A DNA stretch of 63,888 nucleotides, filler included. It is 8 parts of 8 records of this genome, joined end to end, with 100 filler letters (N's around TTAATTAATTAA, not from the genome) between each part and the next. Parts side by side here need not be neighbours in the genome. Positions count along the whole stretch, not along the records: positions 1 to 12,849 come from DRR723986_44296; 7 more parts are not named here. The stretch is one strand, 5' to 3'. The notes beneath the pieces are model-generated. The model was not told where the DNA came from. It saw only the letters and a list, made by a program, of their open reading frames with translations, and ran no database searches. The first letter of the stretch is position 1, and each line of letters starts with the position of its first letter. This document shows, piece by piece, positions 1 to 63,888 of this stretch. A program made the position numbers and the translations under genes.

Positions 1-247
1 AGTGGCCTCAATTCTTAAGTTTAACATATCATACATTGTTTTGACACCTTACTGGTAGAAAAGCGGATGTACATAATTTTATATTTGGTTTTGTTAAATC
101 AGTTTCTACCTGAAAAGAACAATAAGTACTAGGGGAATTGATTAACTCTAGCTTTGAGACTACTTCGGTCACCCGTCTTCGGTCTTCGAGCCAGCAAATC
201 AAAGAAAATAAGTATACTGACATCATTGCAAACAATCATATTCAACA

Positions 248-3028
248 CTAATCAAATTCTAATATCTGAATTTTCCCGTCCAAGCCAGATGGCATAGTTT
301 TCCAGTTACTGGCATCAAAGGGTTTGTAATCTATATTCACAAAGTTGATTTCGTGGTAATTTCTCCATTCGATTCCATTTCTATCCAGATAGCGAATGCT
401 ATTAGCCATTAGGTTTGCAACTTCTACTTTGATTGAATTTTTGCCATTTTTCAAGTGCTCGCTGACATCCAATTGGTACGGAATGCTCCAGATATTCCCT
501 GCGTACTCTCCATTAATCCATATTTTGGCAGATTCATAGACCTTATCAATTGTCAATAAGTATTGCTTGCCTTCTACCTTTTTAAATTCAAATTCACTGG
601 TATAGCTGGCCTGACCAGAGAAGTCATCCGCCTCTGCATCACTTGTACTTGTCCATGGTTCGATTGTTTCCATGGTTTGTGCTGCTGGTAGCTTTGGCTG
701 GCCTTGGGTAAAGGTAAGTTTCCAGTTATTCGAAATGTTCGTGCTTTTTGATGATTGGGAATAGTCAGGCCAAGCAGGAATAGCTAAGTTTACTTTATCT
801 TCAAAAGTCTTCAGAAAAATAGATTCCCCTGATTTTAAATAGATGGAAACAGTTGTGTTTTCTGAATTATATGTGGTAGGAAGTGTACCCGTTTTTCCGG
901 TCAGTGGGTCCATTATCATCACTGTTCCTGCTTTCGCATTTAGAGAAATGCTTTGATAAATAGTATTTGCACTGTGATTTACCAAGAAATAATAGGTGCC
1001 GTCGGCTACTTTTCTACGAATAAAATCAAGTCCAGAATCCACCAACTTTTCTCTATTGATCTTTAAGCTTTCCAAAGCTGCACGAGAGTCTCTATTCAGA
1101 ATGACCTGGCCTTTTCCAAAGTTTACTTTTCCATCTTGAAATGCTATTGAAGCCCATAATGCATCAAATTCCGCTTGTTTTGACTTTTGGTCAGAATGAT
1201 AGCCTGGGATTGATTTTGGCTTAGATTGAAAGATAACTTTCGCACCACTTTCAGCTAATTTCAAGATATCCTTCAATGTCTCCAAAGGCATAAACTCAGT
1301 CTCAGGAATGAGTAACACTTTCGCTGAGTTAGTAGGAGAGGTTTGAATGTGCCCATCTTTCACGGATGAATTTGCTATCATTTCATCCGAGATAAAATCG
1401 AGGGAATAACCTGCTTCCATTAAGCTTTTCGACTGCTTGTAAAACTCCGTTGGATGCAGCCATTCATCGACAGCATGAACCGTGATCATTTCCATTTTGC
1501 CCTTTGGCTCCGCCCAAACGTCGTAAACTGGCCAGTAAACCAGCAATTCATTGTCTGCTTGACCTGCTTGCAAAATGGCTTGTGATCTAGCGATGTAATC
1601 ATTAAAACCTTTAAAATGTGGCCAAAGACTGTTTTGTTGCGTCAGATTCAGCGATGCATAAAAAAGCCAACCTGGATAGGAGACATCTTCAGGACTGTAA
1701 GTGACCCCATGATAGAAAATGTGATTTACCCCTGCCAAAAACGCCTGCTCCACTTCAGGTTTCATCTGGGAAAAGGAAGATTTGAAATGCTCTCCCAACC
1801 AAGTGAAAGTCTCGGAGGAAACTAGATTTTTTCCAGTCAAATGAGCTGCGGAAGATGCAAACTTCAGCATAATAGGATCAGGATCTACATTTCTGATATC
1901 TGCGCTGTCTCTCCTCAGTCCAGGAATAGGGAAGTAACTGGATCCGAAAGTCTCACATTCCGGAATATCAACTGCGGCATAGAGATCAAGAAGGTTTCCC
2001 GGTGATCCATGTGCTTGATTTTTGGTGAGTTTGGATTGTTCATGTGCCCAATCAGTCCAGTTCTTAGTAAAATTATTCAATAGGAGATCATTGATCGTTT
2101 CCCTATAATCTGACTTGACTCTTCGAACTAGCTCTGTGTTTTTCTCACTTTCTAGATACGGAAGAAATTCTTTCAAATCATAACCTCTTAGCTTCTGGAA
2201 CTCTTCAAAAAGGTTGCCTGTATAATCCGCACCATAGACTTCAAAGCTGTCGTTATAAAAAGAACGGAAACCGTAATTCTTTCCTGCAAATGCCTTTTCA
2301 AAATATGAATTGTAAGAATCCACAGCAGGTTTACTGAAGTGATCTAGCGTGAAGCCAACGCCGCCTGGAGCTGCACGTTTTACCATTTGACCTGTTTTAT
2401 CTAGAAAAATAGCCTTGATATGCCAAGCTCCGGCTTCGTTCCAATCAAGTTGCCCACTAGCATTTACATACGAGGTGATATCCTTTGAATTTAAGTTTTT
2501 GTCGTAAGCCATTACTGCTACAAGCTCAGGATCATATTGATTTTCTCTTTTCTTTTGGAATGTAATGGGAGTTGACAAAGGTTGACCATCTACCTTTTCA
2601 TAATCCTGAATCACCATACGAGTTGCGGCATTCTCCACACTTACTTGGGGTCCACCATATGGCCAGCCCGTGCCTTGGGTCATATCAACTCCCATTCCAA
2701 GTGAATGAGCCTTCGTGACCGTAAAGTCTAACATGCTCAGCCAGTCTTCAGAAAGAAAGTCTATGTATCGATCTTCATAGCCCTTTGCGCCATAGATAGG
2801 AGCGATTTCCACACCGCCAAGTCCTGCGGCATTGTACGTTTCCAGCAGTTTGGAGAGATTCTTTTCATCTACAGCATTTCCCATCCACCACCAGCGAGTC
2901 CAAGGTTTGGCAGTTTGTGTGATCTCAGGCCAATCGCTAGAAACTGGGGCTTTTTGCTCTATAAGTTGAAAGCCAAAGAATAGTAAAATAGGGAAAAGTA
3001 AAAGCAGGTATCTTGATTTTGAAAGCAT
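248..3028 (-). CDS. Glycoside hydrolase family 106 (alpha-L-rhamnosidase-like), secreted
   Basis: KPWTRWWWMGN, GLGGVEIAPIYG, GTGWPYGGP, QAHGSPGNLLDLYAAVDIPECETFG motifs; C-terminal GH2-like sugar-binding domain; likely start MLSKSRYLLL at 3028 with signal peptide; next to rhaM. Confidence 0.85.
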   Translation of the reverse strand: MLSKSRYLLLLFPILLFFGFQLIEQKAPVSSDWPEITQTAKPWTRWWWMGNAVDEKNLSKLLETYNAAGLGGVEIAPIYGAKGYEDRYIDFLSEDWLSMLDFTVTKAHSLGMGVDMTQGTGWPYGGPQVSVENAATRMVIQDYEKVDGQPLSTPITFQKKRENQYDPELVAVMAYDKNLNSKDITSYVNASGQLDWNEAGAWHIKAIFLDKTGQMVKRAAPGGVGFTLDHFSKPAVDSYNSYFEKAFAGKNYGFRSFYNDSFEVYGADYTGNLFEEFQKLRGYDLKEFLPYLESEKNTELVRRVKSDYRETINDLLLNNFTKNWTDWAHEQSKLTKNQAHGSPGNLLDLYAAVDIPECETFGSSYFPIPGLRRDSADIRNVDPDPIMLKFASSAAHLTGKNLVSSETFTWLGEHFKSSFSQMKPEVEQAFLAGVNHIFYHGVTYSPEDVSYPGWLFYASLNLTQQNSLWPHFKGFNDYIARSQAILQAGQADNELLVYWPVYDVWAEPKGKMEMITVHAVDEWLHPTEFYKQSKSLMEAGYSLDFISDEMIANSSVKDGHIQTSPTNSAKVLLIPETEFMPLETLKDILKLAESGAKVIFQSKPKSIPGYHSDQKSKQAEFDALWASIAFQDGKVNFGKGQVILNRDSRAALESLKINREKLVDSGLDFIRRKVADGTYYFLVNHSANTIYQSISLNAKAGTVMIMDPLTGKTGTLPTTYNSENTTVSIYLKSGESIFLKTFEDKVNLAIPAWPDYSQSSKSTNISNNWKLTFTQGQPKLPAAQTMETIEPWTSTSDAEADDFSGQASYTSEFEFKKVEGKQYLLTIDKVYESAKIWINGEYAGNIWSIPYQLDVSEHLKNGKNSIKVEVANLMANSIRYLDRNGIEWRNYHEINFVNIDYKPFDASNWKTMPSGLDGKIQILEFD

Positions 3029-3038
3029 AGAAAATTGA

Positions 3039-3356
3039 TTATTTGAGGTCGAAAACGTTTGGAAGTTCAACAGAAATAGGAGAGTTGTCAGGATTAGTTT
3101 CCATGATGTCAGCCATGTATTTCCACCAACGCTGGACGATCTCGGTACTTCCAAGATCCTGAGAATTTGCTTCTCCTGCTATTACCTGAAAGGCAAAAAG
3201 GTTAGAAGTTTCTCTATCCAAAAATATCTGATAATCAATGATTCCTGTGTCTTTGAGTAAAGTGACCAATTCAGGCCAAATTTCACGATGTCTTCTTTCG
3301 TATTCTTCTTCAAAACCTGGAATCAGTTTCATTCGAAAGGCTAGTTTTTGAGGCAT
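3039..3356 (-). CDS. rhaM: L-rhamnose mutarotase
   Basis: AFRMKL..G.EEEY.RRH.EIWPEL, WW.YMADIMETNPDNSP signature; 105 aa. Confidence 0.93.
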   Translation of the reverse strand: MPQKLAFRMKLIPGFEEEYERRHREIWPELVTLLKDTGIIDYQIFLDRETSNLFAFQVIAGEANSQDLGSTEIVQRWWKYMADIMETNPDNSPISVELPNVFDLK

Positions 3357-3418
3357 TTTGGGTTGAGTTTCTACGTTACAAAAAAGAAAGGATTAGGCGT
3401 TATAGAATTAAAAGTTAT

Positions 3419-4918
3419 TCATTTTTTTAAGAAGTCTTTAAGTGCTATTCCGTTTAGACTTTCTATGGCATTTGCCACAATTTTGGCATTCAATTTAGCT
3501 CCTGCTTCTATAGTATGTGTGTGATCGGTATCGTTAAAATAATGGGCTTTTACATATTCCTCACCCTGTTCATTATATTGATCAGCTACTAATTGATTGA
3601 GATCGATAAAGGCGGTTTCGGTATCTTCGGCAACTTGTTTTGCCCAAAGTCCATAATCATTTTCAGCAGTGACAACCTTGCCATCTTTCCAGCTATTTCT
3701 AGGAATTAGCGAGCAAACAATAGGAGTGACGCCTTTGGCTTTTGCTGCCAAAATCATCTGGCGTAAATACTGGCCATAGGAATAGACTGTTTCCTGACTT
3801 TTTGTGATTGGGTTGTAGATGTTTTCAGCTTCCAAACCAGCACTTTTGATTGTACCGCGAGCACGGGCTTCATCATCCAGCGGGCTTGAATCATTGTGAC
3901 CAAATTGCATGATCAGGTAATCTCCCGGTTCCAATTTATCCAAAACCTTCTGCCACATGCCGTAAGTCTGAAAGGTACGGCTACTGGTTCCACCTAACGC
4001 ATGGTTTTGCACTTTGATCTTTTCTCCATCAAAATATGGAGCGATAAAATCTCCCCATCCCCAAAGTCCTCCCGCGCCATCGCCTTGTCCATTTTTCACA
4101 GTAGAATCGCCAATTAGAAATAGCGTGGGCTTATCTTTTTTTAAATAATCTTTCAAATCGCAATCCTTCAGGTCCTTTAAACCTTGGGTAAGCGACCAAG
4201 CATTGATTCTTGCCCCAGCTTCATTGGTATGCGTGTGATCTCTTTCAAAAAGTCCTTTTACGACTTCCTGACCCCATTTGTCATATTGATCTGCAACTAT
4301 TGAATTGAGGTCAATGAATGGAACGCCATGTCTTCTTGCTGCATCTTTGGCCCATTTCCCAAAGTCGTGATTGGCTCTTTCTACATCTCCATCCTGGAAT
4401 TTATTGCGTGGAATCATGGATGCCACAATTGGAGTTGCGCCTTTAGCTTTGGTATCGGTGATGAACTTTTCAAGATACCAGCCATAGGTATGTACAGTTT
4501 CTTTTGTGCCATCTGGCCAGATGAGTTCCTTGGTTTCATCATCCATTCCGCGTAACACACCTCTATAACCAGCCTTTGTGGTATCAGGAACAGAACCTTC
4601 GTTATGACCAAATTGCATAATTACGTAGTCCCCAGGCTTTAAGGTTTCTAGAACTTTTTCCCATCGGCCTTCTTTGATAAAGGTTCGGGTACTTCTGCCA
4701 GCCATGGCTTGGTTGCTTACTTCTAGTTGAGTACTATCAAAAAACTCCTGAAGTACATTTCCCCAACCTCGTTGCAAATTGCCTTCTCCACCATTTCTAA
4801 CTGTAGAATCACCAATTAAGTAGAGAGTTTTCTTCTCATCTTTGTATTGATGAAAGGCAGTAAAAAGTAGTGCTAGAACAAGGATTGAAAAGGTTTTGAG
4901 GGCTGCTTTACTATTCAT
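3419..4918 (-). CDS. Rhamnogalacturonan acetylesterase (CE12) with two tandem SGNH domains
   Basis: Two copies each of LIGDSTV, G(R/T)S(T/S)RTF, QFGHN and D(H)THT; signal peptide. Confidence 0.88.
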   Translation of the reverse strand: MNSKAALKTFSILVLALLFTAFHQYKDEKKTLYLIGDSTVRNGGEGNLQRGWGNVLQEFFDSTQLEVSNQAMAGRSTRTFIKEGRWEKVLETLKPGDYVIMQFGHNEGSVPDTTKAGYRGVLRGMDDETKELIWPDGTKETVHTYGWYLEKFITDTKAKGATPIVASMIPRNKFQDGDVERANHDFGKWAKDAARRHGVPFIDLNSIVADQYDKWGQEVVKGLFERDHTHTNEAGARINAWSLTQGLKDLKDCDLKDYLKKDKPTLFLIGDSTVKNGQGDGAGGLWGWGDFIAPYFDGEKIKVQNHALGGTSSRTFQTYGMWQKVLDKLEPGDYLIMQFGHNDSSPLDDEARARGTIKSAGLEAENIYNPITKSQETVYSYGQYLRQMILAAKAKGVTPIVCSLIPRNSWKDGKVVTAENDYGLWAKQVAEDTETAFIDLNQLVADQYNEQGEEYVKAHYFNDTDHTHTIEAGAKLNAKIVANAIESLNGIALKDFLKK

Positions 4919-5135
4919 TTGTTAGAAGGGTTTGCAATAACAATCGCTGTTTTTTACTGACCCAATGTAAGGAAGAATAGTTGACCAACCTGCCTGTGCT
5001 TACCTTTTAAAGGTGTATTTGATCGAATTGCCTATAAATTTGATTGTAAACAGTTGAAACCTAAAAAGAAAATTCTCTGCACGAACCTGCGAAATAAATC
5101 TGAGCAGGTCTGCGGGAAAATATCAGCTAACTATG

Positions 5136-6209
5136 CTAAAATGGAAATATCAGCAAGGCGTGCTGTCCGACAGTATTAAAATCACGCCATACCCGATTCA
5201 ATTCTGTGTGAGTTTTTGCAGCTTCCAAACCGGAGAATGGATAAAGTTTTCCATTTATCTCTCTGCACTGTTGGGTAAGTTTACGGCTGATTTTGCTGAC
5301 TTTCTTTAATCTTGAATCAGAGATTTTGCCCTTTTGCTCCAGTTCTTCCCAAGATGAGTTCACTTGACTATAAAATTCATCTCTGAGTTTTTGAAGCTTT
5401 TTATCTTGTTTAGTTAGAAGATCCTGGAAGTAGCGAAGGTGTTTTTTATCATACTTTCTATACTCATGTCTTTTCCAGAAAGACTGTTCTATCAATTCTT
5501 TTAGGTGTTTGGAAATGCCTAGAATATTTGCCGCCAGTGTAGTTTCAGCAAATTGCAAAAATGGATATTGGTAAACTGAAGCTTTCAATTGAGCTTTGTT
5601 GGGAAGGATTTCAAAGCAGCGACTTAGAGGAACGCTTAAGTTCTCACATTTAAAAGCATGACTTCCGGTTGCGATCATTCCCATGTAATTCCAGCCGTCA
5701 AGAATCTCCACGTCTTTTCTATCCAATACAAAGGCTTTTACGACTGGCTTTCCTTTTTTATCGAGAAGCGCTTTTCCATTTTCATAAATCTCACAGTTGG
5801 CAGTAAGATGTGTGGCATGTAAAGCTCCCGAAGCATAGGTCCAGCTTCCCGAAATCAAGTAGTTTTCTCCGATTTTATCGGCTTTTCCTCCTACAAAGCC
5901 ACTTCCAGCTAGACAGAGTTTTTCGTCAGGAAAAATGTCTTTGCGCACTGACTCATCCATAAATCCCACAAACCAAGCTGCGCCTGCGCATAGAGTCACG
6001 GTCCAGCCCAAACTTCCATCCAGCTTTGCCAATTTCTCTTCGATTTTTAGCGCTTCGGGTAAGGTGCATTCCAGGCCTCCTAGATCTTTTGGAACGAAAA
6101 GCTTAAAGTACTTTTTAGCATAAATTTCTGTCAGCCACTCTATTGGAAGCTGTCCCAATTTTTCTGCTTCCTGGGCAAGTTCCTGATTAAACAGTTTTGA
6201 GTTTTGCAT
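5136..6209 (-). CDS. Acyl-CoA dehydrogenase-fold flavoprotein (HsaA/group D monooxygenase-like)
   Basis: FVPKDLGGLE, DGSLGW, ISGSWTYASG, W..MGMIATGSH, LNRVWRD...GQH; overlaps the pnuC stop by 23 nt. Confidence 0.75.
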   Translation of the reverse strand: MQNSKLFNQELAQEAEKLGQLPIEWLTEIYAKKYFKLFVPKDLGGLECTLPEALKIEEKLAKLDGSLGWTVTLCAGAAWFVGFMDESVRKDIFPDEKLCLAGSGFVGGKADKIGENYLISGSWTYASGALHATHLTANCEIYENGKALLDKKGKPVVKAFVLDRKDVEILDGWNYMGMIATGSHAFKCENLSVPLSRCFEILPNKAQLKASVYQYPFLQFAETTLAANILGISKHLKELIEQSFWKRHEYRKYDKKHLRYFQDLLTKQDKKLQKLRDEFYSQVNSSWEELEQKGKISDSRLKKVSKISRKLTQQCREINGKLYPFSGLEAAKTHTELNRVWRDFNTVGQHALLIFPF

Positions 6210-6813
6210 TGGGTTGGTCCAGTTCTTTTTTCCAATCGAAGTAGCCGAAAATAGCTACGATGAAAAGGAAAATGGTAAGTAATGAGATTAAAATCAAGTC
6301 TTTATGGAAGAGCAAGGGAATGGCAATAATATTCGAAACGTTCAGCCAAATCCAATTTTCCAGCTTTCTTTTGGCCAAAAGCCACATACCAGCCCAGGCC
6401 GTTGAGGAAACAAAAGCATCTACTACAGGAACATCCGAATCTGTAAAAGTGGTCAGCATAAAATAAAGAAAGCCCCACCCCAGAATAGCGATTGCCCAAG
6501 TAATTTTCTGTTCTTTTGCCGTACTTCTGGAGATGGAGGAAGCTCCGCTGGCAGAGCGATTTTTCCACATAGTCCAGCCATAAATACTCATGACGAGGTA
6601 GTAGGCATGGAGTAAAGTTTCTGCATAGAGTTTGGCATCCACGAGCAGAAATCCTGAGCACAGAATTCCAATAATTCCAGCAGGGTAGAGTAGTACATTA
6701 TTTTTGCGAGCGAGAAGCACTTCAGTGACTCCAAAACTTACAGCAATCCATTCCAGTAAACTGGTGGCTTTGATCTGCTCGGCGAGCAGACTCAGGTCAA
6801 TCGATACTAACAT
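6187..6813 (-). CDS. pnuC: PnuC-family vitamin transporter, probably thiamine-specific (PnuT) given the upstream TPP riboswitch
   Basis: Multi-TM 208 aa; YGW..W, DAF, LLAKRKLENWIW, GYFDWKK. Confidence 0.9.
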   Translation of the reverse strand: MLVSIDLSLLAEQIKATSLLEWIAVSFGVTEVLLARKNNVLLYPAGIIGILCSGFLLVDAKLYAETLLHAYYLVMSIYGWTMWKNRSASGASSISRSTAKEQKITWAIAILGWGFLYFMLTTFTDSDVPVVDAFVSSTAWAGMWLLAKRKLENWIWLNVSNIIAIPLLFHKDLILISLLTIFLFIVAIFGYFDWKKELDQPNAKLKTV

Positions 6814-6856
6814 TTGAATAACGTTTTATGATTATTCAAAAAAGGGAGAACAGTAA

Positions 6857-6950
6857 TCTAATCCCTACGTCGGCATTACCCGGATCAGGTGCTCCCGATA
6901 AATCGGGATGGGTATGATCTCAGCCCGTAACTTTTAGGGCACCCCTTAAT
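6857..6950 (-). ncRNA. TPP (thi-box) riboswitch
   Basis: Minus strand reads GGGGTGCCC...GGGCTGAGATCATACCC...CACCTGATCCGGGTAATGCCGACGTAGGGA, with all hallmark TPP elements (UGAGA, ACCUGAU, UAAUG, CGUAGG); ends about 45 nt upstream of pnuC. Confidence 0.93.
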
Positions 6951-6958
6951 TGATGAGT

Positions 6959-6966
6959 CAAATATA
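6959..6966 (-). promoter_or_regulatory. Bacteroidota housekeeping promoter -7 element (TAnnTTTG)
   Basis: TATATTTG on the minus strand immediately 5' of the riboswitch. Confidence 0.6.
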
Positions 6967-7567
6967 GAATTATTATTTCGAGAGCTAGAAGATTTGATGT
7001 TGAAGCTGCTTGAATTTAATTATTTGTATATCCGATTTTCTAACAATAAGGAGGCAAAAGCAAAGCAAGATATGGTACTTAGTAAGGGTCTTTCGTTAGA
7101 AAAATATGTGCTATCGGTTGCACTTCAATTCTTATAATCCAGTGAAAATCATCTCTTTTTTTTATTCTAAACAAATACTCTCAAACTAGGAATCTACATT
7201 TCTATTAGGGTTGACAAGTCAAAAACTCCAGTCTGAGCAATCCTTCTTTGAAACAAAAGGCCAAAAAAAAATTGCCACGGTTTTTATGCATCCTTACAAT
7301 TTTTTTAATAAAAGTGAGCGTAAAAGGTTCAATTGTGTGCTTTTTCAAACTATAAAAGAAGATTCGATTGATATTTTTTATTTAAAGTAGTTTATGGAAG
7401 GGCTAGATCTGCTCACTCTACCTAAACCACTTGAAAGCTAGATATTCTGTTAAACTAAGATTACTTAAAATTTCATTGGCTGAAATTGCTCTCGGCATTA
7501 GTTACTACTGGGAAAACTAAAAATAATTTGATTTTGATTTGGAGGCAAAAAAAATACGTGTTATAAT

Positions 7568-7591
7568 GCAATCGATTGCGCAATCGATAGG
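7568..7591. promoter_or_regulatory. Tandem LacI-family-like operators upstream of susC
   Basis: Perfect palindrome GCAATCGATTGC followed directly by GCAATCGATAGG; related GTGCTATCGGTTGCAC at 7108-7123. Confidence 0.6.
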
Positions 7592-7629
7592 GCGTAGTTT
7601 TAATTTTAACACTAAACCTAAATTTTATC

Positions 7630-10600
7630 ATGGTACAAAATTTACCCAAAATTCCGCCGTCTCTAGAATCTCCTCCACGGAGTAATTCTTTAAAAAAATG
7701 GTATTTGGTATTCCTATTAGGAATTTGCTTTTCTATTTCAGGTTTTGCTCAGCAGACAGTTACCGGGACGATAATTTCATCAGATGATGGACTTGCTTTA
7801 CCCGGTGTTTCAATTCTAATTAAGGGGACCACAACTGGAACCACGAGTGATGTTGATGGAAAGTATTCGTTATCTGTACCGGACGAAAAATCCGTATTAG
7901 TTTTTTCCTTTATTGGCTACAACTCTCAGGAAGAGGTGGTAGGATCAAGGTCAATTGTAGATGTTGAGCTTGGTGTAAACATCACCGAGCTGGAGTCTGT
8001 GGTAGTAGTAGGGTATGGTACACAAAAAAGAGCCGATGTAACAGGAGCTATTGCGGGAGTGGATAGTGAAATCATCACTGAAAGAGGAACTACTAGCGCT
8101 ATTCAGTCTTTACAAGGAACAGTGGCTGGTGTTCAGGTCAGTAATAGCACAGGTCGATTAGGAGATGGTTTTAATATGACCATTCGTGGTAATAATTCAC
8201 TTGCGGGTTCATCTCCGCTCTATGTAGTCGATGGAGTGATTACTAGTGGGATTGATTTTTTAAATCCAAATGATATTGAAAAAATAGAAGTATTAAAGGA
8301 TGCGTCTTCGGCTGCTATCTACGGTTCTAGAGCTGCTGGTGGTGTAGTGATAGTACAAACTAAGACTGGAACCACATCACAGAATAAGACAAATGTTTCG
8401 TTCGAGACTTTTTACGGTGTGAAGACTCCTGCCAGATTGCCAGAAATGATGAGCTTGGAGCAATGGAGGGATTATCATTATGCTGCGTACTTGGGAACTA
8501 CCAAAAATGGCGCTGGTATGACCCCTGCTGATTATGAAAATGTGGTGATAGGGGGCTCAAATGCAGTCTTGAAGGAAAGATTTGATAATCTGGAAGGCTA
8601 CGACTGGTATGATGGTGTGCTACAAAACGGTCTTCAGACAAACAGCCACCTATCTGTTTCGCATAGAAATGGTGCATCCACTTACAATTTGGGTATAGGT
8701 TATCAAAATGAAACTGGGAATTTGAAGAATGAGTCTTTAGATAAGTACACCTTCAACATAAATATCAACCAAAGTATAAACGATAAGCTAACCGCTGGAG
8801 CGAATATGGCTTTTTCTTTTGGTACAAATCAAAGAGGGAGTAGCATAGCAATGCAGGAAGCATTTAGGCTAAATCCATTTTTAACTCCCTATGCAGTTGA
8901 TGAAAATGGAAATGAGATAAGTGGAGAGCTCTTCCCACAGCCAGGTAAATTGACTTACCCTGATGGGTCATTTGCAGTAAATAAGACAAGTACATACAAC
9001 CCCCTTTTGGAGATAGCCAATACAAGTGATGAGACACGCACTATACGTGGAGTTGGGAATGCTTTCTTACAATATGATGCATTAGAATGGTTAAGCTTGA
9101 AATCTACATTTTCTGTTGGATTGAATAATAATAGAAGAGGATTATACTGGGGAGCAATGACCAATACTGGTATCAGCAATGGTAATTTACCATCTTCCGA
9201 ACTGGAATTTGTAGATAAATTGAATTACACTTGGGATAACCAACTTAATGTAAATCAATTTTTTGGCGATCATGCGTTCAACTTTCTTGCATTACAAAGC
9301 ATTTTTGTGGATCGCACTGAAACTGCCTACATGGGCTCGACTCAGCAGCCTTTCGAAACAGAGTTTTACAATGTAGGATCAGGGTTACAGTCTACTTATT
9401 CTTTAGGAAATTCATTTCGTAAGAATCAGTTAGCTTCTTTTGCTCTACGCTTAAATTATGCCTTAAAGGATAAATATCTAGTTACAGTTTCCAATAGATG
9501 GGATGGATCTTCTCTATTATCAGAAGGAAACAAGTGGCAATCTTTTCCTTCAGTTGCTTTAGGCTGGAGATTGAGTGAAGAGGACTTTTTGGTTAATTCC
9601 GGCACTGTTTCAGATTTGAAATTGAGAGCGGGATATGGCACAGTCGGTAACAACAACGTGGCTCCGTATACTACGGTAAATACACTGACCAATCAGACTT
9701 ATTATGATTTTAATGGCACTACTGCTAATGGTTGGGTACAGAATTCACTTGCCAACAAATCCCTTACATGGGAGAAAACTACAGAAATTAATCTAGGTGT
9801 GGACTTTGGTTTTGCTAATAACCGCGTTACAGGTAGCATTGATTGGTATGATAGACTGTCTGACGAATTACTGGTAAGTCAAAAGCTTCCGCTGGAAATT
9901 GGTTTTAGTAACATCAGATCAAATGCTGCATCTGTGAAAAACACCGGGGTTGAGGTTATGTTGAATACAATAAATCTGGAAACCAACTTAGTGACTTGGT
10001 CCACCATGTTCACTTTTACCAAAAACACCAATACAATAGAATCTATTTATGGTCAATCTGAAACTGATGACGTAGGAAATGGCTGGTTCATTGGTGAGTC
10101 AATTGATTCACATTACAACTTTGTGTATGACGGCGTATGGCAAGCTAATGAAGATGCTGCCGCTTACAATCAGAAAGAAGGGGAGGCTAAAGTAGTTGAT
10201 GTAAATAATGATGGAAAAATCAGTCCAAATGATGATAGAGTTATTTTAGGATCATCTAATCCTTCTTGGACAGGAGGATTGATTTCTAGACTACAAGTTG
10301 GTGCCTTTGATATGAATATTGCTTTGGCTACTCAACAAGGAGTTTTGGCTTTCAGTGATTTTCACAAAAATTTCACCGATGTGAAAGATAGAGGTAGACA
10401 AAAAGCAAATATCGGTGAGTTTTATGTTCCTGAAAACAGTGTAGGTGTACCTACTCAATATACCAATAAATATCCTCAGCCACGAGCAGAGGGCCAGTAT
10501 TGGGGAAATGGAATAGCTTATTATAAGGATGCTTCATTTGTGAAAATCAATAACATATCCCTAGGCTATTCCATTCCACAAAGCTTGCTAAGCAAGATCA

Positions 10601-10752
10601 ATGTGCAGAGCCTGAGACTTTATGTAAATGTGCTCAATCCATTCACTTTCACAGATTACGATGGATGGGATCCGGAGTGGGCAGAGGCTTCCTTGGGCGT
10701 AGGGCGAGTGAGCAGCATAACTACCCAATTTGGTTTAAGCTTAAAGTTTTAA
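7630..10752 (+). CDS. susC: SusC/RagA TonB-dependent transporter
   Basis: VVVVGYGTQK, NPNDIEKIEVLKDASSAAIYGSRAAGGV, LTWEKT, C-terminal LSLKF. Confidence 0.96.
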   Translation: MVQNLPKIPPSLESPPRSNSLKKWYLVFLLGICFSISGFAQQTVTGTIISSDDGLALPGVSILIKGTTTGTTSDVDGKYSLSVPDEKSVLVFSFIGYNSQEEVVGSRSIVDVELGVNITELESVVVVGYGTQKRADVTGAIAGVDSEIITERGTTSAIQSLQGTVAGVQVSNSTGRLGDGFNMTIRGNNSLAGSSPLYVVDGVITSGIDFLNPNDIEKIEVLKDASSAAIYGSRAAGGVVIVQTKTGTTSQNKTNVSFETFYGVKTPARLPEMMSLEQWRDYHYAAYLGTTKNGAGMTPADYENVVIGGSNAVLKERFDNLEGYDWYDGVLQNGLQTNSHLSVSHRNGASTYNLGIGYQNETGNLKNESLDKYTFNININQSINDKLTAGANMAFSFGTNQRGSSIAMQEAFRLNPFLTPYAVDENGNEISGELFPQPGKLTYPDGSFAVNKTSTYNPLLEIANTSDETRTIRGVGNAFLQYDALEWLSLKSTFSVGLNNNRRGLYWGAMTNTGISNGNLPSSELEFVDKLNYTWDNQLNVNQFFGDHAFNFLALQSIFVDRTETAYMGSTQQPFETEFYNVGSGLQSTYSLGNSFRKNQLASFALRLNYALKDKYLVTVSNRWDGSSLLSEGNKWQSFPSVALGWRLSEEDFLVNSGTVSDLKLRAGYGTVGNNNVAPYTTVNTLTNQTYYDFNGTTANGWVQNSLANKSLTWEKTTEINLGVDFGFANNRVTGSIDWYDRLSDELLVSQKLPLEIGFSNIRSNAASVKNTGVEVMLNTINLETNLVTWSTMFTFTKNTNTIESIYGQSETDDVGNGWFIGESIDSHYNFVYDGVWQANEDAAAYNQKEGEAKVVDVNNDGKISPNDDRVILGSSNPSWTGGLISRLQVGAFDMNIALATQQGVLAFSDFHKNFTDVKDRGRQKANIGEFYVPENSVGVPTQYTNKYPQPRAEGQYWGNGIAYYKDASFVKINNISLGYSIPQSLLSKINVQSLRLYVNVLNPFTFTDYDGWDPEWAEASLGVGRVSSITTQFGLSLKF

Positions 10753-10875
10753 ATAAAATAGATATGAAATCGAGCATGATGATAGACTCCACACAAGGGA
10801 TGAATATCAGCTTCACGAGATCCTTCCGAGAATCGGGAAAGGCTATCTGACAATAAAAAAATCTATTATAAAGAG

Positions 10876-12501
10876 ATGAAAAATATACTTTCAATTTTCG
10901 CAATAGCCCTTATTCTAGTCAACACAGGTTGTGCTGATTTTCTAGAAGAGGACAACAGATCAAATGTAACAGCCGAAGAATTTTATGCAACTGAAGAAGG
11001 GTATGCAGCATTGATCAATTCTAATTATTCGGCTTTGAGAAATATCTATGGAAAAGCTCCATGGATGTTTATGAGTGGTACTGACCTTTACGAAGAGGGC
11101 AGATCACCTGAACCGCAGGGTTTGAGCAAATACTCACAATTGAATTCCTCTTCAGAGGGTGTGGATTTCCTATATACTAATAGTTACAAAGCTATACAGT
11201 TAGCAAATACTGCCATCTATTATGCTGATAAGACTGCACCATCTCCAAGCATTGCTCAGTATGTAGGAGAGGTGAGATTCCTAAGAGCCAATGCCTATTT
11301 TCTTCTTGTTCAATCTTATGGTGGAGTAGGGATAATCACTGATTTCATTGCGGAACCTATTCTCTCTTTTGACAGATCCTCAGCTGAAGAAGTCTATTCA
11401 TTGATAATTTCTGAATTGGAAATAGCTATGAATGAAGTTTCTTCTGGGGATTACACCGGAAGAGTAAATAGAAGAGCAGTAGAAAACTTGTTAGCAAAAG
11501 TACACCTAACCCGAGCCTATGAGGATTTTGCTGCAAGTGATGATTTCGCAAAAGCTGCAAGTTATGCAGAGAATGTGATTGCTGGACAGGGTTTGAATTT
11601 GTCTTCAGAAGAACTATGGACTCCTGGAAATGACATGAATGAAGAAGTGATCTTCTCCGTTCAGTTTAGTCCTGGATCTATCAGTTCAGATCCATCCGAA
11701 ATTGGTAATCAACAGCAAAACTATAATGGGCCATATTTAGGAGGTTCTGAAGTAGCTGGGAATGCGCCATACAAGACCTATAATTTACTTCCAACTCGCT
11801 TTGCATTGGATTTATTCGAAGAAACTGACGAAAGATGGTATTCAACTTTCATGACAGAGATGTATGTCCGATACTATGACTACTATGATGTCGCTGATAA
11901 AAGCAGCTTGACAGTTCGAGATTTCTATGAACCAAGATGGTTTACTGCCCAAGACAGTATTGACTACATGGCTGCTCATCCTACGGCTATCTATCATTCC
12001 TACGGCACAACAGACCCGGTGGGTGGAATTATTTCTGGAGATAGAGCCACTATGATTGTGAAGAAATTTGATGATCCAAATTCACTTTTCGCAGGTTCAG
12101 GAAATGGCTCGAGCACCAGAGATTTCATAATTTCTAGATTGGCAGAAACTTACTTGGTTGCAGCAGAAGCCTATTTGGGTCTTGGGGAAGCGGCTAAAGG
12201 ATTAGAAAAATTAAATGTAGTGAGACAAAGAGCAGGAGTGGCCGATGCAACGATGTCAGATTTTGACCTTGATTACATTCTTGACGAAAGAGCAAGAGAA
12301 TTACTTGGTGAAAATCATCGTTGGTTTGATCTAAAGAGAACTGGTAAGTTGATTGAGCGGGCATCTGCTTACAATAGCTGGATCACACCTGCCAATTTCC
12401 AAGGCGCTGGTGGAAATCTGAAGATTCTCAGACCAATTCCTCAGGCAGCATTGGATTTGAACCAAAACAAGGATTTCCCACAAAATCCTGCGTACGATTG
12501 A
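10876..12501 (+). CDS. susD: SusD/RagB lipoprotein
   Basis: Lipobox TGC; EVRFLRA, RLAETYL.AAEA, ILDERARELLGENHRWFDLKR, QNPAY. Confidence 0.95.
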   Translation: MKNILSIFAIALILVNTGCADFLEEDNRSNVTAEEFYATEEGYAALINSNYSALRNIYGKAPWMFMSGTDLYEEGRSPEPQGLSKYSQLNSSSEGVDFLYTNSYKAIQLANTAIYYADKTAPSPSIAQYVGEVRFLRANAYFLLVQSYGGVGIITDFIAEPILSFDRSSAEEVYSLIISELEIAMNEVSSGDYTGRVNRRAVENLLAKVHLTRAYEDFAASDDFAKAASYAENVIAGQGLNLSSEELWTPGNDMNEEVIFSVQFSPGSISSDPSEIGNQQQNYNGPYLGGSEVAGNAPYKTYNLLPTRFALDLFEETDERWYSTFMTEMYVRYYDYYDVADKSSLTVRDFYEPRWFTAQDSIDYMAAHPTAIYHSYGTTDPVGGIISGDRATMIVKKFDDPNSLFAGSGNGSSTRDFIISRLAETYLVAAEAYLGLGEAAKGLEKLNVVRQRAGVADATMSDFDLDYILDERARELLGENHRWFDLKRTGKLIERASAYNSWITPANFQGAGGNLKILRPIPQAALDLNQNKDFPQNPAYD

Positions 12502-12528
12502 GTTAATTGTTAAGGGGTTTATAATTAG

Positions 12529-12561
12529 AAAATCCGTACCAGTTGGTGCGGATTTTTTTTT
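12529..12561 (+). terminator. Rho-independent terminator after susD
   Basis: AAAATCCGTACC-AGTT-GGTGCGGATTTT followed by a T tract. Confidence 0.8.
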
Positions 12562-12849
12562 AAACCCAACAGCTAAGAAGTTATGTCATATCTCTTAATA
12601 AGAGATTGGAATTCAGGTTTCTGTACTTTTTGTTTAGTGCAACTTTGTGGGAATAAATGTGAGAGGATAATGATTTTAGACATGTATTTCGCTATTCTTA
12701 AAGAGATAAGTTTACTTTTTAAAAAACCTATCAATTGGTGTTTTACCATGGATTTTACCTATTGTTACTAATTTGAAAATTGGTTCAAACCGTAAAAAAA
12801 TGCCAATTCGTATTAAATTAATGTGATTATCCGCAATGATGCCAGTTGC

Positions 12850-12949
12850 NNNNNNNNNNNNNNNNNNNNNNNNNNNNNNNNNNNNNNNNNNNNTTAATTA
12901 ATTAANNNNNNNNNNNNNNNNNNNNNNNNNNNNNNNNNNNNNNNNNNNN
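12850..12949. other. Artificial contig linker
   Basis: N44-TTAATTAATTAA-N44. Confidence 0.99.
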
Positions 12950-12993
12950 TGAGTTGAAACTCCTGATAAATCTGGATAACCTAACTCTCTAAT

Positions 12994-14592
12994 TCATTCA
13001 ATTAGTGGAGCCTTTATTACACCAGAGATCCCGTTTTTTAGTTGAAATCTTGCCGTAGTTTTGATCTCAGCATTTGGACGGGTCACATAGGGCATGACTT
13101 TAAATTCAGATAGTATTTCACTTGGAGTGACAGTGAAGCATACATAGCCACGCTGCTCATTGTAAAACTTGATATGAGGATTAAGGTCCATAAGTTCTTT
13201 TCCTATAGGTGGATCTGCCTGCCCATCTCCCGCAGAGGTAATGCTGGTTCCCATGAACTCAGTGCCAATAATCGGCGAAGTGGGATCATCTGCATCCAGA
13301 TGCAAGTCATTTACCCAATTTTTGTGGGAGTCTCCAGTGAGCACGACTAAATTTTTCACCTTGTTTTTTTGGATTCCTTCAAATAAACGTGTTCTAGTCG
13401 CTGCATAGCCATCCCACTTATCCATTCCATAAGTAACCACTCCATTTATTTTTCTACCAACTTGAGCCATTCCCACCTGTTGGCCTAGAATATTCCATTT
13501 AGCAGGGGACTTCGATAGATTATCGGCCAGCCATTTCTCCTGATCTAAACCCAACATAGTACGGCCGGGATCAAACCTCATGGCGCAGTCTGCTTCCGAA
13601 TTACCGCTACACGCAAAATCAGTTCGGAATTGTCGGGTGTCCAGCATGGATAATTCCACCAGATTTCCGAACTGGAACTTCCTATAAATATCCATGAAAA
13701 TTCCTTTTGGCATCGATGACTTTCGCATGGGCATATGCTCGTAATATGCCTGAAAAGCTACAGCTCGCCTTTCAAGGAAATTAGCATTGTCATCGTATGG
13801 CGGGCCTTCGCCTCCCCAGTTATTTTTAATTTCATGGTCATCAGGAACCACTATCCAGGGAAAAGCTGCATGAGCAGCCATTAAGGATGGGTCGCTTTTG
13901 TATTGGCCATATCTTATTCGGTAATCTTCCAGTGTCATGATTTCCTTATCCGGAAGATGCTTTCGTAAGGAATTGGCACTGCTTCCCTTTTCATAAATAT
14001 AATCCCCCAAAAATAGGATCACATCAAGATCTTCTTGGACCAAATGCGCATAAGCAGTATAGTACCCTGATGCATAGTTCTGGCAGGAAGCTATGGCAAA
14101 TTTCATTTCCTGTACATCGGCTCCAAATGCAGGAGCAGTCTTCGTTTTTCCAGTAGGAGAAACAAATTCGCCAAACTTAAATCGGTAATAGTAGTAATGA
14201 CTAGGTTCAAGTCCGGAAACTTCCACATGTATAGAATGTCCAAAGTCCTTTGTGGCAAACTCTTTACCTTTTTGTACTACTTGTAAGAAATCGGGATCTA
14301 ATGCAATCTCCCACTCCACGCCGAAAGTTTGATCCGGCATTCCTCCTCCTTCAAGAGGTTTCGGGGCCAATCTTGTCCACAATACAATGCCATCAGGAAA
14401 TGGTTCTCCTGAGGCCACCCCTAAGGTGAAGGGATAATCACTCAATTCCCCAGCTTTGGAAAAATTGGAAAGAGACCCTAATAAACCAACCCCTGAAAGT
14501 GTGAAGGCTGTCTTTTGAAGGAAAGTTCTTCTGTCAATTTTACCCTGCTGGATAATTGAATCTATGTATTCAGGTTCTTTCTTTGATTTCAT
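12994..14592 (-). CDS. phoD: PhoD-family alkaline phosphatase, Tat-exported
   Basis: RRTFL twin-arginine motif; FTLGVASGEP, ASCQNY, LGDYIYE, DDHE, LDTRQFR, TGDSH. Confidence 0.93.
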   Translation of the reverse strand: MKSKKEPEYIDSIIQQGKIDRRTFLQKTAFTLSGVGLLGSLSNFSKAGELSDYPFTLGVASGEPFPDGIVLWTRLAPKPLEGGGMPDQTFGVEWEIALDPDFLQVVQKGKEFATKDFGHSIHVEVSGLEPSHYYYYRFKFGEFVSPTGKTKTAPAFGADVQEMKFAIASCQNYASGYYTAYAHLVQEDLDVILFLGDYIYEKGSSANSLRKHLPDKEIMTLEDYRIRYGQYKSDPSLMAAHAAFPWIVVPDDHEIKNNWGGEGPPYDDNANFLERRAVAFQAYYEHMPMRKSSMPKGIFMDIYRKFQFGNLVELSMLDTRQFRTDFACSGNSEADCAMRFDPGRTMLGLDQEKWLADNLSKSPAKWNILGQQVGMAQVGRKINGVVTYGMDKWDGYAATRTRLFEGIQKNKVKNLVVLTGDSHKNWVNDLHLDADDPTSPIIGTEFMGTSITSAGDGQADPPIGKELMDLNPHIKFYNEQRGYVCFTVTPSEILSEFKVMPYVTRPNAEIKTTARFQLKNGISGVIKAPLIE

Positions 14593-14920
14593 TTTAGGTA
14601 GCGTGTTTAATATGAAAAACAATGAGGCTATTTTTTCTCCAAAATTACCTGACTGATGGCCCTATTATTAATGGTTTTGGTTACCATATTATTACTAAAA
14701 AGCACTATCTATAGTTAAGTTTTGCAGCAGGTAGCTTGAATCCCTTTACACCCTAGGAAAAGCATCAAGATTAATTAGCCTACCATCAATTTTTGGTGCT
14801 TATAATTTTTTAGTCTTGGAAAAAAAATAGCTAAGGTCCACTCAATCATAACCTATTCTTAATATCAAATCTTCTTTGTGCGTACCTGTTACTGGTAACT
14901 TTACTAGCAAATATAGGCGT

Positions 14921-15508
14921 ATGAATACGATTAGTAATGAACAACAGCTTCTCCGGAAGATCCAAAATGAGGATGATACAGGTTCCTTCAGGATTCTGTT
15001 TGATGCCTATTGGGAAATGCTTTTTCATCATGCTTTAAAAAAAACCAAATCCCAGGATTTAGCTATGGATCTGGCCCAGGATACCTTTATTAATTTCTGG
15101 AAATACAGAAAGAAAATAGGGGATATTCAGAATCTGAAAAACTACCTGTTAACCATGTTGAAATATCAGTTTTTTAAAGGGATAGACCAGGAGAAAATTA
15201 TTTTTGATACATTGGATTCAGCTATTCCCAATGCTTTTTATTGCGACAGTTACGATGGTTTTCAACTCATGGAGTTTAATGAATTGTACGAGTTTTTAAT
15301 GGAAAAAATTGATGAGCTTCCTACTAGAAGTAAGGAGATATTTTTGCAGAACAGGTTTGAGAATAAATCTGTAAAAGAGTTGGCTGAAACCTATGCTATT
15401 GCTGAATCAACAGTCAGAACTCACCTCAGTCAGGCCAACGCAAAACTTCAGGGCCAATTTGAAAACAGTTTGACGGCATTGACATTTTTAGCAATAATGA
15501 TCTCTTGA
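14921..15508 (+). CDS. ECF RNA polymerase sigma-70 factor (Bacteroidota type)
   Basis: DLAQDTFINFW region 2; LP.R.KEIF...R, SVKELA...I..STVRTHL region 4; upstream of FecR. Confidence 0.9.
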   Translation: MNTISNEQQLLRKIQNEDDTGSFRILFDAYWEMLFHHALKKTKSQDLAMDLAQDTFINFWKYRKKIGDIQNLKNYLLTMLKYQFFKGIDQEKIIFDTLDSAIPNAFYCDSYDGFQLMEFNELYEFLMEKIDELPTRSKEIFLQNRFENKSVKELAETYAIAESTVRTHLSQANAKLQGQFENSLTALTFLAIMIS

Positions 15509-15617
15509 AGTCATTATGGATTTGTTAAGAAGTTGAATTTTTATTTCATGATTCAATAATCGATTCAGAATAGACAGATAGGTTCAAACGAGTCTCTTAA
15601 TAAGGAAGAGAGACTTT

Positions 15618-16583
15618 ATGAATTCACAGAAAATCAAAGTACTGCTCAGGCAGCTATTTACTAAGCAATCCACAAAGCAAACGGTTCTCAAAGAATTGAA
15701 CCGTTGGTACAAATCACTGGATGAACAAACTTTATTGCCTCAAAATGGAAATCTAAAGGAAAAGGCTTGGGGGCATGTGATCGAAGCAATAGAGCCAACG
15801 AATAATGACCAACTTATTAAAAAGAAGTCTGTCATTGGTTCATGGATCTGGAGAGCTGCTATCCTCCTTATTTTCTGTGGGGCAGGATATGGCCTTTATC
15901 GATTTATTCCTGAGACTGCAGATCAGATCAGGTTGGAGGCAGGAACTTTTACCAATGAAATTGGAAAGGTCTCAGTGTTTTCCCTACCGGACGGAAGTAA
16001 GGTTTGGCTAAGTACGGGATCCACCCTGGAATATGCTGAAGACTTTCCCAGAAATCGTCAGGTAAAATTGTTTGGAGAAGCATTTTTTGATGTAGTAAGA
16101 AATCCTGAATTCCCTTTTCAAATCAGTACAGGTTTCCTAGAGACAGAAGTTCTTGGGACATCTTTTAATCTCCGATCTTATAATGAATCTGAAGTGGAAC
16201 TTTCAGTTTATTCCGGTAGGGTAAAATTTTCAGACCAAAAGTCAGGATTGTATTCTTCTATTCTACTGAAAGGAGAAAAGGTGAGCTGGAGTGCGGAAGA
16301 GGGATTCTCCGAAATAGCGCTATTCGATTTAACCCAACTTCCTGATTGGCGCCAGGGTAAAATTACTTTTGAGAATGCGGATTTAGCCATGATTGAAGAG
16401 ACGCTACAACGTTGGTATAACGTCGTCATAGCAATCAATGGACAGGGAAAAAATTGCCATTACACAGGTGAATTTACCCAGGCAAGTCTTGAACAAATTC
16501 TAGAAACACTTAGCTATTCGCTTAACCTAACCTATAAAATCGACAACGCACATGTAACAATCCATGCTAATTCCTGTGAATAA
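15618..16583 (+). CDS. FecR-family anti-sigma factor
   Basis: Single TM; LPDGSKVWL, GEAFFDV, EVLGTSFNL; C-terminal DUF4974-like region. Confidence 0.93.
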   Translation: MNSQKIKVLLRQLFTKQSTKQTVLKELNRWYKSLDEQTLLPQNGNLKEKAWGHVIEAIEPTNNDQLIKKKSVIGSWIWRAAILLIFCGAGYGLYRFIPETADQIRLEAGTFTNEIGKVSVFSLPDGSKVWLSTGSTLEYAEDFPRNRQVKLFGEAFFDVVRNPEFPFQISTGFLETEVLGTSFNLRSYNESEVELSVYSGRVKFSDQKSGLYSSILLKGEKVSWSAEEGFSEIALFDLTQLPDWRQGKITFENADLAMIEETLQRWYNVVIAINGQGKNCHYTGEFTQASLEQILETLSYSLNLTYKIDNAHVTIHANSCE

Positions 16584-16699
16584 AAAAATCCGATGATTTC
16601 AGGAAACCATCGGACTAAAGATCGAATGAATTTAATGACTTGAGGATGGCAATTTTGGCGATGCGGCACCTCAGGTCCCAACCTTTATTTCTCAAAATT

Positions 16700-19600
16700 A
16701 TGAAAAAAAAATTACTACAACTCATGTGGGATACAACGAAGTGCCTCATGGTAGTCTTAATGATGACCTATTGCATGAGTGGATTGGCGCTAGCCAATGA
16801 CTCACATGCGCAGCATTTAAATCAGACTAAAATTGTTGTCAAGTCCAAACAAACATCAATATTGGAGTTTTTTGACTTGGTGGAAAAACAAACAGAGTTC
16901 AGGTTTCACTTTAATCCAGGAACTATTGGAAACCAAAAAATAGCACTTTCCGGTAATGCTGACTTAGAAACCTTGCTTTACGAATTAGCTGCACAGACCA
17001 AATTAGGTTTCAAGCAGGTCAATGAATCTATTGCAGTTAAACCATATTTGAAAAATTCTCAGGAAGTGATTGAGGTGAAAATTAAAATCTCAGGAAAGGT
17101 TCTTGATGCTGAAACTCAGGATCCAATACTTGGAGCCAGTGTTTTTATTCCCGAAACAAGCCAGGGAACTATGGTGGATCTGGATGGTAATTGGTCCTTG
17201 GAGATTGACGAGTCTTTGGTTGGCAAAGAAATCAAAGCTTCTGCATTGGGATTTAATTCCTCTGTGATGATGATAGGCAATGGTGATATCATTTTCATGC
17301 TAGCTCCTCAGCAACTTGAAGAAGTAGTGGTTGTAGGGTATGGGACGCAAAAGAAAATCAACCTTACAGGAGCTGTGTCCCAGATAGGTACAGAAGCAAT
17401 AGAAAACAGACCTTCCCCCAACCTGACCAGAATGTTGCAGGGCACACTACCTAACCTTAACATTAAAATGGTGGATGGTAGCCCAACCCGTTCAGCTGCC
17501 TTTAATATCCGTGGCACAACTTCTATTGGTGCCGGAGGAGATGCTTTGGTTTTGATTGATGGGGTAGAAGGAGACGCTAACCTTGTGAACCCAAATGATG
17601 TGGAAAGTGTGACAGTGTTGAAAGATGCCTCTTCTGCCGCAGTTTACGGCTCAAGAGCGGCATTTGGAGTTGTTTTGATCACAACTAAAAACCCTACAAA
17701 AGGTCAATCTAACTTGGATCTAAAAATCAGCCGTTCGGTGAATGAGAGAACGGTAGTTCCAAATCTGGTAACCAATGGATACCAGTGGGCAAAAAACTTT
17801 GACGAAGCTTTTTTTGCATGGTACGATTACAAAACCCATCCTATTTCAGTTAACGCCAATTTTCCTTTCTCATTGGAATATTTGGACAGACTAAAGGCAC
17901 ACGATGAGGACCCATCTTTGCCGAAGGTAGAGTTTAATCAGGAACTGAACCGATATGAATACTACGGAAATACGGATTGGTTTCAATTACTGCACAAAGA
18001 TAAAATGCCTGCATTGGAAGCTTCCCTCTCAGCATCAGGGGGAAATGACAAAGCAAGATATTTTATATCTGGACTTTATTATCATCAAGATGGGATTTTC
18101 AGATACTCTCCTGACAAGTTTGATAAGTACAACATCCGGGCTAAAGGTGAAATTGACCTGAAACCATGGCTTTCTCTGGAAAATAACTTTGACCTAAGCA
18201 CTTTTAAATATGAATATCCACTGCTTGCGAATGGAGATGCAGGAATCTGGAGATACATGGCAGTAGGAGGGTTTCCAATGGCGATGATGACCAACCCTGA
18301 CGGTACGTTTACCCAGCAGGGAGTTAACACAGGTGCATCCTTCGTGGAAGGTAGCAGCAAGTCAAACCAATCGAAATTCTATGTAAGAAATACGCCTAGC
18401 CTGACAGCTAAGCCTTTTGGAGATTTGATGACTTTCAAAGCTAATTTCACCTTTGCCAAGACTTTCAATACCGATAAGCGATACAACAATTTTATAAACT
18501 ATAGCAACGCTCCTGAACATTCAGCAAGATTTGGTCAGAGTTTGTTACGTGGACTTTCGGACCAAACGACTTATTGGGGATCAAATATCACCACAGAGTT
18601 TAAACAGACGCTCAACAATGCACATAACTTCACGCTTCTGTTGGGTTATAATGTGGAAAGTAATCGCTTCATCAACACTGACTCGCAGCGAGACGGATTG
18701 TTGGTTCCATCAAAACCAGACTTTAACCTGATGGATGGGCTGAATTATTCTATTTCAGGAGGAGGAAATGAATGGAAATACGTAGGGGTATTCTATCGCT
18801 TGAATTATGCTTTCAAAGAAAAATACCTATTGGAATTCAACGGTAGATACGATGGCTCATCCAAATTCCCAAATGATCAGCGGTTCGGTTTCTTTCCTTC
18901 TATGTCTGCAGGCTGGAATATTTCCGAAGAAGGATTTATGGAGGATACGCGCGGCTGGCTAGACAATTTAAAAATCAGAGGTTCCTATGGTACGTTGGGT
19001 AATGGTAACGTAGCGCCTTACCGCTATATGGAAACAATGTCTGTGGCTAAAACAAGTGTGATTCTGGAAGGGATCCAAAAAGGCTACACCTACCTACCAG
19101 GAGTTATTCCTTCGGGGCTTACTTGGGAGAAAGCCACTACTGTAGATTTAGGATTAGATGCATCATTTTTCCAGGGGAAGATAAACCTGACCTACGATTG
19201 GTATAATCGAATAACCACAGATATGTTTACCTATGGCCCTCCTTTGCCGAATGTATTTGGGGCTACTGAACCTTATGGCAATTATGCTGACCTGTCAACC
19301 AAAGGTTGGGAGCTTACGCTGGCGTGGAGAGAGCAATTCAATACCGGAAGCAGCCCGTTAAAATTGAGTTTTTCCGGCTCCCTATGGGATAACCAGTCTG
19401 AAATAACCAAGTTTAATAATCCTGAAAAAGTAATCAGCAGTACCTATTATGAGGGTAGCAAGATTGGGGAGATTTGGGGATATGAAACGATGGGTTTCTT
19501 CTCTTCTGAAGAAGATGTTCAAAACCACGCAGATCAGTCTTTCTTAATCAACTCCAATAACAGACAGTGGTTGCCAGGTGACCTGAAATTCAGGGATCTA

Positions 19601-20218
19601 AATGGTGATGGGGTCATTGATCAGGGGGAAAATACAGTAGAAAATCCAGGTGATCGTAGAATTATAGGTAACAGTTCTCCACGCTATCAATTCGGGTTTA
19701 ATCTTTCGGCCAATTGGAAAGGATTTGGTTTAAGTGCCTTCTTCCAGGGTATAGCGAAAAGAGACTGGTATTTTGCGCCGGAAGCTGACCTTTTCTATGG
19801 TCCTTACAACCGGCCATATGGGTTCCAGCCTGAAATCATGATGGATGATTATTGGACAGAAGATAATCCGGATGCATACTGGCCAAGACTTCGAGGCTAT
19901 ACGGCATTAGGCACTACCCGTTCTCTGGGAGCTCCTCAGACCGGTTATTTGCAGGATGCCAGTTATCTGAGATTGAAAAATGTGACCTTGGATTACACTT
20001 TTCCAACCCGTTGGGTGGAAAAAGCTGGGATGAAAAATGCCATGGTATACGTCAGTGGTCAAAACATCCTGACTTTCTCCGGGCTCTACAAGCATACGGA
20101 CAATTTTGATCCGGAAATCATCGAAAGCCCGACAGGGGGTATGACCAACAGTCATGGACAAGGAGATGCCTATCCTATGCTGAAAACCTACACGGTCGGT
20201 TTGAATCTTTCTTTCTAA
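16700..20218 (+). CDS. susC: SusC TonB-dependent transducer with N-terminal signalling (STN) extension
   Basis: STN-like N-terminus, EEVVVVGYGTQKK, VLKDASSAAVYGSRAAFGV, LTWEK, C-terminal LNLSF; start MKKKLL at 16700. Confidence 0.95.
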   Translation: MKKKLLQLMWDTTKCLMVVLMMTYCMSGLALANDSHAQHLNQTKIVVKSKQTSILEFFDLVEKQTEFRFHFNPGTIGNQKIALSGNADLETLLYELAAQTKLGFKQVNESIAVKPYLKNSQEVIEVKIKISGKVLDAETQDPILGASVFIPETSQGTMVDLDGNWSLEIDESLVGKEIKASALGFNSSVMMIGNGDIIFMLAPQQLEEVVVVGYGTQKKINLTGAVSQIGTEAIENRPSPNLTRMLQGTLPNLNIKMVDGSPTRSAAFNIRGTTSIGAGGDALVLIDGVEGDANLVNPNDVESVTVLKDASSAAVYGSRAAFGVVLITTKNPTKGQSNLDLKISRSVNERTVVPNLVTNGYQWAKNFDEAFFAWYDYKTHPISVNANFPFSLEYLDRLKAHDEDPSLPKVEFNQELNRYEYYGNTDWFQLLHKDKMPALEASLSASGGNDKARYFISGLYYHQDGIFRYSPDKFDKYNIRAKGEIDLKPWLSLENNFDLSTFKYEYPLLANGDAGIWRYMAVGGFPMAMMTNPDGTFTQQGVNTGASFVEGSSKSNQSKFYVRNTPSLTAKPFGDLMTFKANFTFAKTFNTDKRYNNFINYSNAPEHSARFGQSLLRGLSDQTTYWGSNITTEFKQTLNNAHNFTLLLGYNVESNRFINTDSQRDGLLVPSKPDFNLMDGLNYSISGGGNEWKYVGVFYRLNYAFKEKYLLEFNGRYDGSSKFPNDQRFGFFPSMSAGWNISEEGFMEDTRGWLDNLKIRGSYGTLGNGNVAPYRYMETMSVAKTSVILEGIQKGYTYLPGVIPSGLTWEKATTVDLGLDASFFQGKINLTYDWYNRITTDMFTYGPPLPNVFGATEPYGNYADLSTKGWELTLAWREQFNTGSSPLKLSFSGSLWDNQSEITKFNNPEKVISSTYYEGSKIGEIWGYETMGFFSSEEDVQNHADQSFLINSNNRQWLPGDLKFRDLNGDGVIDQGENTVENPGDRRIIGNSSPRYQFGFNLSANWKGFGLSAFFQGIAKRDWYFAPEADLFYGPYNRPYGFQPEIMMDDYWTEDNPDAYWPRLRGYTALGTTRSLGAPQTGYLQDASYLRLKNVTLDYTFPTRWVEKAGMKNAMVYVSGQNILTFSGLYKHTDNFDPEIIESPTGGMTNSHGQGDAYPMLKTYTVGLNLSF

Positions 20219-20237
20219 TTATTGAATCCATTTGATT

Positions 20238-21992
20238 ATGAAAAAATCATTGATAATACTAGCTACGGCATTACTCTCCATCCTCTCATTCAGTTCGTGT
20301 GAAGACTTTTTGGAGACCGAGCCTTTCGATAAACTGGTACCAAATACGTTCTTCCAGTCTGAAAAAGACCTGGAGTTATACACCACCTCCTTTTACCAAC
20401 GAATGCTTCCAAGTGGATTGGAAGTTGTTCAAAGCGATGAATTGGGGGATTTCACCTCCAAAAACCAATCTCCAACTTTTATTGCAGGAAACTATTCTTC
20501 TGTGAATGAGGGAGCCTGGAGTTGGACCGACCTGAGAAATATTAATTATTTCCTGGAAAACTATGATAATGAGGTAATCCCTCAGGAAGCCAGAGATCAT
20601 TATGAGGGGATTGCAAGATTCTTCAGAGCTTGGTTCTATTTCGAAAAGGTGAAAAGATACGGGGATGTTCCCTGGTATGATAAGACCTTGGCTACTTCAG
20701 ATGAAGATGGGTTGTATAAACCACGGGATTCCCGTGAATTGGTCATGGAAAATGTAATGGCTGATTTGAATTTTGCTGTGGAAAATATCCGGGATGCCAA
20801 GGATAACAGCTCCTCCCTAATCACCCGTCAGGTGGCACTGGCCTTTAAGTCAAGAGTGGCTTTGTTTGAAGGAACCTTTAGAAAATACCATGAGGAAGCA
20901 GGTCTTTCAAGCAGTGCAAATGAATTTTTGTCCGAAGCTGCCGATGCTGCGAGGAAAGTAATGGATTCTGGGAAGTATTCAATTTACAACACCGGTAGCC
21001 CGGCTTCTGATTACAGAGCGCTTTTTACCAGCGAAAATCCGGTAAACACCGAAGTAATGCTTGCTGTAGTCTACAATAACGCGTTGAGAAGATGGCACAA
21101 CATCACCTGGAAATTCAACTCAGCAACCTACGGATCTAGATGGGGTTTGAATAAGCAGTTTGTCAATACCTATCTAATGACTGACGGAACTAGATTTTCA
21201 GACAAGCAAGGCTTTGATGAACTACTTTTTGTGGATGAAATGAAAGATAGGGATTATCGTCTTGCCCAAACCGTACGATCCTTAGGCTATACCAGAAGTG
21301 ATGGAAGTGCTGCCCCACCTAATTTCGGCTACACGTTTACCGGATACCATATATTAAAACATAGCCTGGATGATAAAAGATTGGATGGAATTTCTGAATC
21401 CTACAATTCTATCCCTTTAATCAGATATGCTGAAGTGCTTTTGAATTATGCAGAGGCAAAGGCCGAGTTGGGGCAATTCGACGAGTCGATATGGAACATG
21501 ACTATTGCACCACTACGTGAACGGGGAGGAGTAACTCCTATAATTCCCGCTTCAGCTGATAGCTACCTTCAAAGCACATATTATCCGGGTATTTCGGATA
21601 AGTACTTATTGGAAATCAGAAGGGAAAGAGGGATTGAGCTTTGCTATGAAGGGTTCCGATACGATGATTTACTGAGATGGAGAAAGGGAGAGTTGGTCGA
21701 AATGCAGTGGAAAGGCATCTATGTGCCAGCCTTGGATTTTCCTATGGATCTGGATGGAAACGGTACACCTGATGTGTCTTTTGTAAACACTGTTCCCGCA
21801 AGCAAATTACCGGGTGTTATTTACTTTATCATAGATGGTAAAGCCTCCCAGCTATCTGAGGGTTCAAAGGGCCATTTAATCTGGAGAGATGATGAGAATA
21901 GGGAGTTCCTAGACAAAAAGTACCTGCATCCAATATCCAATACAGATATTGTGCTGAACCCGAATCTGGAACAAAATCCGGGTTGGGACTGA
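20238..21992 (+). CDS. susD: SusD/RagB lipoprotein
   Basis: Lipobox SSC; ARFFRAWFYF, RYAEVLLNYAEA, EIRRERGIELCYEGFRYDDLLRW, QNPGW. Confidence 0.95.
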   Translation: MKKSLIILATALLSILSFSSCEDFLETEPFDKLVPNTFFQSEKDLELYTTSFYQRMLPSGLEVVQSDELGDFTSKNQSPTFIAGNYSSVNEGAWSWTDLRNINYFLENYDNEVIPQEARDHYEGIARFFRAWFYFEKVKRYGDVPWYDKTLATSDEDGLYKPRDSRELVMENVMADLNFAVENIRDAKDNSSSLITRQVALAFKSRVALFEGTFRKYHEEAGLSSSANEFLSEAADAARKVMDSGKYSIYNTGSPASDYRALFTSENPVNTEVMLAVVYNNALRRWHNITWKFNSATYGSRWGLNKQFVNTYLMTDGTRFSDKQGFDELLFVDEMKDRDYRLAQTVRSLGYTRSDGSAAPPNFGYTFTGYHILKHSLDDKRLDGISESYNSIPLIRYAEVLLNYAEAKAELGQFDESIWNMTIAPLRERGGVTPIIPASADSYLQSTYYPGISDKYLLEIRRERGIELCYEGFRYDDLLRWRKGELVEMQWKGIYVPALDFPMDLDGNGTPDVSFVNTVPASKLPGVIYFIIDGKASQLSEGSKGHLIWRDDENREFLDKKYLHPISNTDIVLNPNLEQNPGWD

Positions 21993-22011
21993 TCAAATGG
22001 ATTAAGTAGCC

Positions 22012-23178
22012 ATGCAATATAAAATTAAAAGTCTACTGCTGATGGTCATGACCATCAGCAGTATTTCCTTAGCACAGCATAGCAAAGTGATCATCCCGGA
22101 TATCCCAGGGTATTATACCTTGAAAGGAGATTTTCATATGCATACCGTCTTTTCAGATGGACATGTCTGGCCGACTTTCCGAGTAAATGAGGCGATCAGA
22201 GATGACTTGGACGTGATTTCCCTTACAGAGCATATTGATTACGAAGGTTTTCCTGATATTATAGATCAGGATTATAACAAACCCTATGAGTTAGCCAGTA
22301 AGGCAGCTGCAGATAAGGATTTGATTGTCATTAGAGGAGTTGAGATTTCACCTAGAGTAGCACCTTACCATCACAATGCCCTGTTTCTGGAGGATGCAAA
22401 TAATATACCCACAGCTTATATGAAAAGTGGCAAAGCTGAATTTGTAATGAAGGATGAAATTACGCATGACCAGCTGATGGGGTCATTTCTTGCGGTCAAA
22501 AAGCAAAATGCATTTGTGGTTTATAATCACCCAGGTTGGGGATGGTGGGACAAAAAAGATACCGTATTATTCACGTCTTTTCATCAGGAATTATTGGATT
22601 TGGAAATTCTAAAAGGCGTGGAAGTGGTAAACTCGGGGAATTACAATGTGATCGCTCACAGAATGGCATTGGAGCATGATTTGGCGATGGTTTGCAATAC
22701 AGATGAGCATTACGATAATTATCCTCGATACAAGGATACCCACCGTCCCATGACTCTGGTGTTTGCAAAAGAAAGATCGGCAGCGGGGGTAGAGGAAGCA
22801 CTTTTTGCAAAAAGGACAGCCTTGTATTTCGGGGATTATCTGGTGGCAAGAAAGCCAGAAGCTGAAGCATTGTTTAAATCCTCCGTACAGGTAACCGCAG
22901 AACGTAAACTGAGAAAAGCTGAGCCGCTAATGGTGCTGAACTTTGTTAATTCAAGTGATATTCCATTCGTAACCAAGATGAAATCAGACTACGATATTGA
23001 AGGATTTCCTATGGGACAGGTTGAAATTGCAGCCCACGATACTACTCAGGTAATATTAAAAGCTGTTTGGAAGTATCCGTCAGAAACGACTCTTAATGTG
23101 GTGGTGGAAAATATTCTTGTTACTCCTGATGCAGGTTTGGAGACTGAATTCACCATTGCTACTGAACCCAAGAAGTAG
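22012..23178 (+). CDS. Secreted PHP-domain phosphoesterase (Sb-PDE-like phosphodiesterase)
   Basis: DFHMHTVFSDG, LTEH, HHNALF, NHPGW, NTDEH metal-binding motifs; signal peptide. Confidence 0.82.
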   Translation: MQYKIKSLLLMVMTISSISLAQHSKVIIPDIPGYYTLKGDFHMHTVFSDGHVWPTFRVNEAIRDDLDVISLTEHIDYEGFPDIIDQDYNKPYELASKAAADKDLIVIRGVEISPRVAPYHHNALFLEDANNIPTAYMKSGKAEFVMKDEITHDQLMGSFLAVKKQNAFVVYNHPGWGWWDKKDTVLFTSFHQELLDLEILKGVEVVNSGNYNVIAHRMALEHDLAMVCNTDEHYDNYPRYKDTHRPMTLVFAKERSAAGVEEALFAKRTALYFGDYLVARKPEAEALFKSSVQVTAERKLRKAEPLMVLNFVNSSDIPFVTKMKSDYDIEGFPMGQVEIAAHDTTQVILKAVWKYPSETTLNVVVENILVTPDAGLETEFTIATEPKK

Positions 23179-23184
23179 GAGAAT

Positions 23185-23978
23185 ATGCTGTTGATACAAA
23201 GAAGGGTATATTTTACTTTTGTTATTTTGTTTGTGGGGTGTGCACATTTTGCCAATGCCCAATCACTTAGGGTAAGGTAATGTCCTATAATATCCATCAT
23301 GGAGCTGATAAGGATGAAGTGAATACACTTCAGAAAATGGGAGAGTTTATCAAAAACTCCAACGCAGACCTAGTCGGATTACAAGAAGTAGACAGTCTTT
23401 GCAATAGGTCGGAACAGGTGGATCAGATGAAGAAGCTGGCTGAAATTACAGGAATGTATTATGCTTTTCAACGCCATTTCGAATATGACGGGGGTGCCTA
23501 TGGCTTAGGTGTTTTATCCAGGTTTCCCATAGCCAGCCAGCAAAATGATCAGATCACTTCCATTAAAAATGGAGAAAACAAGACCCTTGCTTTGCTATCA
23601 ACAGTGATTTCACTTCCTGGTGGAAAAGAAGTAAAATTTGCTACTGTTCACTTTGCCTTGGATCAATCCACCCGATTGATCCAGGCTCGTGAAGCACTGG
23701 GTTTTCTGGAATCAAAACTTCCTGTAATTCTTACGGGAGACTTCAATGCAGAACCAAATACTGAAGAAATAGAGTTGCTGGCAAGCAGCTATAATATGAA
23801 TGATGCTACTCTTGGAAATACCTTTCCGGCTGGGAATCCTAGTAAGAAGATAGATTACATCTGGCTAAGTAAGTTTTGTCAAAAGTTAGAAATACCCGTT
23901 CAAATCCCAATATCCATTACCTATTCCGATCACCTTCCTCTTGTGGCTACTATAATGCTAGACTGCAGTGAATGGTGA
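23185..23978 (+). pseudogene. Endonuclease/exonuclease/phosphatase (EEP) family gene, frameshifted between signal peptide and catalytic domain
   Basis: ATG 23185 encodes MLLIQRRVYFTFVILFVGCAHFANAQSLRVR*; the GGTAAGGTAA duplication at 23271-23280 shifts the frame; the catalytic part has SYNIHHG, GLQEVD, GDFN, IDYI, SDHLP. Confidence 0.75.
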
Positions 23979-24000
23979 ATTGGTTAGTTCAAAATCAGTT

Positions 24001-24831
24001 ATGAAATATTTACGCAATTGCTTTTTATTCTTTTTGATAATGATCCTTTATTCCTGTGCTCAGGCACAGGAACCAACCTCAGTCACTCCTGCTGATGAGG
24101 AAGTTGATATAAGTGAAGGTTTGGAAATGAAGGTGTTGAGTTATAATGTGCACCATTGCAATCCACCGAGTAAACCCGGATTAATCGATGTGGATGGAAT
24201 TGCTAAAGTGATTAACGATTCCAACGCAGACTTGGTGGGGCTACAGGAAATAGATGTAAACAACGAGCGCTCAGGAGTACACCTTGATCAGGCAGAAAAG
24301 TTAGCCGAACTTACGGGCATGCATTTCTTTTTTTCAAAAGGGATTGATTACAAAGGTGGGGCATACGGGTCAGCAATTTTGTCTAAATATCCTATTTCTG
24401 AGATGGAGACAATTCTATTGCCGATGGAAACCGGGACAGAACAGCGCACACTTTCCGTTCTTACTGCAGCGTTACCGGATGGTCAGAAGATAAGGTTTGC
24501 CAATACCCATCTGGATTTTACCAGTGATGAAAATGCGCTGGCACAGGCCCAAGCAATCACTTTCTATTTCAAAAATGAGCTTAAGCCCATTGTCTTGGCT
24601 GGAGACTTTAATGCTGAGGCAGGAAGTAAGACTATCGCTCATTTGGATGAAGTGTTTGATAGAAGCTGTGAGCAAGGTTGTCCTCCTACCATTCCCGTGG
24701 TGAATCCCCGTAAAACCATTGATTTTATTTTTTACTCCCCAGGAATTGGAGTCCAGACTTTATTGCACGAAGTAATACAGGAGCACTATGCCTCAGATCA
24801 TTTACCTGTATTGGCAAAGTTGAAATTTTAG
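24001..24831 (+). CDS. EEP-family phosphoesterase, probable lipoprotein
   Basis: Lipobox LYSC; SYNVHH, GLQEID, THLD, GDFN, IDFI, SDHLP. Confidence 0.88.
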   Translation: MKYLRNCFLFFLIMILYSCAQAQEPTSVTPADEEVDISEGLEMKVLSYNVHHCNPPSKPGLIDVDGIAKVINDSNADLVGLQEIDVNNERSGVHLDQAEKLAELTGMHFFFSKGIDYKGGAYGSAILSKYPISEMETILLPMETGTEQRTLSVLTAALPDGQKIRFANTHLDFTSDENALAQAQAITFYFKNELKPIVLAGDFNAEAGSKTIAHLDEVFDRSCEQGCPPTIPVVNPRKTIDFIFYSPGIGVQTLLHEVIQEHYASDHLPVLAKLKF

Positions 24832-25878
24832 CTTTGATATCTCTCCAAAGAGAAGGGTTCTACTTAGAAACAGCGTGATTTAATAGATGATTTTAAATGA
24901 AAGAATGATCTTAAAATTAATGAAAAGTATAATTGTAATGCATTTATAATGTGTGACTTAAAATCCTTTAACTTGGCTTTTAAAAGGTGTTTTGTAAACT
25001 AATTGTGATTGACGGTGTATAATCATTTTATGTTTTTTCTATTCCTTCTTTTGCAAATTTAGCCTGTGTACGTTATAAAGCCAGCGCTCCTGCCTTTGCT
25101 GGTTTATTCCGTTTCCTCATGCTCTTAGTGCAAAAAACGATGAAATTGATTCCCTGCTGGTAATTCAAGTTTACCCATAGATTATTATACAAATTTACTC
25201 CTCGTTGGTGGGGCAAACTGACCCGCGTCAGAAATTGTTTTTTTTGGAAAAGAATAGGAGGCTATTAAGATCTACATATGAATAAGTCCAAAATCATAAC
25301 CTCCCATTTACCAGTAAGTTCATCGTCTGAATTCATCGAAGCCCCCCCTCTGGCAGATGGATTTTGGACTGAATTGTTCCTGATTCACACCGCGTCGAAT
25401 AAATGTGGAGAATCCATAAGAAAATGTAAAATCCATCCTACAAATCAATAATTTAAGCGCGACTAGGTCCACTGTTCCGGACCACAAAAATCAATATAAA
25501 ATGGGTGGCAATTGTAGCGCTGATAGGAGGTCCATTTGATCACTACATTCAATCGTCACTTCGGAAAGATTTTATTCGTTGCATACGTAGTGGAGCTTAA
25601 GTCTCCTTTTGCTGCGATGATAAAGTGTTTTTTTGAGGACATGGTTTCAAATGGTTTTTTTTTGACAGAATGAAGAAAAATATTGTTAGAAACCTTCGAA
25701 TAATTGTAATAACCACGGGTTTTATCTATTTGGAGTGTTATTGGTAGTATTAAAAAAGAGGTTGATTAATAAAAAAATGTTGTTGATTTTGTTTTTTTAC
25801 CTGCAAAAACACCTTAGAAAAAAGTAGCTGCCAGAATATTTAGCTTAGAAAGTTGAATGAGGAAAAATTCAATTTTCT

Positions 25879-28239
25879 ATGATGACTCTGGATTTTTTTA
25901 AATTGGCTCAAGGGAGTATTAAGATTTCATTGGCTGTCATTCTGATTTGTTTCACTTTCAGCCCTGCTAAAGCGCAGGAAATAAAAGTCTTAGCAGATCA
26001 GGTTACTTTTACCAGCCCAGCTGATAAAATGACTTCTATGGTGGGATGTGGTTTTTTGAATTTGGGTCCCTGTTACAGTGCCACCGTCCAATACCCTGGA
26101 TACGCGGTGCTGGAAGATAATCAGTATGCCCGTCTTTTGTCAAGCCCCGGATTATTGGCCGGCTTGGGAAGTTATGACGGAGAAATTGAATTGAAATTTC
26201 CTGTAACCGTTCCTGCTGATACCTGGTCCTATGTGAGGATTGGGGCAGATGAAAACCTCTTGCAGCTATTAACTGGGGGAAGTCTAGGAGAGTTTTTATC
26301 CACTACCCTTGGACTGGTTATTTTGGGTGAACAGGAAATTAAAATTGATGTCAGAAACTCTTCCGGTGCCACTGTGTTGACCAGAAACAGTACCCAGGGT
26401 TTTGATACGGATGATGTTCGATTAGTGCAGGATAAGAATGGATATTACTACCTTGCTCTGAAACCAAACCTGCCATATGATAGGATCCGCTTGTCGAATC
26501 GGTCCACTGCATTGGCTGGGCTTGGTTCGGAATATACCCTGGATGTCTGGTATGCCTTTTATTTTGAAGTGGATCCCTGTTCGGTGGTTCCTACATTCAC
26601 CAGCTATGATGGAAGCGGAATCAATTTAGACCTAGTGGACCTGAATCCCCCTGTCTTAGGATTGGAACTTGCTGTGGATAGGGACTTGGAAACTTTCTCT
26701 GAGATTTCACTTGGAGTTATAGGGCTAGCCGGAACGGTTGAACAGCTAATCTATTTCAATTCTCCCGTGGAGCCGGGTAATGAAATCACAGTCAGCCTTG
26801 CTTCAGGTCAATCACTGGTCGATCTGGATCTATTAGAATATGTGGAACTAGTAGCGTATTCAGACGGTGTAATCGTTAGTTCGGTTACCGCTTCTACCTT
26901 ATTAGACCTGGATGTATTGGGCCTTTTCTCCACTGGTGAATTTTTCGATTTCCCGATAAGTAGTGATGATTATCCGATTGACCGTATAGGAATAAAAATT
27001 TCATCTCTGCTAGGTCTAGGTGTCTTGGAAGGGAATCTTCAGATCAGTGAAACACAAGTGCGGCCCAAAAGGCCTGAAATTACACTGGAATCGGAAGATG
27101 GGGCTTTTCAAATTTGTCAGGGACAAACGGTCACAATAAGCCCAGAAAACATAGCTGGGGGAGAATTAAATTGGTACCGGATAGAAGGAGAAGAAGAGAT
27201 TGCCATAGGCACCATGGATTCTTATACCACCTCTGAGGAACTTCCTGCAGGAGATTATCAATTTTCTGTCAAATCCACTGGCTTACTTTGTAGCGGAGAA
27301 AGTGAACCATCAATTTTTCAGGTAAAGGTTTTGCCCGCACCATCTTTGGCAAACTTTACTGTTACCCCATCTGGAGAGGTGGGGATAGATGAAAATGGCC
27401 TTTTTACTTATATAGAAGGAATCAATCCGGTAATTCTTACCCCAGCCTTGACTGATTGGTCAGGTGAAGGGGAATTCAAATGGTACCAGGACGAGAATCA
27501 AACTGTTGAAATCCAACATGGGAGTTTGGTGGATGGGGTGTCTTACTCAGTGGATGAAGGAAGCTTGAGTATTTCTGGGCTGACCTACTCAGACCAGTTT
27601 GATCCGATCAATTATTTTCTGGTTTGGCAACCTGAAGAAGGATGTTCAGCACCTTCACCGAAATTAGTGAGTTTGAATTCTATGGCTAGGATATTAAACA
27701 GATCCGTCCAGTTTTTTCATGCAGAAACACGACCGGAAAGAACGGTTTTGGTAGAATGGAAAGTCCATGAAAATTCATTGTCAAGCTCTGTGGTCCTGGA
27801 AAGAAGCGGTTCCGATATGATTTTCAAAGAGATCTGGAATGGGAATCTTAAGGATGGGGAGTATGGGAGCTTTGAGGATACTAACCCCATGTTCGGTGAT
27901 AATTATTATAGGATTCGGGTAATTTCGGATACTGGAGTTGCGCCTTTGGTTTCAAAACTTAACAGGGTCTTCATTCCCCATTTTTCAGAAGCTGAATTAT
28001 TTGTTTACCCTAATCATTTCAAGGATTCTTTTTCTATTGGTACTACTGAATACAGTGCTAAGAAACTAACCTACTATCTCTACTCCAGTCAGGGTGCGCT
28101 TGTCGCAAATGGACAGGCATTAATTGAGCCACAATCGCCTTTCATGATAGTAAATTTGGAATCAATTGCCTTGGGTGAGTATTTTTTATTGTTGTTTGAC
28201 CAAGAAGTCAAACATAGTTTTCATTTGATAAAAAAATGA
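25879..28239 (+). CDS. T9SS type-A CTD surface protein with Ig-like domains
   Basis: Signal peptide (AKA-Q); IC.GQTVT...WY Ig-like motif; C-terminal VYPN...YSSQG..V...L..GEYFL...LIKK. Confidence 0.75.
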   Translation: MMTLDFFKLAQGSIKISLAVILICFTFSPAKAQEIKVLADQVTFTSPADKMTSMVGCGFLNLGPCYSATVQYPGYAVLEDNQYARLLSSPGLLAGLGSYDGEIELKFPVTVPADTWSYVRIGADENLLQLLTGGSLGEFLSTTLGLVILGEQEIKIDVRNSSGATVLTRNSTQGFDTDDVRLVQDKNGYYYLALKPNLPYDRIRLSNRSTALAGLGSEYTLDVWYAFYFEVDPCSVVPTFTSYDGSGINLDLVDLNPPVLGLELAVDRDLETFSEISLGVIGLAGTVEQLIYFNSPVEPGNEITVSLASGQSLVDLDLLEYVELVAYSDGVIVSSVTASTLLDLDVLGLFSTGEFFDFPISSDDYPIDRIGIKISSLLGLGVLEGNLQISETQVRPKRPEITLESEDGAFQICQGQTVTISPENIAGGELNWYRIEGEEEIAIGTMDSYTTSEELPAGDYQFSVKSTGLLCSGESEPSIFQVKVLPAPSLANFTVTPSGEVGIDENGLFTYIEGINPVILTPALTDWSGEGEFKWYQDENQTVEIQHGSLVDGVSYSVDEGSLSISGLTYSDQFDPINYFLVWQPEEGCSAPSPKLVSLNSMARILNRSVQFFHAETRPERTVLVEWKVHENSLSSSVVLERSGSDMIFKEIWNGNLKDGEYGSFEDTNPMFGDNYYRIRVISDTGVAPLVSKLNRVFIPHFSEAELFVYPNHFKDSFSIGTTEYSAKKLTYYLYSSQGALVANGQALIEPQSPFMIVNLESIALGEYFLLLFDQEVKHSFHLIKK

Positions 28240-28595
28240 ATTTAATTTTTAGTGAACTTGGTATGAAGTTCATTATGGTTTTCAGATGCATGGAATGGGT
28301 GAGGTATTATTAAATCAAGTCTGTTTTATGGTTAGTATCGGGTTCGGATTATCGTGGCATCCTGATCCCAGTACTGTTTTTTATTCGAATACATTCTGTA
28401 AAATTTGATGTTTTCTGAGGATTTAAAAGGATAAGTTAGACTTAAGAATTGAGGCTGTTTCAGCCTGTGCTGTCAGTGCGGGAATCTTAGGGCATCGATC
28501 TTCCGACCAGATAATCAAATAATCTAAGTTGACTGCCATCTTTGCGGATAAGAAAAAATTTTACTAGCCGTGAATGTGATGAATGAAGCAGATTG

Positions 28596-28695
28596 NNNNN
28601 NNNNNNNNNNNNNNNNNNNNNNNNNNNNNNNNNNNNNNNTTAATTAATTAANNNNNNNNNNNNNNNNNNNNNNNNNNNNNNNNNNNNNNNNNNNN
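28596..28695. other. Artificial contig linker
   Basis: N-run with TTAATTAATTAA; sequence is visibly more GC-rich after it. Confidence 0.99.
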
Positions 28696-28924
28696 TCCCC
28701 CGCAAGCGGTTGGAGGTGACAGCGCACGGGTTGTCCCGCCCGCCGCCAACAGCCGGCAGTTTTTCGCGTTGCCGACACGCCCGCAACGGTCTGCCGCTAT
28801 GTCACGGCTCGCATCACCTCACGTCTCTCCTAACGGGAGGGGTGAGGAATATATGGTCGCAGAACACGTGGTCCGGCCTGACCTCTGCGAGGGGGCCCAA
28901 AGGAATAGCGAAGTGCTGCGGAGA

Positions 28925-29494
28925 TTAGTTGTTGACGCGTTCGACGTAGTCGCCGGTCCGCGTGTCAACTTTGATCACGTTGCCTTGCTTGATAAAACCT
29001 GGCACTGTGAATTCAGCTCCGGTTTCGACCGTCGCAGGCTTGGTGACGCTGGTCGCCGTATCGCCCTTCGCTCCAGGCTCGCACTCGGTGACTTCCAATT
29101 CGACCTGGATGGGGGGAGCCATGGTGATCGGGTTGCCGTTGAATAGCATTACCGAGCACTTCATGCCGTCTTTGAGATATTTCCAAGCGTCGTGGATCTG
29201 ATCAGCGGACAATTCATACTGCTCGAAAGTTTCGTCCTGCATGAATACGAACGTGTCGCCCTGTTTATACAAGTACTGGACGGAGATCTCCTCCACATCG
29301 GCAGCTTCTAGCTCGTCGCCGCCCTTGTATGTGCGGTCCAGGATCGTTCCCTTAAGCAAATTGCGAAGCTTACACTTGTAAAGGGCGTTTCCCTTTCCAG
29401 GTTTGACGAACGTCATTTCGGTCATCAAATAAGGGTCGCCGTCGATTTGAACCTTTAAACCCTTGCGAAAATCATTAGTCTTGTAGCTTGCCAC
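28925..29494 (-). CDS. efp: Elongation factor P
   Basis: KPGKG loop, PGAKGDT, KPATVETG, IKVDTRTGDYVER. Confidence 0.97.
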   Translation of the reverse strand: MASYKTNDFRKGLKVQIDGDPYLMTEMTFVKPGKGNALYKCKLRNLLKGTILDRTYKGGDELEAADVEEISVQYLYKQGDTFVFMQDETFEQYELSADQIHDAWKYLKDGMKCSVMLFNGNPITMAPPIQVELEVTECEPGAKGDTATSVTKPATVETGAEFTVPGFIKQGNVIKVDTRTGDYVERVNN

Positions 29495-29614
29495 GGGATG
29501 TCCTTCGGTTCTACGACAGTTCTTCGAATATAAGAGTACAGGCGTCTGGCGGGGTAGAAGTTCTCAAGTGAGACTCCCCGTTTGAGGCGTAGACGCGAGT
29601 TACGGATCAGTTTA

Positions 29615-30658
29615 ATGGCGACGATTTTAGCCACAACGCCCGAGTATGTCGAAGGCACTTCCGGCTCGACGGCTTCGGACCAGTGCGATCAGCCGCGTTG
29701 GCAGGAAAGCTTGAAGAATGCCGTTCGGACGGCTGGCGAGCTAGCCGAAATACTCAACCTGCCGCCCAACACTGCCCAGCACGAAAGCAATTTCCCGATC
29801 GTTGTCCCTCGGGAGTTTATCGCCAGGATGAAGCACGGCGACCCGGCGGACCCACTGCTTCGCCAAGTCCTGCCGGCAGGTGCCGAGTCGGACGCGGCCC
29901 AGCAGGTTTCCGGGGCGCTAGACCCCGTCGGTGATCTCAATGCAACTCGGCAAGACGGGCTGATACAGAAGTATCGAGGAAGATTGCTGGTTATCGCCAG
30001 TGGGATCTGCGCGGTTAATTGTCGGTACTGTTTCCGCCGACATTTCCCGTACGAAAAATCGCCCAAAGGTCACGCCGCCCTGGACCAAGCCCTGAAGATG
30101 CTTCGCAAGGATTCGACTCTTGACGAAGTGATTCTCAGTGGCGGCGATCCGTTGATGCTAGCGGACAAGACCATCGCCGCCTTCACCGAGCAGTTGGAGA
30201 CGCTGGATCACATCAAGCGATTGCGGGTCCACACGAGATTGCCCGTCGTGATTCCGTCAAGAATCTGTGATTCGCTTACGGATTGGGTCCGCAATTGCGG
30301 AAAGTCAGTCTACTTTGTCCTGCACTTTAATCACGCCAATGAAATTGATCAGAGCACAATTTCAGCGATTACTCAACTGCGAGCATCGGGGGCAACGGTT
30401 CTCAATCAAGCCGTCTTGTTGAAAGGCGTCAACGATAGCTTCGCTGTACAACGCGATCTATGCGAGAAATTAGTGAACAACAACGTGCTTCCGTACTACT
30501 TGCACCAGCTCGACGCCGTGCGAGGAGCCATGCACTTTGAGACAGACGAGCAGCTTGGGCGCGAGATTGTGGCGCAGTTGCGTGAGCACCTGCCGGGCTT
30601 TGCCGTTCCACGGTTTGTCCGAGAGATTCCCGGCCAGCCCAGCAAGACTCCACTGTAG
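29615..30658 (+). CDS. epmB: EF-P beta-lysylation protein EpmB (KamA-family radical SAM)
   Basis: CAVNCRYCFRRHFPY, ILSGGDPL, RVHTRLPVVIP, YYLHQLD, C-terminal SKTPL; divergent from efp. Confidence 0.93.
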   Translation: MATILATTPEYVEGTSGSTASDQCDQPRWQESLKNAVRTAGELAEILNLPPNTAQHESNFPIVVPREFIARMKHGDPADPLLRQVLPAGAESDAAQQVSGALDPVGDLNATRQDGLIQKYRGRLLVIASGICAVNCRYCFRRHFPYEKSPKGHAALDQALKMLRKDSTLDEVILSGGDPLMLADKTIAAFTEQLETLDHIKRLRVHTRLPVVIPSRICDSLTDWVRNCGKSVYFVLHFNHANEIDQSTISAITQLRASGATVLNQAVLLKGVNDSFAVQRDLCEKLVNNNVLPYYLHQLDAVRGAMHFETDEQLGREIVAQLREHLPGFAVPRFVREIPGQPSKTPL

Positions 30659-30686
30659 AAGTCTACGCCCCCGAAGGGCGTGGCGG

Positions 30687-32234
30687 CTAAGTCGCTGTGG
30701 CTGCATCGGGTTCAGCGGTTAGGCGATCGACGACGGTCGTGCCGCACGAATCGCTCCAAACGTTGACGCTCGTGCGAAGCATGTCGAGGACGCGATCGAC
30801 GGCAAGAATGATTCCTTGGTATTCGATCGGCAAATTGACCGCTTGCAGGACGATTGCCATCATGACCAAGCCCGCGTGCGGAATGCCCGCCGCGCCAACA
30901 CTGGCCAGCAGGGCGGTGATCGCGACCGCTACCTGTTGTGTGAACCCGAACTCGGGCCCCATGGCCAGTTGCCCAATGAACAGGACCGCCACGGCCTCAT
31001 AAAGAGCCGTTCCGTCCATGTTGATCGTTGCGCCCAGCGGCAATACGAACGAACTCGAGCGATTCGAGACTCCCGCACGCTTTTCAATGTTGTTCATCGC
31101 AAGTGGTAATGTCGCATTGCTGCTAGCGCTACTGAAGGCCGTCAGTAGTGCTGGAGACATCGCACGGATAAGATCCAGTGGGCTACGCTTTGCAACCAGC
31201 CAAACAATGATCGGCAGTGTGACAAAGGCGTGAACGCCGAGAGCACAAACGACGGCGAGCATATACCACGCAAGTGCAGCGAAGACAGCAATGCCCTGCG
31301 TGGCGGTAACAAAGATCATCAACAGGAACACGCCGTAAGGGGCCAATTCGATGATCGCGGTCGTAAGCCGCATCATCACTGCAAAGCCATCATCGACGAA
31401 TTGCTTGATCCGTGTCAGCGTTTCTCCGCCGACTTGAAGTGTAAAGATGCAGAAGATGATAGTGAACGAAATAACGCTCAGGAAGGAACTGCTTGCGATT
31501 GCGTTGAAAGGGTTCTTGGGGATCAAATTCTCGACTTGATTCATCAATGTCTGCGTAATGCTTGTCGGCTCCACCTGTGCTTTCGCAAGGTCAAGATTCA
31601 AGTCCGACTCCAGGCCAGGATTGATGATGTTGGTAATCAACAGCCCGGTCAAAATTGCTAGCATGCTCGTACTGATGTAGTAAGCGAGGGTTGTCGAAAA
31701 CATCTTGCCAAACTTGCTCGCGCCGCCGAGGCCCAGGACTCCGCTAGCGAGGCTGGTGATGATCAACGGGACGCTCACCATCTGTAGCAGACGTAGGAAT
31801 AGGCTGCCGATTCGCTTCGACCATTGACCGATTAACTTCGCATAGCTTGGAGCGAGTTCATACGTCTTAACTGCATCGGGCGCCTCATCTCTCAATTCAT
31901 CAAGCGTCAAGACCGCCCCTGGTTCGTTGCCAGTCGGATCGACAATCCAGACCTCTTCGGCAGTGTTCGGTTCACCGGCGTCGCTTGCAGGATCGCCCCC
32001 ATCTTCTGGGCCAGCCTCATCGGAAGAGCTTTCTGGTGCATCCGAGGTGCGGTTCAGTGTTACGCGGATGAGATTGCTCGTATCCTCTACCGTCGCCGAT
32101 TCGATGCCGCTTGGCAGTCCATCCTCGGCGGTCAAGCTGGTGGTTCTGTCCGATAGCATGACGTTGGCGAGAATCCCGAGTAGGGCTCCACCGACCATGC
32201 CGATCAAGATCTTCCAGTGCAGTTCGAGCTTCAC
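30687..32234 (-). CDS. Dicarboxylate/amino acid:cation symporter (DAACS/GltP family)
   Basis: AFSSASSNATLP, PLGATINMDGTALYE, GAAGIP, DRVLDMLRTSVNV. Confidence 0.93.
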   Translation of the reverse strand: MKLELHWKILIGMVGGALLGILANVMLSDRTTSLTAEDGLPSGIESATVEDTSNLIRVTLNRTSDAPESSSDEAGPEDGGDPASDAGEPNTAEEVWIVDPTGNEPGAVLTLDELRDEAPDAVKTYELAPSYAKLIGQWSKRIGSLFLRLLQMVSVPLIITSLASGVLGLGGASKFGKMFSTTLAYYISTSMLAILTGLLITNIINPGLESDLNLDLAKAQVEPTSITQTLMNQVENLIPKNPFNAIASSSFLSVISFTIIFCIFTLQVGGETLTRIKQFVDDGFAVMMRLTTAIIELAPYGVFLLMIFVTATQGIAVFAALAWYMLAVVCALGVHAFVTLPIIVWLVAKRSPLDLIRAMSPALLTAFSSASSNATLPLAMNNIEKRAGVSNRSSSFVLPLGATINMDGTALYEAVAVLFIGQLAMGPEFGFTQQVAVAITALLASVGAAGIPHAGLVMMAIVLQAVNLPIEYQGIILAVDRVLDMLRTSVNVWSDSCGTTVVDRLTAEPDAATAT

Positions 32235-32814
32235 AATTTGGTCCTATCGTTGTGCATCGAGGCGTAGATTCATGCTGGTCACGCGTTCTGGCCTTATCAG
32301 ACCTGCAATGCCAGCAAGACGGCGATTGTAGCCTAAGCGTGCCCCGCTTCGACAGCCCGCAAGCTCGCTGGCTCCGTGAATTAGCGCGTCTGAGTAGGAC
32401 GTACCTCCAACTTCAGCAGTTAGCGATCAGCAGTCAGCGATCAACGTGCTCGTGCGAGCGCTGGACCGCCAAGAGCCGCGCAAGTGACAGAAATGGGCCG
32501 GAGCGGATGGTGTTGAGCTACTTGGCCGAGTTCCCTCTCTGGGGGGCTGTTGCGACATCGCTACTAGCCAAGTGTCCTGGCCAGAGTGGGAGGATTGGGC
32601 GGTTTGCGAGCTCTGCGGTAACAGGCGATACAGGCAAGTTGGTATTGGCGGCAAAGTTGGTCTGCGCCTTGGGACTCGATTTTTCTATAATCAAGGAAGA
32701 CAGCAACTTAAGCAGAATGGCCTGCCCGCCGCCTTGGTGCGGCTCTCACCGCTCATGAAGATCGGCCTGCGGCGCAAAAACTCGCGCGGCCCATGACTCC
32801 CAAGAAACAGCTTT

Positions 32815-33462
32815 ATGGATTCAACCATGGAAAACTCAGACTCTCACAAACCGCGTCCGGCCTCACGTGGCCTGCTTGGTGCAGCCATGATCACAGCCGC
32901 AGTGTGTAGTTGCCTCGCGATGGGCCTTGGCTTTTGGCTTGGTGGCACATTCAACGAGAAACAATCGCCAGCGGCCTCATTGGAAGAACAACTACCGGAG
33001 ATCTTTGCCGCCTCGGCGACCGGAACGGATACGATGGCCGTGGCAACGGGACCGGTTAGTCGTGATGCCGAAGGAGTCTTCTTCTTAGACTTTATCACCG
33101 GTGATTTGCAGTGTCTCGTTTACTATCCACAGACCGGTGGATTCGGCGCACGTTATTTCGCAAACGTTCAACAACAGCTTGGCGGCGGAAAGAACAACCG
33201 GTACTTGCTTATCACCGGCATGGCTACTCAACCACCTACCGCAGGGAACGTTCGTCCAGGGAGTTCGATGGTCTATGTGACCGACACGACCACCGGGCGG
33301 TTCGCCGCTTATGCTATTCCCTATGACACAACCATGGAACGTCGACGACAGGCGCAAATCGGTGCACTCGTCCCAGTTGCGGTCGGACCAATTCGCAACT
33401 TCGAAGTTCGCGATCCCGGCAATAACCAGCCAGCCGGATTGGTCGATCCGAAGAACCGTTAG
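32815..33462 (+). CDS. Hypothetical membrane-anchored protein
   Basis: 215-aa ORF with one N-terminal TM helix and a globular-looking remainder. Confidence 0.65.
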   Translation: MDSTMENSDSHKPRPASRGLLGAAMITAAVCSCLAMGLGFWLGGTFNEKQSPAASLEEQLPEIFAASATGTDTMAVATGPVSRDAEGVFFLDFITGDLQCLVYYPQTGGFGARYFANVQQQLGGGKNNRYLLITGMATQPPTAGNVRPGSSMVYVTDTTTGRFAAYAIPYDTTMERRRQAQIGALVPVAVGPIRNFEVRDPGNNQPAGLVDPKNR

Positions 33463-33474
33463 TCTGGGAATGCG

Positions 33475-33861
33475 ATGATAGCCAAACCTGAATCCAGCGA
33501 TCCAGAAATGCACGTCAGTCCCGACGGTGCACTTGCATTGTGCGTAACTCCCGACGTGGAGGGCGAGACGATGATTGGTTTTCATGGATTCGAGTGGGCC
33601 ATTGCCGCCACTCAGATTGGCGAGTTCGACGATAGTGATAGCGAAGGATTTGACGCCAGTCAGTTGCAGGGCAGCAAACCGGTGCAAGATTACGTTCAAA
33701 GCATTCTAAACGACGAAGCGATCATCGCAGTCTCCATCCGCGGGGATGAAATCATTGACGCTTGGATCACTGAATTCCCCAAAGACGACCTTGAGTTCTG
33801 TGCCGACGGCGAGCGATTGAGTTTTCGGTACTGGAGCGGCAAGGAACCTGAGATTGCCTAA
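33475..33861 (+). CDS. Hypothetical acidic protein
   Basis: 128-aa ORF 12 nt downstream of the previous gene. Confidence 0.6.
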   Translation: MIAKPESSDPEMHVSPDGALALCVTPDVEGETMIGFHGFEWAIAATQIGEFDDSDSEGFDASQLQGSKPVQDYVQSILNDEAIIAVSIRGDEIIDAWITEFPKDDLEFCADGERLSFRYWSGKEPEIA

Positions 33862-33916
33862 CCGCCAGCAGAGCGGTTCAAGGCACGTGTAGCGTCTTTT
33901 CGCCTAGTTGCCCCCG

Positions 33917-34016
33917 NNNNNNNNNNNNNNNNNNNNNNNNNNNNNNNNNNNNNNNNNNNNTTAATTAATTAANNNNNNNNNNNNNNNNNNNNNNNNNNNN
34001 NNNNNNNNNNNNNNNN
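33917..34016. other. Artificial contig linker
   Basis: N-run with TTAATTAATTAA. Confidence 0.99.
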
Positions 34017-35331
34017 CCAGCCGCTCCATCGCCACACCAGCGGCAAAGGTCACAGCAAAGGCCAGCGGAATGGCGACAATGATCGACACCGTGTGATCAG
34101 GAATGATCTGCTGTACCACGTACCCTGTGTACGCCCCCATCATGATAAACTCGCCATGGGCCATGTTGATCACCCCCATAACGCCAAAGGTGATGGCAAG
34201 GCCGATGGCGGCGAGGAAATAGATTGAGGCCAGCGAAAGCGCATCCAGCGTCAGGTCTAGTGTCTGGTTCATACCAACCTTGAGGCCTATGGTATCCAAG
34301 GCCTGGTTGGCCGACGTCGTCACGTCGACAGACGGCTCGAAATAGGTTTCAAAAAAGACATGTGCGTTGAGCGCCGCGTCAATATCTGCTTGCGTGACAA
34401 GCGGGGGCACTTTGCGTGCCTTTGCCAGCACGACATAGGCACGAAGGCGGGCGTCTATTGTATCTAACTGCGCCACCGGAATGCCGCCCACCCGGCCACC
34501 ATCGATATTGGCGGCCAGCGCGGTGCGTATGTCGTCCGGCGAAACCCGCGCGGGGGACAGACCTTTGGCGACCAACAAGTCATAGGCTTCCGTTTCGGAC
34601 AGGCTTTCTGTGCCGGGCGTTAAAATCTCGGAGACGTTCACCCCATTGGGCACCTCACCCGGTACCACATCACGTGTCGTCGCCACCAAAGGATTCAGTG
34701 TTGCGCGAACATCCACACCCAGATCGCCGGACATTTCCTCAATGGCAGCCACACGAGCCTGAGTGTTGTCATCATAGCCAATTGTCAGCAACCGTTCGAG
34801 CCGTTGCTTTCGGGCTTTCAGAGCCGCATCTGGCTCGGTCTCGATTGAGGCGCGCAGTGGCGCCAGCAAGGCGGCCTCGGGGTCGCGTTGGATTGATGTC
34901 AGCGCGCCATGCCGCTTGGCTTTGTCTGGGTCCGACAACTGGAACATCACCAGCGCGGTGGCAATCATGGCCCGGATACCGCTGTTGGGTTTTAGCTGTT
35001 TCAATTCTTTTTTGGGATAGTTTCCCACCACCTCACCGCTGTCGAAATCACTCAGCTGATAGTTTTTGCTGTCAATTTTTTCACCGATAAAGAACACGCC
35101 GTCAGATTTGCGCATCCACATGGCCTTGGCCGTCCATGTCTCAAGCACCAATTGCGCCTTTGGCGAGCCACTGGTGGCAATCGCGTTGATGACCGGAGCA
35201 ATGGTCTTGCGCGAGCTTTTGGCGATCACCTCGTGATACTCTCGCAGTAGCGGCTGGATGGCACGTTCCTCAGCCGTTGCTGTCAGGCATGACAACAGGA
35301 CTGCGAGGCCCGCAAGGAATAGTCTTATCAT
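34017..35331 (-). CDS. urtB: Urea ABC transporter permease UrtB (3'-truncated by contig end)
   Basis: Long periplasmic N-terminus, then GLAITFGVMGVINMAHGEFIMMGAY; follows urtA. Confidence 0.9.
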
Positions 35332-35397
35332 ATTGGAGTGTTCCGTGAAGTGGGTTGGAAGGGGGCCAGAAAGCAGCCCCCTTCTCAAATTCAGGCC

Positions 35398-36678
35398 TTA
35401 ATAGTTCGAAAGCGTCTGAACACAGGTTTTAGTCGCGGTGTTGTACATACCGCAGCCGAGATCTTTCCAGTCCGACACCAGAACCGCTGATTCAGGCAGG
35501 AAGTCGGTCCAGGCATCGCCAGGCACTTCGCTTGTCTGGCTGATGATATCAAACTGACCATCATCCTGAATTTCACCAATCAGAACCGGCTTAGCCAAGT
35601 GGTGGTTCGGCAGCATGACCGCGGTTCCTCCGGTCAGGTTCGGGTACTCTTGTCCGTACATGGCAGACCGCACCGAATCCACATCGGTAGCCCCCGCTTC
35701 TGTGGCCGCGTTCACCCACATGTTGAAGCCGATAAAATGTGCTTCCATCGGGTCGTTGGTGACACGCTCTTCACCCATCGTGGCTTTCCAAGTTTTGACA
35801 AACTCGGCGTTCACTTCTGCGTCTGCCGACTGGAAATAGTTCCACGCCGCCAAGTGACCAACGAGGTTAGAGGTATCCAGACCGGCGAGTTCTTCTTCAC
35901 CTACCGAGAAAGCCACAACCGGGATGTCGTCGGCTGAAACGCCTGCCGCAGCCAGTTCCTTGTAAAAGCCGATATTGGCATCGCCGTTGATGGTCGAGAT
36001 CACACCGACTTTCTTGCCATCCGCGCCAAGCGCCACGACATCAGCCACGATCTTTGACCAATCTGAGTGACCGAAAGGCGTGTAGTTTACGAAGATGTCA
36101 CCATCCGCAATCCCTTTGTCTTTCAGATAGCTTTCCAAAATGTTGTTGGTGGTTCTGGGGTAAACATAGTCTGTGCCAAGCAGAGCGAATTTCTCGACCC
36201 CCAGTTCCTCTAGGAAATAGTCAGTTGCAGGGATGGCCTGTTGGTTCGGCGCAGCGCCAGTGTAGAACACATTCTTGGACGATTCTTCACCTTCGTACTG
36301 CACCGGATAGAACAGCAGGCCGTTCAGCTCTTCGATCACCGGTAGAACCGATTTGCGTGAAACAGACGTCCAGTTGCCGAAGATTACGTCGACATCATGT
36401 ACGGTCAGCAGTTCGCGGGCCTTTTCGGCAAACAGCGGCCAGTCTGATGCCGGGTCTACCACCACGGCTTCCAACTGTTTGCCCAAAAGTCCACCCTTTG
36501 CGTTCTGCTGGTCGATCAGCATCAGCATAGTGTCTTTCAGTGTGGTCTCAGAGATCGCCATCGTGCCCGACAACGAGTGCAGGACGCCAACTTTGATCGT
36601 GTCTTCGGCCGACATGGCAGCACCAGCCAATGTGGCAAAGACGACTGATCCGGCGAGAGTGGATTTGAGAAAATTCAT
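35398..36678 (-). CDS. urtA: Urea ABC transporter substrate-binding protein UrtA
   Basis: IKVGVLHSLSGTMAISE, DPASDWPLFAEKAR, WTSVSRKSVLP, YPVQYEG; start MNFLK with GGAGG RBS. Confidence 0.95.
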   Translation of the reverse strand: MNFLKSTLAGSVVFATLAGAAMSAEDTIKVGVLHSLSGTMAISETTLKDTMLMLIDQQNAKGGLLGKQLEAVVVDPASDWPLFAEKARELLTVHDVDVIFGNWTSVSRKSVLPVIEELNGLLFYPVQYEGEESSKNVFYTGAAPNQQAIPATDYFLEELGVEKFALLGTDYVYPRTTNNILESYLKDKGIADGDIFVNYTPFGHSDWSKIVADVVALGADGKKVGVISTINGDANIGFYKELAAAGVSADDIPVVAFSVGEEELAGLDTSNLVGHLAAWNYFQSADAEVNAEFVKTWKATMGEERVTNDPMEAHFIGFNMWVNAATEAGATDVDSVRSAMYGQEYPNLTGGTAVMLPNHHLAKPVLIGEIQDDGQFDIISQTSEVPGDAWTDFLPESAVLVSDWKDLGCGMYNTATKTCVQTLSNY

Positions 36679-36916
36679 ATTATCCTCCAGGCAGGGCGCT
36701 GGAGAGAGACCTTGCACATATGTGCCGATTTCTCTTACCTGTCCCCGCAACGTCATGTTGCAATTCGTGTGGCGGCCGCTTCGAGGTCCAATTCGTATGG
36801 TCGTCACACACCTCCGGTTTTTTGACAGCGTGTCTCCGGCAGGTGTCCAATCGATTCTGCATTGCAGCGTAATTAGCAAACCTGAGACACGGTATTTCCC
36901 AAACGCTCGCAGCGAA

Positions 36917-36964
36917 TGCATATTTTTTGACCAGCAATTGCCGCAGGCGCACAAAAAATAGACA
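36917..36964. promoter_or_regulatory. Putative tandem NtrC-type binding sites
   Basis: TGCATATTTTTTGACCA (36917-36933) and CGCACAAAAAATAGACA (36948-36964), 31 bp apart, between divergent urtA and ureD. Confidence 0.5.
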
Positions 36965-37064
36965 GCGCCCCCCAGCCGAGACCTTCGAACTGCCAATTGG
37001 GATGGTGATTTGCAAAGATGACGTCACAACCAAGGGCAGTTCTATATGACCCGAGGATACTCCG

Positions 37065-37901
37065 ATCACACGTCAGGCAGACATATCGCCCACGAATGAC
37101 GCACAGCCCCCCCGCGCCGAGGGCGACTTGCGCGTGAGCACGAAAAGGGTCGGTGACCGTACCGTTCTGGATGGTCTGCGCCAGTCTGGCTCATTCAAAT
37201 GTCTGTTTCCAAAGGCCCGTGGTGACGCCATGGACGCCGTCCTTTTGAACACCGCCGGAGGGATCACTGGAGGTGATCAGTTTGCTTTTTCCGGTCATGT
37301 GGCGGCAAACACCGCTTTGACCCTGACCACCCAAGCCTGCGAACGTGCTTACAGGGCGCAACCCAATCAAACTGGCCAGATTCGCAACCGCCTTCGGGTC
37401 GAACCGGGCGCCCGGCTCAATTGGTTGCCTCAGGAAACGATCCTGTTCAACGGCAGTGCGCTGGATCGCCGTCTGAACATCGACCTAGCACTGGACGCCT
37501 CATTGCTGATGGTCGAGCCTCTGGTTTTTGGTCGCCCGGCAATGGGCGAAACGCTGACTGATATCCGTTTTCGGGACCGTATTGAGATACGACGCGAAGG
37601 CGCACCCCTCTTTCTCGACTCGTTGGTCTTATCCGGAGACCTGCATGCCCATCTGTCCAAACCATTCATCACCAACGGTGCCGGGGCGATAGCTTTGACA
37701 GTGCTGGTCTCGGACGATGCCGAACACCATCTGGAGCCCCTTAGGGGGGTTCTCCCTGAAACCGGTGGTGTCAGTATGATCCAGCCCGATGTGCTGGTGT
37801 TGCGCTTGCTGGCGGACGACGATTTTACGCTAAGACAAACCCTGCTGCCGGTTCTGCAAAGACTGAATGGCAGTGACCTTCCCCGATGCTGGATGATCTG
37901 A
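37065..37901 (+). CDS. ureD: Urease accessory protein UreD (start uncertain)
   Basis: [37 protein letters not shown]; frame open from 37050. Confidence 0.9.
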
Positions 37902-37902
37902 C

Positions 37903-38205
37903 ATGAACCTGACCCCGAGAGAAAAAGACAAGCTCCTGATCGCCCTGGCCGCCGAGGTGGCCCGCAAGCGTCTGGCGCGCGGTGTGAAACTCAATCACCC
38001 CGAGGCCATTGCCCTGATCACCGACAGCGTCGTCGAAGGTGCACGCGATGGACGCTCCGTCGCCGATATGATGGAGGCGGGCGCCCAGGTTGTCTCAGTC
38101 GAACAATGCATGGAGGGCATCGCCGAGATGATCCCCGAAGTGCAGGTCGAAGCCACTTTTCCTGACGGCACCAAACTTGTCACCGTTCACAACCCAATTC
38201 GCTAG
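37903..38205 (+). CDS. ureA: Urease gamma subunit
   Basis: [11 protein letters not shown]...[17 protein letters not shown]. Confidence 0.98.
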
Positions 38206-38219
38206 AGGAACTTGATCCA

Positions 38220-38387
38220 ATGAAACACGTTTTACCGATTCTGAGCACGCTTGCCGCATCCCCTGCCTTGGCCCATTCTGGGGCGCATATCCATCCTCAT
38301 GGGGCAGTAACATGGATTGCCGTGATCCTCGCTGCAATGTCCGTGGGCGGGACCATGACATTGATTCACATACGGCGGCGCAAATGA
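38220..38387 (+). CDS. Small His-rich exported/membrane protein (55 aa), absent from the ORF track
   Basis: [60 protein letters not shown] upstream; stop overlaps the ureB start (ATGA). Confidence 0.75.
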
Positions 38388-38716
38388 TCCCGGGCGAGAC
38401 ATTTCCTGCCGAAGGGTCGCTGACGCTAAACGCCGGTCGCAGCGCCCAGATGGTGTTGGTGGCCAATACCGGCGACCGCCCAGTACAGGTGGGCAGCCAC
38501 TACCACTTTGCCGAAGCAAACCCGGCGTTGGAATTTGATCGCTATGCAGCCTTGGGCAGGCGGCTGGACATTCCGGCGGGCACTGCCGTCCGCTTCGAGC
38601 CCGGACAGCGTCGACAGGTGATGCTGGTACCCTACCTGGGACGACGACATATCTATGGCTTTAATCAACATATCATGGGAGCGCTGAAAGATGCCGGGCA
38701 AGATAAGTCGGAGTGA
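38384..38716 (+). CDS. ureB: Urease beta subunit
   Basis: [35 protein letters not shown]. Confidence 0.96.
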
Positions 38717-39710
38717 TTATGCTGCCATGTTCGGCCCAACTGTCGGCGACAGGGTGCGACTTGCGGATACCGATCTGATTATCGAGGTCGAAAAAGACCT
38801 GATTGTGGAACGCGCCACAGCGGCACACTTCAGCGCCACAGGACTGCGGGACGATGTCTATGGAGAAGAGGTGAAGTTTGGCGGTGGCAAAGTCATCCGC
38901 GACGGAATGGGGCAATCCCAGATCACGCGCGCCCAAGGCGCGGTGGACACTGTCATTACCAACGCACTGATCGTCGATCACGCTGGCATCTATAAGGCTG
39001 ATGTCGGCCTGAAAGACGGGCGCATCCACAAGATTGGCAAAGCCGGGAATCCTGACACCCAACCGGGCATCGACGTCATTGTGGGCCCCGGAACCGAGGT
39101 AATCGCGGGCGAAGGACGCATTCTGACGGCAGGCGGCTTTGACAGTCATATCCATTTCATCTGTCCGCAGCAGATCGAGGACGCGCTGCATTCCGGCCTG
39201 ACCACCATGCTGGGTGGCGGCACTGGCCCTGCCCACGGCACGCTGGCCACCACCTGCACCCCCGGCCCATGGCATATCGGGCGCATGATGCAGGCGGCTG
39301 ATGCCTTTCCGATGAATCTTGCCTTTGCAGGTAAAGGCAACGCATCGCTGCCAGCAGCCCTTGAAGAACAGGTGCTTGGCGGCGCCTGCGCTCTGAAGCT
39401 GCACGAGGACTGGGGCACCACGCCTGCTGCCATCGACTGTTGTCTGTCGGTCGCTGATGATCTGGACGTTCAGGTGATGATCCACACCGACACGCTGAAC
39501 GAATCCGGATTTGTCGAGAATACAGTGGCGGCAATTGAGGGTCGCACGATCCACGCCTTTCATACCGAGGGCGCGGGGGGCGGCCATGCCCCGGACATCA
39601 TCAAGATTTGCGGCGAAGAGCATGTGTTGCCGTCCTCTACCAATCCCACCCGGCCTTTCACAGTGAACACCCTGGAGGAACATCTCGACATGCTGATGGT
39701 CTGCCACCAT
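38691..39710 (+). CDS. ureC: Urease alpha subunit (3'-truncated by contig end)
   Basis: [39 protein letters not shown]. Confidence 0.97.
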
Positions 39711-39810
39711 NNNNNNNNNNNNNNNNNNNNNNNNNNNNNNNNNNNNNNNNNNNNTTAATTAATTAANNNNNNNNNNNNNNNNNNNNNNNNNNNNNNNNNN
39801 NNNNNNNNNN
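39711..39810. other. Artificial contig linker
   Basis: N-run with TTAATTAATTAA. Confidence 0.99.
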
Positions 39811-39873
39811 CGGCTTTAGCCGGCTGGCTTGCTATTTACATGCTCTATTCCGCCTAAAGGCGGTACTACGAAC
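39811..39873. repeat. REP-like palindrome doublet (GTAG type)
   Basis: CGGCTTTAGCCG (39811-39822, cut by contig end) and CCGCCTAAAGGCGGTACTACGAAC (39850-39873; reverse reads GTAG-TA-CCGCCTTTAGGCGG). Confidence 0.55.
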
Positions 39874-39961
39874 TTTAGCGCGACATGTTTTCGCCAGAAT
39901 TCGGTACAGCGAGCGTTAGGCCGAAGTGCTGTGCGGTACTGCGAACGTTTGTGGACAAGAA

Positions 39962-42280
39962 CTAGCGGCGGAGGGAGCTGAGGTCCCAGACGCGGATGGT
40001 GCCGTCGCGGCTGCCGGTGGCGACGCTGCGGGTTGTGGGGTCGAGCGAAATGTTGTGAACTGCGGCTGTGTGGCCGCGAAGTGTCGTTACGCACTGGCCC
40101 GTCGACAGATTCCAAGCCCGCGCCGTGCCCTCTTGGTCGCTGGTGACTAGGTGGGTTCCATCGCCGCAAAAGGCTACACCCCACACGTCGCCTTCGCTAC
40201 CCTCCAGATTCAATTCTTCGTTGCCCGTGTCGGTATTCCAAACGCGAACGTTCTTGTTCCAGCCAACCGACGCCAACTGATTGCCCTCATGTGCAAACCT
40301 CAGGTTGTAGATCGGGCCGTCGTGTCCAGTCAGAGCCAAGCGTTGCTCCAGAGATTCAGAATCGAAAACGAACACGGTCTTTTCACTACCTGCACTTGCG
40401 ATCAGTTTTCCGTCTGCAGAGTAATCGACGGCCAAAATGGATCCTGGGTGAGTCTTGCGAGCGATCTCTTCGTCCGAGTCGATGTCAAAGATGTGCAGCG
40501 TACCTTCGCGGTCGCCTGCGACGAGTCGTTGTCCGTCGGGTGAGAACGAGATACCACGCACGGCGCTGTCTGCTTCCCAAGACCGCACCAACTCGAACGA
40601 GTCCGTGTTCCAAAGCTTGATTTCCGCATCGTCACCAGAAGTTACCATCAGTGGTCGGCTGGGATGGTACTCGACCATCCAAACAATCCCGCGATGGGCG
40701 TCGAAGCTCTTTACGAGTTCTTGCGTCGCAACATCCCAGATCCTCACGCTGCCATCTTCCACGGCGGCAGCGACCTGGGTTCCTTCGGCACCGAAGTCGA
40801 TGGACCAAACCGTGCCGGGATTGTCAGGGAGAACGACTGACGGAAAACTGTCTCCCATATCGGGCCGCGTGGCGAAGTAGATTCCTACGGCGGCAAGGAC
40901 TGCTGTTGCGGCAGCGATCCACGCCGTCCAGGTCCATCGCCGTTGGACGCGTTGGTAATTTCCAGACAGTTTCTTGACTTGATTGGCAGCGACGGCAGGA
41001 ACCTGCAGCGGCGAAATTGGGCCGTACTCGCTGACGATTGAGGCCAACGCGGCAGCAACCTCCGAAGCGGATTCGGGGCGATCGTCGGGCTTCTTGGCCA
41101 GCAGCGACATGATCAAATCCGACAGCGGCCGCGAAATGGCACTGTTGACTTTGTGCGGCGCTTCGGGCGTCACCTTCATAATGTTTTGCATCACGCCCAG
41201 GGCCGACGGGGCTTGGAAAGGGGCGATGCCGGTCGCCATTTCGTAAATGACCGCGCCAACGGAGAAGAGATCACTGCGTTCGTCCGCGGGCTCACCGAGT
41301 GTTTGTTCGGGTGACATGTAAAGCGGTGTACCGGTGACCATTCCCGTCTTTGTTAATTTGACATCGTCGCTGGCGCGGGCGAGTCCGAAGTCGGTTAGTT
41401 TGACGCGGTTCGTTTCGGCTTCGATCATCACGTTGGCTGGCTTGATGTCACGGTGCACCATGTCACGCTGGTGGGCGGCGGACAAGCCGGCGACGATCTG
41501 CATCCCGATACGGGCTACTTCGTTGGCGGGAAGTGGTTGAGCGTCAGAGAGTCGGCGTTCAAGTGTATCGCCTTCGATGAGCTGCATGACCAAGTAAGCG
41601 ACTTCGCCCTCGCTTGCCTTGGCAACTTGATACATCGGCACTACGTGTTCGTGTGAGATCGCCGCCGCCGCTCGGCCTTCGCGACAAAAACGCTGGCGAG
41701 CGGTATCGTTGGTTTGGAACTGCGGATTCAACACTTTGATCGCAACCGGGCGTTGCAGGTGAGAGTCGAATCCTTCCAGGACGATCCCCATCCCGCCTCG
41801 GCCGATAACTCGAGCGATCTGAAAATGATGAAGCTGCCCGATGTAGGCCGGGTCGTCAGAGGGGCTCAAGAAATCAAGTTCGGCGGGCGGTTGCGAGCCA
41901 CTATCGTGATTCTGAGTTGCAGCCGTATTCGGATTGCTGGCCTGATTCGTTGCGCCGTCGGTGTCGGCCAGCGATGTGGTGCCTTCAGCAGGCGTATCAC
42001 TTCCGCTGGCGGGTACATCGGCCATTGAAGTCTTTACTTCTTCCTCGACGGCCTTCACGGCAGGCCAGTAAGCGGACTGGTTGGATGGATTGAGCGCAGC
42101 GGCGTCTGCAACCAGAGAGTCAATTGCAATCTCGCCGGTTGCCATCGCTTGCAGAGCGTCTTGGCAGCGTGGACAGTCTTCTAGGTGCTTCTCCCAGTTC
42201 GACGCTGATCTTTCATCGACGGTGCCGTTGATGAGGTCGCGAAGCTGCGGCTGGGACAAGTGTTCTGCGATAGCATTCAT
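39962..42280 (-). CDS. Hanks-type Ser/Thr kinase with N-terminal ZAS-like zinc motif, TM helix and C-terminal WD40 propeller
   Basis: HLEDCPRC; GRGGMG, VAIK, HRDIKPAN, DFG, GTPLYMSPE; TM WIAAATAVLAAVGIYF; about 7 GH...WD repeats. Confidence 0.93.
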   Translation of the reverse strand: MNAIAEHLSQPQLRDLINGTVDERSASNWEKHLEDCPRCQDALQAMATGEIAIDSLVADAAALNPSNQSAYWPAVKAVEEEVKTSMADVPASGSDTPAEGTTSLADTDGATNQASNPNTAATQNHDSGSQPPAELDFLSPSDDPAYIGQLHHFQIARVIGRGGMGIVLEGFDSHLQRPVAIKVLNPQFQTNDTARQRFCREGRAAAAISHEHVVPMYQVAKASEGEVAYLVMQLIEGDTLERRLSDAQPLPANEVARIGMQIVAGLSAAHQRDMVHRDIKPANVMIEAETNRVKLTDFGLARASDDVKLTKTGMVTGTPLYMSPEQTLGEPADERSDLFSVGAVIYEMATGIAPFQAPSALGVMQNIMKVTPEAPHKVNSAISRPLSDLIMSLLAKKPDDRPESASEVAAALASIVSEYGPISPLQVPAVAANQVKKLSGNYQRVQRRWTWTAWIAAATAVLAAVGIYFATRPDMGDSFPSVVLPDNPGTVWSIDFGAEGTQVAAAVEDGSVRIWDVATQELVKSFDAHRGIVWMVEYHPSRPLMVTSGDDAEIKLWNTDSFELVRSWEADSAVRGISFSPDGQRLVAGDREGTLHIFDIDSDEEIARKTHPGSILAVDYSADGKLIASAGSEKTVFVFDSESLEQRLALTGHDGPIYNLRFAHEGNQLASVGWNKNVRVWNTDTGNEELNLEGSEGDVWGVAFCGDGTHLVTSDQEGTARAWNLSTGQCVTTLRGHTAAVHNISLDPTTRSVATGSRDGTIRVWDLSSLRR

Positions 42281-42876
42281 GGTTCTTCATCCATCCGCTG
42301 TTCGACTTCGGCTCTCAGTTTGGCGGTCACACGACTGCGAGCCACATAGACGGCACCTTTTGAAATGCCAATTTGCTCCGCAGCCTCATCCGCCGAAAGG
42401 CCATCGATTGCGGTCAGCTCAAAGGCTTTCCACGTGTTGGGTTCAATCGTCGGCCGAAGCTTCTGCATCGCGTCGGCCGCGAGTTGCCGTTGGTGCTCGA
42501 GTTCCCATTGTGCGTCAAGTTCGCTTGGGCCGGAGGTTTGATTGAGCAGTTCAAACTGAGCGGTATCGTTGGCCGTAGCGCCAATGCGTTGACGTTTTTC
42601 GAAGTACGTCGATAGTTTGTTGCGAGTGATTGTAAATAGCCAGGCGCGAAAACCGCCCTTCTCTTTTGCATAGTCCAGTCGGCCAATCGCCATACCGACA
42701 CTTCGCATCACATCTTGAACCAAGTCAGATGCGTCGGAGTCTTGGAGTCCACGGCTGCGGGTGAAACGATAAAGCATCGGTCCGTAGCTCGAGACGAAAT
42801 CTCCCCACGCATCATGATCATCGCGATCACGCAGTCGATAAACCAAAGTGGCTCGAGTGGCGGGAGATTCAGTCAT
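42277..42876 (-). CDS. ECF sigma factor (kinase-associated planctomycete type)
   Basis: TRATLV.RLRD, DASDLVQDV, FRAWLFTI, VYVARSRV; 4-nt overlap with the kinase. Confidence 0.92.
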   Translation of the reverse strand: MTESPATRATLVYRLRDRDDHDAWGDFVSSYGPMLYRFTRSRGLQDSDASDLVQDVMRSVGMAIGRLDYAKEKGGFRAWLFTITRNKLSTYFEKRQRIGATANDTAQFELLNQTSGPSELDAQWELEHQRQLAADAMQKLRPTIEPNTWKAFELTAIDGLSADEAAEQIGISKGAVYVARSRVTAKLRAEVEQRMDEEP

Positions 42877-43041
42877 TTTATTCCTTACGGTTGAAGCAGT
42901 CTGCATTCTAGCGAATCGTCGCTCATGTCCGTAGGCCGCGGGCTGCCAGTTTGTCCGCCGAATTTTGCATCCGTCGACTCTATTGGGTGGTAGAAAAGTA
43001 GGCCGGATCAACGCCCGGCCAAACCAGACAGTCCTGGAGGA

Positions 43042-43794
43042 CTATGCGGGGGACTCGGACATGTCCGCTTCGACGACGTCGCGGCCAAAGGACTCGTAGG
43101 CTGATCCGATTTGCTGGGCCATCGAGTCGGGCCAAGCGTGGAAGGTGCCGCTTTCGACCGCGTCAAAGATCGCTTTGGCCACCAACGATGGCGGCTCAGC
43201 GATCTCGGCCAAATCCTTGTCGGCTTCGATCATGTCAGTCTTGATCGGCCCGGGGTGCACGCTGACGACGTGCGTCCCCTGCTGCTTGAGCGATTCACGC
43301 AAGCCCTGGGTGATGGCGTAGCTAGCTGCCTTTGATGCGGAGTAGGTCGCGAACTGGCCGAACGTCTTGACCGAAACAACGCTATTTAGCTGAGCCAGAG
43401 CTCCGCCTCCGTTGGCCTTCAGCACAGGTGCAAATGCTTGAGCGACTCGGACCAAGCCGTAGACGTTGACATCGAATTCAAAGTCCAGTGACTTGTGAAC
43501 GTCTTCGTCTAAGGCACTCGTGGTGGTGAGGACGCCAGCGTTATTGACGACAACTTCGACATCGCCAGCTACTTGAGCGGCTGCAGTGATCGACTCGGCG
43601 TCTTGCAAATCGACGCGAACAGGAACGACTCGGTCACCGTGTTCGGCAACCAGCTTGTCGGCGGAAGCAAGTGTTCGAACCGCTGCGTAAACCTTCTTAG
43701 CACCGCGTGCAATTGCCTCTTCGACGATCGCTCGTCCAATGCCTCGATTCGCACCAGTTACCAAGACGGTCTTGTTGTTGATTTCGTAAGTCAT
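43042..43794 (-). CDS. Short-chain dehydrogenase/reductase
   Basis: TGANRGIG, NNAG, YSASK, HPGPIKTDM. Confidence 0.93.
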   Translation of the reverse strand: MTYEINNKTVLVTGANRGIGRAIVEEAIARGAKKVYAAVRTLASADKLVAEHGDRVVPVRVDLQDAESITAAAQVAGDVEVVVNNAGVLTTTSALDEDVHKSLDFEFDVNVYGLVRVAQAFAPVLKANGGGALAQLNSVVSVKTFGQFATYSASKAASYAITQGLRESLKQQGTHVVSVHPGPIKTDMIEADKDLAEIAEPPSLVAKAIFDAVESGTFHAWPDSMAQQIGSAYESFGRDVVEADMSESPA

Positions 43795-43944
43795 AGCTTT
43801 ATGTCCTAAAAGGTTGGGAAGTCCAAATTGGTCAAACGCTGCTTGGCGTCTGAAAGGGAATACTGTCGGAAGCGGTGAGTCTTACAGGTGGGACTCAAAA
43901 AACTTGCATTTTCATTTTGCCGACTGTTGAGAGGCGGCTCTTTA

Positions 43945-45081
43945 TCAGCGGCTCGCGATGCTGACTTGCATTTCTGGGGCGGGAGCGATGACTTGCACGA
44001 GTTGCGAGGGCATCAATCGCTCGTTTCCTTCCACGATGACTTGGGCTCCGACGGACAGGTTGGGCGAAGCGAGTGCGATGCGATTGGGCGTTTCGAAAAG
44101 CACACGGACGGGCACTTGGACAGCGGTCTTCTCATTGTCGACCACGAAGACTGTTGGTTGACCGCTGCGGCGTACAAGAGCATCTTTTGGAACGGTCAAG
44201 AATTCGCCCTGGCGGCCAGAGGGCACAAAGCCTTCGATTGACATACCAGGTGCGAGCAGATTGTCGCGGTTCTCAACGGTTGCAATCAATTGAATGGTTC
44301 GCACCCGTGTGTTCACATCGGCCAGACGCTTTGTTTCCAAAACATGCAGTTGTTTTTCGAGAGCCGATGAACGAACGACGACTCGGCTATCGGCGTCTTG
44401 CAGTGCGGCGGCGAATCGCTCGGGAACTTCCAACCACGCCTCAAGCGCGCCGCTGGAGACAAGCGTCAAGAGCCGATCACCGGGTTGCACCCAATCGCCG
44501 GGCTCGACATGGCGGGCGACAACGCTGGCATCGTAGGGAGCGACCACGGTCGTGTCGCTCAAACGTACCTCCAGCAGTCGAACCGTTTCTGCCGCGCGTT
44601 CGATGCGACGCTGAGCGGCTTCAATCTCGGCAACGGCAACTTCCGATTCTCGGCGGTAGCGGTCAATTTCTTGTTGGCTGACCGCGTTCTGCCGAATCAA
44701 CTCCTCAGCCCGACTCAAATTGGCGGCCGCTTGTTTGGCGATCGCGCGATACCGTTTCAACTCCGCCTCAGCCACTCGGCGATCGGCATGAGCGGCGGAT
44801 GTTTGAGCGTGAAGTCGACGGGCGTCAATCTTGGCGATTACGTCTCCCTTCTTGACCGAGTCGCCTGCTCGGGCGGTCAACTCAACAAGGCGTCCGGACT
44901 CCAGGGCGGCGACATCCCCGCGAGCGACAGCTCGAAGCGAACCGGTCACTGCCTGCCGCTGCTGAAGTGTTTGAAGCTGTACGCTGGAAACGCGAACTGG
45001 AGTTTGACCGGCTGAATTTCTGGCCGCCCCGACTGAGACAGCCAAGGCGAGTGAGAGAGTAGCGGCGGTATTTCTAAACAT
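43945..45081 (-). CDS. RND efflux periplasmic adaptor (MFP)
   Basis: Lipoyl halves (GDSVKKGDVIA; APYDASV), coiled-coil hairpin, VPKDALV. Confidence 0.85.
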   Translation of the reverse strand: MFRNTAATLSLALAVSVGAARNSAGQTPVRVSSVQLQTLQQRQAVTGSLRAVARGDVAALESGRLVELTARAGDSVKKGDVIAKIDARRLHAQTSAAHADRRVAEAELKRYRAIAKQAAANLSRAEELIRQNAVSQQEIDRYRRESEVAVAEIEAAQRRIERAAETVRLLEVRLSDTTVVAPYDASVVARHVEPGDWVQPGDRLLTLVSSGALEAWLEVPERFAAALQDADSRVVVRSSALEKQLHVLETKRLADVNTRVRTIQLIATVENRDNLLAPGMSIEGFVPSGRQGEFLTVPKDALVRRSGQPTVFVVDNEKTAVQVPVRVLFETPNRIALASPNLSVGAQVIVEGNERLMPSQLVQVIAPAPEMQVSIASR

Positions 45082-45290
45082 GGTTTCACCTGCTGATGGA
45101 ATGCGAAGGTTGATCCTACGCATGGAATACCGACCGCACGGGGCCGTCTTACAGCAAGGTGAAAAATCTTTCGCGATTCGATTGTAAACGTCGCCAAAAC
45201 CCATGTCAGAAGGGAAGGCAAAGTCGCCGTAGGTGCAGGCCAACTCAGTTATCTACCTCCAGTTGCCTTCCTCGTAGTGGACGAGGTCAC

Positions 45291-45390
45291 NNNNNNNNNN
45301 NNNNNNNNNNNNNNNNNNNNNNNNNNNNNNNNNNTTAATTAATTAANNNNNNNNNNNNNNNNNNNNNNNNNNNNNNNNNNNNNNNNNNNN
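45291..45390. other. Artificial contig linker
   Basis: N-run with TTAATTAATTAA. Confidence 0.99.
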
Positions 45391-45848
45391 CCCGCCACAA
45401 ACGAACAACACTTGTCATCAACGGGAAACGTCAAGCAACAAAAGAAGTCGCGACCGTCGACACGCCGAGCCTTCAGACGTATCTCGTAGTTCGACTTTGG
45501 AAAGTCCTTCTTCTTGTAGTTGATTCCGGTCATCGGATCGCCAGCGTGCAAGACGAGCACTTTGCCATCCCATTCAACTTTCCCTTCGCCACCAAAATCA
45601 GTGCTCTCCCAATCCCCCAACTCCTTCGTCGGCAACATTTGTTTCCACGGGGATTTCTTCTTTGCTTTTGCTTTGTCGGAGGGCTTTGTTGATTTCTTGT
45701 CGTCGGCCTTTGCCTCAGTCGTTTCAAGCTTCTTTTCTTGTCCGCCCTCTTGCGTCTGCACAGTGGCATTTGCTGTTTGCTCTCCTGCAAACGCGAAGCC
45801 TGGGCTGAAGAGGACGATTCCAATCAGCAGCGGAATTCTATTGATCAT
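45391..45848 (-). CDS. DUF1080-like secreted protein (3'-truncated)
   Basis: Signal peptide; DFGGEG.V, NYEIRL.ARRVDG.DFFC.LTFPV. Confidence 0.65.
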
Positions 45849-46087
45849 CGAGTTTCTCCTAGCCGAATTGATTGCAGTGCGGGGCATCACGCGAGTCCGC
45901 TCACCAGGCGCCAAGCCTAAGCCTGGCAAACGCGGCGCGGACAGGGTTATCCCAGCCTAAGCGGGTTTAAGCAAGATGCGAGTTCAATTGCGGCTCGTTA
46001 ACACTTCCGCAAAATCCCTACAGTCCGGACATTTTAAACGGGATTTCACGCAAGCGGTTGGTGCAGGAGGGCGGATCGAGCCGATTC

Positions 46088-46666
46088 ATGGAGTACGTTT
46101 CCATACCAATTTCGCTGGCATCCAATTTTCTGGACACGCCGCACAGCGAGACAATACCTCGAGCATCCGACGAGCGTTCCGAAGTGCCTAAAAGTAAAAC
46201 TGCCGTTGAAGCTACACGATTGCCAGCACTTGGCCGAACTAGCGTCGGCTCGCACGTTAAGCTAGTCGTTCGACTCGCAACAGCATGCTTGCTGGCCTAC
46301 TGGCTCGGCATATTCCTGCTGACACACCTTCCCAGCTCGGCAATCCCAAAGCTTCAGTGGTCGGACAAGGTCTACCACGCTGGTGCCTTCGCCGGACTCT
46401 CTTTCTTGCTTTGCTGGGCCCTGCCGACTCGAGTCGGCTCGTTCGCTCGCGGCCGTCAAATGCTTCTAGCTGCCCTGATTGCGATTGCTTACGGTAGCCT
46501 TGATGAGTTCACTCAGAAATTCATCCCAGGCCGCAGTTGTGACATTTGGGATCTAGCCGCCGATGCCGTTGGTGCGCTGATTGGCGTAAGCTGCTATCTA
46601 GCCGTGCGGACTCTGCTGGTACAGTTTGAAATCGGCCGTAATGTAATCAACAAGCTCGCTCGCTAG
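46088..46666 (+). CDS. VanZ-family membrane protein (start uncertain)
   Basis: DKVYH..AF, DEFTQ.FIPGRSC...DL.AD. Confidence 0.85.
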   Translation: MEYVSIPISLASNFLDTPHSETIPRASDERSEVPKSKTAVEATRLPALGRTSVGSHVKLVVRLATACLLAYWLGIFLLTHLPSSAIPKLQWSDKVYHAGAFAGLSFLLCWALPTRVGSFARGRQMLLAALIAIAYGSLDEFTQKFIPGRSCDIWDLAADAVGALIGVSCYLAVRTLLVQFEIGRNVINKLAR

Positions 46667-46688
46667 TCTCATCACTTCCCAACACAGT

Positions 46689-47750
46689 CTAGCGTCCACT
46701 GAGTGAAGCTAAATCTGCAGCCCAGCCTTCTAACAGAGCCGTTTGGTTCGCGTTTCGTTCCACCTGCTCAATCGCTCGCAAACACCGCTGCCAACAGTCA
46801 ATTGCAGCGTTGGGGCTCGACCTCCACGACTTAGCTAGCTGTTTCGCTGCGCCGAGCGTCTGCGTTTCGACGGAACCGGTTGTGCCGCTAGCATCTAGCA
46901 GCAAGTAGGTGTTTCTGTACAAATCAGCCGCTTGCTCAAAGATGAGCCGAAGTCTTTCTCGTCGCAGCCGGGCCTCTTTCCCGACAGCGTCGACATGGCC
47001 AGAACAGCTCTTTGCCAGCCCAGGAAAATCAAACGGAAGGGACGAGAGCTCCTTCAAGATCTCGCCGCGAAAATGCTGAAAGTCCTCGTTCTCCAGTAGT
47101 CCCAACCTGGCAACGCTGCCCCCAAGCATGGCTGCTTGGCTCGAATCGACCTGCCGTCCCTCGGGAAGCAATTCGTTGCTATTGACAATCTGCATCACGT
47201 GATCGTCGGACAATGGACGGAACACGATCGTTTGGCATCGTGAACGAATTGTGGGAAGCTGTCGCTGCAGTCCAGTACCAATCAAAATCAGAAGCGAATC
47301 GAGAGGTGGTTCCTCAAGCGTCTTAAGCAGACAATTGGCTCCTTCCGCATTCAAAGAATCAGCATCGTCCAAGATCGCTATTTTCCGGCGACCTGAATAA
47401 GGCTTGAGGCTAATGTCGTGGCAAAGCCCCTCGCGCATTCGCTTCTCACGTTCGCCAATCAGCAACTCGATCGGCATCGCAGACTTCTCAGCCGGCTTGA
47501 AGACCTGGATCAAATCCGGGTGCGTGCTTGCTTCGACCTGAGCGCAGTCTTCGCAGCCGCCGCATGCCTCAATTGCCGAAATATCACTGCGACGGCACAA
47601 CAGACTCTTGGCCAGCATCCGCGCGAAAGTTCGCTTTCCGATCCCTTCCTGGCCCACAAACAGAAAACTGGAAGCCAAGCGCCCGCGGCCAGCCGCATTT
47701 CGGAACCACTGCAATTGTTGATCGTGTCCCAGGCAATCTTGCCAACGCAT
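46689..47750 (-). CDS. holB: DNA polymerase III delta-prime subunit
   Basis: GQEGIGKR, C...CGGCEDC, HPD, ANCLLKTLEEPP, LPTIRSRC. Confidence 0.92.
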   Translation of the reverse strand: MRWQDCLGHDQQLQWFRNAAGRGRLASSFLFVGQEGIGKRTFARMLAKSLLCRRSDISAIEACGGCEDCAQVEASTHPDLIQVFKPAEKSAMPIELLIGEREKRMREGLCHDISLKPYSGRRKIAILDDADSLNAEGANCLLKTLEEPPLDSLLILIGTGLQRQLPTIRSRCQTIVFRPLSDDHVMQIVNSNELLPEGRQVDSSQAAMLGGSVARLGLLENEDFQHFRGEILKELSSLPFDFPGLAKSCSGHVDAVGKEARLRRERLRLIFEQAADLYRNTYLLLDASGTTGSVETQTLGAAKQLAKSWRSSPNAAIDCWQRCLRAIEQVERNANQTALLEGWAADLASLSGR

Positions 47751-48039
47751 CCTGTTGTTTCCCGATCGATTATCGTAACTTTGAGAGTCATACCTGCAGC
47801 CGCTCTCGAGCCTAATCGGCGAGGGTCCCAAAGGCACACTGCAGATCAAAAGCCGTAGACAGAGTGACGCTCCCCCGCGGAAAGACTGGAGCGCAGGATC
47901 AGAATCGCGACCTCACCAACTACCGATTGAAGCTCTAATTTGCCTTCGCAGCCATGCGACTCAGGCCTCCACAAACTGCCGTTTATGGTACGCTTAAAGG
48001 CGAGTAAGCTCTACGGGCACTGCCTTCACCTACTCCCAT

Positions 48040-48115
48040 TTTTCGGCAGCCCACTAGGTTTTCGGCAGCCCACTAGGTTTTCGGCAACCCACCCGGTTTT
48101 CGGCAGCCCACCAGG
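48040..48115 (+). repeat. 19-bp tandem repeat, 4 copies (VNTR)
   Basis: TTTTCGGCAGCCCACTAGG x2, TTTTCGGCAACCCACCCGG, TTTTCGGCAGCCCACCAGG; no spacers. Confidence 0.92.
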
Positions 48116-48187
48116 GAGGGAGATAGATGATCAACGATTTTCTTTTCCTGTAGATCAACATTTCGTACGGATACATTTTCGAAGATC

Positions 48188-49165
48188 ATGACCACGCAAC
48201 GGAAGGCCTCCTGGTCAGACAAGTTTGCTTACATCGCGTTTCGGTGCGTATTCTGCATCGTTCAAACGCTCTCCCTGCAATCCTGCGAGCGATTCTGCAA
48301 GATCATCGGTTGGATCATATCCGACGTTACAAAAGTTCGTCGAAGCATCATCGATGAAAATCTCCGCCGAGCCTATGGTGATATTTCCGACCAACATGTC
48401 GCGGTGATCCGGCGCAGAATGTGGCAGCACTTGTTTCTCATGGTCTGCGAAATTGCTCACGCCCCGCGGAAGATTCATCGCACCAACTGGCGCGATCATA
48501 TCTACATGCATAACAAAAACATGACGCTGCAGACGATCATGGATCCCCGCGCCACCGTCATCGTTTCCGGCCACTTCGGTAACTTCGAAGTCGCTGGCCA
48601 CTGCGTTGGAGTCTTTGGTCTGCCGCCGCACACCATGGCTCGACCGCTGGACAATCCGCTGATCGACGACTTTTTGACTAAGTTTCGAACCACGGGTGGC
48701 CAATCCATCATCCCGAAGGAAGGAAGCTCCGTTGCCGTCCAGGAGTTGCTGGATCAAAGCGGCACGTTGGCGATCCTGGCTGATCAACATGCTGGCGGCA
48801 AGGGAGTCTGGGTGGACTTCTTCGGCTACCCAACATCGTGCCACAAAGCGCTTGCACTGTTCGTCTTATCAGCAGGCGCGCCGATGATCGTCAACTACAC
48901 ACGGCGACTGGACCGCCCACTCCGATTCGAAATGGGGACGATTGGCATCGCTGACCCTGCAGAGCTCAAATCCCCCAATCCTCCCGAACACTTGCAATCA
49001 GTGCATGACCTGACGGAATGGTACAACGCGCAGCTTGAGGATGTCATACGACTTGCACCGGAGCAATACTGGTGGCTGCACCGGCGATGGCGAGAAGTGC
49101 CCGAGAAGGCGCTGCGACGCCTCGAGTCGCGGCGACGCAAGAAACGCGAGCAGGCTGCTGCATAG
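48188..49165 (+). CDS. Lipid A late acyltransferase family (LpxL/HtrB-like)
   Basis: GHFGNFE, LDNP, LADQ, VDFFG, PEQYWWLHRRW. Confidence 0.88.
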   Translation: MTTQRKASWSDKFAYIAFRCVFCIVQTLSLQSCERFCKIIGWIISDVTKVRRSIIDENLRRAYGDISDQHVAVIRRRMWQHLFLMVCEIAHAPRKIHRTNWRDHIYMHNKNMTLQTIMDPRATVIVSGHFGNFEVAGHCVGVFGLPPHTMARPLDNPLIDDFLTKFRTTGGQSIIPKEGSSVAVQELLDQSGTLAILADQHAGGKGVWVDFFGYPTSCHKALALFVLSAGAPMIVNYTRRLDRPLRFEMGTIGIADPAELKSPNPPEHLQSVHDLTEWYNAQLEDVIRLAPEQYWWLHRRWREVPEKALRRLESRRRKKREQAAA

Positions 49166-49263
49166 TACCTGCCGCGTGAAATCTATAGCGGTGTCGATCG
49201 CCCTAAGCTCACCGCAACGCGCTGCGTCACTCGGAATCAACAATTGGCATCTGAACGCGGCCC

Positions 49264-51177
49264 CTAGATCTCATCGCCCTTCCAACGCGTGAACGCCTCC
49301 AAGGCATAGAACTCAGGCAAGCCAATTTGATTGTATTTTTCGGCAGTCCCCTTATTGCGATCTTCTGCACGCTGCCAGAATTCTCGTGGATCTGATCCAG
49401 GAAATAGCGCTTCGTCTTTTTGACTCTCATGCATGAAGATTGCTTCCCGCTTCAGTTCAATGTCACTCGGACTAAGCGGAACGGCAATTTCGATTTCATC
49501 CAAAGCGTATTCCTGCCACGCTCCACGATAAAGCAGCACTTGAGGAATCGGCTTGCCCTCGCGAGTCATATCGCCGAGCACACTCAAGATCGCTTCCGCA
49601 CAAACGCGATGCGTACCATGCGGATCCGCCAAATCACCAGCGACGTAGATCTGATCTGGCTGCACCTCTTCCAATAATTCGCGGATAATCTGCGTGTCTT
49701 CAGAACCCATCGGGCGTTTGGCAATCGTCCCGGTTCGATAAAACGGCAAATCCAAGAAGTGCAGATCCTCTGGCTTGCAACCCACGTGAATCGCTCCCGC
49801 CCGAGCCTCGCTCCAGCGAATCAGAGCCTTGATCTTTAGCAGTGTTTCGTGATCTGGCTGGCCAGGAACTTTGTTTTCCAATCCCGAGTTAACCTGCTGC
49901 TGCACCTGACGTGATTTTTCATCGTCGATAGAGAACAATCGGTTGTACTCTGTCACCAGATCGCACACTCGACTTGCGTCGTGATCAAACACAGCGATGT
50001 TGCCACTAGTCATGTAGGCAATATGAACATTGTGCCCGTCCTCAACCATGCGGATCAGCGTCCCGCCCATGCTAATGACATCGTCATCCGGGTGTGGGCT
50101 AAAGCAAAGGCAGCGTTTTGATTCTTTGCCTGCCGGATGGTATTCAATCGTGTCCAGCATCCAGCGGAAGACTCGATGAGCGATCTGTTGTGCTGGTCCG
50201 TGGTGCCGCAACAATTGGTGCAAATCGTGCTGACGGAAGTCTTCGTCGTCTAACTTGAGGAGCGCTTTACCACTGCGTTCGCAAAGCCAAAGCACGGCAC
50301 GCTTGATAAGCGACTCGGTCCATTCTACCTTGCCAAGCACCCACGGCATGCTGACTCCCGTCAGATCACCCGATGCAGGCAAGTCCATCAACGCACGAGC
50401 ATCAACATGCTCCTGGAGGTAAGACGCGGGTACACGATCCGTGATCGTTCCTTCCAGTGTCTCGCGGATAATATTCGCCTTGTGCTCACCGAGCGCAAGT
50501 AAGAGAACATGCCGAGCGGACAGAATTGGCGACAACCCAACCGTCAAAGCCTGACTGGGCACGTTCGCTTCGCCGAAAAAATCACTCGCAAAGGTCTGAC
50601 GAGTTATCGGGTCCAAAGTACAAAGACGGGTTCTACTCTTCTGCGTCGAGAATGGTTCGTTAAATCCAATGTGTCCGTTGCGACCGATCCCCAACAACAC
50701 AATGTCAAACCCACCAGCCGCTTGGATCGCCTCATCATATCGCCGACAATGCAGCTCAACATCCGATGGAACGATTTGACTATCAAGGCTATGAATATTG
50801 TCGTGTCGTAAGTTAACGTGGTCAAAGAAATGATCTGCCAACCAGCGGCGGTGCCCCTGTGGATCATCTTTCGAAATACCGTAAAACTCATCGAGGCAAA
50901 AAACGACTACGTTTGAAAAATCCAGGCCCTCTTCCTGGTGAAGACGGATCAGTTCTCGGTAAGTGCCTACCGGCGTACTTCCGGTCGGAAGGCCAAGGAC
51001 CGTTGACTGCCCCAGATCCGTTCGCTCACGAATCAACCGAGCGATGAACTGGGCCGCGTGATAGGCAAGGTCTTTACCGGTCTGAAAAACGAAAGCAGGC
51101 AGATGGGTTCCGTTTACCGGACGAGCCCTGGATACCGAAGGCTGAGCAGACACAGGGCGAAGTTCGTTGGTAGACAC
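49264..51177 (-). CDS. nagB: Glucosamine-6-phosphate deaminase fused to a PIG-L-type deacetylase domain
   Basis: LGLPTGSTP, LDEF, LGIGRNGHIGFNEP; C-terminal SPHPDDDVISMGGT, DPHGTH, HESQKD. Confidence 0.92.
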   Translation of the reverse strand: MSTNELRPVSAQPSVSRARPVNGTHLPAFVFQTGKDLAYHAAQFIARLIRERTDLGQSTVLGLPTGSTPVGTYRELIRLHQEEGLDFSNVVVFCLDEFYGISKDDPQGHRRWLADHFFDHVNLRHDNIHSLDSQIVPSDVELHCRRYDEAIQAAGGFDIVLLGIGRNGHIGFNEPFSTQKSRTRLCTLDPITRQTFASDFFGEANVPSQALTVGLSPILSARHVLLLALGEHKANIIRETLEGTITDRVPASYLQEHVDARALMDLPASGDLTGVSMPWVLGKVEWTESLIKRAVLWLCERSGKALLKLDDEDFRQHDLHQLLRHHGPAQQIAHRVFRWMLDTIEYHPAGKESKRCLCFSPHPDDDVISMGGTLIRMVEDGHNVHIAYMTSGNIAVFDHDASRVCDLVTEYNRLFSIDDEKSRQVQQQVNSGLENKVPGQPDHETLLKIKALIRWSEARAGAIHVGCKPEDLHFLDLPFYRTGTIAKRPMGSEDTQIIRELLEEVQPDQIYVAGDLADPHGTHRVCAEAILSVLGDMTREGKPIPQVLLYRGAWQEYALDEIEIAVPLSPSDIELKREAIFMHESQKDEALFPGSDPREFWQRAEDRNKGTAEKYNQIGLPEFYALEAFTRWKGDEI

Positions 51178-51469
51178 AGCAGTCCTTTTCGGTCTTCAGA
51201 TTCATTGCGATTGAGAGCTGACCGGAGGTGATCTTCTAGGGACCACAACGCAACCAGGCCATCGGGGCATTGTCGCCTATTTGATGGCTTGCTTCAATCT
51301 GCGGCCCATCGAATCCAGGGCAAAGCTGAGTATTCAAAACACAGAAAACAGCCGCCCGAGCGTTGGCTCACGGTTGTAGAGCAATCGGAGATACTCGGCT
51401 GCCCGAGTCGTGAGCGCTTACGACTCGGAGAGTCGAGCGACAATCGTAAATGTACTTGCGTGCGGGAGA

Positions 51470-51569
51470 NNNNNNNNNNNNNNNNNNNNNNNNNNNNNNN
51501 NNNNNNNNNNNNNTTAATTAATTAANNNNNNNNNNNNNNNNNNNNNNNNNNNNNNNNNNNNNNNNNNNN
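51470..51569. other. Artificial contig linker
   Basis: N-run with TTAATTAATTAA. Confidence 0.99.
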
Positions 51570-51683
51570 ATGGCACAGCTGATGGCCACAGGTCATTCAC
51601 CACTGACCGAGGCCTTCTCGCTGGACCGCTTCAAAGAAGGCCGTTTCATCGACGAAAGCGTTGCAGCCGGGGTTGCGCACTAA
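51570..51683 (+). CDS. soxB: Sarcosine oxidase beta subunit, C-terminal fragment
   Basis: ...AFSLDRFKEGRFIDESVAAGVAH*, the typical SoxB end; lies upstream of soxD. Confidence 0.85.
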   Translation: MAQLMATGHSPLTEAFSLDRFKEGRFIDESVAAGVAH

Positions 51684-51777
51684 TGTGGCTCCAGCCCGAA
51701 TATATCAGAGTCATCGCTGACCGGTTCGGTCGTGCGGATGACTTTGGTCTCTCGGGGTGGGGACTGGAACAGCATTA

Positions 51778-52104
51778 ATGGCCTATTCCGAGGACATGGC
51801 TGAAATCATGCGCTCGGATCTGGGACTGGAGCCGGGGTTGACCGAAAAGAAAATGTTCGGAGGCCTTTGCTTTTTGTTCCACGGCAACATGGTCTGCGGA
51901 GTAATCAAAGACGGGGCGATGTATCGGCCCGGTAAGGATCGCGAAGCGGAGGCCCTTGCTGTCGGGGCACACCCGCTGTCCTTTACAGGCCGTCCCATGG
52001 GGGGACTGGTCGAACTAGATGCAGGCAGTTTCGAAGACGCGAATTTGCGCGCCACATTAACCGAATTCTCGCTGGCCAATGCGGCCAGCTTGCCACCGAA
52101 ATGA
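51778..52104 (+). CDS. TfoX N-terminal-domain protein
   Basis: MAYSE, EKKMFGGLCFL..GNMVCGV, FTGRPM.G, SLPPK. Confidence 0.82.
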   Translation: MAYSEDMAEIMRSDLGLEPGLTEKKMFGGLCFLFHGNMVCGVIKDGAMYRPGKDREAEALAVGAHPLSFTGRPMGGLVELDAGSFEDANLRATLTEFSLANAASLPPK

Positions 52105-52122
52105 AGTCGTAAGGATGATCAC

Positions 52123-52452
52123 ATGCTGACCCTTCAATGTCCCTACTGCGGCGTCGATGCCGATGAAACTGAACTGGCCAACGGTGGCGAGGCGCATCTT
52201 AAGCGCTTTGGCCCCGGCTCGGATGATGACCAGTTCCATGATTACCTGTTCATGCGCGAAAACCCCAAGGGTGTGCATTTGGAACGCTGGCGTCACGCCG
52301 CCGGTTGCGGCAAGTGGTTCCATGCGGCCCGATGCACCATGACCTTGGAAGTGTTTGGAACCTATTCCGCACAGGTCTACGCGCCTCCCCAAGAGATCAA
52401 GGATGCCATCACCGCCAAACGCCCGGGCTGGTCATGGAGAGAGTTCCAGTGA
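52123..52452 (+). CDS. soxD: Sarcosine oxidase delta subunit
   Basis: CPYCG, YLFMRENPKG, ERWRH..GC.KWF. Confidence 0.94.
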   Translation: MLTLQCPYCGVDADETELANGGEAHLKRFGPGSDDDQFHDYLFMRENPKGVHLERWRHAAGCGKWFHAARCTMTLEVFGTYSAQVYAPPQEIKDAITAKRPGWSWREFQ

Positions 52453-52520
52453 TCTTTCCTCGTTTTCTAAATACTTCCGTCGGGGGCTTCGATGCCTCCT
52501 CTTGTGAAAGGGTCTGACCC

Positions 52521-55500
52521 ATGAGCACCCGTCTCGAAAAACAAGGCCGCCTGATTGATCGCTCCAAGCAGGTTAGCTTTACCTTTAACGGCACCACCAT
52601 GCGCGGATACGAGGGCGACACGCTTGCCTCGGCTCTGCTGGCCAATGACCAGATGATGATGGGCCGGTCGTTTAAGTATCACCGTCCACGTGGGGTTGTC
52701 GCCAGCGGCGCCGAGGAACCCAACGCATTGGTCGGTCTTGGCGAAGGTAGCCGGTATGAACCCAACCAGCGCGCCACCACGACCGAGCTGTTTGATGGGC
52801 TGACCTCAAGCTCTCAGAACCACTGGCCCAGTCTGGAATTTGACGTGGGCGCGATCAACTCGTCGCTTTCACGGTTCCTGCCGGCAGGGTTCTACTACAA
52901 GATGTTCATTCATCCTCAGCCGTTCTGGAAACACGTCTATGAGCCGATTATCCGGAAATCGGCGGGTCTGGGCAAAGCCCCCGACAAAGAGCTGAAAGAC
53001 GCGGACACCTACGAACATTTCTACGCTTTTGCTGATGTTCTGGTCGTTGGCGGTGGTATCGCTGGTTTGCAGGCCGCAAAAGCCGCGGCCCAATCCGGTG
53101 CCAAGGTTCTGCTGCTGGAACAAAACGCCTATTGGGGTGGCCGTGCGCCGGTTGATGGTGGCACTGTGGGCGAGCAGTCCACAGATGCATACATTGATCA
53201 ACTGGTTGCTGAGCTAGAGGCGATGGACAACGTCACTCTGCGCACCCGCTGCATGGGCGCAGGTGTGTATGATCACGGCTATGCGTTGGGATACGAGCGT
53301 GTCAGCGACCACGTGCCCGGCGCGCAGGGACCACGCCACCGTCTGTGGCGGATCCGGGCGAAACAGATTGTGACCGCAACAGGCGCAATCGAACGCCCGC
53401 TTTCGTTCGCTGGCAACGATGTGCCCGGTGTCATGTTGGCCTCGGCGATGCGCGACTATCTGGTGAACTGGGGGATTTCCTCGGGTCAGCGGGTGATTGT
53501 TGCTACCAACAACGACGACGCCTATCGCACAGCGATCACGCTGAAAAAGGCTGGTGTGGACGTTCTACGGGTAGTGGATGCACGCCCAGAAGCGGGCGGC
53601 GCTTTGGCAGACGAAGCGCGTGCTTTGGGCATTCGCGTCGATCCCGGCAAAGCGATCGCCAAAGTCAAAGGCGGCAAGCGGGTCAAAAAGGTTGCGATCT
53701 GTAATCAAGAGGGCGTCGGCGGCGCGCGTGAAGAAGTTTCATGCGATGCAGTTGCGATGTCTGGTGGCTGGTCTCCGGTTGTGCATCTGTGGTCGCATTG
53801 CGGCGGCAAGCTAATCTGGGACGAGACGCAGGCGCATTTCCGTCCTGATGCCTCGCGCCCACCGCTGGGTTCAGATGGCAATGGCTTTGTTGTCGCCGCT
53901 GGCTCGGCAAATGGTCCGTTGGAGCTTGGCTCTGTGCTGCAAGACGCACAGACTGCAGGCGAAGCAGCGGCGAATGCAGCCGGGTTCACGCCCGTGACTG
54001 AAAACGCGCCAGAGTGCGAAACAACTGCAGAAAACGCGATGAAGGCCGTCTGGTTGATGCCAGAGAACGCTGAAATCGACCTGCGGATGAAATCTTGGCT
54101 GGACTACCAGAATGACGTTAAAGTTTCTGACGTGCAGCTAGCCGCCCGTGAGGGCTATGAAAGCGTTGAACACACCAAACGCTACACCACATTGGGCATG
54201 GCGACTGATCAAGGTAAGTTGAGCAATATTAATGGCTTGGCGACACTTGCTAATGCTTTGGGTGAGGAGATTCCGCAGGTCGGAACTACAACTTTCCGCC
54301 CACCATATCATCCGATTTCTATGGGTGCCATCGGTGGTGAGGCGCGTGGTGAGGTGTTCCAACCCGTGCGTCAAACTCCGATCCACGGGTGGAGCGATGA
54401 CAATGGCGCCGACTGGGAGCCCGTTGGCCAATGGCGTCGTCCGTTCGCGTATGTTCGGTCAGGTGAAACCGTTCATGATGCGGTGAACCGCGAGGTCAAG
54501 AACACGCGCGAACATCTGGGTTTGCTCGATGCCTCGACCCTTGGCAAACTGATCGTTAAGGGCCCGGATGCGGGCAAGTTCCTTGACATGATGTACACCA
54601 ACATGATGTCGACGCTAAAGGTTGGCAAATGTCGTTATGGTCTGATGTGCTCGGAAAACGGCTTCCTCATGGATGATGGCGTGGTTGCGCGCATCGACGA
54701 GGATACCTTCCTCTGCCACACCACAACCGGCGGTGCTGAGCGGATCCACGGTCACATGGAAGAGTGGCTGCAGACCGAATGGTGGGACTGGAAAGTCTAC
54801 GTCGCCAATGTGACTGAGCAATACGCACAGGTTGCTGTGGTTGGCCCCAACGCCCGCAAGGTGTTGGAAAAATTGGGCGGCATGGATTTGTCGAAAGAGG
54901 CGCTGCCGTTTATGGAATGGCGCGATGGCAAGATTGGTGCATTCAACGCGCGCGCTTATCGTATTTCCTTCTCGGGCGAACTGTCTTACGAAATCGCGGT
55001 TCCAGCAAGTCAGGGTCTGGCGTTCTGGAACGCGCTGTTGGAGGCGGGGCAGGAATTCGGTGTGATGCCATATGGCACAGAAACACTTCACATCCTGCGG
55101 GCCGAAAAAGGCTTTATCATGATCGGGGACGAAACCGACGGCACTGTGATCCCACAGGATCTGGGGCTGAACTGGGCGATCTCGAAAAAGAAAGAGGATT
55201 TCTTGGGCAAGCGCGCCATGGAACGGACCCATATGACCGACCGCAACCGGTGGAAACTGGTGGGTCTGGAAACCGTGGACGGATCTGTGCTGCCGGATGG
55301 GGCTTATGCTGTAGGCGAGGGCGTCAACGCCAACGGTCAGCGCAATATGATCGGACGGGTCACATCGACCTACTTCTCGGCAAACTTGAATCGTGGCATC
55401 GCCATGGGGCTGGTGTTGCATGGGCCGGACCGCATGGGTGAAGTCATCGAATTCCCCGGCACTGATGGAAAAATCTACAAAGCAAAAATCGTCGATCCGG

Positions 55501-55538
55501 TGATCTACGATCAGGAAGGGAAAAAGCAAAATGTCTAA
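52521..55538 (+). CDS. soxA: Sarcosine oxidase alpha subunit
   Basis: GDTLASALLA, RSFKYHRPRG, GGGIAG, KRYTTLGMATDQGK, GcvT-like C-terminus. Confidence 0.96.
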   Translation: MSTRLEKQGRLIDRSKQVSFTFNGTTMRGYEGDTLASALLANDQMMMGRSFKYHRPRGVVASGAEEPNALVGLGEGSRYEPNQRATTTELFDGLTSSSQNHWPSLEFDVGAINSSLSRFLPAGFYYKMFIHPQPFWKHVYEPIIRKSAGLGKAPDKELKDADTYEHFYAFADVLVVGGGIAGLQAAKAAAQSGAKVLLLEQNAYWGGRAPVDGGTVGEQSTDAYIDQLVAELEAMDNVTLRTRCMGAGVYDHGYALGYERVSDHVPGAQGPRHRLWRIRAKQIVTATGAIERPLSFAGNDVPGVMLASAMRDYLVNWGISSGQRVIVATNNDDAYRTAITLKKAGVDVLRVVDARPEAGGALADEARALGIRVDPGKAIAKVKGGKRVKKVAICNQEGVGGAREEVSCDAVAMSGGWSPVVHLWSHCGGKLIWDETQAHFRPDASRPPLGSDGNGFVVAAGSANGPLELGSVLQDAQTAGEAAANAAGFTPVTENAPECETTAENAMKAVWLMPENAEIDLRMKSWLDYQNDVKVSDVQLAAREGYESVEHTKRYTTLGMATDQGKLSNINGLATLANALGEEIPQVGTTTFRPPYHPISMGAIGGEARGEVFQPVRQTPIHGWSDDNGADWEPVGQWRRPFAYVRSGETVHDAVNREVKNTREHLGLLDASTLGKLIVKGPDAGKFLDMMYTNMMSTLKVGKCRYGLMCSENGFLMDDGVVARIDEDTFLCHTTTGGAERIHGHMEEWLQTEWWDWKVYVANVTEQYAQVAVVGPNARKVLEKLGGMDLSKEALPFMEWRDGKIGAFNARAYRISFSGELSYEIAVPASQGLAFWNALLEAGQEFGVMPYGTETLHILRAEKGFIMIGDETDGTVIPQDLGLNWAISKKKEDFLGKRAMERTHMTDRNRWKLVGLETVDGSVLPDGAYAVGEGVNANGQRNMIGRVTSTYFSANLNRGIAMGLVLHGPDRMGEVIEFPGTDGKIYKAKIVDPVIYDQEGKKQNV

Positions 55539-56097
55539 TCCCGTAAGCGCATTGAACCATGCATCATACGACGGCATCGCCCGTATCGACGAAATTGGCT
55601 TGCAGGGAATGATTACCCTGCGGGGGGATCTGTCTTCGGACACAATGGCGAAAGCTGTCTCAGGCCTCACAGGACAAGAGATTCCAGCAGTGAACCGCGC
55701 CAATGTTGTTGGGGACGCAGGGCTTTGCTGGATGTCCCCCGATGAGTTGCTTGTTCTTGTACCCTATGTACAGGTGGAGGCGAAATTGGCAGAGCTAAAC
55801 ACAGCCCTTGGCGGCGAACATGCACTGGCGGTCAATGTTTCAGACGCGCGGGCCGTTTTCCGGGTAACAGGCGACAGCGCGCGTGACGTGATGGCGAAGC
55901 TGGCTCCTGTGGATCTGTCCCCAGGCGCATTTGAGCCAGGTCATTTCCGTCGGACGCGTCTCGCACAGGTCGCAGGTGCGTTCTGGATGGAAACCGATGG
56001 CAGTTTTCGCATCATCTGTTTCCGCTCTGCCGCTGACTACGTGTTTAACCTGCTCAAGGTTGCTGCGCAGCCGGGTAGTAAGGTTGATGCATTTTAA
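55531..56097 (+). CDS. soxG: Sarcosine oxidase gamma subunit
   Basis: WMSPDELL, NVSDAR, FRS.ADY; overlaps soxA. Confidence 0.92.
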   Translation: MSNPVSALNHASYDGIARIDEIGLQGMITLRGDLSSDTMAKAVSGLTGQEIPAVNRANVVGDAGLCWMSPDELLVLVPYVQVEAKLAELNTALGGEHALAVNVSDARAVFRVTGDSARDVMAKLAPVDLSPGAFEPGHFRRTRLAQVAGAFWMETDGSFRIICFRSAADYVFNLLKVAAQPGSKVDAF

Positions 56098-56157
56098 TCG
56101 GTCAACTCTTGTTTGAGTTGTATACCTAAAACGTGCAGGTTAGGGTCCTTCAAACCA

Positions 56158-56580
56158 ATGAGGGACCCTATTTTGTTACGTAAAGCATTGATATCAAGTC
56201 TTTTGATTGCGTTCGCAACACCACTTTCTGCCCGCACGATTTATGAATGCACATTCACCAGATACGGTTTGACCAATCTTCAGAGTTTTATGTCTGAGAA
56301 AGTGTTTCTTGTTGAGAACGACGATGGGTCCGCTGCGGTTTTAGATGAAATCGTAAATAGTATGTACAAGAAGCCAATTGCTGCGAAACTGGTGACACGT
56401 AAAACCAGAAAGAAGTTTTCCTGGTTGACGAACAATGTGCCGACAACAGATACAACAACGTATAACTTAAGCTCAACCATCCGTTTTGACACAAACTCGG
56501 GTAAAGCCACCTACCGTTTGTGGTTCGGTGGGTATGATTCAGACGTCAACGCTAGCGGGACGTGCTCAAAGAAAAAATAG
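56158..56580 (+). CDS. Hypothetical secreted protein (two Cys, possible disulfide)
   Basis: Signal peptide ...FATPLSA; YEC...GTC; more AT-rich than flanks. Confidence 0.6.
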   Translation: MRDPILLRKALISSLLIAFATPLSARTIYECTFTRYGLTNLQSFMSEKVFLVENDDGSAAVLDEIVNSMYKKPIAAKLVTRKTRKKFSWLTNNVPTTDTTTYNLSSTIRFDTNSGKATYRLWFGGYDSDVNASGTCSKKK

Positions 56581-56595
56581 GTGTGCGTGAATATT

Positions 56596-57372
56596 CTAGT
56601 TCGTGAACAAAAAGCTTGGGAAACGGGTCAGATATTCAGTGTTTCCAAAGTCATCCGGCGTCACTCGCTTGCCTGTTTCATCGCTGATTTTCCCATAAAA
56701 GGATAGCGATTTAGCAAGCTCTTTCATGCGCAACTCTCGTTCCTTTGGGGTAAGAAAAGGGGCGTGAGTTGATAAATACAGCGCGGGGCCGTGTTCCCTG
56801 AGCCAAGGTAGGAGGGTCGGCAACACCGAATACTCCGCGCCTTCGATATCCATTTTTACGAGCGATACACGGGATAGATCCACAGAGCTGGAAAACTGAT
56901 CCCATGATATGGTCAAGGCATCAGTCCCGTGACCGTCACGGTTGCCGGCTTCGCTATTCAACAGGGATGACATGGAATCCCCAGCCTCTCCGCCAAAGCT
57001 GGCCATGCGGGCAGTGCCAAAGCTGTCGGACAGGGCCACCCCAAACGCCGAGACATTGCGCAGGTTGTTCAACTCAAGATTCCAAAGCAAATGGCGCAAC
57101 GCGACGGGGTCGGGTTCAAAACACATGACGTTTCGCGCCTTGCGAGCGCCATACAGGACCGTGGGTCCAATCCACGCCCCGATATCCAAATAATCACTGT
57201 TTGCATTCAGGTACTTGTCCAACACAGAAAATGTTTCGGGTTCCCACGTCCCAGACCCGGCTTTGCGCCAGAATTTGGAGTGATAGGGATCTAAGCGAAA
57301 CGCCTCTCCGTTCAGGGATCCGGCATAGTAGCCACGCGCTCGGTAGAACATTTTACGAACTTGTGTCAGCAT
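56596..57372 (-). CDS. FkbM-family SAM-dependent methyltransferase
   Basis: DIGAWIG, FEPDP, KMDIEGAE. Confidence 0.9.
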   Translation of the reverse strand: MLTQVRKMFYRARGYYAGSLNGEAFRLDPYHSKFWRKAGSGTWEPETFSVLDKYLNANSDYLDIGAWIGPTVLYGARKARNVMCFEPDPVALRHLLWNLELNNLRNVSAFGVALSDSFGTARMASFGGEAGDSMSSLLNSEAGNRDGHGTDALTISWDQFSSSVDLSRVSLVKMDIEGAEYSVLPTLLPWLREHGPALYLSTHAPFLTPKERELRMKELAKSLSFYGKISDETGKRVTPDDFGNTEYLTRFPSFLFTN

Positions 57373-57477
57373 CGCCCCGTCTCCTGAGGATTGTTTTGCG
57401 TCTCGGCCCTTGACCTGCGCGCGTGGTCAAAGCATGTAACCATGGGAACCGCAACATTTATTCAACAGGGGGCCGCC

Positions 57478-57744
57478 ATGGCTTTTGAACTTCCTGATCT
57501 TCCTTATGCACATGACGCTCTGGCATCCAAGGGCATGTCAGCAGAAACGCTGGAATTCCACCACGATCTGCACCACAACGCTTATGTGACCAACGGTAAC
57601 GCGGCAATCGCCGGAACCGAGTGGGAAAACAAGTCGTTGGAAGAGATCATCACTGGCACCTACGATGCCGGTTCGGTCGCTCAGAACGGCATCTTTAACA
57701 ACATCAGCCAGCTCTGGAACCACAACCAGTTTTGGGAAATGATG
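57478..57744 (+). CDS. sodB: Fe/Mn superoxide dismutase (3'-truncated)
   Basis: MAFELPDLPY, HHDLHH.AYV, FNN..Q.WNH..FW. Confidence 0.92.
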
Positions 57745-57844
57745 NNNNNNNNNNNNNNNNNNNNNNNNNNNNNNNNNNNNNNNNNNNNTTAATTAATTAA
57801 NNNNNNNNNNNNNNNNNNNNNNNNNNNNNNNNNNNNNNNNNNNN
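57745..57844. other. Artificial contig linker
   Basis: N-run with TTAATTAATTAA. Confidence 0.99.
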
Positions 57845-57951
57845 CGGAGCCGAAGAGGTGGAAGACGACGGCGTTCTCGATTTTCTTGACTCAAAGAAGC
57901 ACGAATTACGAATCGAAAAGAGCTGTCACCAATTTCACATGGGAGCCTGAT

Positions 57952-58134
57952 GTGGCAAAACAAATAGCCACACCAAAACAAGTCGGAGGTGGCGGCTACA
58001 AGTTTGAAGATCAGGTGTCGGCTTCGTTTCTCGTAAAAATGTTGAGCGGTGACTATCCGCTGAGTGCGAATGAAGGGCAAATAGAATCCGTTCGTTTTCA
58101 AGAACGAGTGGATGGTTGGGTTTCGTTCGGGTGA
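57952..58134 (+). pseudogene. Truncated N-terminus of a putative nuclease-NTPase (defence-type) gene
   Basis: GGGAG RBS plus GTG; GGGGYKFEDQVSASFLVKML...IESVRFQ.RVDGW, then an abrupt stop at 60 aa; family recognised from memory only. Confidence 0.45.
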
Positions 58135-58270
58135 ATCCCCGAATATCGTTCTTCGCTGCCAGTTGTGAATTGAAAGTTGGCGACTGTGCTGTGACTTCTT
58201 TCGTGCCCGTCACCCGCCGGCGTAGCACACAGGGAGGTGTGGCGACGTTGCGACTATCAATCGATGCAGG

Positions 58271-61200
58271 TCAATCTAGCGATACGTCTTGTTTAAGCAG
58301 CGAGACTAGTGTGTTGCGAAGCCGCTCCTCTTCATGCTTTTGATTTAGGAACCAGTCGGTCGACCAGATTCTGTGCAACTGCCAACCACGGGAACGAATC
58401 ACTTCCTCACGAAGCCGGTCACGATCGCGGGCGGATTTAGAGCTATGGTAAGTTGCACCATCACACTCGATGCCCAAAATGAAATCTCCATTGCCGTCTC
58501 TTTGGCGAACGCCAATGTCGATGAAGTATCCCGCCACTCCAACTTGAGGAACCGCCTCCAGTCCCATCGCGGAAACCACGCGAGCAACGGCGACCTCGAA
58601 TGGCGAATCAGGAGCTCTGCCGTCGTGTTCACCACGATCCGGAAGGCAGCCGCTATTGGAGAACTCTAAATAGTCTTTCAGAGCATTAACGCCCCTCGAT
58701 TTGTCCGGTCCGCCGGAGATCTGACTCGCCCGCATAGAAGCAAACACCTCGACTCGTTTGCGCGCACGGGTGATCAGGACGTTCAGTCGCCTCCATCCCG
58801 CTGCGCCGTTCATGGGACCGAATCGGTTCATGACACGACCGCTCTGTGGATCTGGCCCATACGTGTACGAAACAAAGATCACGTCACGCTCATCACCTTG
58901 GAGGTTCTCAAGGTTCTTGACGAACAGAGATTCGTGTCGATCCTTGAAGCTTTCTACTGCTTTGGCGACTCTCGAGTCGGACTCACATGCCTTATCGATG
59001 AGTTCCTCGATTAGCCGGCTCTGCTTCATGTTGAAGGTTCCAACACCGAGCGTTTCATCTGGGTGTTCGAGCACGTGCTTGACGACGGCTTCAGCGACCA
59101 CCTGTGCTTCGGTCCCGTTTTCGCCTCCTGAAAAGGTAGCTCCGTCTACGTAACGAAAATAGACCCCAAGTCGCCCCGAATTTGCCTTGGGCGAGGGGAA
59201 CACGACCAGGTCGTCGTCGTAGAATCGGTTGTTTGAGAATTGGATCAGATTCTCATGCTCACTTCGATAGTGCCAACGAAGTCTGCGAACCGGCTGGAAC
59301 GACTTCATCGTCGCTTCTAGAATTGATTCTGAGTTATCAAACTGGGTCGCTTGGTCGTCGCTAACATCATCGATGGATCGATCAAAGAACGATGTTGGAG
59401 GAAGTTGCTTGGGGTCACCAACAACGACGATCTGCTTTGCACGCAGAATTGTTCCAAGTGCATCCTCTGGTTTAATCTGCGAAGCTTCGTCCATTACAAC
59501 TAAGTCGAATTCAACAGTCCCAGGAGCAAGATACTGTGCAACAGACAGCGGGCTCATCATAAAACATGGCTTGAGTGATTGGACGGATTGGCTAGCCCTA
59601 GCCAACAAGTCTCGAATACGACAGTGCCGTTGCTGCTTTTGGATCTCGTGACGAATCAGACCCATCTCCGTGAATTCAGCAACACGCCCGCGTGCGTTTC
59701 CTGCAGGCGGGACAACCTGGGCCGCCTCGAATGCAATTTTCTCTCGGTTCAGTTGAGTGATTTCTCTGTCGAGCTGCTGGAACTGGCTTCTCGCGTTCTC
59801 GATTCCTTGACGCGAAAAATCCTCAAGGACTGCCGATGCTTCAATGTTCTGTTCCGCAATCAAGTTTAGCACTGTCGCTTGGTACAGATCTACAACTGCT
59901 TCAGGCGCGATCCTCTGCTTGAGAACCTCGTTAGCAAACCCCGCAAGTCCTGCACGCCGACATCGTTGAATAACTTTGCTAAACGCCGCCCATGCTGGAA
60001 GGTCGCCAATTCTGTTACGCAGTGTCGCAAGTTGTACTTGGCAGGCGAAATCACTTTCAATCGAGGAATCAAAAGAAAGGAGTTTCTTTCCTAGTGATCC
60101 GTAGTCTTCGAGGCGCAGCTTTCGTTCCTGCCACGCGTCATACGTTTTCTGGTAGACGGCGAGTCGTTTCGCTATCTCGGAACAAGACGCTTCGGGGGCC
60201 TCCCGTAAGACCTGCTGCTCTACGCCTGGTGGAAGGGGATGTTCCAGGAATGATTTGCACCAGTCGACCGCATCTCTGAGTTGCTGCGGAGCTTCCTTTG
60301 CCGTGTCACACCAAGAACCAATGGCTGATTGCAGCGTGCTGCGATCGTTGAGGAACGCCGATAGGGATCGAAACTCTTCAACCTGGTCAGACAATTCAAG
60401 TACATCGCTAAGACTCACAATGCGTGATTTGCGAACGTCCGCCAAGCCTGAATCGAGGTCTTGCAGAAAGCAAGTGACATGCTCGATTCGTTCCACCAGT
60501 ATGTCGAATCTTACGGAGGCGATGTCGGAGGCGGCCAGTCCTAAGTGCGCGCAATGTGTGTCGTCACGAAATTGGGACCTGAGCGTTTCCGCCGCCCTGG
60601 CAACTGTCGAGCCTGAGATGTCACTCCCTAGACTGTCTCGCCTGCGTAGCAGATCGATGCAGTCCTGCGCGCTCAAGCCATTGCGTTTTGCAGTGGTGGT
60701 CCAGTCCAGTAGTGACTTAACCGAGTCCCAATCCGTTTTATGGCCTTCGAACATCGGTCCCAACAGCTTTGCCAGTTTGTCGTCGTTTGCAAAACCTTCT
60801 TGAGATTTTTGGAGACCGAGGAGGTCCTCCAGTTTCGCAACCCAGCTCTTTGGTCCCTTGCCAATGCCGGGACGCCAGAACGTCTTGAGTTCACGAACTG
60901 CTGAGCGATAACTCGCATTGAAAACCCTTGTCCATGAACCTACATGTGGCCTGATCGCCTTGGCAATCTCGACGATTTGTTCTGGCGGTGGCGCGCTCGC
61001 GAGATGAAACGCATTGTTAGTCGTTTCCTCTGTCTTTTCCAGTTGCTGACTCTGCTTGATGCCTCGCCGGAATTCCTGAACAGCAGAGTTCATGAAGAGT
61101 CCTTCGTGTATCCTTGCGGCTTCCGACACGACCGGATGGCGAAAGAGCCTTAGTCGATACAGCGCTGCATCATATTCCTCCAGATTCCTGACCGGTCCAT

Positions 61201-63208
61201 GTCCCAGACGCGTAAGGTCTTCAGAGATGCGTTGGACTTCCTCGACTGCGCGGAGCGAGTCCTTGAGCCATACCTGATATTGTTCTAGCTCATCTATGCG
61301 ACTATCGCGAAAACGCTGGGTCAAGGGAGAATCCAACGTCTTTTTAAGCTCACTGTGTTTTCCAAGGCCTTCGTCAAATTCGCAAAGAAACGTTTGGGAT
61401 AACTCCTTCCGCAACTCGGTACTGCGTTCAATTGAATCGACAAGTTTCGAAGCGATTGCTTGCGCTGTTGGGTCAAGCAAATAGTCCAGATCCGCCTTGG
61501 TAATCGTCTCGGAATTCGACAGGTCCTCAAGACTGAGAGCATCGATCGTCTGGGCCGCATCATGCCACTCACTACCGTTTCCACCGAATTTCAGCAGGCC
61601 GGACAGTTGTTCTACCAGTCGCGAACTCAGCTGTTCTAGTTCGGCAAGGGCTTCGTCAATCGGTGCATAGTTGTTTGGATTCACCTTGGTCGCCTGGAAG
61701 GCCCACCAAGGGCTCTTGGTAGGCTCGGGAAATTCACGCAAAGCGACGACAAAATTGTCGAGTATCTGAACGTTGCCTTTGAACTGCGTCAAATCCAAGT
61801 TCGTTTCACACTCAATATGTCGACTCGGTTCGACTCCGCGTGACCTGAATTCAACCACCCGCCAAAGCACTTCGTACAATGGCTCGTTGTACGGCTTGCA
61901 GAGTTGTTCTGTCGCCTCGAGATAGTTCGCAATCTCAGCCTGTTTGACAGCGATTTCATGTTGTCGCTGTTCAAGCTCGACCGGCTGCCGAAACGACTTA
62001 TCTAGTCTCTCTCTCAGAGACTCAAACACTCGGCGGGACGTCGCAACATCGCTGTGCAACTCCAAACACAGTTCGCCTAGTCCTAACGAAGTCAGTTTGC
62101 GTTGCACGACTTCCAACGCCGCGAGCTTCTCTGCGACGAATAGTACTCTCTGGCCCCGGTGCATTGCCATGGCAATCGCGTTGGTGATCGTCTGAGATTT
62201 CCCGGTACCGGGCGGCCCTTCGATGACCAGACTTTTCCCTGAAGCGATATCGCACAGTGCCGAGTGCTGAGAACTGTCGGCTTCCTGCGCAAGGCTGATC
62301 GACTCAGCTAACTCGTTGCCGTCGATCTCGTAGTCGCCTGCGTACAAGGAATCGACGGGGGCGTCGGAATCTAAGTCACGGCCCAAGATGATTTGCGTGG
62401 CCAATGAATCGCCAGCAAGCTTGCCACTGGACTGCCAGTGATCGGCTGCGATGTCTTCGTACATCTGTAGCTTGTGAAATGAGAAAAAGCCGAGCAATGC
62501 CTCTCGGCGTACGCTCCAGTTTGGCCGCGTTTTCACAGCCCGCGACACGTTGCTAAAGTACTTCTCGGGCGTGGAGTCGTTTTCATATTCGGGTAAGCGA
62601 ATCCCAAAGTCCCGTTCTATCCGCTTCGCCAAGGAAAGATTCCAACGAACGTCTTCCTCAGTCCAGGCGACGGAGTAGACGAATCTCCCGCTGCGCCCAT
62701 CAAATTTACGGTCGATATGCACCGGGACCAGCACCAGTGGAGCGGCACTCTGTTTTTGCGCGGTGTCACTATCGCTCCAATGGAGGAAGCCGATTGCTAG
62801 GTGCAAGTAGTTGATGCCAGTCTCTTCGATCGCCGTCTTCGCTTCCCGGACAATCGATTTCAGAATACTTGCAAGCCGCTCTTCATCGACGTTCGTTTGC
62901 AGCCTGTCGTCAACATGTCGCCGCGCGAGCTGGCTGCCGCGGCCAGCCTTGGGCAGCGTGAGCTCTAATTCAGGCGGTGTATTCGGGTCATCTCCATCAA
63001 CGGGGGCCGCCTCCTCTTCTCGGAAGTCGAACTTGAAGGGCTTCCCTTTTGCTACAAGGCGATCGTAGATCTCATCAGGAAGCTCATCAACAATCTCGAG
63101 CGTCCTCCTCCGGCTTTTTCGGTAGTTCAGCAGTGGGTTTCGATTTGTTAGGTCGAGCAGTTTTTCTCGAAAACGCAGGATCTCGTTTGAAATATTGGGC
63201 GTGGACAT
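58271..63208 (-). CDS. DUF4011 + SF1 (UPF1-like) helicase + Vsr/MTES_1575-like nuclease (Hhe-like anti-phage protein)
   Basis: LLDLTNRNPLLN, EETGINYLHLAIGFL, GPPGTGKS, DEASQ, GDPKQLPP, WHYRS, QGDERD, RLNVLITRAR, SPFE, IECDG, RIWSTDW. Confidence 0.88.
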   Translation of the reverse strand: MSTPNISNEILRFREKLLDLTNRNPLLNYRKSRRRTLEIVDELPDEIYDRLVAKGKPFKFDFREEEAAPVDGDDPNTPPELELTLPKAGRGSQLARRHVDDRLQTNVDEERLASILKSIVREAKTAIEETGINYLHLAIGFLHWSDSDTAQKQSAAPLVLVPVHIDRKFDGRSGRFVYSVAWTEEDVRWNLSLAKRIERDFGIRLPEYENDSTPEKYFSNVSRAVKTRPNWSVRREALLGFFSFHKLQMYEDIAADHWQSSGKLAGDSLATQIILGRDLDSDAPVDSLYAGDYEIDGNELAESISLAQEADSSQHSALCDIASGKSLVIEGPPGTGKSQTITNAIAMAMHRGQRVLFVAEKLAALEVVQRKLTSLGLGELCLELHSDVATSRRVFESLRERLDKSFRQPVELEQRQHEIAVKQAEIANYLEATEQLCKPYNEPLYEVLWRVVEFRSRGVEPSRHIECETNLDLTQFKGNVQILDNFVVALREFPEPTKSPWWAFQATKVNPNNYAPIDEALAELEQLSSRLVEQLSGLLKFGGNGSEWHDAAQTIDALSLEDLSNSETITKADLDYLLDPTAQAIASKLVDSIERSTELRKELSQTFLCEFDEGLGKHSELKKTLDSPLTQRFRDSRIDELEQYQVWLKDSLRAVEEVQRISEDLTRLGHGPVRNLEEYDAALYRLRLFRHPVVSEAARIHEGLFMNSAVQEFRRGIKQSQQLEKTEETTNNAFHLASAPPPEQIVEIAKAIRPHVGSWTRVFNASYRSAVRELKTFWRPGIGKGPKSWVAKLEDLLGLQKSQEGFANDDKLAKLLGPMFEGHKTDWDSVKSLLDWTTTAKRNGLSAQDCIDLLRRRDSLGSDISGSTVARAAETLRSQFRDDTHCAHLGLAASDIASVRFDILVERIEHVTCFLQDLDSGLADVRKSRIVSLSDVLELSDQVEEFRSLSAFLNDRSTLQSAIGSWCDTAKEAPQQLRDAVDWCKSFLEHPLPPGVEQQVLREAPEASCSEIAKRLAVYQKTYDAWQERKLRLEDYGSLGKKLLSFDSSIESDFACQVQLATLRNRIGDLPAWAAFSKVIQRCRRAGLAGFANEVLKQRIAPEAVVDLYQATVLNLIAEQNIEASAVLEDFSRQGIENARSQFQQLDREITQLNREKIAFEAAQVVPPAGNARGRVAEFTEMGLIRHEIQKQQRHCRIRDLLARASQSVQSLKPCFMMSPLSVAQYLAPGTVEFDLVVMDEASQIKPEDALGTILRAKQIVVVGDPKQLPPTSFFDRSIDDVSDDQATQFDNSESILEATMKSFQPVRRLRWHYRSEHENLIQFSNNRFYDDDLVVFPSPKANSGRLGVYFRYVDGATFSGGENGTEAQVVAEAVVKHVLEHPDETLGVGTFNMKQSRLIEELIDKACESDSRVAKAVESFKDRHESLFVKNLENLQGDERDVIFVSYTYGPDPQSGRVMNRFGPMNGAAGWRRLNVLITRARKRVEVFASMRASQISGGPDKSRGVNALKDYLEFSNSGCLPDRGEHDGRAPDSPFEVAVARVVSAMGLEAVPQVGVAGYFIDIGVRQRDGNGDFILGIECDGATYHSSKSARDRDRLREEVIRSRGWQLHRIWSTDWFLNQKHEEERLRNTLVSLLKQDVSLD

Positions 63209-63628
63209 CGATATCAATTGGAGAGCGAAAAACTGTAATAAGACATAGAGCTTCACGTTTCCGACAGGCTGGAACCGTTGAGGACCGAAATCGAAGGCGG
63301 GCAGCGCAAGTTAAGCGAACCGTCTTCGCAATTACGCTACGGAGTAGTATTCTCTGGAATCATTATTCTCTTTGGTGTGCTGCTTTGGAACATGGCGTGT
63401 GTGCAATTCTCGGACGTAAGTCAAGGTTTCGAGGCATCGTGGCGATTTTTTGTATCGCCACGTGCACTCAAGATGCGCCTGGCAGAGTAATCGACTACTT
63501 TTCGTCAGGCTTAGTAGGTCGGCTTTCCGTACGGTTGGGATTCGACCGGAGAGTGGGGCTACTTTGAATGCTTCGGGGCATGCGGGCGGAGTTGCTAGGT
63601 TAGTATCGAAATGCTGCTGGGTATCGAC

Positions 63629-63888
63629 TCATGAACGATACCGCTTGCGATATTCACGGGGGGATTGAGCGTGTGCTTTTCGGAATTGACGACTGAAGTA
63701 GTTGCTGTCGGAGAAGCCGACGTCGAAGGCGATGTCAGTGATGGTGCGGTCGGTTGTTCGCAAGAGACGACTCGCCTCTTCAATTCGAAGCTGAATGAAA
63801 TATCGGATCGGCGAAGTGCCGATGGTGGCTTCAAACATGCGAATGTAGTTCGTGCGCGACATGCCAGAGATCTCAACCAGATCCTCTA
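63629..63888 (-). CDS. AraC-family regulator, C-terminal HTH (5' part outside window)
   Basis: ITDIAFDVGFSDSNYFSRQFRK...SPREYR. Confidence 0.9.
   Translation of the reverse strand, partial: EDLVEISGMSRTNYIRMFEATIGTSPIRYFIQLRIEEASRLLRTTDRTITDIAFDVGFSDSNYFSRQFRKAHAQSPREYRKRYRS

Follow-up and report, generated by a model that had tools for sequence, protein, structure and literature searches.

A predicted TPP riboswitch, a pnuC gene and a gene for a 357-aa flavoprotein (FL in the following) stand in a row in an Algoriphagus genome, and since the pnuC-FL pairing recurs in distant Bacteroidota, the combination of switch, importer and FL probably marks an undescribed step in the vitamin B1 acquisition of these bacteria. 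The locus (positions 5136 to 6966) belongs to the window, i.e. the whole stretch of 63,888 nt analysed, in which 8 parts of 8 records were joined with 100-N filler; it lies inside the part derived from DRR723986_44296 (positions 1 to 12,849). An earlier note on this DNA had described a -7 promoter, a TPP aptamer, pnuC and the flavoprotein gene. All four were recovered on the minus strand at the places it gave, together with the 23-nt overlap of the two reading frames (shared bases 6187-6209). The features are as follows:

6966-6959, minus strand: -7 promoter motif TATATTTG of the Bacteroidetes type (TAnnTTTG); motif match, promoter role predicted
6956-6844, minus strand: TPP riboswitch aptamer (RF00059); covariance model positions 1-105, 40.7 bits
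6839-6814, minus strand: 9-bp hairpin UUGAAUAAU-N8-GUUAUUCAA; from the MFE and centroid folds of the leader
6813-6187, minus strand: pnuC-family facilitator gene, 208 aa, PnuT-type by context; PF04973, TIGR01528
6209-5136, minus strand: FL gene, 357 aa, predicted oxygenase component of a group D flavin monooxygenase; PF08028, AF2 model, Foldseek, family profile

The motif TATATTTG fits TAnnTTTG, which we take to be the Bacteroidetes -7 consensus, and ends 3 nt before the aptamer. It is the sole -7 motif on the minus strand within 4800-7700, where about 0.8 would be expected from the density of 0.29 per kb per strand across the window. Downstream of the aptamer, up to the end of the FL gene, the motif scan detected no second -7 motif, and the scan for sigma-70 promoters and terminators returned no more sites than were found in shuffled sequences. 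The aptamer was matched along the full RF00059 model with an E value of 7.6e-6 in a 3-kb search. Since its score is under the curated Rfam gathering score of 54.3, the default Rfam scan missed it; the orthologous aptamer of the A. winogradskyi genome (G001, 98% identical) reached 55.0 bits and thus lies above that cut-off. When 18 such leaders were aligned, the core CUGAGA and ACCUGAUCCGG.UAAUGCCGGCGUAGGGA proved almost invariant, and compensatory changes on both sides were observed in 11 of the 21 predicted pairs; the RF00059 core (CUGAGA; ACCUGAU...CGUAGGGA) is present, and its helices are backed by covariation. The leader as a whole was no more stable than its shuffles (z -1.13). The 9-bp hairpin at its end reaches to the base directly before the pnuC AUG and, judging from the fold, is a possible translational expression platform.

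The pnuC product matches PF04973 over the full length of the profile (170.7 bits, positions 1-175 of 175) and TIGR01528 with 73.9 bits (cut-off 42.45). PnuT proteins are recognised by TPP riboswitch control and by an adjacent thiamine pyrophosphokinase (TPK) gene. The position of the predicted aptamer accords with the first, as it does at all 10 sampled FL-linked loci; as to the second, the downstream gene here is FL and no TPK gene adjoins. Among the 12 PnuC matches that are at least 47% identical to the window PnuC, 10 are FL-linked and carry a TPP aptamer upstream. Other PnuC loci (40-53% identity) have NadR-like, TsaE or TPK genes as neighbours, and in 19 of 20 of them no TPP aptamer was found at E<=0.01. 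By its context, the protein is therefore best described as a putative PnuT-type thiamine facilitator.

The pairing with FL is conserved over large distances. In 36 of 48 close homolog loci pnuC lies directly upstream of FL, and most of these share the 23-nt overlap. Of 401 Bacteroidota genomes sampled evenly, 25 had an FL homolog (E<=1e-20), and in 10 of these pnuC stands immediately upstream on the same strand. The earlier note had made its proposal depend on an enrichment of homologs downstream of RF00059 or near thi genes, and both counts display it strongly. An RF00059 match precedes the pair in all 10 linked genomes; nine of these matches are under the Rfam gathering score, and one has 32 bits (E 0.022). 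The flanks vary by locus (ParC/MsrA, Mqo, a DEAD helicase, or TonB with PafA and ThiE), so that only the pnuC-FL pair is conserved. In a quick tree of FL, labelled by linkage to pnuC, all 43 linked rows fall inside one 60-member clade (SH-aLRT 96), and the label changes, by gain or loss, 4-9 times.

FL is also found by itself, and these cases bear on the possibility that its job is unrelated to thiamine (e.g. the hydroxylation of aromatic or sulfur compounds) and that it sits in the pnuC operon by accident and operon inertia. At 12 of the 48 close loci, which include several Algoriphagus lineages, a precise loss has removed the TPP-pnuC segment and FL has been kept at the same chromosomal site; synteny displays the same MacB-GMC-(DUF805)-[ ]-FL-GlgB site with the segment missing. 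The function of FL thus does not strictly depend on PnuT or TPP control. At one such locus (L022) FL begins 25 nt after the GMC oxidoreductase gene. Four FL-bearing genomes without the switch-pnuC segment encode only a PnuC of 36-41% identity and have a single TPP aptamer, which precedes a TonB receptor. The aptamer is absent at three pnuC-linked loci (L027, L032 and L036). Furthermore, linkage is lacking in all seven distant FL homologs of the tree and in 15 of the 25 homolog-bearing genomes of the sample, and no further thiamine gene was recognised among the Pfam and NCBIfam matches to the window ORFs. Against a thiamine-unrelated job speaks the adjacency itself, which persists while FL identity drops from 98% to 29% and PnuC identity from 99% to 47%, with all flanks changing. 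The junctions of the 10 linked genomes are tight, from the 23-nt overlap to a 35-nt gap, i.e. overlapping or below 40 nt, and the deepest branches of the 60-member clade are linked. Additional thiamine neighbours occur as well: in G385, PafA and a ThiE-family gene come after a TPP-TonB-PnuC-FL operon, and in G333 FL lies right next to a TonB receptor under TPP control. Neutral hitchhiking seldom outlasts such divergence in comparative genomics. An unrelated job for FL is therefore a possibility that we take seriously but find doubtful.

ThiC, ThiG, ThiD, ThiM and TenA were not found in the closest genome; this makes it unlikely that free thiazole or pyrimidine pieces are salvaged there, and a substrate resembling whole thiamine fits better. 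Thus the thiazole or pyrimidine degradation product which had been put forward in the earlier note as one candidate substrate loses ground. PF04263, the TPK family, was detected in 193 of the 401 sampled genomes but in only 2 of the 10 FL-linked ones, and in 1 of 5 FL-linked genomes tested. A replacement of TPK by FL, considered because of this rarity, was rejected in view of a divergent TPK-fold family encoded elsewhere. Its members (187-204 aa, without Pfam or NCBIfam match) occur in G001, G181, G261, G401, G305 and G385 and not in G197; the NCBI name of the family is thiamine pyrophosphokinase, and the top structure matches of its model (pLDDT 79.9) are all TPK (2omk, TM 0.69-0.70).

PnuT is reported to work by facilitated diffusion and metabolic trapping (PMC5749112). 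FL might accordingly act as a pull for the facilitator: docked on PnuT or acting behind it, it would bind or alter the cargo, keep the diffusion inward and hold the slot of TPK. The dependence of Pnu transporters on trapping agrees with this, the pnuC-FL overlap suggests coupled translation, and in gut Bacteroidetes the slot after pnuT, occupied here by FL, belongs to tnr3 (PMC5613172). Trapping, however, is independent of FL, because a TPK-fold protein is encoded elsewhere in these genomes; moreover, oxygenation gives no TPP, and FL survives without PnuT. Such a role of FL is very improbable.

FL was compared with known families and structures. Its only Pfam matches at E<=0.01 are PF08028 (Acyl-CoA_dh_2; 28.2 bits, cut-off 22.7) and a weak, sub-threshold PF02771 (Acyl-CoA_dh_N); PF02770 and PF00441, presumably the middle and C-terminal domain families of acyl-CoA dehydrogenases (ACADs), were without match at the same threshold. 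The best NCBIfam matches are monooxygenases, all scoring below the equivalog cut-offs: HsaA (95/450), C2-HpaH (64/650), SfnB (34/431) and DszC (27/850). In a Foldseek search the AF2 model (pLDDT 96.9) gave TM values of 0.84-0.87 to Rv3094c (0.86), HsaA (0.87), XiaF and C2-HpaH, as compared with 0.71-0.78 to true ACADs, and the FL family profile matched Rv3094c with 198 bits. The residues reported as FMN contacts and proton donor of Rv3094c, W80, G113, S138, W174, S184, T347 and H351 (PMC9904262), align with W69, G102, S127, W173, S183, T346 and H350 of FL. In the FL family (86 sequences) W69 and W173 are invariant and G102, S183, T346 and H350 nearly so, while S127 is a majority residue only. 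Group D enzymes are marked by an ACAD-type fold closest to that group, by the flavin contacts together with the His/Ser that support the C4a-hydroperoxyflavin, and by a nearby NAD(P)H:flavin reductase; FL displays the first two. No reductase gene was seen in the operon or among the Pfam matches to the window ORFs, and a general flavin reductase is possibly encoded elsewhere. Sequence and model together thus mark FL as the predicted oxygenase component of a group D flavin monooxygenase of the two-component type. Its nearest solved relatives are Rv3094c and HsaA. This agrees with the earlier view that it resembles HsaA/DszC-type enzymes more than a true ACAD. That FL is an ordinary ACAD, as its relatives are named in NCBI, UniRef and (automatically) ESM Atlas and as the Acyl-CoA_dh_2 and weak Acyl-CoA_dh_N matches would suggest, is scarcely credible in view of the NCBIfam, Foldseek and family profile results, the two unmatched ACAD domains and the conserved monooxygenase proton-donor His (H350). 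The public label of the family, which comprises about 228 cluster representatives at E<=1e-30 (the wider set of homologs numbers 1029), is corrected accordingly. No FL fusion was found at E<=1e-20 among proteins of 626-2000 aa, and six FL representatives of 392-483 aa, inspected for extra N-terminal domains, contained the FL match only, without a PnuC match.

We infer from these data that the segment from the -7 promoter through the aptamer and the PnuT-type facilitator to the translationally coupled FL would be co-transcribed as one TPP-repressed unit. At low cellular TPP both PnuT and FL would be made. A thiamine-type molecule would cross the outer membrane by a separately encoded, TPP-controlled TonB receptor and the inner membrane by diffusion through PnuT, and it would be trapped by phosphorylation through the divergent TPK-fold protein encoded elsewhere. 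FL would be supplied with reduced flavin (FMN or FAD) by a flavin reductase not linked to the locus, form a C4a-hydroperoxyflavin and oxygenate a thiamine-related small molecule that enters by the same route. This substrate may be a modified or damaged whole-thiamine congener, which would be restored to the vitamin, or a toxic analogue, which would be disarmed. We consider the chances about even that the locus is such a single TPP-repressed PnuT-FL unit, with FL oxygenating a thiamine-related compound for salvage or detoxification. A narrower form of this proposal is that FL performs a hitherto undescribed, O2-dependent thiamine salvage in aerobic Bacteroidota, S- or C-oxygenating a whole-thiamine congener brought by PnuT and so regenerating the vitamin. 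On chemical grounds, examples of such a reaction would be the oxidative desulfurisation of a thiazole-2-thione form, akin to the thioamide S-oxygenation by Rv3094c, or the release from an adduct, either thiol or ring-opened. The narrower form is tentative and we rate it as unlikely; if true, an environmental B1 derivative would count as a vitamin for complete auxotrophs.

The routes of thiamine salvage and damage repair are poorly known, and many aquatic and soil Bacteroidota seem to be full B1 auxotrophs. An enzyme conserved together with a B1 importer and a B1 sensor is a concrete and testable lead to a new reaction of salvage or of defence against anti-vitamins. If such a reaction exists, the range of compounds regarded as bioavailable B1 in soils and waters would change.

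Among known systems, the thiamine operons of gut Bacteroidetes share the general plan of the locus. Most of the gut Bacteroidetes genomes analysed in PMC5613172 carry OMthi, pnuT and tnr3 together in one operon, and in B. thetaiotaomicron (BT2390, BT2396-97) tnr3 lies immediately downstream of pnuT. As in these operons, a TPP aptamer precedes a PnuC-family facilitator here, and a TonB-dependent receptor under TPP control is likewise encoded in the genome. Unlike in them, the gene joined to pnuT encodes a predicted flavin monooxygenase and not a TPK, and the TonB receptor is a separate unit. The window PnuC shares only about 33-35% identity with those PnuC copies whose genes adjoin same-strand PF04263 TPK genes.

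In the literature covered by our search (subscription journals and RegPrecise/SEED were outside its scope), no paper was found in which PnuT or a TPP riboswitch is connected with a monooxygenase of the ACAD fold or of group D. The nearest precedent for the FL pairing appears to be the unsolved case of OarX, an SDR, and FmnO, an FMN-dependent monooxygenase. In Firmicutes, Actinobacteria and Proteobacteria these follow TPP riboswitches, cluster with thiamine transport or salvage genes and are regarded as candidate enzymes of salvage or detoxification (PMC11223231). FL is likewise a predicted redox enzyme behind a predicted TPP riboswitch and beside a thiamine transport gene, but OarX and FmnO occur in other phyla and appear to come from other protein families. 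A term search of the same source gave no mention of PnuT, Bacteroidetes or acyl-CoA-dehydrogenase-fold proteins. The OarX and FmnO knockouts had no phenotype with the five candidate compounds used there, an example of how hard such hints from gene context can be to test.

As for the enzyme, the nearest solved relative by profile and fold is Rv3094c (PDB 7f70/7f72/7f74), which is described as a two-component flavin monooxygenase that S-oxygenates ethionamide (PMC9904262). Both proteins share the flavin contacts and the catalytic His. The identity is about 20%, however, and W115, F221 and F352 of the Rv3094c pocket and gate are replaced by the smaller G104, A221 and A351 in FL. According to the same source, Rv3094c adjoins a putative reductase gene, which FL does not, and its genomic context is unrelated to thiamine. 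With HsaA, C2-HpaH, XiaF and DszC, FL shares the ACAD fold and, by prediction, the reduced-flavin-dependent oxygenation chemistry, but it is about 30 residues shorter and its equivalog scores are far under the cut-offs. With true ACADs such as MCAD and butyryl-CoA dehydrogenase it has the three-domain fold in common; it differs from them in the lower TM values, in the unmatched ACAD-specific Pfam domains and in its conserved residues, which fit a monooxygenase.

The operon proposed in the earlier note, in which a promoter motif, a TPP aptamer, pnuC and an overlapping flavoprotein gene follow one another, was recovered in full by motif, RF00059, PF04973 and ORF searches:

6966-6959, minus strand: TAnnTTTG motif, its sole occurrence on the minus strand between 4800 and 7700
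6956-6844, minus strand: TPP aptamer, matched over the whole length of the RF00059 model at 40.7 bits (E 7.6e-6)
6813-6187, minus strand: PnuC-family ORF of 208 aa (PF04973, 170.7 bits)
6209-5136, minus strand: ORF of the 357-aa flavoprotein (FL), overlapping the pnuC ORF by 23 nt

The default scan missed the aptamer, since its score lies under the RF00059 gathering score of 54.3 bits. The orthologous aptamer of Algoriphagus winogradskyi scored 55.0 bits; in an alignment of 18 leaders the core motifs of the aptamer hardly varied, and in 11 of the 21 predicted pairs the pairing was maintained via changes on both sides. The element in the window is judged a genuine TPP aptamer. A 9-bp hairpin, ending at the base which precedes the pnuC AUG, is a possible expression platform.

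G+C content is about 39-43% over the window's first 28 kb, whose proteins are 98-99% identical to counterparts from A. winogradskyi and an uncultured Algoriphagus, so the operon lies in Cyclobacteriaceae DNA. Polysaccharide-use genes, none of them thiamine-related, stand on both sides of it (248-4918 and 7630-12501), with a divergent SusC/SusD pair on the upstream side and, downstream, genes for a GDSL esterase and a GH106 rhamnosidase. From this level (bases 1-28000) the G+C content rises to about 52-59% past 30 kb, where at least two ORFs are apparently cut short: the urease alpha ORF ends at 355 aa (38691-39758, plus strand), and the superoxide dismutase ORF (57391-57792) matches the N-terminal domain of its family only. 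The window may combine DNA from different sources or be made up of short contigs. The Rfam 5_ureB_sRNA match (111 bits, 38894-39183, minus strand), antisense to the urease ORF, is probably conserved urease coding sequence rather than a true sRNA.

FL gave a 28.2-bit Pfam match to Acyl-CoA_dh_2 and one sub-threshold N-terminal match, no more. Its top NCBIfam matches were monooxygenases throughout, each far under its own cut-off (HsaA 95 against 450, C2-HpaH 64 against 650, SfnB 34, DszC 27). An AlphaFold2 model built from an alignment of 86 diverse relatives (pLDDT 96.9) was compared by Foldseek with known structures and matched HsaA (TM 0.87), Rv3094c (0.86), XiaF and C2-HpaH (0.83-0.84), whereas true acyl-CoA dehydrogenases scored lower (0.71-0.78). 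With the family profile, Rv3094c scored 198 bits and HsaA 150. The residues of Rv3094c described as holding FMN or as proton donors to the hydroperoxyflavin, W80, G113, S138, W174, S184, T347 and H351 (PMC9904262), align with W69, G102, S127, W173, S183, T346 and H350 of FL; across the family W69 and W173 never vary, G102, S183, T346 and H350 are near-invariant, and S127 is the majority residue only. Since fold, profile scores and flavin and catalytic residues match, FL is read as part of a two-component group D flavin monooxygenase, of which it would be the active oxygenase component. The HsaA/DszC-type assignment suggested earlier, as opposed to a true acyl-CoA dehydrogenase, is borne out. 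Pocket and gate residues of Rv3094c are replaced by small ones (W115 by G104, F221 by A221, F352 by A351), which suggests a roomier active site. FL is also read as orthologous to no characterised enzyme. No flavin reductase gene was found in the operon or recognised elsewhere in the window.

In order to follow the linkage, one genome per species was scanned among close relatives, giving 48 FL loci (59-99% identity), nearly all Algoriphagus, with some Haliscomenobacter, Saprospiraceae and a few MAGs under other labels. In 36 of the 48, pnuC lies directly upstream, mostly with the same 23-nt overlap, and 31 of these linked loci carry the TPP core pattern. Among the others, two sequences begin within pnuC and have no upstream DNA, and in three (L027, L032, L036) the aptamer is truly absent. 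Among 401 evenly chosen Bacteroidota genomes, 25 have an FL homolog (E<=1e-20); in 10 of them FL directly follows a pnuC in the same orientation, the FL proteins spanning 98% down to 29% identity and the junctions anything between 23 nt of overlap and 35 nt of spacing. All 10 have an upstream RF00059 match (55.0, 39.2, 41.6, 40.3, 34.7, 41.8, 52.8, 47.4, 38.5 and 32.0 bits), nine of them below the gathering score and the 32.0-bit one weak (E 0.022); the 38.5-bit aptamer precedes a TonB-PnuC-FL operon. The enrichment of FL homologs beside pnuC and the switch, a check proposed in the earlier note, was thus found at both scales. As the flanking genes vary among loci (ParC/MsrA; Mqo; DEAD helicase; TonB receptor, PafA and ThiE), the conserved unit is the pnuC-FL pair alone. 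In one genome (G198; L081 / L096:6085-6973) the FL behind TPP-pnuC is split into two pieces of 151 and 119 aa, and a second PnuC adjoins a PF04263 thiamine pyrophosphokinase (TPK). The fullest cluster (G385, L093:2835-10676) has a TPP aptamer ahead of genes for a TonB receptor, PnuC and FL; beyond a 437-nt gap come those for PafA (alkaline phosphatase), a member of the ThiE family and a TPK-like protein. The arrangement suggests periplasmic dephosphorylation of TMP or TPP ahead of import.

The window PnuC, used as query, found a match in 166 of the 401 genomes; all 10 FL-linked proteins were among the 12 matches of at least 47% identity. Twenty other PnuC loci (40-53% identity) were fetched and 19 searched, one being omitted for size; none of the 19 had a TPP aptamer at E<=0.01, and the neighbours sampled were NadR-like AAA_28, TsaE or a convergent TPK. 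In a quick maximum-likelihood tree of 67 FL rows (five with matches <300 aa and one duplicate dropped), midpoint-rooted and with several long branches, all 43 linked genes fell into a single 60-member clade (SH-aLRT 96) whose deepest branches are linked; the second group, seven distant homologs, is entirely unlinked.

We propose that at low TPP the switch would open, so that PnuT, the predicted thiamine importer, and FL would be produced together. PnuT is described as a facilitator reliant on downstream metabolism (PMC5749112). An unlinked reductase would supply reduced flavin to FL, which would oxygenate a thiamine-related compound arriving by the PnuT route, either reclaiming a modified congener or disarming an analogue. 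To this co-import reading, salvage or detoxification, we give an even chance. Of the thiamine step suggested earlier, genomic context and fold stood, while substrate and physiology stay a proposal.

The main rival, that the job of FL is unrelated to thiamine and the linkage inherited baggage, is rather doubtful, with the linked deepest branches against it, but draws on the 12 of 48 close loci in which FL lacks pnuC. Synteny places these at the same chromosomal site, MacB-GMC-(DUF805)-[TPP-pnuC]-FL-GlgB or ...-FL-GDSL, minus switch and importer, and the quick tree requires four to nine changes of linkage label. In four sampled genomes with pnuC-less FL the best PnuC is just 36-41% identical, and each has one TPP aptamer, controlling a TonB-receptor ortholog. 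FL is therefore under selection even without PnuT and TPP control, and its role is not strictly importer-dependent, since it is retained where switch and pnuC are gone.

A trapping or docking role for FL is very unlikely. ThiC, ThiG, ThiD, ThiM and TenA were not found in G001 (the A. winogradskyi genome), G305 and G385, nor was PF04263 TPK, which initially pointed to FL as the occupant of the kinase slot. This reading was rejected, as a separate TPK-like protein is present. This conserved family (187-204 aa, starting MSSHH..KQEPA, with no Pfam or NCBIfam match) is encoded at:

L171:1501-2115 (G001)
L163:6308-6868
L093:2835-3407, minus strand

The gene adjoins the ThiE-like gene in the TPP-controlled units of G305 and G385 and lies elsewhere in G001. 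Since NCBI names its relatives thiamine pyrophosphokinase and the top of the structure list for its AlphaFold2 model is TPK exclusively (2omk, TM 0.69-0.70), thiamine trapping is probably covered by this protein. PF04263-based surveys would thus undercount TPK in Bacteroidota. Canonical ThiL (307-323 bits) and a ThiE-family gene occur in all five genomes tested, the latter within or beside a TPP-controlled unit in G001, G305 and G385. G001 has three TPP aptamers:

aptamer 1, before a lone TonB-dependent receptor
aptamer 2, before a methyltransferase, AIR-synthase-like, ThiE-like operon
aptamer 3, before pnuC-FL

The second unit (L055:5512-8098, minus strand), controlled by a 69-bit riboswitch, encodes a SAM methyltransferase, the AIR-synthase-like protein, which resembles ThiL/HypE/SelD (55-65 bits), and, below threshold, a ThiE-like protein; it may mark a further unexplained thiamine-related pathway. 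Because the hosts look like whole-vitamin auxotrophs, FL would more plausibly act on a whole-thiamine-like substrate than on thiazole or pyrimidine in free form. That FL is an ordinary acyl-CoA dehydrogenase, as its Pfam match might imply, is scarcely credible beside the structural ranking.

In most gut Bacteroidetes genomes analysed, OMthi, pnuT and tnr3 are reported as a single operon (PMC5613172), and in at least 19 of our 401 genomes a PF04263 gene and a PnuC match are no more than 1 kb apart; here, in contrast, a monooxygenase gene comes after pnuT. No description of the PnuT-FL pairing was found in the open-access papers searched. The closest conceptual precedent is OarX/FmnO, redox enzymes encoded downstream of TPP riboswitches in three further phyla, whose function is reported as still unknown despite knockouts and five candidate substrates (PMC11223231); the terms PnuT, Bacteroidetes and ACAD-fold gave no mention in the searched text of that paper. 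TPP-controlled pnuT operons are known; the one described here varies the type in a new way, by including a member of a well-defined family of orphan enzymes. It is better taken as a good starting point for experiments than as a function already worked out.
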